Shown: positions 1-32,105, numbered from the stretch's first letter. The stretch is 32,105 nucleotides of DNA from an uncultured Pseudomonadales bacterium (GCA_964464985.1 CAYXJQ010000066.1:1-32105); one strand, 5' to 3'. Made by a program: numbers and translations. The notes: generated by a model not told the origin, from the sequence alone.

Positions 1-663
1 AAACCCAGTTAATAATAATTGTGTTTCATTATAACTAAGACCTTTTCCAGAAACAATATTAATTGAAAAAGAGATATCAATTTCATTTGGTTCAATTCCT
101 TTTTCAAAATATTTAATATTTTCTAAATAAAAATATTTTTTATTGATTCGAGAAGTGTCTGCGGTAGCTAAACCAGAACTGCTAGCACTAGAGCGAGCCG
201 TAATACTACCAATTTTTAAATAAGAACTTAAAAAACCCTTATTGTGACAACTAGTATCAACAATCATATCCAGAGGCAAACTCATGTTGTAACGATTAAT
301 TGGAGTAGTATAAATGAACTTAATTAAGCGCTTGTTAGTAACAATAGCTATGGATTTTTTCCATAGAATAAAAACCCACCAAGCTCCAATCAAAATAAAC
401 AAAGAAAAAATCAATAACATAATTAAAGTAACACCAGGTAAAACATTGGTGGAAAAAATTAAATTAATAGTTTTATTAAATAAAATTGTGGCTAAAATAA
501 TGCTTAAGCCCACTCCAAAAACAAACAATAATCTTATAATTAAAAACATCGGATGCTCCCTAGTAACATATAAAATGCTTTCATCACTTGCCTGACCCGG
601 AAAGCGAGACTGGTCATAAGGAAAATTAATATCATTTGAAATAAAAAAAGATTTTGAAGACAT
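1..663 (-). CDS. membrane protein with bacterial PH-like (YdbS/YdbT-type, membrane-flanked) domain; partial, 3' end runs off the window
   Basis: Absent from the ORF track because no stop lies in the window. The reverse-complement frame from ATG 663-661 is open for all 221 codons to position 1. It reads MSSKSFFISNDINFPYDQSRF..., then two hydrophobic helices (LLFVFGVGLSIILATILF and VTLIMLLIFSLFILIGAWWVFILW), then IAIVTNKRLIKF, which is typical of bPH domains. The track ORF 314..595(+) is its antisense shadow. Confidence 0.65.
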   Translation of the reverse strand, partial: MSSKSFFISNDINFPYDQSRFPGQASDESILYVTREHPMFLIIRLLFVFGVGLSIILATILFNKTINLIFSTNVLPGVTLIMLLIFSLFILIGAWWVFILWKKSIAIVTNKRLIKFIYTTPINRYNMSLPLDMIVDTSCHNKGFLSSYLKIGSITARSSASSSGLATADTSRINKKYFYLENIKYFEKGIEPNEIDISFSINIVSGKGLSYNETQLLLTGF

Positions 664-669
664 GGTCTT

Positions 670-678
670 ATTATATCA
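670..678 (-). promoter_or_regulatory. extended -10 box (TGATATAAT on minus strand) 6 nt upstream of the ATG at 663; probable leaderless transcript
   Basis: The reverse complement of 670-678 is TGATATAAT. Only 6 nt (664-669) separate it from the start codon, and there is no Shine-Dalgarno sequence. Confidence 0.4.
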
Positions 679-701
679 CTTAAGCTATACTAAAAAGACT
701 T

Positions 702-1826
702 ATGATTAAGAAGCTGTGGCAGAAACAATTAATAAAATTTCGTCGATTAAATAATAAACAAAAAACTTTATTTATTGTTTTTTTACTTATATTTATTACC
801 GGAATCACTATTTCTAGTGTACTTAGCTATCGCTATTTCAATCAAAATAAAAACAAACAAGAAACAGTAAACCAGATCGAAATCAATGCCGCAAACTTTT
901 TAGACGATAGCCAAATTGAAGATAATGATAAAAAGGAACTAAATGTCTTGCTTTTGGGATATGGTGGTGCTGGCCATCAAGGTGGAATGTTGGCTGATGT
1001 TATTCAAATTGCTCAGCTAAATTTTGAACAAAAAACTCTGTCTTTTATATCAATTCCTAGGGATTTAGAAGTCAAACTTAATAACTCTAACTACCGAAAG
1101 ATTAATGCTGTTTTTAGTTCTAATATGACTGGCAGTGAACCAATGATTAATGCCGGTCAAGTTAGTAAAGAAATATTATCTCTCATTACTGGCTTGAATA
1201 TCAGGTATTTTATTGCCATTGATTTTGTTGGTTTCCAGCGTCTAATTGGTAAAGAGTTGGGTGGAATTGAGGTTGACGTTGCACAAAACTTTGAAGATAA
1301 ATGGTATCCGATCGAAGGAAAACAGCTTGACCCTTGTGGTTATAGCAATGATGAGATTGCCCATTTAACTGCCACCCTTAGTGGCTTTAATTTAGAAAGA
1401 CAATTTGCTTGTCGCTACGAACACATCTATTTTCCAGCTGGACTGCAAAAAATGGAGGGAGGAGATGCATTAAAATATGTTCGCTCTCGACACAGTAGTA
1501 GTGATTTTGATCGCAGTCGACGCCAAGTGGAAGTAATGACTGGTATTAGAAAGAAGCTTTTTGATTTAGAAGCACTAAGCAACATTCCCCAGTTTTTTAA
1601 AGAAGTAAGTCAACACGTCCATACAGATTTTGATTTGGAAAGTTTACAATATTTTGCACCATTACTTATCAACGCCAATGATTTTCAGGTTAAAAACATT
1701 AATTTAAGTACAGAAAATGTTTTGAATAGTAGCTCTAGCAATAACGGTTCCGTTTTAATTCCAAAAGCTGGCCGTGGCAACTGGAGCGAGTTACAAATAT
1801 TTCTACAGGAGTCACTTAATAATTAA
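702..1826 (+). CDS. LytR/CpsA/Psr (LCP) family cell-envelope phosphotransferase
   Basis: N-terminal TM helix, then LLLGYGGAGHQGGMLADVIQIAQLN...ISIPRDLEV and GGDALKYVRSRHSSSDFDRSRRQ, which are the conserved LCP arginine/aspartate motifs. Confidence 0.85.
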   Translation: MIKKLWQKQLIKFRRLNNKQKTLFIVFLLIFITGITISSVLSYRYFNQNKNKQETVNQIEINAANFLDDSQIEDNDKKELNVLLLGYGGAGHQGGMLADVIQIAQLNFEQKTLSFISIPRDLEVKLNNSNYRKINAVFSSNMTGSEPMINAGQVSKEILSLITGLNIRYFIAIDFVGFQRLIGKELGGIEVDVAQNFEDKWYPIEGKQLDPCGYSNDEIAHLTATLSGFNLERQFACRYEHIYFPAGLQKMEGGDALKYVRSRHSSSDFDRSRRQVEVMTGIRKKLFDLEALSNIPQFFKEVSQHVHTDFDLESLQYFAPLLINANDFQVKNINLSTENVLNSSSSNNGSVLIPKAGRGNWSELQIFLQESLNN

Positions 1827-2566
1827 GAGCGACGAAACAACCTTCTAAAGAAGTTGGGCAGATTAAACTCTCCTAAAACATTATCAACATGAGTCTCAAC
1901 TAATTCTTGTTGAGCTTGTAATTCTAAAATTGTTTCTTCTATAGCCAAACGCTCCTCTGCAGTTAAAGTTGGATCTTCTAAAAGCTCACGCCATTCGTTA
2001 AGTTGTTGACTTTGCTCTTCTAGAGTTTCATCTACAGCAATAACTGCTGATCTCTCTTGACCAAAGAAAAAACGCTTCCAAGTCGGTCTTTCCTCTAATT
2101 GGCTCAGTCTATTTCTTATTTCTTCTTGTGCTCGCAACTGTTCTTGAGCTATAGTTCTCACTTGTTCACCAATTCCACCTTTAACACCATTTCCCTCTTG
2201 GAATTTTTCCATTAGTAAGGATTGAACTTGATTGGCAACATCATTATTTTTTTCTTTAACAATTTTTGCAGCTTCTCCAACGGTTAAACGCCTAGATCCA
2301 TCTTTTACAAGTACGGCACCTCTGGTTCCATTTTCTTCTCCAATCATTTCACTCTCTCCGGAAGGATTTGTCATTCCCTGAACTGAAGCATCATCAACAG
2401 GCAAATTTGGATTTTGAATGTTTTCCTGTTGCTGCACCTGATTAACATTGCCCATTGCTTCCCTTGCCAATTCAGGGGCTCTGTTATTAGCACGCTGAGC
2501 ATTAACAGAATTTAAGGAAATTAAACTTAATGAACAAAGAGAAAGAAAAAAAATGGTTTTTTTCAT
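1823..2566 (-). CDS. secreted coiled-coil protein, function unknown
   Basis: Signal-peptide-like N-terminus MKKTIFFLSLCSLSLISLNSVNAQ followed by a Q/E-rich heptad-like sequence. Its stop overlaps the LCP gene stop (TTAA). Confidence 0.55.
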   Translation of the reverse strand: MKKTIFFLSLCSLSLISLNSVNAQRANNRAPELAREAMGNVNQVQQQENIQNPNLPVDDASVQGMTNPSGESEMIGEENGTRGAVLVKDGSRRLTVGEAAKIVKEKNNDVANQVQSLLMEKFQEGNGVKGGIGEQVRTIAQEQLRAQEEIRNRLSQLEERPTWKRFFFGQERSAVIAVDETLEEQSQQLNEWRELLEDPTLTAEERLAIEETILELQAQQELVETHVDNVLGEFNLPNFFRRLFRRS

Positions 2567-2621
2567 ATATTTTTATTCTAAACTTCTAATAATTAATTTT
2601 CAAGCTCATCCCATCTATTGA

Positions 2622-2649
2622 TTGATTCTTGAGATAAAAGGTCTACAAT
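2622..2649 (+). promoter_or_regulatory. candidate sigma70-type promoter (TTGATT-16 nt-TACAAT) for 2660 gene
   Basis: TTGATT lies at 2622-2627 and TACAAT at 2644-2649. The GTG start at 2660 is only 10 nt downstream of the -10 box and has no SD. Confidence 0.3.
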
Positions 2650-2659
2650 ATTATTTTTA

Positions 2660-3604
2660 GTGAAACAAAAATTAATTTTAATTTCTTTTGGACTAATTGT
2701 TTTTTTCTTAATTATTTTTCTACTTATCTATATATATCAACAACCTTGCCAACAAATAAGCTGCTCCCTCGATCATCCACAGGACTCTCAGTGGCAATTT
2801 TTAAATCCTTACGCCAAGGAGGATAACATTAGTTTGAAAAAAATTGAGGAATTTAAATCAACAATTGATAAATCTTTGCAAAATTCAGATATTCAAACAG
2901 CTATTTATTTTCGTGATCTTAATAATGGACCATGGTTTAGCATCAATGGTAATTTAAGGTTTGACGGTGGAAGCTTATTAAAAATCCCCGTTTTGATTGC
3001 TTATTATAAAAATGCTGAAAATAATCCAGAGTTATTAAATAAAAAAATAAAATATCAAGAAAAAAAGCTGTTGTTTAGCGATCCAGATTTTGAAAAATCT
3101 TTAGTTCTTGGAAAAACCTATACTGTTCAAGAGTTACTAGAAGCTATGATTATTAATTCTGATAATACTTCTCTTGCCTTATTAACCGAGTACTATGAAA
3201 AAGAAAAAATTAAACCTACTCTGGCTCAAACAGAATTGTATCTGGGAATTTTTTCAGAAATTGAGACTATTAATATAGTTGAATATTCTGGAATGCTACG
3301 TATTTTATATAATAGCGAATATCTGTCGGCTGGCAGATCTAACCAAGCTCTTGATTTAATGACTAAAACAAACTTTACTGATGGCCTCACCAAATACTTG
3401 CCAGATGATCTTTTAGTTGCACACAAATACGGTGTTAGAACTTACCCGAAAACAAATGAAAAACAATTACATGATTGTGGCATTATTTATAAGAACTCCT
3501 CACCCTATATTCTTTGCATAATGACCAAGGGGAAGGACTTAAAAAAACAAGCTGAGGTTATCGCCTCAATTAGTCAAAAAGTTTATAAAACTTTAGTTGA
3601 TTAA
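2660..3604 (+). CDS. class A beta-lactamase-fold serine hydrolase (penicillin-binding-like), membrane anchored
   Basis: N-terminal TM helix. The S-x-x-K motif is GGSLLK, the S-D-N motif is NSDNTS, and the KTG-like motif is HKYG. The spacing matches class A beta-lactamase-like proteins. The start codon is GTG. Confidence 0.7.
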   Translation: MKQKLILISFGLIVFFLIIFLLIYIYQQPCQQISCSLDHPQDSQWQFLNPYAKEDNISLKKIEEFKSTIDKSLQNSDIQTAIYFRDLNNGPWFSINGNLRFDGGSLLKIPVLIAYYKNAENNPELLNKKIKYQEKKLLFSDPDFEKSLVLGKTYTVQELLEAMIINSDNTSLALLTEYYEKEKIKPTLAQTELYLGIFSEIETINIVEYSGMLRILYNSEYLSAGRSNQALDLMTKTNFTDGLTKYLPDDLLVAHKYGVRTYPKTNEKQLHDCGIIYKNSSPYILCIMTKGKDLKKQAEVIASISQKVYKTLVD

Positions 3605-3650
3605 ACTTGCTTTTATAACTAATCTGTGGCTTAATAATCCAGCCGTCAAA

Positions 3651-4334
3651 ATGAAAAAACACTATTTTTTAGAAAATTTTATATATTTTTTTGGTCGTTC
3701 ATTAGCTCGCCTTTACACCAAAATTGACTTAAAACGCCAAACTAAGTCAAAAGAAAAACTACCTAAAGGTGCTAAAATCTTTGCCGTCAATCACCCCAGT
3801 ACTCTTGATCCCCTTTATGTAATGAGTAGCATTAAGGAGCCAGTCCATGCTTTACTTACAGAAGATGTTTTTAAAATTTTTGGTCTAAGTAGGTTGATTA
3901 CTTGGGCAGGACACATTCCAGTAAGTCCATCTTCTGGAAAAACTGCTCTTAAACGAGCCATTGCTTTACTCAAAAAAAACCGTTCAATTCTAATTTTTCC
4001 AGAGGGAGGCGTTAGTCAAAATTGTAAAAAAATGGAAACTCTTAAAACCGGTACTGCTCGTATGGCTTTAGCAACTAAAGCGCCAATCATTCCAATTAGC
4101 ATTTGTGTAAACCCAGAAAAAATTAAAAAATTTACTATAAATATTCGTGATAAAAAAAATCTATTCGTTTGGTATCGAAAGGGAGCTTACATCATTAACT
4201 ATGGCAAACCAATTTATTTTCAAGGTAAAAGCAATAGTTTTGAAACAGTCAACAAAACCAACCTAATACTGCAAAAAACCCTTCAAAAATTACTAATTCG
4301 TGCTTACCGTTTAAATAAATTACCAGTTGTTTAA
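3651..4334 (+). CDS. plsC: 1-acyl-sn-glycerol-3-phosphate acyltransferase family (PlsC-like)
   Basis: The H-x4-D catalytic motif is NHPSTLDP, and FPEGG and TGTARMA motifs are present. The track ORF opens at a TTG (3597) that overlaps the upstream gene, so the first ATG (3651, MKKHYFLE...) is taken as the start. Confidence 0.8.
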   Translation: MKKHYFLENFIYFFGRSLARLYTKIDLKRQTKSKEKLPKGAKIFAVNHPSTLDPLYVMSSIKEPVHALLTEDVFKIFGLSRLITWAGHIPVSPSSGKTALKRAIALLKKNRSILIFPEGGVSQNCKKMETLKTGTARMALATKAPIIPISICVNPEKIKKFTINIRDKKNLFVWYRKGAYIINYGKPIYFQGKSNSFETVNKTNLILQKTLQKLLIRAYRLNKLPVV

Positions 4335-4357
4335 TGTTTGTTTTTTTGCTAAATTAT

Positions 4358-4452
4358 TCTTGCTGTGGAACACGGTGTAAATCCGTGACTGTGCCGCAAC
4401 GGTGAGTTTGTTTTTAACTATAATTACAAATAAGTCCGATCTTCAGCCCAAA
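4358..4452 (+). promoter_or_regulatory. candidate cobalamin (B12) riboswitch aptamer, short form lacking the large peripheral extension
   Basis: Positions 4367-4406 read GGAA-CACGG-UGUAAAU-CCGUG-ACUGU-GCCGCA-ACGGU-GAG. This parallels the E. coli btuB core element by element: GGGAA-UCCAG-UGCGAAU-CUGGA-GCUGACGCGCAGCGGUAAGG. A B12-box-like AAGUCCGAUCUUCAGCC lies at 4432-4448. Its CAGC can pair with GCUG at 4362-4365 to close the aptamer. A weak hairpin plus U-run (4458-4481) and the SD AAGAAAGG (4550-4557) follow. Confidence 0.6.
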
Positions 4453-4562
4453 TCAACCTTGACGAGCATCAAGCGATTTTTCCAGGCTTTTCCACGGCAT
4501 ACTATTAATTAAAATCTGTCATTATTGATAGATTTGGGCGATAAAGCCACAAGAAAGGTCTG

Positions 4563-5276
4563 ATGAAAGAAAATATTTCATCTGTAGAATACGCAAATAA
4601 ATGGTATGGAGGGGGCTGGGAAGAAGAAATACCAAATAACTTGGAATTACTACAAGCTTCTCTCACTCTAGAAGACAACCCTCTGTTTTTATTAGAAAAT
4701 ATTAGTCAGAATCTTGAGTTAAGTAGTCAAAGTTTAATTGAAATCCTGTCTCTTAGTGGTGAAACACTAATAGAGCTAATTCAAACAGAAATTGATCAAT
4801 TAGCTCAAAAGGCCAAAGAACAAGTTGCCTCTTTGTTTCTTAGAAAAAAATTTGGAGAACCTGGTGATCCAATGGTCTCAGTTGTTTTTGCCCAACTAGC
4901 ACAAAGAGAAGTTTTAACAAAAAAAGATAGCAGAGAAAGTGCCAATGAAGTTGCTAAACTAACCGAAAGATTTGAAAAACAAATACTCAGTCAATTCAAG
5001 ATATTGATTGCCAATCAAATCAACAAAATTGAGAAGGAAAGAAAAAAGTACGTGGAAGCAGAAAAAACCAGTAATGAAATAGGTAATCAAACACCTGAAA
5101 TTACTGAGCAAATGCAAGGATATCGTCCAAAATTTGCTGAAAAATTTAAAGATTTTGAAGAACAAAAAAAATCATTAACAAATCTCTATAAAAAAATAGA
5201 TACTTACTTACTTCCTCAAAACAATAGAGTAGTTTTTGAATTGGCTAAACAAGGTGTTAGCCCAACTTCTCTTTAG
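4563..5276 (+). CDS. hypothetical soluble coiled-coil protein, immediately downstream of the candidate B12 riboswitch
   Basis: 237-aa ORF with an SD 6 nt upstream. No TM helix, signal peptide or recognisable catalytic motif. The K/E-rich central region looks coiled-coil. Confidence 0.6.
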   Translation: MKENISSVEYANKWYGGGWEEEIPNNLELLQASLTLEDNPLFLLENISQNLELSSQSLIEILSLSGETLIELIQTEIDQLAQKAKEQVASLFLRKKFGEPGDPMVSVVFAQLAQREVLTKKDSRESANEVAKLTERFEKQILSQFKILIANQINKIEKERKKYVEAEKTSNEIGNQTPEITEQMQGYRPKFAEKFKDFEEQKKSLTNLYKKIDTYLLPQNNRVVFELAKQGVSPTSL

Positions 5277-6381
5277 TTTTAAATACAAAAACACTTAGAA
5301 AGGTGGTAAGAGGCACAGCGAGCATTAAGCCTAAACTGCTTACTAGAGTGCGAACTATTTCTTCTGCAACAATTTCTAATTCAATTACGTCTATAAAGCT
5401 ATGATTGCCATCAAAAAATAGAATCAACAGGGGCATAGCTGATCCAGCATAAACTAAAATCAAAGTATTAATCATCGATGAAACATGATCGCGACCAACC
5501 CTCATGCTTTGTAAAAAAAGATCCCAAGAATTTAGTTTGGAATTAGCTAATTTAAGCTGTTCGACTACCGAGGCCTGTCCAATAGTCACATCATCTAACA
5601 CACCTAATGCGCCAATCATAATTCCAGCGAACAACAAACTCAATAAATTAATTTGCCCCTGACTCATAGTGCTAACAAAAGCTGCTTCTTCACTGGCAAA
5701 ACCAGTAAGATTGGTTAAACTGACAAAATAAAAAGCTAGGAGCATAGTAATAAACAAAGAAATAACAGTCGCTATCACAGCGCTATGAGTTTTTTGTTTA
5801 AATCCATGAGTTAAATAAAAACTAGCAGGAATAATCAATAACGAACTAATCATCGCAGACACCAATGGTGAGCGACCAGCCATAATCATTGGTATAAGTA
5901 CTTGACTGATAACTAAAAAAGAAATTAACAAACTTAAAAGAGCAAGTAAACCCAAGCGTCCAGTAACCAATATTACTGCCAGCACAAATAAAATCAACAA
6001 AAACAGTAGAGCTTGACGCTTAACCAAGCCCTCTATCACAAAAAAGCGTTCATCTTCTTGATTAAAGTCTGTATAAATTCTTAATTTATCACCAATTTCA
6101 TAGGCTTGATAATTCACAACACTTAAATTGTTGGCGTCTAAACCAGATTCGTTAAGCACTTGAATTTGAGAACCCTTCAGACTACCCTTGTCTAGCAAAA
6201 TTTCTAAAACTTGATAGGGGAAACACTGATCATTAACTAAATTTTCACCACTATCTATAATTTCAACTACCCGTCCCTCTAAAGTCTCTCCTCTTATTTC
6301 TTGAGCCGAAACTAATTTTGGCAAAAACAAAAAAACAAGGATTAAAAAAAAATAAGAAATCTTTTTATAAATGTTTTTCAT
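5257..6381 (-). CDS. YibE/F family integral membrane protein
   Basis: Signal/anchor, then a ~120-aa extracytoplasmic domain, then multiple TM helices. The C-terminal block GALGVLDDVTIGQASVVEQL...MRVGRDHVSSMINTLILVYAGSAMPLLILF matches the conserved YibE/F signature. Confidence 0.65.
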   Translation of the reverse strand: MKNIYKKISYFFLILVFLFLPKLVSAQEIRGETLEGRVVEIIDSGENLVNDQCFPYQVLEILLDKGSLKGSQIQVLNESGLDANNLSVVNYQAYEIGDKLRIYTDFNQEDERFFVIEGLVKRQALLFLLILFVLAVILVTGRLGLLALLSLLISFLVISQVLIPMIMAGRSPLVSAMISSLLIIPASFYLTHGFKQKTHSAVIATVISLFITMLLAFYFVSLTNLTGFASEEAAFVSTMSQGQINLLSLLFAGIMIGALGVLDDVTIGQASVVEQLKLANSKLNSWDLFLQSMRVGRDHVSSMINTLILVYAGSAMPLLILFFDGNHSFIDVIELEIVAEEIVRTLVSSLGLMLAVPLTTFLSVFVFKTKEKLG

Positions 6382-6443
6382 TTAATACTTAATTGTAAAA
6401 AAAACAGAATAATAAAGCAAACAAACTTATTAATAGATCCAAA

Positions 6444-7700
6444 CTAAATAATTTTTAATTCTTTACCAACTTCCTTAATGTTTTGTAAAAAAGACTTTAA
6501 ATCTGTTTTATTGTGACTAGCGCTAATTTGCACCCTAATTTCATCTTTTCCTTTAGGAACAACTGGATAATTAATGTTGGTTAAAACAAATCCTCGCTCA
6601 AACATTTTTTGAGTCAAGGCCTTAGTTTTTTCTGTATCACCAATCAAAATTGCTTGAATTGGGTGAATTGACTCAGCAGCAAATTTAAAGCCAAGTGCTA
6701 ATAGTTCTTTTTTTATAAAAGCTAAGTTGTCTGCCAAACGAGCCAATAATTTAGCTCCAGTTTCTGTGTCGATTAATTGCACAGCCATTAAAGCCGCAGC
6801 GGCTGTTCCTGGGGAAATTGAGTTGGAATAAATATAAGTAGCAGCCGATTCTCGCAAATAATCAATAACTGCTTGTTTGGCTACTACATAGCCGCCATCC
6901 GCTCCCAAACCCTTACCCAAAGTGCCAATTAACACATCTGATTTAACTCCTGTTATCTCTTCAGTTCCGCGACCAGTTTCACCAAAGGCTGCTATTCCAT
7001 GACAATCATCAACTACTAATAAAACTCCTTCAGGATAAATTTTGTCATAGCGATTAATAATGCGACGTATTTTTTTCAAATCCTGATATTCGCCCAACAT
7101 TGAAAATACACCATCAGTAATCACCAAAGCTCTTTTAAATTTTTTAACATTTTTCGCCAAAATTTCTTCTAAAGACTTGGCTTCCAAATGTTTGAAAATA
7201 GCTTTTTGATCACTGGGTAAATTAGCAATCCTAATGCCATCGATAATACTGCGATGATTCAACTCATCAGAGATTACCAAAACTTCATCTCCCACTAAAG
7301 AATCCTTGCTTTGACCCTTAATTAAACTAAACAATACCGCTAAATTAGTGGCAAAGGCACTAGAAAAAACCATCGCATCATCTTGGCCATGAAAATTAGC
7401 AAGCGCTTTTTCTAAATCACGATGCACCTGAAATGAACCAGAAATAAAACGAACGGCTCCTGGACCAGTTCCGCAAGCTTCCGTCATTTGATGTTCGGCT
7501 TTTTTTAATTTACGATGATGGCGTAAACCCAAATAGTCATTTGAGTTAAAAATTCGATAAGCTTTGCCATTGATAACTGCTTTGGGAGAAGCTTCCTTGG
7601 TAAACTCTTCAATCAAGTGTTCTTTTCTCTTAGTCACACTAGCGGCATCAATGCGCGCTACTTCCTTTTGTAAAATTTTAAAAAAATCCCAACGAGACAT
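6444..7700 (-). CDS. kbl: glycine C-acetyltransferase / 2-amino-3-ketobutyrate CoA ligase (alpha-oxoamine synthase family)
   Basis: VRFISGSFQVHRDLEKALANF, SDELNHRSIIDGIR, ITDGVFSM, VDDCHGIAAFGETGRGT, the PLP-lysine block GTLGKGLG, and YPVVPKGKDEIRVQISASH all align with E. coli Kbl blocks. BioF cannot be fully excluded. Confidence 0.75.
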   Translation of the reverse strand: MSRWDFFKILQKEVARIDAASVTKRKEHLIEEFTKEASPKAVINGKAYRIFNSNDYLGLRHHRKLKKAEHQMTEACGTGPGAVRFISGSFQVHRDLEKALANFHGQDDAMVFSSAFATNLAVLFSLIKGQSKDSLVGDEVLVISDELNHRSIIDGIRIANLPSDQKAIFKHLEAKSLEEILAKNVKKFKRALVITDGVFSMLGEYQDLKKIRRIINRYDKIYPEGVLLVVDDCHGIAAFGETGRGTEEITGVKSDVLIGTLGKGLGADGGYVVAKQAVIDYLRESAATYIYSNSISPGTAAAALMAVQLIDTETGAKLLARLADNLAFIKKELLALGFKFAAESIHPIQAILIGDTEKTKALTQKMFERGFVLTNINYPVVPKGKDEIRVQISASHNKTDLKSFLQNIKEVGKELKII

Positions 7701-7773
7701 AAAATCCTTTCCTTCTTTATCTTTAATATACTACAAGATAAAAAAATTACCAATTTAATTAAAAAGCTAGCTT

Positions 7774-8199
7774 TTACTTGCTAATCTTTTCTGTCAGATA
7801 TTCAATAATATCTGGATAACCAACTAAACAATTGCCGTCAATGGTATAAAAAAATGGTACCCCAACCCTCTGGGTATTTAGTCCACAGCTTTTTGCTCTA
7901 GTAATTAATTCAGAGTAATTAGCCTGATTGTTATATACTTCTTTACTAGTAATTTTAATCTTTTCCTCAACACCTTGTTCTTCCATCCATTTTTGAACGT
8001 CGTGACAATAAGGACAAGTAGCTCCCCAATAAAAAATGTCCTCTTCTGGTTTTTCTTCACTATTTTCAACTATAGAATTGTCTATTACGTTTTTCTCAAC
8101 TAGCAAGGTCTCATCTGCTTTCTGACCACCCAGAACCATGATTACTACGAATATGAGACTAGTAACTAGCAAACTAATGGCAACGATGATTTTTGTCAT
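7774..8199 (-). CDS. membrane-anchored glutaredoxin/thioredoxin-fold protein (CPYC active site)
   Basis: N-terminal TM helix, then WGATCPYCHDVQKWMEE (CxxC) and a C-terminal GVPFFY (cis-Pro region) typical of glutaredoxin-like proteins. Confidence 0.65.
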   Translation of the reverse strand: MTKIIVAISLLVTSLIFVVIMVLGGQKADETLLVEKNVIDNSIVENSEEKPEEDIFYWGATCPYCHDVQKWMEEQGVEEKIKITSKEVYNNQANYSELITRAKSCGLNTQRVGVPFFYTIDGNCLVGYPDIIEYLTEKISK

Positions 8200-8239
8200 A
8201 ATTATCTATTCATGTTTATATTACTTAATAAAAATTATT

Positions 8240-9280
8240 TCATATTAATCCATAAAAATAACCAGCAAAAGTAGTTAATAACATAATCAACAGAACATAT
8301 AATGAAGTTTTTTTAGCACCTATAAATTTGCCAATAATTAATAAGCCTTGTAAAGACAGAACCGGATCGGCCAATAAATAAGCCATTAGTGGACCGCGGT
8401 GCATACCAAGCTTCATAAAATTTTCGGCAATTGGCACTTCTACTAGTGCTGGAAAATAAGCTAGCGCCCCAAACAACACTGCCAATAAATTAGTTAATAA
8501 ATTGTTTTGACTAGTTAAAGCTTGAAATTGATCCTGAGGAATTAGAGAGGTAAGAGCCGAAGCCAAAAACACACCAACAAATAATAGTGGCAAAATCTGT
8601 TTAAAAAATTTCATTGTTTCGCTCCACCAAGCTCGACGACTCTCAACACTCAACCACTTATAAGTCATTAGTAATTGAATTATGGTCAAACCTAAAACGC
8701 TGGGAATTTTAACAACATCAGTAATTGGAGCACTACCAATAATTAAAACCCCCAATAAGCTTAACCAAAAATATTTAGCTTTAGCTCCTGAAAGGGCATT
8801 CTTTTTTTTGGCCACAATCAGTTCTTGTTCATCCTTGTGACCATTGCCGAAAACAGCTTGCATAATTAAACCAACACCAATCGCAAAAACGATAGATAAA
8901 ACAAAGCGAACAAGAGCAAAATCCCAACCCAACCTCTGTCCCGTTAAAACTAAACTTAAAAGGTTAACTGCTGGACCCGCATAAAGAAAGGTAATGGCCA
9001 CTCCTAAACCAGCTCCCCTTTTCCAAATGCCCGCAAATAAAGGAATAATGGTACAAGAACAAACTTGAACCAACAAACCACTAATCGAAGCAATACCATA
9101 AGCCACAACCTTTTTACTTTTACTACCCAAATATTTTAAAATCGCATCAGCAGCTAATAAACTATTAACTGCTCCAGCAATAAAAAGTGCAGGAATCAAA
9201 CAAAATAAAACATGGGCTGATAAATAATCAATTAAGCCTAAATAACCTTGCTGAACTGCACTTATCAAAATGTCTTGCAT
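8240..9280 (-). CDS. permease of the ArsP/DUF318 family
   Basis: Polytopic membrane protein with the hallmark VCSCTIIPLF motif. The ATG directly abuts the stop of the upstream thioredoxin-like gene. Confidence 0.75.
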   Translation of the reverse strand: MQDILISAVQQGYLGLIDYLSAHVLFCLIPALFIAGAVNSLLAADAILKYLGSKSKKVVAYGIASISGLLVQVCSCTIIPLFAGIWKRGAGLGVAITFLYAGPAVNLLSLVLTGQRLGWDFALVRFVLSIVFAIGVGLIMQAVFGNGHKDEQELIVAKKKNALSGAKAKYFWLSLLGVLIIGSAPITDVVKIPSVLGLTIIQLLMTYKWLSVESRRAWWSETMKFFKQILPLLFVGVFLASALTSLIPQDQFQALTSQNNLLTNLLAVLFGALAYFPALVEVPIAENFMKLGMHRGPLMAYLLADPVLSLQGLLIIGKFIGAKKTSLYVLLIMLLTTFAGYFYGLI

Positions 9281-9523
9281 TTATTTTTTTAAATCTTCTA
9301 ATAATTCTTTAATATCAGCGACATCACTTATCTGACCAGCCAATAACACCTTGTCATCAGCCATTAAAACCGGACTGGTCATTACCCCTAAGTTAATAAT
9401 TTGATTAATATCAGTAATGTATTCTACCTCTTCATCCCAATTCAGCTCTAACATAGCTTGCTTGGTCATTTCATAAAGTCTTTTACAAGTTGGACAACCA
9501 GAACCTAAAACTTTAATAGTCAT
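9281..9523 (-). CDS. small thioredoxin-fold protein (redox-active disulfide protein 2 type)
   Basis: 80 aa. MTIKVLGSGCPTCKRL...VMTSPVLMADDKVLLAGQI matches the Thioredoxin_3-type family. ATGA start/stop overlap with the ArsR gene. Confidence 0.85.
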   Translation of the reverse strand: MTIKVLGSGCPTCKRLYEMTKQAMLELNWDEEVEYITDINQIINLGVMTSPVLMADDKVLLAGQISDVADIKELLEDLKK

Positions 9524-9840
9524 AGTTCCTTTCTCAAAGCTAAAATTAGCTTGCTAATTTTTTTACCTTTTTTTGTAAGAGAATAGTAGACTCGTCGACC
9601 AGTTTTTTTATTTTCAATTAAGCCCATTTTTTTTAAGTCTGCCAAATGATGGGATAAAAGACTTTGAGACATAGATAGGGGCTCAAACATTTCACAAACA
9701 CAACAACTATTCTTTCCAAGTAAACAAAAAATCTTTAAACGATTCTCTTCAGCTAATAACTTTAAAACTTCAGTAAGTTTAGAAATTTCGCTAGATTCTT
9801 TGCTATTCAGTGAACAACATTTATATGAACGCATATTCAT
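9520..9840 (-). CDS. ArsR/SmtB family metalloregulatory transcription factor
   Basis: The CCVCEM metal/arsenite-site-like motif is followed by the wHTH MSQSLLSHHLADLKKMGLI. The track ORF begins at TTG 9870. ATG 9840 is preferred because AAGAGG lies about 10 nt upstream of it. Confidence 0.8.
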   Translation of the reverse strand: MNMRSYKCCSLNSKESSEISKLTEVLKLLAEENRLKIFCLLGKNSCCVCEMFEPLSMSQSLLSHHLADLKKMGLIENKKTGRRVYYSLTKKGKKISKLILALRKEL

Positions 9841-9882
9841 ATATAATACGCCTCTTTTAGAAAACTTCAAGTGAATTAAAAA

Positions 9883-11724
9883 CTATCTAACCAAATCCCA
9901 CTCCTTGAGTTTTTCACTATCGCCAGATTGAATTTTAAATAAACTTGCATATAAACCATCTTCTTTAAGTAGTTGTTGGTGAGTTCCTTGTTCAAATAAG
10001 TGTTTGTCTTTAAGAACAATAATTTTGTCTGAGCGCTGAACCGTTGATAAACGATGAGCAATAATAATAGAAGTCCGACCCCTCAAAACTTCGCCTAAAG
10101 CCTGTTGAATATACATTTCTGATTCCGAATCTAAAGCACTGGTTGCCTCGTCTAAAATAACAATTTTAGGATCACGCAAAATTGTTCTAGCCAAAGACAG
10201 TCTTTGTCTCTGCCCACCTGATAATTTAATTCCTCGCTCACCAATGGTAGTTTTTAAACCCTTATCTAGCTTCTCAATGAATTCATCCGCTCGAGCAATT
10301 TTACAAGCTCGCCACATTTCTGCTTCACTAGCGTCAGGCTTAGCGTATTTGAGATTTTCTTCAATTGAACTAGCAAAAAGATGAGCATCCTGACTCACTA
10401 AACCCATTTGAGCACGCAAGTCATACTGACTAAACTTTTTAATATCAATACCATCTAATAAAATCTTTCCCTGATCTGGATCAAAAAAACGCATTAACAA
10501 ACTGGCAATAGTAGTTTTTCCCGCCCCAGAGGGCCCAACAAAAGCTGTAACCTTGTCTGATTCAATACTAAAGTTAACTTTATCAAGAACCTTTAAACCC
10601 TGATTAATTTTTGAATCTACACTAATTGCTTTGCTTTTGATCTCTCCTTCTTCTTCATAATGTTTATCAAAATAATCACGCATGTTCTGCCTATAAGTAA
10701 AAGATACTTGATCAAAAACAATTTCTCCACGCAAATTTTTAATCGGAATAGGCTTGGGCGGGTCAACTACTTCTGGCTTAGCATTCATAATTTTGAAAAA
10801 ATCTCGAGCTCCAATTTGTGCTCGCTTCACTTCCCAAAAAATCCAATTAATTTGCCAAAGCGGTTGACGAATCATTTGAATTAAGCCAACCAATAAAATT
10901 AAGGTGCCAATGGTAATTTGACCCTGCCAGGTCATATAAACAATGTAGGCATACATTGACCAACTCAATGATTCTAAGATAATGTCACCGGCTATTGAAC
11001 GGTTGGTATTTTTTTCCATTTCTGTACGAATATCGATTATTTTTTTGAAAAAAATTTTCAGTTTATTTTTTTCAAATTCTTCAGCCCGAAAAGCTTTAAT
11101 CAACTCCATTGAACTTAAAACTTCCCAAAAATGAGCATATTGCTTGTCATAGAGACTATATTCTCTCTTTTCTAACTTGTTGTTTTTTTCAAAACGCCAA
11201 CGATTAATAGCTACGTAGGGAACAAATGCTAAAACCGTTAACACTCCAATTCGCCACTCATAGTACAGAACAATTGAAAAAGAAATAATAGCAGTAGTTA
11301 CGCTAGGAATAAAATGCATTCCCGAGTTATTAACAATCGAAGTTAAACGATTCACTCCTCTATCTAATTTGCTCATTACTTTGCCAGTCTCCTGTTCATT
11401 AAAAAAAGACAAAGACAATTTCATTAAATGATCAAAACCTAATTGCTTTAGACTCGACTCGAATTTAATTACAAAAACATTGGTTAAATACCACGACAAA
11501 CGATTAAGTCCTGATTGAATTAATTTTACTAGTAATAGTACTGCTAATAAAATTGCAATATAGTTAAAAACCCCTTGAGTTTGGTTTTCTACCAATTGAT
11601 CAGTAATGGCTTTGGTAATAAAAGGTTCAATTTGACTAAGCAGCGCCATAATCACAATTAGAAAACTAATAAAAATTAGTGTTTTTCGATAAGGCCTAGT
11701 GTATTCTAAAATTTTTTTAAACAT
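9883..11724 (-). CDS. ABC transporter, fused permease/ATPase (type I exporter, MsbA-like)
   Basis: Six-helix TMD followed by Walker A GPSGAGKTT, signature LSGGQRQR, Walker B IVILDEATSALD and H-loop IIAHRLST. Confidence 0.9.
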   Translation of the reverse strand: MFKKILEYTRPYRKTLIFISFLIVIMALLSQIEPFITKAITDQLVENQTQGVFNYIAILLAVLLLVKLIQSGLNRLSWYLTNVFVIKFESSLKQLGFDHLMKLSLSFFNEQETGKVMSKLDRGVNRLTSIVNNSGMHFIPSVTTAIISFSIVLYYEWRIGVLTVLAFVPYVAINRWRFEKNNKLEKREYSLYDKQYAHFWEVLSSMELIKAFRAEEFEKNKLKIFFKKIIDIRTEMEKNTNRSIAGDIILESLSWSMYAYIVYMTWQGQITIGTLILLVGLIQMIRQPLWQINWIFWEVKRAQIGARDFFKIMNAKPEVVDPPKPIPIKNLRGEIVFDQVSFTYRQNMRDYFDKHYEEEGEIKSKAISVDSKINQGLKVLDKVNFSIESDKVTAFVGPSGAGKTTIASLLMRFFDPDQGKILLDGIDIKKFSQYDLRAQMGLVSQDAHLFASSIEENLKYAKPDASEAEMWRACKIARADEFIEKLDKGLKTTIGERGIKLSGGQRQRLSLARTILRDPKIVILDEATSALDSESEMYIQQALGEVLRGRTSIIIAHRLSTVQRSDKIIVLKDKHLFEQGTHQQLLKEDGLYASLFKIQSGDSEKLKEWDLVR

Positions 11725-11817
11725 AAATAGACGACTTTAGTTTAACAGCTACCAGAGTAAAAAGCCATAGTCAGCGCTTGTTTGCAACTCTTAATTTTGC
11801 TAGACTGAGTAGTAGTT

Positions 11818-14532
11818 ATGCCCAAAATTCCCTACTACACCATTTCTTATCAAGAAGTTTTAGAAAAACTCAACACCGATCCAGAAAAAGGCTTAAGTAA
11901 AAACGAGCTTGACAAAAGACGGATAAAATATGGTAGTAACGAGATTGCTGACGACAAACCAAAACATTTAATACTCAATATTCTTTGGCATCAATTTAAT
12001 AATCTCCTGGTTTTAGTTATGTTAATGGCAGCAGCCATTACCTACTTTTTGGATCATGCTCTTGACACCTATGTGATTTTATTTGTTCTCTTAATAAATA
12101 CCATTATCGGATTTATTCAAGAATATAAGGCCAACAAAGCAATTGAGTCTCTCAAAGAAATTATTGTCGCCACTAGCAAGGTTTATAGGGATGGACAACT
12201 CATTGAAGTTCCTTCTAAAAATTTGGTGCCTGGAGATATTGTTTTACTAGAAGAAGGAGATCGGGTTTCTGCTGACGGCAGATTGATTGAAGCTAATAAC
12301 CTACAAGTAGTTGAATCATCTTTAACTGGAGAGGCTTTTGCTGTTGAAAAAAGTACACGAGCTATGGCTAACAAAACCCCAATGACTGATAGAAAAAACT
12401 ATGTGTGGATGAGTACTTTTGTGGTTAGTGGTTTTGGTAAATTCGTAGTAACTGAAACAGGCAATAAAACTGCCATTGGTAAAATTGCTAAAACCCTAGG
12501 AGAAATTAAAAAGGAAAAATCTCATTTTGAAATAAAAACTGATCGTTTGGCAAAACAAATGTCCATTATTGCTATCTTTGGCGCTTTATTTACTTTTATA
12601 GTTGGCTACTTTTTTCGAGAAATGAGCTTTGCCGATATTTTCACCTTTGCAGTGGCTTCACTTGTCTCTGGTATTCCAGAGGGTTTACCGGCAGTTCTGG
12701 TTATCATCCTAGCTTCTGGAGCCAAAAGAATGGCTAATAAAAAAGCCATTGTACGCTCATTGCCTGCTACCGAAACTTTAAGCATTACCGATATTATTGC
12801 CACCGATAAAACTGGAACCCTTACTCAAAACAGCATGACCGTCCAAAAAATTTGCCTTAATAATCAGTCCTTTGTCGTTTCTGGTTCTGGCTGGAATCCC
12901 GAGGGTAAATTTTTTAAAGATGAAAAAGTCATTGACCCCCTAAAAAATTTTGCTTTAAAAAAATTAATTATGATTGCTGGATTAAATAGTCGAGCCCGTT
13001 TAATTAATAAAGGCAGTGAAAAAGAGCCTCATTACCAAATTAGTGGGGATCCAACTGAGGGTGCCTCAACCATTTTAACTTATAAAGCTAAGTTTAACGA
13101 TCAATTAAAAGAAACAAAAATCATTGATCATTTACCATTTAATCAAGAATTAAAATATAAGGCAGTTTTGGTTGAAGAAAATGAGAATAGGGAAGTTTTT
13201 GTTAGTGGGGCTCCAGAATCAATAATTGGACTATGTAGTAAACAACTGCTTGATAAAGAGGTTGGCAACTTTAATCAAAAAGATAAAGAAGAAGCCCTAG
13301 ACAAGGTTAAAAATTATTCTGCTCAAGCAATGCGCGTCATTGCCTTTGCGTACAAAAAAGCAACTGGTAAAAAGCGCAATTTATCGGTTGATAGCATCAG
13401 CGACTTGGTATTTGTTGGTTTTGTCGGAATGATCGATCCTCCTCGGGCAGGAGTAGCTGAAGCAATCAAAAAAGCCAAGGGAGCTGGTATTCGTGTAATT
13501 ATGAAAACTGGTGATCATAAAGAAACAGCCCTAGCAATTGCTAAGCAAATCGGCATTGTTGATGCCAAGAAAAAAAATGGTGAGTATTCTTTAGTGATGA
13601 CTGAAAATGACTTAGAAGCATTAAGTGATGAAGAATTTGATCAAGCCATTGAACAAGTATCCGTTTTTGCCAGATTAACACCAAACATGAAGTTGCGAAT
13701 TTTAGAAAGATTGCAAAACTTGGGCCATACAGTAGCAATGACTGGAGATGGGGTAAACGATGTATTAGCCTTAAAAAAAGCTAATATAGGGATTGCTATG
13801 GGTAAAATTGGCACTGATGTTGCTCGAGAAGCCAGCGATATTGTTTTGGCCGATGATAACTTTGCTTCACTAATTGATGCAGTCGAAGAAGGAAGGGTTG
13901 TTTTTGTTAACACTAGACAGGCCAGCGCTTTTTTAATCACTACCAACCTTGCTGAAGATTTAATTATTATTATTTCTATCGCCTTTGGTTTTCCATTACC
14001 ACTACTTGCTTCACAAATTTTATGGGTAAATTTAGTTACTGATGGCTTAGTAGATATTGCTTTAGCAGCAGAACCAGGACATGGGGATGTTTTGAGTCAA
14101 CCACCAAGAGCTAAAGAGGAAAATATTTTATCTAAAAAAATGTTGGGCTTTCTAAGCCCTATAGTTTTTTGTATGGTTGTTACTTCAATGTGGATGTTTA
14201 TTAGATTTTTACCTCAGGGAATTGATAAAGCTAGAACTGGAGCTTTCTTAGTTATTTGCCTTACTCAATTGATTAATATTTTTAACATGCGTTCTCTAGA
14301 TCGCTCTCTATTTAGCATTGGTGTGTTTAGCAACAAGTATGTGGTGGCAGCAGTAGCCGCATCATTGTTTCTTTTATATATAGCTATGACCAATAGCTTT
14401 TTAGTTAATATTTTTAATTTTGTACCACTAACCGGGATGGAGGTTTTAACAGGCGTACTTTTATCTAGCTCAGTATTTGTCGTTGGGGAATTATATAAAT
14501 TAGGAAAAAACTCAATTAAAAACAAAGAGTAA
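11818..14532 (+). CDS. P2-type cation-transporting ATPase (Ca2+-ATPase-like)
   Basis: TGES (LTGEA variant), the TM4 motif IPEGLP, the phosphorylation site DKTGTLT, KTGD (MKTGDH) and the hinge TGDGVNDVLALKKANIGIAMG. Confidence 0.9.
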   Translation: MPKIPYYTISYQEVLEKLNTDPEKGLSKNELDKRRIKYGSNEIADDKPKHLILNILWHQFNNLLVLVMLMAAAITYFLDHALDTYVILFVLLINTIIGFIQEYKANKAIESLKEIIVATSKVYRDGQLIEVPSKNLVPGDIVLLEEGDRVSADGRLIEANNLQVVESSLTGEAFAVEKSTRAMANKTPMTDRKNYVWMSTFVVSGFGKFVVTETGNKTAIGKIAKTLGEIKKEKSHFEIKTDRLAKQMSIIAIFGALFTFIVGYFFREMSFADIFTFAVASLVSGIPEGLPAVLVIILASGAKRMANKKAIVRSLPATETLSITDIIATDKTGTLTQNSMTVQKICLNNQSFVVSGSGWNPEGKFFKDEKVIDPLKNFALKKLIMIAGLNSRARLINKGSEKEPHYQISGDPTEGASTILTYKAKFNDQLKETKIIDHLPFNQELKYKAVLVEENENREVFVSGAPESIIGLCSKQLLDKEVGNFNQKDKEEALDKVKNYSAQAMRVIAFAYKKATGKKRNLSVDSISDLVFVGFVGMIDPPRAGVAEAIKKAKGAGIRVIMKTGDHKETALAIAKQIGIVDAKKKNGEYSLVMTENDLEALSDEEFDQAIEQVSVFARLTPNMKLRILERLQNLGHTVAMTGDGVNDVLALKKANIGIAMGKIGTDVAREASDIVLADDNFASLIDAVEEGRVVFVNTRQASAFLITTNLAEDLIIIISIAFGFPLPLLASQILWVNLVTDGLVDIALAAEPGHGDVLSQPPRAKEENILSKKMLGFLSPIVFCMVVTSMWMFIRFLPQGIDKARTGAFLVICLTQLINIFNMRSLDRSLFSIGVFSNKYVVAAVAASLFLLYIAMTNSFLVNIFNFVPLTGMEVLTGVLLSSSVFVVGELYKLGKNSIKNKE

Positions 14533-14573
14533 AAAAAATAATCTATTGAAATGTTATCCCAAGCCAGTTTAAA

Positions 14574-16514
14574 CTAGCTTATTTGTGCCAACAACTCACT
14601 CAAATTAGCCGTAGCTACACACACCACTTTGTCTGCCCCACCATAATAAACAAAGAGTGTACCTTTCACTATTACTGCTCCACATGGGAAAACTACATTA
14701 TTTACATCACCAATTCTTTCAAATTCTTCGGTTGGTTTTAAAATTGGATAAGGAGTACGATATAAAACCTTACCTGGATTATCACGATCTAACAACATAA
14801 AACCTACTCGATAATGGTGATCAATATCTGATACCCCATGATAGAGTAGCAACCATCCCTGATCAACTAAAAGTGGCGGACCGGCAATACCAATTTTGGC
14901 TCCATCCCAATATTCACTTCTAGGACCAATCGATTGTTCTTTTTCTAGCCACACTTCCTCACCCTGTAATTGATCTAAACTATCTAAATAATCAATGGCA
15001 ATTTCTTTACCACCCATACGATGTAAAATCACATAGCGACCTCTAATTTTTTCCGGCAAGAGACAACTGTTTTTATTATCACCCTCTGGAGAAGAAATTA
15101 GTTTGGGCTCCGACCACTGCCAATTGTGTTTTACAAAATCTTGAACGGCAATTGACGTCACAGCAACTCTAGGAGAATTAATTCCATCATAAGCTGTATA
15201 AAACATTAAAAATTCATCACCAAGGCGAGTGATGCGTGGATCTTCACAACCAGATAAACGCCCTGGTTCACTTTTTTGTTCAAAGGATTTTCTTGGAACA
15301 TAAATCGGTTCATGGTAACGCTTAAAATTAAAACCATCATCGCTTTCAGCCAAACCCAAAGTAGAAGTGTTGTCTGGGGACTGAGCTCGATAAACTAAAT
15401 AAAATTTTCCGTTTTCATAAACAGCTGCCGGATTAAAAACAGAATTGGCTTCCCAAAAATTTTCACTACGCGGAGTTAATATTGGATTACGATGGTATTT
15501 AACCAAGTGAAAGGCTTGCTTAAAAGAGTTATCTTTCATGTTTTTAATTAAATCGGCTAAATTAATTTCCGCCAACGCACAATGAGTGTCAGCTGCTCCA
15601 TAATATAGGCGTAATTTTTCACCTTCTACGACTGTTGATGAGGGGAAAATAACATTCGGCACCACACCTTCAGCCTCGTATTTCACTTTTGGTAATAAGA
15701 GAGGACCTTGAGTGCGAGCTAAAATTTGCTGAGGATCTTTTAAGTCTAGTAGAACTGCCTCAATACCAAAAATCCTTTTAGCTTCAATTGGATAATTTTG
15801 GATATGGGCATAAATCAAAAGCCAACCAGCATCTGTTTTAACAGGCACTGCACCCACTTCAATTTGATCAGTATCAATACGTTCTAAATTAATGCTATGT
15901 TGATCTAATTTTGTATACCATTTTTCCCAAAAACCAGGAGACCACATATCTGATAACTTATCAAATTTAGCTACAGCAATTACTGCCGGAGGACGATCAG
16001 TATTGGGGGTTAAAATAGCCACATATTGTCCGTTAATTTTTTCTGGTAATAGGGTCATAGCTTTAGCATTAAAATGCGTCACTAAATGTTTTTCTTCAAT
16101 AGTTTTCAAGTCTTTACTGATAGCAACTGCCACTCTAATCCCATCAGCTGTTGGAGGGTAATCAGAGAGCGCTGTATAGAAAATAAAGTACTTGCCATCA
16201 ATATAGGTAACCCGAGGATCTTCGCAGCCAAATTTTTCCCAATCATATTCGGGAATAATTAGCTGGCGCATATAATCAAAGTTAATTCCATCTCTACTTT
16301 CAGCATAAGCAATGCTCGATAAACTCATCTGATGACCCAAATGATTTTGTTCTTTGGACAAGGCTCGATAAAGAACTTGGTAAAAATCAGCATCTTTTTT
16401 AACCACGCTAGGATTAAACACCGCTCGGGCTTGCCATGGCCTGCTCGCATCAGGAGATAAAATAGGATTCTTTTGATGTCTTTCAAATTGAATATGAAAA
16501 TTATTTTTATTCAT
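14574..16514 (-). CDS. tandem double GH130-like (DUF377/beta-mannoside phosphorylase-like) glycosidase
   Basis: Two complete copies of the module (aa ~1-325 and ~335-646). Each has the NPIL(S/T)P...W...VFNP(S/A) opening, CEDPR(V/I)T and YYGGAD(T/K) motifs. Confidence 0.7.
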   Translation of the reverse strand: MNKNNFHIQFERHQKNPILSPDASRPWQARAVFNPSVVKKDADFYQVLYRALSKEQNHLGHQMSLSSIAYAESRDGINFDYMRQLIIPEYDWEKFGCEDPRVTYIDGKYFIFYTALSDYPPTADGIRVAVAISKDLKTIEEKHLVTHFNAKAMTLLPEKINGQYVAILTPNTDRPPAVIAVAKFDKLSDMWSPGFWEKWYTKLDQHSINLERIDTDQIEVGAVPVKTDAGWLLIYAHIQNYPIEAKRIFGIEAVLLDLKDPQQILARTQGPLLLPKVKYEAEGVVPNVIFPSSTVVEGEKLRLYYGAADTHCALAEINLADLIKNMKDNSFKQAFHLVKYHRNPILTPRSENFWEANSVFNPAAVYENGKFYLVYRAQSPDNTSTLGLAESDDGFNFKRYHEPIYVPRKSFEQKSEPGRLSGCEDPRITRLGDEFLMFYTAYDGINSPRVAVTSIAVQDFVKHNWQWSEPKLISSPEGDNKNSCLLPEKIRGRYVILHRMGGKEIAIDYLDSLDQLQGEEVWLEKEQSIGPRSEYWDGAKIGIAGPPLLVDQGWLLLYHGVSDIDHHYRVGFMLLDRDNPGKVLYRTPYPILKPTEEFERIGDVNNVVFPCGAVIVKGTLFVYYGGADKVVCVATANLSELLAQIS

Positions 16515-16523
16515 AAAAACTTT

Positions 16524-18167
16524 CTATTTTCTAAAAAGCCCCTTTTTGGCTAAACTTTTTTTATCTAACTTAGTAATAATAGTTGGCTCAACCTTAGCTC
16601 TGCCTTCTTTTTTGAGTTCAATTAAAAATTGTTCTAAATTAGCAGTAGCCACACACACTCGGGAATCTGCCCCACCATAATACACAAAGAGGGTTTGATC
16701 AATAATTACCGCTCCACAAGGATAAACAACCCCAGCTTTAAAACCATCATTTTCGTACCATTCTTGAGGCTGTAAAATTGGTTGGCTAGAGCGGTGCAAA
16801 ACCACACTAGGATCTTCTAAATCAAGTAACATTGCTCCCACCTTATATGGATGACCTTCTTTATCATCAATTGATTGATAAATTAGTAGCCAGCCGTCTT
16901 TAGTTTTAAGTGGAGGAGCTCCAACACCAATTTTTCGACTATCCCACCACAAAGCTGATCGTGGACTAATCTTCTTCTCACCTTTTAAATATTGTCCGTC
17001 ACTAAAATCCAAATCATCTCTAAAATCTATTAAAATATCTGGGAAAACACGATGAAAAACCACATATTTACCATTAATTTTTTCTGGCAAAATACAGGCA
17101 CTTTTGGTCACCAAACCTGGCTTTGAAATTAAAACTGGATGAGTCCATAGCCAGTTGTGACTTAAAAAGTCTTTAAGCGCAATTGAAGTTAAAGCAATAC
17201 GGGGTTCAGAATAACCATTAAAAGCTACATAGGTCATATAAATTCGATCACCAATTTTAGTTAAGCGAGGATCTTCACAACCACCACAACCAGCAGAAAC
17301 AAAAGCCATGTTAACCTGACCCGGTGTAACCGAACTTTCAAAGGGCTGAGTTGGAATAAAAATTGGTTTTTCCAGTTTTTGCTTAATGTTTAAACCGTCG
17401 ATGCTACTAGCATAACCGATTGAAGACACATAGTCGTAACCTTGAGCTCGATAAAGTAAATGAACTTTGTCAGCTTCGTAGAGCGCGGCTGGATTAAAAG
17501 TATTAAAGGACTCCCAATCATGGGCTGGCTCAGGACTAATTAGGGGATTAACCCTAGGTCTTTTAAGTTGAGACTTTTCTACAATTTCAAGTTGTTGAGT
17601 AATTCGATAACTAGGATAAATCGTTGCCCAAACTGCTTCATCTTCAACCAACCAATAAGCAATATACTGACCCTTAATCTCTAAAAGATCAATAAATTTA
17701 ATTTTCCTGCCAGCCACCTGATCATACATTTCCCAAACTGGTTGATGATGGCGCCAAATTAATTTAGGATCGTCTCCAGCGCTAAAACCAGCCACTCCCA
17801 CCTCATAAGCCTGATAGTTATGGTAGTGGTAAAAAAGCAATACCCCCTCAGAAGTTTTAAAAGCATTTTGCATGCTAATTTTAGAACGATCAATGAACTC
17901 ACTAGCTGGAGTCAACTGATTTGCGTAACAATCATGAATAAAAGACCGCCTTTTCTCCCTAAATCGAGGGTATTGTTTAACAACATCTTCTCTAACTCTA
18001 ACTTTTTCAAAGAGAAAGCCATCTCTACTTTTAGCCGATTTAACAATTTTACCCGAATTTTTATCTTGGATAATTAAATAGACTAAGTCCTGATATTCAC
18101 AAAAATAAACATTTTGAGAAATAGGCCTGTCTTTTTTTTGATAAAATAAGTCAAAAATCCTCAACAT
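16524..18167 (-). CDS. GH130-like glycosidase with divergent N-terminal domain
   Basis: The C-terminal ~340 aa carry NPLISPEPAHDWESFNTFNPAAL, CEDPRLTKIGDRIYMTY and FVYYGGADSRVCVATANLEQF. These are nearly collinear with the second module of the neighbouring gene. The N-terminal ~200 aa are weakly similar at best. Confidence 0.65.
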   Translation of the reverse strand: MLRIFDLFYQKKDRPISQNVYFCEYQDLVYLIIQDKNSGKIVKSAKSRDGFLFEKVRVREDVVKQYPRFREKRRSFIHDCYANQLTPASEFIDRSKISMQNAFKTSEGVLLFYHYHNYQAYEVGVAGFSAGDDPKLIWRHHQPVWEMYDQVAGRKIKFIDLLEIKGQYIAYWLVEDEAVWATIYPSYRITQQLEIVEKSQLKRPRVNPLISPEPAHDWESFNTFNPAALYEADKVHLLYRAQGYDYVSSIGYASSIDGLNIKQKLEKPIFIPTQPFESSVTPGQVNMAFVSAGCGGCEDPRLTKIGDRIYMTYVAFNGYSEPRIALTSIALKDFLSHNWLWTHPVLISKPGLVTKSACILPEKINGKYVVFHRVFPDILIDFRDDLDFSDGQYLKGEKKISPRSALWWDSRKIGVGAPPLKTKDGWLLIYQSIDDKEGHPYKVGAMLLDLEDPSVVLHRSSQPILQPQEWYENDGFKAGVVYPCGAVIIDQTLFVYYGGADSRVCVATANLEQFLIELKKEGRAKVEPTIITKLDKKSLAKKGLFRK

Positions 18168-18301
18168 TAATGGCAGGTCTTTACTAATAAAAACTAGTAT
18201 ATTGTTAACAATACCAGTATATATAGTTTCAAAACTAAAGACAAGAAGGACTTGAAAAATTCATTCAAGTTATTATTAAAAAAATTAAGAAACTAATCAA
18301 T

Positions 18302-18961
18302 CTAAAGCTCTAGAGTCCGAATAAGAGATTCGGAACTTCTTTGTTTTTCTAAATCATAGTCTAAGTAGTGAAGTCCATCTATATGAGTCATATAAAAACA
18401 ATAATCAAAGAGAGCGTCTCCACATAATGACTGAGTCGAAAAACAAAGTGGATCTTTAAACTCACCCCAAACAAAACCATCTCCCGAATTACCGGGATCT
18501 TCACGAACAAGAGAATCAAATCCCTCAATTTGAAAAGTAATTATGTCTTTTTGAATGTCTTCAACAACTAGGCTTAGGTTTTTCAAACAATCGTCATTTG
18601 AAGAAAGAGTGATTGTTTCTCCTATAGCATAATTTTGTTCTTGAAAAATAATATAAGCATCCTCGTCACTTTCAATTGCCTCTTGGTCAAAACTTCCAAA
18701 TTCATCAACAGAATTCGCTAAGCCTGGTTGGTCTATTGGAACTTGATAGAAATACTCGTTAATGAGAAAGCCAATCCAAAAACCAATAATTATAGTTAAT
18801 GAAAGTGATAAAATTGTGAAAAGTCTATTAGAGCTAGTATTTTCTGAGGTTCTGCCACCACCCATAGTTTGTCTATCGTCTACGTTTGAATCGGGGGAAG
18901 ATTCATTCGTTGAATTAGAAAAATTAGATTTAGACAAAAGGGCAGGGTTAAAATTTGTCAT
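18302..18961 (-). CDS. single-pass membrane protein, paralog 1 (function unknown)
   Basis: MTNFNPA start, S/N-rich cytoplasmic head, TM helix ending IGFWIGFLINEYFYQ, acidic Cys-containing ectodomain ending THIDGLHYLDYDL. Confidence 0.6.
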   Translation of the reverse strand: MTNFNPALLSKSNFSNSTNESSPDSNVDDRQTMGGGRTSENTSSNRLFTILSLSLTIIIGFWIGFLINEYFYQVPIDQPGLANSVDEFGSFDQEAIESDEDAYIIFQEQNYAIGETITLSSNDDCLKNLSLVVEDIQKDIITFQIEGFDSLVREDPGNSGDGFVWGEFKDPLCFSTQSLCGDALFDYCFYMTHIDGLHYLDYDLEKQRSSESLIRTLEL

Positions 18962-18975
18962 AGCTTAATGAAGCC

Positions 18976-19599
18976 TTACATTTCAGAATCAGGCAGAGGC
19001 ATAACACCCTCTTCCCCAAAACCATAATCCAAATGATGAACTCCATCTATGTTGGTTAGGGAGAAACAACGTTCAATGCGTACATCTGGACAAATTTCTT
19101 GAGTCAGCTCAACACAATCTTGATCTCTAATTTGCAAATCAAGCGTTTCTTCCACAAATTCTTCAGTATCTTCTATTGGATCTACCATATCCCTTTGTAA
19201 AGTGATTGAGTCTTCATTAATTGCTATTAAAACCATGGTTTCATCATCAACACATTGTTCTTCTGAAAGAAACGATATGGTTTCATTTAAATAAATTTCT
19301 TCGCCATTGAAAATAATAAATTGATCTTCCACAATCATCAGATCTTCTTCCAAATCCACAACTGGCTCTAAATCCTGTTCATTCATTTGATTCATCAAGT
19401 TTTCTTGATTTCTGACACTTTGATAAAAATAATCATTGGTTAAATAACCAATCCAAAAACCAACAATCATAGCCAATAAAATCACTAAAACCATCCATAA
19501 TTTAGAACCAGTACTTTGTGAGTCACCTGAATTATTAATAGCTGGTTGGGGAGAATTAGAAAAATCTCTTTGAGGGGTGGCAGGATTGATATTTGTCAT
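18976..19599 (-). CDS. single-pass membrane protein, paralog 2 (function unknown)
   Basis: Same architecture as 18302..18961: MTNINPA start, TM helix ending VGFWIGYLTNDYFYQ, acidic ectodomain ending TNIDGVHHLDYGF. TATACT lies 7 nt upstream of the ATG. Confidence 0.6.
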   Translation of the reverse strand: MTNINPATPQRDFSNSPQPAINNSGDSQSTGSKLWMVLVILLAMIVGFWIGYLTNDYFYQSVRNQENLMNQMNEQDLEPVVDLEEDLMIVEDQFIIFNGEEIYLNETISFLSEEQCVDDETMVLIAINEDSITLQRDMVDPIEDTEEFVEETLDLQIRDQDCVELTQEICPDVRIERCFSLTNIDGVHHLDYGFGEEGVMPLPDSEM

Positions 19600-19709
19600 A
19601 TCTTCCAGTATAGCAAAATTTTAAACACAACAACAGTCTGTTTCGATTAACAAATACTCCAACCAAACCATTCGACTTTCTATCTGGATTTTGTTAAAAT
19701 TAATCAATA

Positions 19710-20057
19710 ATGCAGAAAAAAAATAAAACTCAGCCCTACCACAGCACTCCCTTTGGGGAATACTTTAAAATTCTTGACAAAATCGACAAGGGTAAACGCT
19801 ACTCCAAGGAGTTTGGTTCAATTATGATTTTAAGCTTACTTGAAGAACTGGGAGAAATGTCTAGAGCCTATTTAGCAGAGCATGGGCGTAAAAAAACAAA
19901 TATTGCTGCTCAAACAGACGAGTCTTATGAGCAAGAGCTCGGCGACCTATTAGTTACCATTTTGCGTTTCGCCAGAATCAAAAACATTAATCTTCATGAT
20001 CGCATTATTTACACTCTCAAAAAAATTGAAGCGCGAAAAACCAAGGCTAAAAAATAA
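19710..20057 (+). CDS. MazG-like nucleotide pyrophosphohydrolase (small all-alpha NTP-PPase)
   Basis: LLEELGEMSRAYL...ELGDLLVTILRFA matches the EExxE...D metal-binding helices of the MazG/all-alpha NTP-PPase fold. Confidence 0.65.
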   Translation: MQKKNKTQPYHSTPFGEYFKILDKIDKGKRYSKEFGSIMILSLLEELGEMSRAYLAEHGRKKTNIAAQTDESYEQELGDLLVTILRFARIKNINLHDRIIYTLKKIEARKTKAKK

Positions 20058-20083
20058 AAAAATTTCTGTTATATAATAGCCGA

Positions 20084-20458
20084 ATGTCCAGAAGACACAG
20101 CTTGGAAACACTTTTTGAAAAAGAGGCTAAAGCAGCTGGATTTTTAGTTAAACAAGCTAAATCAATTAGAGTCAAAGAACCTGTTAAAAACAGTAATGGA
20201 AAAAAACCCAAAATTGTTACCAATCCAGATTTTTTCGTAATTGATCCAGAAACTAAACGGGGAGTTCACGTTGAGATAGGCAATGGCAAAGGCAATAATG
20301 GCCATAAAGCAGCTCAAATGAGAGTAATTAAAAAAGCTGGTGTAGAAAATTATGTACAACTCACCGGACATCAAGTTCTTGAACTTAAAAAAACAAAAAA
20401 CACTAAAGAAAAAAAATCCTTATTAGCAAAAATGCTCTATTTAATGCTTATTTTCTAA
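20084..20458 (+). CDS. hypothetical protein with PD-(D/E)xK nuclease-like motif
   Basis: E12...AGFLV...NPDFFVID...VHVEIGNGK resembles the E / PD / (D/E)xK arrangement of Hjc-type or restriction-endonuclease-fold proteins. TATAAT (20072-20077) lies 6 nt upstream of the ATG. Confidence 0.4.
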   Translation: MSRRHSLETLFEKEAKAAGFLVKQAKSIRVKEPVKNSNGKKPKIVTNPDFFVIDPETKRGVHVEIGNGKGNNGHKAAQMRVIKKAGVENYVQLTGHQVLELKKTKNTKEKKSLLAKMLYLMLIF

Positions 20459-20470
20459 AAAAAGCGTTTA

Positions 20471-20908
20471 CTATTTACCTCTCAGCCACATCGCAGATAA
20501 ATAAATGCTTACAATGATTGACAATACAGCAATACATTGCCAAAAAATTTGATATATAAACCAAATTGAATCATTTTTAAAAAATTTATAACCCATTAAG
20601 TTTTCTGGTTTGTTGCGATGAGTGTTTGCAAATTGCTCATTAATCCAATAAATAGTTTTTCCCATACTTCTAACAATCCAAAAAATAGAAATGCTTAAAA
20701 CAAATAACAAATAATCATTAAGTAAATAAGAAAGCACAGCAACAAAAAACCAAAAAAATCCAATAACAAATGCATCACCCCAAACAAAAATCCCCATCCA
20801 AGAAAGATAGGGAGTTAATTTAAACGTATTTCCCTTTTTTGTTGATTCAAAAAAACCTCTTAATCCAATTAAAGCGGCGAACAAAGCATAAATTAAGATA
20901 AATATCAT
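20471..20908 (-). CDS. small integral membrane protein (4 predicted helices), unknown function
   Basis: 145-aa ORF dominated by hydrophobic segments, with no recognisable motif. Confidence 0.5.
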   Translation of the reverse strand: MIFILIYALFAALIGLRGFFESTKKGNTFKLTPYLSWMGIFVWGDAFVIGFFWFFVAVLSYLLNDYLLFVLSISIFWIVRSMGKTIYWINEQFANTHRNKPENLMGYKFFKNDSIWFIYQIFWQCIAVLSIIVSIYLSAMWLRGK

Positions 20909-20913
20909 TAGTG

Positions 20914-21165
20914 TTAATTCAAGCTATTTATTTTTTTTGCTAAAGCATGATCTTTATCCGTTATTTCATTTTTATCATGCGTATAAATCATAATTTTTAC
21001 TTTATTATAAGAATAAATCAAGATGTCTGGGTGATGACTGGCTTCTTCTGCTAGTTCCGCAACCTGATTAACGAAAGCAAGCGCTTTATCAAAATCTGCA
21101 AACTCAAATTCTTTAACTAACTTTCCATTTTTAACTTTCCAATTCATATAATTTGATTCTAACAA
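20914..21165 (-). CDS. pterin-4-alpha-carbinolamine dehydratase (PCD/DCoH)
   Basis: W..K.GKLVKEFEFADFDKALAFVNQVAELAEEASHHPDILIYSYNKVKIMIYTHD is the canonical PCD core with the HHPD motif. The true start may be the internal MNWKV. Confidence 0.8.
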   Translation of the reverse strand: MLESNYMNWKVKNGKLVKEFEFADFDKALAFVNQVAELAEEASHHPDILIYSYNKVKIMIYTHDKNEITDKDHALAKKINSLN

Positions 21166-21196
21166 TTTATATTTAATTTAACAAATTTACACTAAT

Positions 21197-21916
21197 TTAA
21201 TATGGCATTTTATTTTTTATCAATTCGACAATATTATTCCAAATAATTTCAGAAAAAACATTGAGGATTTTTTCAAATTTTTCTTTTGACATAGTTGATG
21301 CCAATTCATCTGGAGAAAAATTTAAATTGGCAGTAACTAAATCTACATTGTTTTCCAAATTTATTAAAGCTATCATTTTCTCTAAAGGAACTTGTTGTTT
21401 ACCACATTTTCCCAACTGATAATAATTATCAAAATCATAGGGATGATCAGCATTTTTAAATTGAGCAATAACAAAAGCAAGTCTGTTTGCCATTAGTGTA
21501 TCTAATATTTGTTGTGTGCTAGCTTCTAATACAAGTGGAAGTGAATTAATATCTAAACCAATACTCTCTTTAATAAATCTTTGAGTTGCTTGCTCAAAAC
21601 CTGAAATTATATCTTGTTTGCATTCTTCTGGAATAAAGGGAGCAAGAGTATTAAAAGAAAGATTTTTAAGTTTCTCAACTTCTGGATATTTTGAAATACT
21701 TGAAGGTATAAAATTATTTGGGTGAGACAAAGAAACTGCATCTCCATTTTCAATTCCCTCTTTTATTTCTTTTTTTGCAGCATTCACATCAACCGTGTGT
21801 CTTAGCCCCCATTTTTGACTTACAAGATAAATTAATTGTTGCCAAGAAATATTATTTGAGACTTCTTTTTTTTCAACTGGTGGTGAGAAATTATTTCTTT
21901 TTTCGTTTGAATCCAT
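21197..21916 (-). CDS. hypothetical protein
   Basis: 239-aa ORF with no recognisable motif. It is the last gene before the accessory region. Confidence 0.5.
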   Translation of the reverse strand: MDSNEKRNNFSPPVEKKEVSNNISWQQLIYLVSQKWGLRHTVDVNAAKKEIKEGIENGDAVSLSHPNNFIPSSISKYPEVEKLKNLSFNTLAPFIPEECKQDIISGFEQATQRFIKESIGLDINSLPLVLEASTQQILDTLMANRLAFVIAQFKNADHPYDFDNYYQLGKCGKQQVPLEKMIALINLENNVDLVTANLNFSPDELASTMSKEKFEKILNVFSEIIWNNIVELIKNKMPY

Positions 21917-21922
21917 AGATAA

Positions 21923-21931
21923 ATTATATCA
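21923..21931 (-). promoter_or_regulatory. extended -10 box (TGATATAAT on minus strand) 6 nt upstream of the ATG at 21916
   Basis: The reverse complement of 21923-21931 is TGATATAAT. The geometry is identical to the box at 670-678. Confidence 0.4.
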
Positions 21932-21968
21932 TGGTAAAAAAAGGAGGATTTATAAGTATTTTTTTAAC

Positions 21969-22085
21969 TTGCTCCCCCTGATTGACGCATTTCGGAACAA
22001 AGAAATAGAGTTCGGATTCAGCTTACAAAATATCCAAACAGTATTTGAAACGTTCGATATTCAACCAGTCTATGCAACAACCTAG
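21969..22085 (+). other. start-less in-frame coding tail (candidate alternative C-terminus of the recombinase after excision; int-C-like fragment)
   Basis: From the core CTC CCC onward there are 37 sense codons (LPLIDAFRNKEIEFGFSLQNIQTVFETFDIQPVYATT) ending at TAG 22083-22085. There is no ATG or SD at usable spacing. The phase relative to CTC CC is the same as in the recombinase ORF at 28332. Confidence 0.35.
21970..21978. repeat. junction core J0: TGCTCCCCC, identical to the tRNA-Asn 3' end/flank at 32039-32047
   Basis: 9/9 identity in direct orientation. It sits exactly where host-like genes end and element genes begin. Related cores occur at 28331, 30459 and 31214. Confidence 0.5.
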
Positions 22086-22381
22086 CCTCTAAATGCTAGC
22101 CAAACTTGAACAATTGCTGTAATCACCGTTACCACCGTTAGAGCAAATATCGCTATCTGTAGCCGTCCGTTTTTCTTATCTAGTTCTTTAATCGTTGTTT
22201 CTAGTTTTGAAACAGTTCCTCGAACCTTCTTACTCTCTGCTTGATAGGTATTACTTAGTAAAACCAAGGCTTTGACCGTTCGTTCTAGTCGGTCATTGGT
22301 TGTGGCAGTAAGGTCGTTTGCATACCCGTTGCCCGTCTTTACTCTCTCTGGGAAGTTTAGTATTTCGTCTATTTCATCCAT
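22082..22381 (-). CDS. small tail-anchored membrane protein with coiled-coil
   Basis: 99 aa with a single C-terminal TM helix (LQIAIFALTVVTVITAIVQVWLAF). TATAAT (rc of 22388-22393) lies 6 nt upstream of the ATG. Divergent from the 22421 gene. Confidence 0.5.
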   Translation of the reverse strand: MDEIDEILNFPERVKTGNGYANDLTATTNDRLERTVKALVLLSNTYQAESKKVRGTVSKLETTIKELDKKNGRLQIAIFALTVVTVITAIVQVWLAFRG

Positions 22382-22420
22382 AAGATTATTATATCTCAGG
22401 TTGATAAAATGTGATATATA

Positions 22421-23488
22421 ATGATAAACAGAAATCGTATGAAAAAGTCAAAAGAAAAAGTAAAAAACGAGGTAATGCTTGAGCTTTCAGAAACAATTCT
22501 ATCTGACCTGGAAGATAGTAAGCCACTTGAAGAAATTATCTCGAAGTGTAAAAAACTTGCTCGTATGCGAAATGATGATAGTGCAATTAAATGGTTTTCC
22601 TTAGAATTAAATGGCTACGAATACACCTCTCTACCCCAAGGTACTCAATCTTCTGAAGTGTTCCCAATTGCTCTATCTGCTGGCAGAGGTTTTCAATATA
22701 CAAATCCAGTAACGAAATCAAACGAACCAAGGATGTGGCCTGAGTCAGTTTCCACAATAGAAGCACTAATAAGTAGTAGCCAAGTTGCATTAGAAAACCT
22801 AAAACCTCCAACCAACTACACCCCAGCTATTACAAAGGGTTCCGATACTGGTTTCCTCGCTGGTGCAACGTATGTTCAGGAATCTTACAGAGATGTTCTT
22901 AATTCCATTAGAGTTCAGCAAAACACCTTAACCAGCATAATCAATTCAAAAAAAGCTCTTCTTTCAAAAATCAGAAATAACGTCTACGACTATGTCCTCA
23001 CTCTAAACTTACAACTGAGGTTCGAGAATATTACCGAGTCACTTTTTCAACAAACAAAGATTGAAGTTGATAAACAGCTTCAAGAACTAGACCCCGACAT
23101 TATGAAAAAGTTTGTCGCAGCCTACGACAGACTTAGCTCGAAAAATTCCGAAGAGTGGTCTCAGGCAATGTCTTCCTGCAGGAACGCTCTAAAAGCTTTT
23201 GCTGATGCAGTTTTTCCCGCTCAAAAGAAAAAGCACAAAACAAAAGACAAAAGAGAGCTCGATGTCTCAGATATAAAGGTGAAAAACAGATTAATAGCTT
23301 ATATAGACAAACAGACTAAAGGCAACAAAAGAAGATTGTTGCTTTCAAGAGTTGGTGACCTAGAAAAGAGAATCCACAATATAGAAAATTTCTTATCCCA
23401 AGGTACGCACGAAGGCATAACGGAAAATGACGTGAATATGTGCATTATTGAGACCTACCTAATTATTGGCTCTCTTTTGGATATATAA
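22421..23488 (+). CDS. AbiTii-like (abortive-infection-associated N-terminal domain) protein
   Basis: The N-terminal helix pair LSETILSDLEDSKPLEEIISKCKKLARMRNDDSAIKWFSLELNGYEY resembles the AbiTii signature (...LLRK...LA......W...ELNGY). The rest is unassigned. The start may be ATG 22439, because a -10-like box overlaps 22421. Confidence 0.4.
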   Translation: MINRNRMKKSKEKVKNEVMLELSETILSDLEDSKPLEEIISKCKKLARMRNDDSAIKWFSLELNGYEYTSLPQGTQSSEVFPIALSAGRGFQYTNPVTKSNEPRMWPESVSTIEALISSSQVALENLKPPTNYTPAITKGSDTGFLAGATYVQESYRDVLNSIRVQQNTLTSIINSKKALLSKIRNNVYDYVLTLNLQLRFENITESLFQQTKIEVDKQLQELDPDIMKKFVAAYDRLSSKNSEEWSQAMSSCRNALKAFADAVFPAQKKKHKTKDKRELDVSDIKVKNRLIAYIDKQTKGNKRRLLLSRVGDLEKRIHNIENFLSQGTHEGITENDVNMCIIETYLIIGSLLDI

Positions 23489-23517
23489 ACAAAGATTTTT
23501 TGAAAACGTAATGAAAT

Positions 23518-24231
23518 ATGCCAAAGCTATCTAAGAAAAAACTCACACTCGGACAAATAAGCGAGCTCTCGCCAGAAGAGCAAACTAAGATTTTTGAACC
23601 CATCGTAAAAGCAAATTCTGAACAGTTTCGCCAACTCGCCAATACTCTTGCAGAAACCGCTAACTTTGCAAAATCCATCGGCTCTATAGCTTCATCGATA
23701 AAGCTCCCTATTTTGGACTTGGTGCAAAGTTTTCAACTACCAGAATTACCGATATATGAACCTCCTAAATTGCCAGATATTAGCTTTGAAAGATATGACC
23801 CACCTGTAACTATCAAAAAATCAAAGTGGGAACTTAAGCAAGAAGCAAGAGAGGCTTATCGAACTGAGCTACAAATTCAGGTGCTCGAACAACAACTCAA
23901 TATCTATAAAGGTATGATTGCTCCTCAATATGATATAAATACTGGCGTTATTACTTTTATGGGTAAAAAGATAGAAATTCCTCTCAACACCCAACTAGAA
24001 ATGGTCTGCCGTGTAGTTTTGAAAAACTCTACAAATATGAAAAAGAAGTGGTCTTGGGATGAAGTAATTGAAGCAAATCGAGAATTGCCCGAGAATTTTA
24101 CCTCACGACAAATATATAACGCCTCTCGTTCAATCAACGATAAGGTAGCCATAGAAACACAAGTAAAAGATTTTCTTCTAACAAAACCTCTCTCAACAGT
24201 TCAGTTAAACCCCCAATTCCTGACTAAATAA
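23518..24231 (+). CDS. hypothetical protein with C-terminal OmpR/PhoB-type winged-helix-like region
   Basis: The C-terminal ITFMGKKIEIPLNTQLEMVCRVVLKN...WSWDEVIEA...SRQIYNASRSINDKV...VQLNP follows the trans_reg_C spacing pattern. The N-terminal half is unassigned. Confidence 0.35.
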   Translation: MPKLSKKKLTLGQISELSPEEQTKIFEPIVKANSEQFRQLANTLAETANFAKSIGSIASSIKLPILDLVQSFQLPELPIYEPPKLPDISFERYDPPVTIKKSKWELKQEAREAYRTELQIQVLEQQLNIYKGMIAPQYDINTGVITFMGKKIEIPLNTQLEMVCRVVLKNSTNMKKKWSWDEVIEANRELPENFTSRQIYNASRSINDKVAIETQVKDFLLTKPLSTVQLNPQFLTK

Positions 24232-24251
24232 TTAGCTAACTTTAGCTACTA

Positions 24252-24310
24252 CCCTGTTTTATATCCTAATCGGTAATGAGTACCGAAAAAGTAACGACCA
24301 GTAAACAGGG
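24252..24310 (+). other. structured non-coding element (8-bp closing stem enclosing a 5-bp hairpin)
   Basis: CCCTGTTT (24252-24259) pairs with AAACAGGG (24303-24310). The inner hairpin is CGGTA-atgag-TACCG (24271-24285). It lies between the 23518 gene and the replication/recombination operon. Confidence 0.35.
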
Positions 24311-24330
24311 GTGTAACTTCTCTTCAGCAG

Positions 24331-24358
24331 AACTCAGCAAATTGACTGAGTTTTTTTT
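24331..24358 (+). terminator. rho-independent terminator
   Basis: AACTCAG (24331-24337) pairs with CTGAGTT (24346-24352) around an 8-nt loop, running into eight consecutive T (24351-24358). Confidence 0.6.
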
Positions 24359-24411
24359 GTTGCTCATCAAGATAGATAAGAAAAACAAAGCCAGAAAGGA
24401 GGTGAAACGTT

Positions 24412-24630
24412 ATGCCAATCAAAGCATTCGGCAAAACTGTAAGCAGAGATAAAGCTTACAAAATCATTATCAATGACAAGATTTGTGACATTTGCCACGC
24501 TCGCAACACTGACACACTAGAAGATTTGCTTATGTTCGGCTGGAAGTCTCTTAAAAAATGGACAGACCAAGAGCTTGAAGATTTTATAAGTGAACTTCTC
24601 ATTGAGAATCAACCAAACGGGAAAATATGA
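24412..24630 (+). CDS. small hypothetical protein, first gene of the replication/recombination operon
   Basis: 72 aa with a strong SD, GAAAGGAGGTG, 7-8 nt upstream. ATGA overlap with the next gene. Confidence 0.55.
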   Translation: MPIKAFGKTVSRDKAYKIIINDKICDICHARNTDTLEDLLMFGWKSLKKWTDQELEDFISELLIENQPNGKI

Positions 24631-24923
24631 AAGCAACAATAAGCGAAGTCCAAATTACACCAGTAAAAGCAAACGAAGGTTTAGTTGGGTTTGCCAGCTT
24701 CGTTTATAATGACAGCTTTTATTTTGGGTCAATCGGTATCTACACCAGACCGCAAGGTGGGTATCGATTGACCTACCCCACTCGTAAGAGTAGCAAGGGT
24801 AATTTCAATATCTTTCATCCCATTAACCGAGAAGTATCGGAACAAATCGAAAAGGTAATTATTTCAAAGTTTGAAAACGTAACGAAAATGTATGTTAGAC
24901 ACAATAGTTTTAACACTAAGTAA
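24627..24923 (+). CDS. spoVG: SpoVG family nucleic-acid-binding protein
   Basis: ISEVQITPVKANEGLVGFASFVYNDSFYFGSIGIYTRPQGGYRLTYPTRKS...FHPINREVSEQIEKVI is collinear with SpoVG (V.l......l.a.asi.ld..f.v..i.v......g.fv.mPsrk.....f.di.HPin...r..i...v). Confidence 0.65.
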   Translation: MKATISEVQITPVKANEGLVGFASFVYNDSFYFGSIGIYTRPQGGYRLTYPTRKSSKGNFNIFHPINREVSEQIEKVIISKFENVTKMYVRHNSFNTK

Positions 24924-26055
24924 GAGTATGTTTATACTTAACGACCCAGACAAATTTGAACCGTCGGCAAAGCATATTTTGGATGCTAATTCGTCTCTTG
25001 GTGGTCGTGGATACTTCTCAGCAAAACAGAACCCCACTCGAACAGAATTAAAAAATGGATATTACAAACCTCGTCTTACTCTTACTAATCGCTATAACCA
25101 CACAGGCAGACGAGAAGCCAGCCTGAAGATAGAGCTATCTTTACCTAAATTACTGTTTGGTAATAATTTTGATGAACTAACCACTAAAGACTTTGAAGCC
25201 GTTACTAAACTTCTGCAAACTCGACTTAAAGAAATGGGTGTACTGGTTTTTATGCCCTTACTAGAAAATGCACCAGTATCTGCAATTCACTACTCGAAAA
25301 ACATACCTTTGACTGACGGCACAACACCCCACTTTCTAATCAGCAAGATAAAAGAAGCAAATATAAAGCTTTCACTCGATGTAAACCAAACCGATTACCG
25401 TAATGACGGGCATAGCTACAAATGGCACGCTAATTCATACGAGGTAGCCTTCTACGATAAGCTAAGAGACTACGAGACAGCCAAGAAAAGTGAAAAGCGA
25501 GCGATAGAGAAAGATAATGCTATTCAATTAAATTTGTTCGAAAAGCTTGAAGAAAGACAAAAGTTTGAGGTCTTACGAATTGAAGTGAGACTAAACAGAC
25601 GCCAAAAAATCAGGCAAATACTCAAGAAGATAGATATTCAAGTCGAACCAACCTATAAAGAACTATTCGATACTAGCATTGCTCAAAAAGTTCTTATTCA
25701 CTACCTCGACGAGTTGGAAGATAGACGCTTGCCATTACTGGATTACAAACCAAGGAGCCCAAAATCATTATTAACCGACCTGATTATCAACAATCCAAAT
25801 CTTGGTGTGCTAAAAACAATCCAGCTCTATGGGTTAAAACAAATCTTCGATGAAGTACCACCCCGTGAGCTACGACAAATGTTCAATGGTTATAGCCAAA
25901 GAAGCTGGTATAGGCTCGTTGCTGAAGCCAAAAAGGTCAAATTGCCAAATACACCCAGCCCACTTGAGATAATCCGTAAACACCTAACAGATTTTGAGCC
26001 ATTAAGACTAGTTGATTTTCAGGACTTAATGTTAAATAATGATAAATATAACTAA
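24892..26055 (+). CDS. rolling-circle replication initiator-like protein (Rep_trans / phage gene II-CRI superfamily)
   Basis: MLDTIVLTL opening, YKWHANSYEVAFYDKLRDYE (compare ...lriYDK..E) and FEVLRIEVRLNRRQ (compare tRfE..lr) resemble the conserved blocks of these initiators. Overlaps the spoVG-like gene by 32 nt. Confidence 0.45.
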   Translation: MLDTIVLTLSKSMFILNDPDKFEPSAKHILDANSSLGGRGYFSAKQNPTRTELKNGYYKPRLTLTNRYNHTGRREASLKIELSLPKLLFGNNFDELTTKDFEAVTKLLQTRLKEMGVLVFMPLLENAPVSAIHYSKNIPLTDGTTPHFLISKIKEANIKLSLDVNQTDYRNDGHSYKWHANSYEVAFYDKLRDYETAKKSEKRAIEKDNAIQLNLFEKLEERQKFEVLRIEVRLNRRQKIRQILKKIDIQVEPTYKELFDTSIAQKVLIHYLDELEDRRLPLLDYKPRSPKSLLTDLIINNPNLGVLKTIQLYGLKQIFDEVPPRELRQMFNGYSQRSWYRLVAEAKKVKLPNTPSPLEIIRKHLTDFEPLRLVDFQDLMLNNDKYN

Positions 26056-26056
26056 T

Positions 26057-26227
26057 ATGACTGAAGAGAAATACTATTCCATTGAAGAAGTCGCAAAAAT
26101 GCTTAAAGTCGCCTACCTGACTGTTTATCGTTGGGTACGAGCCAAGCGATTGAATGCTTATAAAGCAGGCAAGCAGTATCGAATCAAAAAAGAAGACTTA
26201 GAGAAGTTTATGAAAGAAAAAGTATGA
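26057..26227 (+). CDS. excisionase-family helix-turn-helix DNA-binding protein (MerR-like HTH_17 type)
   Basis: YYSIEEVAKMLKVAYLTVYRWVRAKRLNAYKAGKQYRIKKEDLEKFM is the classic excisionase/HTH_17 pattern. ATG 26057 follows the Rep stop directly, whereas the track ORF opens at 26039. Confidence 0.75.
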   Translation: MTEEKYYSIEEVAKMLKVAYLTVYRWVRAKRLNAYKAGKQYRIKKEDLEKFMKEKV

Positions 26228-26877
26228 AATTTAAGCTAAGAGAAAACAACAGAGACATCAAAGACGACGAACTCCTTAATGACCTTAAAAGGGTTGCAAA
26301 GTTGTTAAACAAAAAATCGATAACTCAAAAAGAATACAACGAAAATGGAAAATTCACCCACGGAACTCTATGTACACGTTTTGGCTCCTGGAACAATTCA
26401 CTCGAGAAAGCAGGCTTAAAAGTAAGTAGAGAAATGTTTATTCCAAATGAAATTTTGTTCGAAAACCTAGAAAGAGTTTGGCGCACTATTGGCAGACAGC
26501 CGACATACACCGAAATGCGCAAGCCATTATCTGATTATTCTGTAAGTGTTTACGAACGTCGTTTTGGTGGTTGGACTAAAGCTTGTATCAAATTTATTAA
26601 ACTGAAGGAAGGCGATTTAGAGTTTGAAAAAGTTGTTCGAGAAAACAAGCCCCTCTTAAATAAACGTTATATTAGTGAAAAAAAGAGATTAAAAGTATTG
26701 AAGAGAGACAACTACAAATGTCAAAAATGTGGAAGAAGCCCTGCTACACACAGAGAGCTATTTTTACATATCGACCACATCAAACCTTTTACAAAAGGTG
26801 GCGATAATTCGGTTGAAAATTTACAAACACTTTGTAATAAGTGCAATCTTGGGAAAAATAATGATGAAACTGTTTAA
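26224..26877 (+). CDS. HNH endonuclease with two N-terminal homing-endonuclease-associated repeats
   Basis: The repeats are ITQKEYNENGKFTHGTLCTRFGSWNNSLEKAGL and PTYTEMRKPLSDYSVSVYERRFGGWTKACI. The HNH core is YKCQKCGRS...HIDHIKPFTKGGDNSVENLQTLCNKCNLGKNN. ATGA overlap with the upstream gene, and the stop lies 2 nt before the recombinase ATG. Confidence 0.85.
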   Translation: MKFKLRENNRDIKDDELLNDLKRVAKLLNKKSITQKEYNENGKFTHGTLCTRFGSWNNSLEKAGLKVSREMFIPNEILFENLERVWRTIGRQPTYTEMRKPLSDYSVSVYERRFGGWTKACIKFIKLKEGDLEFEKVVRENKPLLNKRYISEKKRLKVLKRDNYKCQKCGRSPATHRELFLHIDHIKPFTKGGDNSVENLQTLCNKCNLGKNNDETV

Positions 26878-26879
26878 TT

Positions 26880-28430
26880 ATGAAAGCAATAATCCTCGCT
26901 CGGGTATCTGACAAAAAACAAGACTCTAACCAAGCTCAAATTCTTCGAGTGTCAGATTATGTAAAACGCAAAAATTTAACTGTTTGGAAAACTTACGAGA
27001 TAGAAGAGTCCTCTACTAAAGGTGATAGAGAAAAATTTCAACAAGTTGTCGAAGAAATAACCCAAGCTAGTGAACCCATTGCCTTAGTAGTCGATACCGT
27101 TGATAGACTTCAACGAAGTTTCAAAGAATCGGTTCAATTAGACGACTTACGTAAAGAAGGAAAGCTCGAAATTCACTTCTACCGAGAAAGCTTAGTTATA
27201 AACCAAAACTCAAACAGCTCTGACCTGCTCCGCTGGGATATGGCTGTAATGTTTGCACGAAGCTACGTTCTTCAACTGAGCGACAACGTCAAAAGGAAAC
27301 AAGAACAAATGCTAAGAAGTGGTATCTACCCGAGCAGACCGCCTTATGGTTACATAAGAGTTCCTATACCTGGAAACGAAAAGAAAACCCATATTGTTAT
27401 TGATGAATACGCTTCAAAAATTGTTCAAAAAGCCTATGAGTGGTACGCAACAAGTAGCTATTCAATGGAGTTATTAAGAGAAAAGCTAAAAAAGGAATAT
27501 GGGGTTGATTGGTCTAAAGGATTTCTAGATAAGGTACTAAAAAACCACTTTTATTACGGCTTAATGACTTGGAATAAAGGCAAATCAAACGAAAAGGTCT
27601 ACCCACACAAATATCCTCACATTATTGAGAAATCACTTTTTGACCAAGTCCAAAAAATAAAGGCAGGATTTAATAAAAAACCGTTCAAATATGCTGGCAA
27701 GCCATACATCTATCGAGGACTGCTTCGATGTGCTCATTGTGGGCTTTCTGTGACACCTGAGAAGCACAAGGGTCACGTTTACTATCATTGCACTCAATAC
27801 AATGGCAAACACGGGGCTAAATGGCTTAGAGAAGAAAATATCACGAAACAAATCGGTAAAGTATTCAAAAATATTCAAATTCCTGAAGAAGTCCTAAATC
27901 AAATCGTTACTTCCTTACAATCTAGCCACGAAGGTAAAGCAAGCTTTAGAGAAACTCAATACAAGCAACTAACTTCAGAGCACGAGAAATACACTAAACG
28001 CCTTGAAAGAATTTATATCGACAGACTAGACGGGCGTATTACTGATGATGAGTATGACAAGTTTTATCAGTCATTCCGTGAGAAAGTAGCAGAAATAGAC
28101 GCTCAGCTCTCAATGCTTCAAGAAGCTGAAGATAACTACTATCTCTCGGCTAAATACCTACTAGAACTCGCAAATAGGGCTTACGAATTGTTTGAAAGTT
28201 CGGAAGTTGAAGAAAGAAGGCAGTTAATCAAGCTTGTACTATCGAACCTTAGAGTAAAAGAGGAATTTGTCCGATACGATGCGATAAAACCGTTCGACAC
28301 ACTCCTAAATTACGACCATCGTCAATCTTGGCTCCCTGTTCATGAGCTTACTCGGACCCAGGGGTGGCTGGAGGGTTTTGTTAATTGTTCTAAAAATTCT
28401 TTACAGTTTACCAGTTTGCAACTGAGGTGA
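26880..28430 (+). CDS. large serine recombinase (resolvase/invertase N-domain + recombinase domain + zinc ribbon/coiled-coil); last 32 codons encoded by repeat/junction DNA
   Basis: The catalytic region is MKAIILARVSDKKQ and VVDTVDRLQRS. The recombinase domain contains RPPYGY. The zinc ribbon is LLRCAHCGLSVTPEKHKGHVYYHCTQ, followed by a coiled-coil. From codon 485 (CTC 28332) the sequence is repeat copy A. Confidence 0.9.
   Translation: MKAIILARVSDKKQDSNQAQILRVSDYVKRKNLTVWKTYEIEESSTKGDREKFQQVVEEITQASEPIALVVDTVDRLQRSFKESVQLDDLRKEGKLEIHFYRESLVINQNSNSSDLLRWDMAVMFARSYVLQLSDNVKRKQEQMLRSGIYPSRPPYGYIRVPIPGNEKKTHIVIDEYASKIVQKAYEWYATSSYSMELLREKLKKEYGVDWSKGFLDKVLKNHFYYGLMTWNKGKSNEKVYPHKYPHIIEKSLFDQVQKIKAGFNKKPFKYAGKPYIYRGLLRCAHCGLSVTPEKHKGHVYYHCTQYNGKHGAKWLREENITKQIGKVFKNIQIPEEVLNQIVTSLQSSHEGKASFRETQYKQLTSEHEKYTKRLERIYIDRLDGRITDDEYDKFYQSFREKVAEIDAQLSMLQEAEDNYYLSAKYLLELANRAYELFESSEVEERRQLIKLVLSNLRVKEEFVRYDAIKPFDTLLNYDHRQSWLPVHELTRTQGWLEGFVNCSKNSLQFTSLQLR
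28331..28380. repeat. ~50-bp junction repeat, copy A (GCTCCCTGTTCATGAGCTTACTCGGACCCAGGGGTGGCTGGAGGGTTTTG)
   Basis: 43/50 identical to copy B. The first 31 nt are identical to copy C. Homology to B and C starts exactly at GCTCCC. Confidence 0.85.
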
Positions 28431-28440
28431 TATTTGAATG

Positions 28441-30363
28441 TTATCCATTAAGCTCTTTTTGAACCAACTCTCTTGTTGTTGGAGAACAAAACTCAAGGAC
28501 GACCACTTGAATCTCTTGATTTCTAAAAACAAGATTTGCAGGAGGCGTATATCCTTTCTTGTTGGTTTCCTCCCAGGCCTTAACATACTTGGCCACCACA
28601 GCTTGTCTATCTTCAGTTCTTTGAGTTGGCAGGGCGTAAACAGTTATAATATCAAAATATCCAACATCTTGTTTTATTTCAGCCACTAAACGAGTCAATT
28701 CTGCAGCTGAATCCTCTGATAAATTTAACTCCCTCCCCTTAACAAGCTCCATCGCTCTTTCTAAATAAAATTGAGTCTTGTTTTTTAGATTCCTTGCATC
28801 GACTAATTTTTTATATATTTTAAAAGTAAAATCTTCAAACTGTTCAGGACTTAGCTCTTGATACTTATATTTAATGTCTTGTTCAATACCTTTATATAGA
28901 TTAGATGATTTGATTCTTGCAACCGCTTCCTCATCTAACACCAAACCTTCTTGTTGCGGCAAGGAGTCGAGAAGGAATAAGTAAAATTGTGTAGCCTGTT
29001 CAGCATCAAGTTTAACATCTTTTCTTTTAAAATTTCTGTAAATGTCTCTTTCCATTCTCTGTAAGGTGTAATCTAGCTTGACGCTTTGCAGAGTGTCATA
29101 ATCAAAATTTGACCAGGTAGCGTCTACCACTGTTTGAGATATATCATTTTCTCCAACAGTAACAAAAGAATTCCAAGCATGTCCTGATTCCTTTTTAGTT
29201 TTTAAAGTCAGGCTAAGGTTTTGAGATTGTGCTTCATATGAAGGGTCGAAATCAGCTCTTGAACCTGATTCATAAAATGCATATGTGTCTTGAAGATAAT
29301 TAAATTTAGTTTGTTTAGCTTTTATTGCTTCAAAAACTACTTTTACTGTGGAGGCAAAATTCCGACAAATACCATTACCTTTAAAGTCGTCACTATCTTT
29401 TTCCCTAAGCCCACGATGTAGTAAATACAAAGCACTATGCTGGTCTGACTGGGTTTCTCCATGTTCTCCGCCCATCTCATCAAGATTATATTTTTTTAAC
29501 CTTGTCACCAATTCTAAAGTTAGTTGAGCTGCTTGCTGAGGTCTTAATAAGGTTAAATCTTTTATGTCTAATTGCTCAACTAACCGTTGACCTTCGGGTG
29601 TCTTTGAATAGCTTCCAATAAAACTAAATATCTGTCCTTGCCAATCGGGTATTTCTACAGTTTTATAATAAGTATGTGCAGAATCTGGATCAGGTATATT
29701 GCGAGAGTCGAAATCTAAAACGGCTCTAGCTTCTTTTGAAATCTCCATTGGTTTTTCTGAAAGCTTTGTTTCTTTACCAAAATTATTCAGGTGTAAAAAT
29801 CTATAGTCTACATCGTCCATCCGTAATTCAAAAACTGCTTCTTCTGGATACTCTCGCTTATTTCTAGACTCCAAGTAAAAGTCTCTAGCTTCCTCCCAGT
29901 TGTCAAAGGTTTTACTACTTGTACCTACTAGTAAATTGGGATTATCAAGAGAACGAAGTCCTGGAAAAGTTACAAAATACTTGCCGTCTTCAGTCGCTTT
30001 GATTGAATGAAAAGTTGTAAATGATTTCTGCAAGGACATCGCCTCTACTCTCGGGTTAAAATTCCCTTTTGCTTCTTGAAGAATTCTTTCCGCTTCTTCC
30101 CTCGAATCAACGGTCCTACTATAGGAAGCTATTGCCCCAATATCGGTATATCCCCCTGGTGAAGTTACTTTATATTTCCCCTCATTTTCTTGTATATCAA
30201 AGAAGAAAGAAGAGGTCGAATCATTTCTACCTTCATCACCACTCTCTTTATCAACAATTTGTTCTGTATTTTCTTGATCTAAAACTTCTGATTTCGCTGC
30301 TTCTTGTAGTTCAGCACCCGGCATTGGTTCGCCAAAATCTTTCATAACATTATTGTAACTCAA
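28441..30363 (-). CDS. large hypothetical protein with transglutaminase-like cysteine-protease core
   Basis: The Cys-His-Asp arrangement is GNGICRNFAS ... (about 60 aa) ... SGHAWNSF ... (19 aa) ... VVDATW, with spacing typical of the transglutaminase-like superfamily. The N-terminal half contains two KY.VT.PG...EEA modules. Confidence 0.45.
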   Translation of the reverse strand: MSYNNVMKDFGEPMPGAELQEAAKSEVLDQENTEQIVDKESGDEGRNDSTSSFFFDIQENEGKYKVTSPGGYTDIGAIASYSRTVDSREEAERILQEAKGNFNPRVEAMSLQKSFTTFHSIKATEDGKYFVTFPGLRSLDNPNLLVGTSSKTFDNWEEARDFYLESRNKREYPEEAVFELRMDDVDYRFLHLNNFGKETKLSEKPMEISKEARAVLDFDSRNIPDPDSAHTYYKTVEIPDWQGQIFSFIGSYSKTPEGQRLVEQLDIKDLTLLRPQQAAQLTLELVTRLKKYNLDEMGGEHGETQSDQHSALYLLHRGLREKDSDDFKGNGICRNFASTVKVVFEAIKAKQTKFNYLQDTYAFYESGSRADFDPSYEAQSQNLSLTLKTKKESGHAWNSFVTVGENDISQTVVDATWSNFDYDTLQSVKLDYTLQRMERDIYRNFKRKDVKLDAEQATQFYLFLLDSLPQQEGLVLDEEAVARIKSSNLYKGIEQDIKYKYQELSPEQFEDFTFKIYKKLVDARNLKNKTQFYLERAMELVKGRELNLSEDSAAELTRLVAEIKQDVGYFDIITVYALPTQRTEDRQAVVAKYVKAWEETNKKGYTPPANLVFRNQEIQVVVLEFCSPTTRELVQKELNG

Positions 30364-30458
30364 GACAATATATTTTATAACTAACTAAGATTAACAGGGT
30401 CTATAAATAACCACTTGAAAAATAATTAAATTTGATATATCAAAATAAGTTGGTTTTT

Positions 30459-30508
30459 GCTCCCCATCCATGATCTTACTCGAACCCAGAGGTGGTTGGA
30501 GGGTTTTG
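30459..30508. repeat. ~50-bp junction repeat, copy B
   Basis: GCTCCCCATCCATGATCTTACTCGAACCCAGAGGTGGTTGGAGGGTTTTG has 7 differences from copy A. In the copy-A reading frame it ends at a TAA 2 codons later. Confidence 0.85.
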
Positions 30509-30549
30509 AATAACCCTGTTAGTTAGAATTAAACTATAATTATTTATAG

Positions 30550-31164
30550 TTATTGTTGTCTTTTGGCTTCTAGAGCATAGGCTTTTTCTTTAGCAGCTCT
30601 TTCGGCTTCACTACAATAGGGAGAATAATAAAATACTCCTATAACTTCCTCTAAAGTAGTAGCTGATTCAAGTTCTTTTAAAGACATATCATTCCATTTA
30701 GCTAGAGCAGCTATTTTAGCTTCACTACAATTAGGAGAATTTTCAAAAACATTTCTAACATCCTCCAAGGTAATAGCTGATTCAAGTTCTTTTAAAGACA
30801 TATCATTCCATTTAGCTAGAGCAGCTATTTTGATTTCATTAATATAAGACCCACAATAATCAAAAATATTTCTAACTTCTTCTATAGTAGTAGCTGATTC
30901 TAGTTCTTTTGGAGCAATATCTTTCAATTTGGCTAGAAGGGCGTTATTGAAGCTGGCACAAGCATCTTCTCTAGACTTAACACTTATGGGAAGTACAACA
31001 CTTAGAACTTCCTCCAAGGTAGTAGCTGATTCAAATTCTTTTAGAGCTTTATTAATATGTTTAGCATAAGAAGCTCTTTCTTCTTCATCTATTAGACTAA
31101 AAGTGGGCTTTTCTTTGGAGCCCCAAACATAAGTGATACCAAATTTTCTTCTCTCTTCTGTCAT
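30550..31164 (-). CDS. tandem-repeat protein (four ~38-aa LKELESATTLEEV...AALAKWNDMS units), unknown function
   Basis: Internal repeats are evident in the translation. Two adjacent units are nearly identical at the DNA level. Confidence 0.6.
   Translation of the reverse strand: MTEERRKFGITYVWGSKEKPTFSLIDEEERASYAKHINKALKEFESATTLEEVLSVVLPISVKSREDACASFNNALLAKLKDIAPKELESATTIEEVRNIFDYCGSYINEIKIAALAKWNDMSLKELESAITLEDVRNVFENSPNCSEAKIAALAKWNDMSLKELESATTLEEVIGVFYYSPYCSEAERAAKEKAYALEAKRQQ
30660..30831. repeat. intragenic tandem duplication, period 114 bp
   Basis: 30660-30717 and 30774-30831 are identical over 58 nt. More diverged units start near 30891 and 31024. Confidence 0.9.
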
Positions 31165-31189
31165 ATGGAAAAATTATATATTATAATAA

Positions 31190-31219
31190 TAAATATATCA
31201 AAACATATCAAATGCTCCC
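31190..31219. repeat. 30-nt AT-rich arm + core, copy 1 (TAAATATATCAAAACATATCAAATGCTCCC)
   Basis: 29/30 identical to 32016-32045, which lies immediately downstream of the tRNA-Asn 3' end. On the minus strand it contains TTGATA/-10-like promoter elements for the gene to its left. Confidence 0.85.
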
Positions 31220-31262
31220 TGTTCATGAGCTTACTCGGACCCAGAGGTTGTTGAGTGTCTTC
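31214..31262. repeat. ~50-bp junction repeat, copy C (3' third degenerate)
   Basis: GCTCCCTGTTCATGAGCTTACTCGGACCCAG is identical to copy A for 31 nt. It then diverges with an apparent 1-nt deletion. Confidence 0.8.
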
Positions 31263-31306
31263 GTATGATTTAAATAAATTACTTTTAATGATACCTTTGA
31301 TTTACC

Positions 31307-31864
31307 TTAAGACAAATCAACAACTCTTGTCTTCCAAATCTTATCATGCAAAGCATCATGTTTTTTATCGATCAATACCATTCCAGAATCAATTAAAAAA
31401 ATTATTTCTCCAATTGACCCAAACAAACCAATAATAATAAGTAGATAAATTAGAGTTCTGCTTACAAAATATCTTTGAATACTTACAGGTTTATTTGTTT
31501 TTAAATCAACAACTTGTAAATTCATTTTTTTCTTACCTATTGTTTGACCAGTTTTTGAAATTTGTTTAATTTGTTTAATAATAATATGGATCATCCAAAA
31601 TAATGAAAAAATAAACGCTAAGAAAATAATTATAAATATGATAGTTGCTATAGGTCTTATAGAGATTAGTTCGTCTAAAAAATTTTTATTTAAAGATTTG
31701 GTGGTTTCAGAATTAATTTCGGAAAAACCTGAGCCAGCTATGAATGGAATAGAAAAAATTAGATAAAAAGGAATTGTTATAATTAACCATTGGAGAGGGA
31801 GCAAAAAATCAATTAAAAAAGCTTTTAATCTTTTTGAGTGTAATGGTTTTTTGTGTTTTTTCAT
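31307..31864 (-). CDS. RDD family membrane protein
   Basis: The N-terminal RLKAFLIDFLL and C-terminal ALHDKIWKTRVV are the characteristic RDD-domain ends, with hydrophobic helices between them. Confidence 0.6.
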   Translation of the reverse strand: MKKHKKPLHSKRLKAFLIDFLLPLQWLIITIPFYLIFSIPFIAGSGFSEINSETTKSLNKNFLDELISIRPIATIIFIIIFLAFIFSLFWMIHIIIKQIKQISKTGQTIGKKKMNLQVVDLKTNKPVSIQRYFVSRTLIYLLIIIGLFGSIGEIIFLIDSGMVLIDKKHDALHDKIWKTRVVDLS

Positions 31865-32015
31865 AAAAAATTTTTACTGACTAAAAATGAATGTTTTTTC
31901 ATAATAATTATACAGAAATATAAATAGCTGGTGCAAATGAAGTTTCAAATCAAAAATTTGATCTTGAAGTGTGGTGTTTTGTATTAAAGAAATAACTTAA
32001 GTAAAAATAAATGAT

Positions 32016-32045
32016 TAAATATATCAAAAGATATCAAATGCTCCC
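32016..32045. repeat. 30-nt AT-rich arm + core, copy 2, overlapping the tRNA-Asn 3' end
   Basis: TAAATATATCAAAAGATATCAAATGCTCCC has one mismatch to 31190-31219. Confidence 0.85.
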
Positions 32046-32105
32046 CCGGTAGGAGTCGAACCTACAACCTTGAAGTTAACAGCTTCCTGCTCTGCCATTG
32101 AGCTA
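32041..32105 (-). tRNA. tRNA-Asn (anticodon GUU), partial: 5' ~9 nt lie beyond the window; CCA not encoded
   Basis: The reverse complement reads TA-GCTC-AATGGCA-GAGC-A-GGAAG-CTGTTAA-CTTCA-AGGTT-GTAGG-TTCGACT-CCTAC-CGGGGGA-G. It has a D arm, an anticodon loop with U33-GUU-A37, a 5-nt variable loop, a canonical T arm and discriminator G, as in E. coli tRNA-Asn. Confidence 0.85.

Follow-up and report, generated by a model that had tools for sequence, protein, structure and literature searches.

Results

The stretch of DNA that was analysed, here called the window (32,105 nucleotides), comes from a tiny-genome bacterium of the Patescibacteria. Adjacent to a tRNA-Asn gene it carries an island made up of a mobile element of 6.4 kb, which encodes a large serine recombinase, and of three modules with one gene each and no recombinase, all joined at a common 6-base core. 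The core, GCTCCC, lies on the plus strand at 21971, 28331, 30459, 31214 and 32040. Although GCTCCC occurs 16 times in the window (versus 5.25 expected), these five copies are the only ones followed by recombination-type arms, in agreement with an earlier reading of the bare sequence (the sequence-only reading), which had proposed the same five junctions. In four of the five sites, [T/A]CG[A/G]A[A/C] is found approximately 15 nt past the core, and the fifth, that of the tRNA, has TCGAACC 10 nt past the core.

The last core (32040 to 32045, plus strand) was assigned to the 3' end of tRNA-Asn by motif match, Rfam and the complete gene present in contig L010. It spans the end of the acceptor stem of the tRNA together with the discriminator and the base that follows, and it has an AT-rich right arm (RA) on its left, giving an attB-like RA-core-tRNA site. 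The 3' part of tRNA-Asn(GTT) occupies 32041 to 32105 (Rfam, 47 bits) and supplies the B' half-site with the T-loop TCGAACC. The tRNA identity given by the sequence-only reading was therefore right, with the correction that the gene runs on the minus strand, its 5' part lying beyond the window edge. ARAGORN called no tRNA in the window.

The mobile element, E1 (21977 to 28330, plus strand, about 6.35 kb), was delimited by its gene content and by gene order in its relatives. It carries a 99-aa gene, AbiTii, 237-aa and 72-aa genes, a SpoVG-like gene, a 387-aa gene, and genes for an HTH_17 protein, an HNH endonuclease and the large serine recombinase, and this order is conserved in L002 to L005, L008, L041 and L042. 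The GC content of E1 is 36-39%, versus 26-35% in the left flank. Its left junction is the core at 21971 to 21976 (plus strand; motif match and arm comparison), which is attL-type with host flank on its left and a P'1 arm on its right. The HTH_17 gene (26039 to 26227, plus strand) encodes a 62-aa excisionase-like protein (PHROG excisionase families, best E 1.3e-11), which is a candidate recombination directionality factor; it is kept beside the recombinase module in related elements.

The recombinase gene (26880 to 28430, plus strand) encodes 516 aa, as determined by domain search and homologue alignment. The protein has the Resolvase (PF00239, 6.8e-13), Recombinase (PF07508, 2.9e-14) and Zn_ribbon_recom (PF13408, 1.1e-6) domains, an N-terminal ARVSD motif at residues 7-11, and a match to a PHROG integrase family (1e-62). 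It is not a Ccr protein by NCBIfam, as it scored 52.9 bits for CcrB (cut-off 900), 40 for CcrA (cut-off 700) and 18 for CcrC (cut-off 900). At its 3' end, in the codons W-L-P, this gene contains the 28331 core, and the final 32 aa past the core come from the arm of module 1. All three domains are upstream of the core. As only the residues after 486 (about 30 codons) are exchanged, the integrated recombinase is very probably still functional.

Among the matches listed, 120 homologues each aligned over approximately 94% of the query. In the 119 that could be anchored, similarity ends at W-L-P, and about 82% then run antisense into a tRNA. Fifty-two of the 119 end no more than 2 aa past W-L-x, while in 46 W-L-x is followed by xx-DSN, which is the tRNA T-loop read antisense. 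In another 12 + 2 the tail is of P' type, its motif lying 5 bp farther out (DSN at +3 to +5 in the 46 homologues versus x-R-T/N/Q at +5 to +7 in the 12), and a third tail type is found in 4. In L002, a 96%-identical recombinase continues, from the same core, straight into a tRNA-Asn-like gene. To judge from these tails, the recombinase family as a whole evidently targets tRNA 3' ends.

The region after the first core (21972 to 22085, plus strand) contains, together with the P'1 half-site, an orphan reading frame that translates as LPLIDAFRNKEIEFGFSLQNIQTVFETFDIQPVYATT and then stops. It aligns to residues 483-510 of recombinase P0067 (E 1e-7), a protein of the circular contig L041 (30-nt terminal overlap, circle of about 9.55 kb), and at position 3884 of L002 the same core and P'1 arm follow another recombinase gene. 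The frame thus appears to encode the C-terminal tail with which the recombinase would end once E1 is excised as a circle. Its presence as a recombinase tail on circular L041 indicates that 21977-28330 is an integrated element with attP within its own recombinase gene, and since attP lies inside the last codons, integration at a tRNA swaps the C-terminal tail.

The anatomy of the sites is that of a serine integrase. P and P'1 are inverted repeats (GATTGACG) around TC, the reverse complement of the P arm (GCCAAGATTGACGAT) matching P'1 (CCCCTGATTGACGCA), and the centre is the TC of GCTCCC; attP therefore has two half-sites, inverted relative to each other, with a dinucleotide at its centre. G10-A11 is common to the P, P'1, P'2 and tRNA arms. 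CGAAC is located at positions 19-23 in 15 P'2 arms versus 14-18 in five tRNA arms. In large serine integrases, the distal (zinc-ribbon) motif lies 5 bp nearer the centre in the attB half-site than in the attP half-site (PMC3783163), and this offset is matched here between the P'2 and tRNA arms.

The three modules, M1 to M3, lie between the last four cores, which are 2128, 755 and 826 bp apart with one minus-strand ORF per interval, as had been read from the sequence (about 2.1, 0.75 and 0.83 kb). M1 (28337 to 30458, minus strand, 2122 bp) carries a 640-aa gene at 28441-30363. M2 (30465 to 31213, minus strand, 749 bp) carries a gene for a 204-aa repeat protein at 30550-31164. M3 (31220 to 32039, minus strand, 820 bp) carries a gene for a 185-aa RDD-family membrane protein at 31307-31864. 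The E1/M1 core (28331 to 28336; motif match and half-site comparison) is attP-like, with the arrangement P-core-P'2, and those at M1/M2 (30459 to 30464) and M2/M3 (31214 to 31219) were identified by motif match; all three are on the plus strand.

The left arms of the modules, of about 50 bp, form a 53-nt direct repeat with copies at 28328, 30456 and 31211, the latter two being 85% and 77% identical to the first. The sequence-only reading had recognized this three-copy repeat, but it missed both that the 28331 core is within the recombinase ORF and that the arms are attP-type half-sites extending the recombinase frame. By repeat family, nhmmer and half-site comparison, the half-sites P'2a (28337 to 28380), P'2b (30465 to 30508) and P'2c (31220 to 31263), all on the plus strand, are identifiable as attP-type P' half-sites. 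They belong to another type (P'2) than the P'1 arm after core 21971. P'2b agrees in 20 of 23 bases with the native P' arm of recombinase P0052 in L007. P'2 arms extend the recombinase reading frame, with changes that are synonymous or conservative.

At the other end, the right arms of M2 and M3, with their cores (31190-31219 and 32016-32045), are 29/30 identical, the repeat search giving the same figure as the sequence-only reading. The arm proper is at 31190 to 31213 in M2 (TAAATATATCAAAACATATCAAAT) and at 32016 to 32039 in M3, where it now adjoins the tRNA (both plus strand; 29/30 repeat and motif search), and M1 ends in a partial right-arm motif (gatatatcaaaataag...). The right arm (ATATCAAAAnATATCAA) recurs in two further metagenomic arrays, L027 and L030, with different cargo. 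In total, five distinct copies were found in 348 kb from three genomes, each 0-2 nt before a core. The right arm is without the G10-A11 of all other half-sites, and its register shifts by 0-2 nt, which implies that a cassette site would have one good half-site only. The best promoter-like site of the region (31201 to 31173, minus strand) lies within the M2 right arm and is an 11/12 sigma-70-like site; among the sites listed, M1 and M3 had none comparable, and promoter-like matches overall did not exceed those of shuffled controls.

The cargo genes of M1 to M3 are mutually unrelated, with similarity limited to the arms and starting at the core. Segmental duplication or unequal crossing-over beside the tRNA, or displaced tRNA 3' fragments from tyrosine-integrase islands, might be considered as the origin of these repeats, as they are direct, adjoin a tRNA 3' end and contain a T-loop-like CGAAC. 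However, unrelated cargo between arms that are alike only from the core on argues against duplication. Nor are the arms copies of the tRNA: their motif is 5 bp offset, the remainder is different, the sequence shared by the island repeats and the tRNA is the 6-8 nt core only, and the changes in the arms preserve a recombinase frame. Furthermore, no Phage_integrase-type match was found among the window ORFs scanned or in the genes to 10 kb past the tRNA (in L010), which bears out the claim that a serine recombinase alone is present. Such an origin is thus very improbable and largely refuted, and the preference of the sequence-only reading for site-specific recombination over duplication is upheld, the arms being of the large serine recombinase (LSR) type.

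A core plus P'2 arm without a recombinase on its left is common in metagenomes. Recombinase-less one-gene modules were found in L021 (1 kb, with a 320-aa gene), L027 and L030 (at least 5 modules), with a module order that differs between L027 and L030. The 320-aa module is 100/100 nt identical up to the core in three places, which diverge at the core: the right-hand neighbour is an LSR element in L021, a kinase cassette in L030 and a P'3-type element in L020, where only GCTC is shared with the P'3 type. Polymorphism exact to the core is thus seen in other genomes. In the window's own population, M1 to M3 showed no presence/absence polymorphism, L010 to L013 and L040 being identical to the window.

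Another origin for M1 to M3 would be that they were never small cassettes and are the decayed remnants of three full P'2-lineage elements, serially integrated, that lost all but the gene beside the P' arm. Tandem arrays of full recombinase-bearing elements do exist (L002 to L004), a partly decayed element adjoins tRNA-Asn in L008, and full elements, too, start beyond their P' arm with a minus-strand gene. Moreover, homologues of cargo genes are found outside cassettes: those of the 640-aa protein (69% and 60% identity) are in ordinary contexts, without cores, arms or tRNA. However, the decayed element in L008 retains a recombinase fragment and the P arm, whereas M1 to M3 have no recombinase coding trace at their right ends and terminate in the conserved AT-rich arm. 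This arm abuts the core again in L027 and L030 with unrelated cargo, and three independent deletions exactly to the core, an unlikely course, would be needed. We consider decay unlikely, though it deserves some weight.

Discussion

Several lines of evidence, namely the core within the recombinase gene, the tail swap, the P' arms, the 5-bp offset, the recurrent right arm and the core-exact exchange of neighbours, make serial accretion by a serine recombinase a well-supported interpretation. In the history that we find reasonably probable, the island (21971-32045) would have been built by an LSR at the 3' end of tRNA-Asn, E1 first and the modules next. E1 would first have integrated between host flank and tRNA, by way of an attP centred on GC-TC-CC in the W-L-P codons. 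The modules, each consisting of an attP-type P' half-site, one minus-strand gene and an AT-rich right arm abutting the next core, would then have entered at the core beside the tRNA, one by one or some of them together, through an exchange at its TC catalysed by the LSR. Each insertion would leave a right arm-core-tRNA junction, again an attB-like target. If insertion needs the tRNA half-site, the recombinase-bearing element would be the oldest and the most distal, and the order of events proposed here is likewise an interpretation. We infer that M1 to M3 were moved as cassettes in trans; any assignment of the recombinase that moved them is tentative, with E1's own P' arm being of type P'1 and those of the modules P'2.

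Several features sit uneasily with this history. M1 to M3 were invariant in the window's own population, the homologues of the 640-aa cargo protein belong to ordinary contexts, the right arm would leave a cassette site with a single good half-site, and the P' arm of E1 differs in type from those of the modules. The inner junctions are attL-like, and under canonical LSR rules it would take non-canonical activity for them to recombine with the attB-like tRNA site. Also, the attP-like site at 28331 and the attB-like site at 32040 are direct repeats, from between which an active integrase should excise the modules. It is conceivable that M1 to M3 arrived as one composite block: a circle with an attL-type RA-core-P'2a site would have recombined with the attR of E1 (recombinase-core-tRNA), a reaction of the excision type that requires a directionality factor, and the inner junctions would be older scars from elsewhere. 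The outer junctions are exactly of attP type (28331) and attB type (32040), as attL x attR would produce, and E1 encodes the excisionase-like HTH_17 protein. Furthermore, insertion of a single cassette would require attL x attB, which canonical rules forbid (PMC3783163). However, a composite block merely relocates the origin of the inner array, the differing module order in L027 and L030 argues for movement of single modules, and the direct repeats at 28331 and 32040 would be unstable with an active integrase. We regard arrival as a block as rather improbable, and serial accretion remains the preferred reading.

Of the known systems, the composite islands of the staphylococcal cassette chromosome (SCC/SCCmec) come closest; in these, tandem cassettes without ccr genes (pseudo-SCC, SCC-like) are mobilised, by excision or circularisation, by CcrAB or CcrC from a neighbour (PMC11470126). 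The sequence-only reading had called tyrosine IntI integrases the classical builders of cassette arrays; SCC islands are a precedent with serine recombinases. In both cases, large serine recombinases have the 3' end of a conserved gene as their target and recombinase-less cassettes form tandem arrays (here in the window and at other loci); the target is regenerated, so that tandem arrays with short direct repeats accumulate. The differences are that SCC uses the 3' end of rlmH (orfX) and a CcrA/CcrB pair in staphylococci, whereas here the target is the 3' end of tRNA-Asn, a single, non-Ccr recombinase gene is present with the attP core within it, the modules are single-gene units of 0.75-2.1 kb bounded by a defined P' half-site on one side and a conserved AT-rich arm on the other, and the host belongs to the Patescibacteria. 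What we see looks like cassette stacking of the SCC kind, here at a tRNA and in another lineage.

The term integron-like, used in the sequence-only reading, holds as an analogy only. Integrons also have small, mostly single-gene, recombinase-less units in one orientation on one platform beside the recombinase gene. However, no tyrosine IntI was found among the ORFs scanned, insertion is beside a tRNA, and no attC-like hairpin emerged when both strands of the junction regions were folded as DNA (z -0.49 to +0.41). Integron cassettes depend on a common Pc promoter; such a logic may well be lacking here, where M2 has a predicted promoter-like site of its own. A classical tRNA genomic island has a tyrosine integrase and a duplicated tRNA 3' end, neither of which was found here, the shared repeat being only the 6-8 nt core. 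In CIME/ICE accretion, recombinase-less elements flanked by att sites stand in tandem with a recombinase-encoding element. These systems use tyrosine integrases, and CIMEs are regarded as products of deletion in which both att sites persist, whereas one end of each module here is a conserved arm that is not att-like.

Phage-type LSRs (A118/LI, Bxb1, phiC31, SPbeta) have the same domain set, inverted attP half-sites around a central dinucleotide and a small excisionase-like protein nearby, as does E1 with its candidate. Unlike them, the system described here has a tRNA gene target with an apparently arbitrary second half-site, and its attP overlaps the 3' end of the integrase gene. Hybrid junctions (P-core-P' and RA-core-P') are frequent in the arrays, which implies either reactions beyond strict attP x attB or repeated cycles that rely on a directionality factor. 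An att site within the integrase gene and a tRNA target are also known for the SSV-type suicidal integrases of archaea (PMC8371274), in which integration likewise alters the gene. Those are tyrosine recombinases reported only from archaea, and their gene is split into two inactive parts, whereas in the bacterial serine recombinase described here only the last approximately 30 codons are exchanged.

Junctions and modules beside the tRNA-Asn gene

The hexamer GCTCCC has 16 matches in the window versus 5.25 expected. The five that the sequence-only reading had taken as junctions (21971, 28331, 30459, 31214 and 32040) proved to be real, and they are the sole ones of the 16 with a recombination-type arm downstream: [T/A]CG[A/G]A[A/C] lies about 15 nt past the core at the first four, and TCGAACC lies 10 nt past the core at 32040. 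Between the last four cores lie the recombinase-less modules M1 (28337-30458), M2 (30465-31213) and M3 (31220-32039), each holding one minus-strand ORF, of 640 aa, 204 aa and 185 aa (RDD family), respectively. Their left arms form a 53-nt direct repeat in three copies (at 28328, 30456 and 31211, the latter two showing 85% and 77% identity to the first), and the right arms at 31190-31219 and 32016-32045 are 29/30 identical. The array ends at a minus-strand tRNA truncated by the window end (Rfam: tRNA 32041-32105, 47 bits). ARAGORN called no tRNA in the window. The full tRNA-Asn(GTT) is present in L010, a contig belonging to the window's population. Past this tRNA, L010 encodes Exo_endo_phos, a sigma-70 factor and peptidases M24 and M29, with no integrase among these genes.

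The recombinase gene and element E1

The ORF at 26880-28430 encodes a large serine recombinase (LSR) with Resolvase, Recombinase and Zn_ribbon_recom domains, and the core at 28331 encodes its codons W-L-P (residues 484-486). Translation after the 21971 core in the recombinase frame gives LPLIDAFRNKEIEFGFSLQNIQTVFETFDIQPVYATT followed by a stop, a tail that aligns to residues 483-510 of the homologue P0067 (E 1e-7). The contig that encodes P0067, L041 (9579 nt), has ends that overlap by exactly 30 nt and is therefore most probably circular, at about 9.55 kb. In L041 the recombinase gene is continuous through GCTCCC into the same tail type, and in another metagenomic contig, L002, the same core and tail are joined to a different upstream recombinase. 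The tail match, the circle and the L002 fusion together identify 21971 as host-core-P'1 (attL-type) and place a P arm at 28331, where P and P' are attP half-sites. From these comparisons, E1 (21977-28330, about 6.35 kb) is an integrated element with attP inside its own recombinase gene. Its gene order (SpoVG-like, 387-aa gene, HTH_17, variable cargo slot, recombinase) recurs in L002-L005, L008, L041 and L042. The 62-aa HTH_17 protein of E1 matches excisionase families and is a candidate directionality factor.

All 120 listed recombinase homologues align over about 94% of the query, ending at W-L-P, and are divergent beyond. Among the 119 of these that could be anchored, 52 end no more than two residues past W-L-P, e.g., as WLPR-stop, which is what the tRNA of the window would give (ccc cgg tag), and 46 have the tail xx-D-S-N, which is what the tRNA T-loop (GAT TCG AAC) encodes when read in antisense. 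These two classes indicate that about 82% of the listed database copies of the family adjoin a tRNA gene and read into it. The tail x-R-[T/N/Q], two codons further out than D-S-N, is found in 12 homologues, F-[L/I]-N in two, and a third tail type in four. In L002-L005, a 96%-identical recombinase runs from the same core directly into a tRNA-Asn-like gene. As the residues past W-L-P vary freely, being tRNA antisense or P' arms, the tail of the recombinase seems to be dispensable.

The P half-site doubles as the coding sequence of the conserved C-terminal motif ..KPFDTILNYxxRQxWLP (window 26880-28430; P0001-P0120), so that protein and DNA-site constraints overlap. The core-adjoining tRNA-Asn-like genes of L002 (11452-11745) and L027 (3804 to about 4100) seem to hold an insertion of about 190-250 nt in or near the anticodon loop (about 190 nt in L002, judged by eye), possibly an intron; ARAGORN calls neither gene. 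In L008 (17404-17808), a 134-aa C-terminal LSR fragment still reads into tRNA-Asn, marking a decayed element that also has a small resolvase and an HpaII-type restriction-modification system.

Anatomy of the half-sites

With the half-sites aligned on the central dinucleotide (TC in GC-TC-CC), P'1 (CCCCTGATTGACGCA...) proved to be an inverted repeat of the P arm (reverse complement GCCAAGATTGACGAT...), and G10-A11 was common to the P, P'1, P'2 and tRNA arms. CGAAC occupies positions 19-23 in all P'2 arms versus 14-18 in all five tRNA arms. A 5-bp inward shift of the distal motif in the bacterial half-site is the serine-integrase rule (Rutherford et al. 2013, PMC3783163), and the same shift was seen independently in the recombinase protein tails. 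The left arms of M1-M3 are therefore attP-type P' half-sites, here called type 2. The sequence-only reading had described them as conserved arms of about 50 bp; the conservation holds, and the CGAAC offset and the reading frame refine their identity. The three arms retain the recombinase frame (LPVHELTRTQ..., LPIHDLTRTQ... and LPVHELTRTQ...), with synonymous or conservative differences. The type-2 arm is native to sister recombinases about 60% identical to that of E1 (P0029 on L001, P0052 on L007 and P0040 on L008), and E1's own P' arm is of type 1. An origin of the left arms as a structured-RNA 3' end or pseudo-tRNA was rejected, as Rfam gave nothing at E <= 1 and a complementary 5' acceptor strand is absent.

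The right arm

The right-arm motif ATATCAAAAnATATCAA, with up to two mismatches, has five distinct occurrences in the 348 kb of the window and compared loci, and all five lie 0-2 nt before GCTCCC: at the M2 end, at the M3 end beside the tRNA, at L027 3786, and in two modules of L030. The L027 copy adjoins a tRNA-like 3' end, and L021 has its tRNA-Asn at the syntenic position. The right arm was rejected both as a canonical half-site and as a degenerate form of the P arm, since G10-A11 is absent and the register is variable. Of the promoter-like sites in the region, the best (TTGATA, 17-nt spacer, TATAAT; 31201..31173, minus strand) lies in the M2 right arm, just upstream of the 204-aa gene; M1 and M3 are without a clear equivalent. 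The divergent promoter region of E1 (22382-22420, gTTGATAaaatgTGATATAtaat) resembles the reverse-complemented cassette right arm (TTGATATgTTTTGATATAttt), a likeness suggesting that the right arm may derive from a promoter/operator type used by the element family of E1.

Similar arrays in other loci

A metagenome scan for the core plus P'2 returned 18 loci, 16 of them plausible, and almost all of the loci have no recombinase ORF left of the core. In L021, the chromosome is followed by a core with P'2, then a 1-kb module containing a single 320-aa gene on the minus strand, then a second core with P'2, and finally an 8.4-kb element with a recombinase that reads into tRNA-Asn. L030 packs no fewer than five recombinase-less modules into 4.7 kb, and two of these are single P-loop kinase genes ending in the conserved right arm. 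In L027, a single 2.1-kb module with a 678-aa gene is bounded on one side by a core with a P'2 arm and on the other by a right arm with core and tRNA. L027 and L030 do not have their modules in the same order, and the modules are unequally diverged (88% versus 69% nt identity). L002-L004 and L008 contain recombinase-core-P' junctions in tandem. In the viral collection, neither the recombinase nor either site pattern (P'2, or right arm plus core) had a match.

At its right end, the 320-aa module matches at 100/100 nt between L021 and L030, and L020 shares 99.7% identity over 2.3 kb. Its right-hand neighbour is an LSR element in L021, a kinase cassette in L030 and a P'3-type element in L020, with divergence from the core onward. 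The core-exact polymorphism by which the sequence-only reading proposed to check its model is present in this related system (L021/L030/L020) but not at the window's own locus. The window population, carried by JGI samples 3300001533, 3300077746, 3300077993 and 3300077563, yielded no variants: every contig with the RDD, 204-aa or 239-aa proteins has the window's sequence unchanged. L010, which is among these contigs, breaks within P'2b, the repeat at the left of M2. L036, a relative whose neighbouring gene is 91% identical, has tRNA-Asn without an array; it was rejected as a naive empty site, having nothing in common with the window downstream of the tRNA.

The third arm type (P'3) in L020 has only GCTC in common with the other types, which fits crossover at TC. 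Just left of GCTC, 3 of 7 nt differ between L020 (reverse complement, 2879-2885, acactgt) and L021 (reverse complement, 2337-2343, gtacggt) despite the near-identity of the preceding 2.3 kb, and a simple TC crossover does not explain this 7-nt difference. In L027 (1081-1133), the junction between a 307-aa gene and a kinase gene (aaatcaactatagga/ctcagat) keeps the 'tcaactatagg' of other module ends, is without a core or P' arm, and may be a degraded junction.

Proposed history and mechanism

In the simplest history, E1 would have integrated at host-flank/core/tRNA, and the modules would then have been inserted at the core beside the tRNA. The left sides of tRNA-proximal cores vary (P arms, right arms or unrelated sequence), and the tRNA half-site appears to be the sole constant part of the target, which fits this history. 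So does the comparison of L021, L020 and L030, where a resident module has gained new insertions on its tRNA-facing side, and so do the tandem recombinase-core-P' junctions.

By canonical serine-integrase rules, right arm-core-P'2 is attL-like, recombinase-core-P'2a (28331) is attP-like, and right arm-core-tRNA (32040) is attB-like. A circle with an attL-type site could alternatively enter the attR of E1 by an excision-type reaction, yielding exactly both outer junctions observed; the integrase alone would then be expected to re-excise the whole M1-M3 block. Insertion of a single module needs relaxed pairing, or repeated cycles with full elements. Relaxed site pairing is known for Ccr enzymes. 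The accretion model of the sequence-only reading, being site-specific, tRNA-proximal and driven by a serine recombinase, fits all the comparative evidence; its further component, mobilisation of M1-M3 in trans, is one that we infer.

It is possible, though we would lean slightly against it, that Patescibacteria possess a serine-recombinase gene-cassette platform at tRNA genes, in which: cassettes would carry a one-sided site made of a P' half-site, a GCTC core and a conserved promoter-bearing arm; neighbouring integrative elements would supply LSRs in trans, with single-gene cassettes captured, stacked and reshuffled beside tRNA-Asn; and each move would rewrite the C-terminus of the recombinases, whose attP lies inside their own gene.

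Relation to known systems

The label 'integron-like' in the sequence-only reading does not extend to membership, as no integron IntI was found in the window and attC-like folding at the junctions was rejected by a folding test; it is apt for a functional analogue, should such a platform exist. Integrons use a different enzyme class, and the platform, if true, would have double-stranded sites and be independently evolved. Ccr models score far under their cut-offs on the window recombinase and the target is not rlmH, so that the array is not a member of the SCC elements. SCC composite islands, in which serine recombinases mobilise tandem cassettes without their own ccr (PMC11470126), are nevertheless closest in working. 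SSV-type archaeal integrases are alike in having the att site within the recombinase gene, but the present enzyme is of the serine class, and the exchange affects its tail alone. A 2021 review describes the att-inside-integrase-gene arrangement as exclusive to archaea (PMC8371274), and the E1 recombinase would be a bacterial, non-suicidal counterpart. We found no account in the open-access literature of tRNA-targeting serine recombinase elements, or of this recombinase family, in CPR/Patescibacteria.

If true, the platform would extend the SCC principle of cassette accretion by serine recombinases past staphylococci and their relatives, to tRNA targets. For Patescibacteria, whose genomes are very small and for which few ways of gaining genes have been described, a tRNA-side hotspot where a serine recombinase stacks and exchanges one-gene modules would be a concrete mechanism of accessory-gene turnover. 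The recombinase family may also serve practically: it recognises a tRNA 3' end, the other half-site being apparently arbitrary, and its attP is short (about 50 bp), well delimited and within the recombinase's own gene.

Cargo genes

For two homologues of the 640-aa cargo protein, the gene neighbourhood is ordinary and lacks cores and arms, so cargo genes are not confined to cassettes; no database record of the exact form of this protein was found. The 204-aa cargo protein of M2 had no family match, and its gene contains four tandem units of about 114-132 nt at 30583-31088 (motif ..LKELESATTLEEV..). Just upstream of the recombinase lies a slot whose cargo, of nuclease, restriction or defence type, differs in every relative: the window has an HNH endonuclease there (26224-26877), and MTase+SacI-like, MTase+ResIII, GmrSD or Eco57I-like genes occur in L002 (7815-10004), L041 (2656-6599), L042 (152-1243) and L008 (7293-9997). 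E1 also has an AbiTii-domain gene (22421-23488). Elsewhere in the window, the plus strand at 4348-4481 gives a cobalamin (AdoCbl) riboswitch-like match of 42 bits, under the Rfam gathering score of 50.
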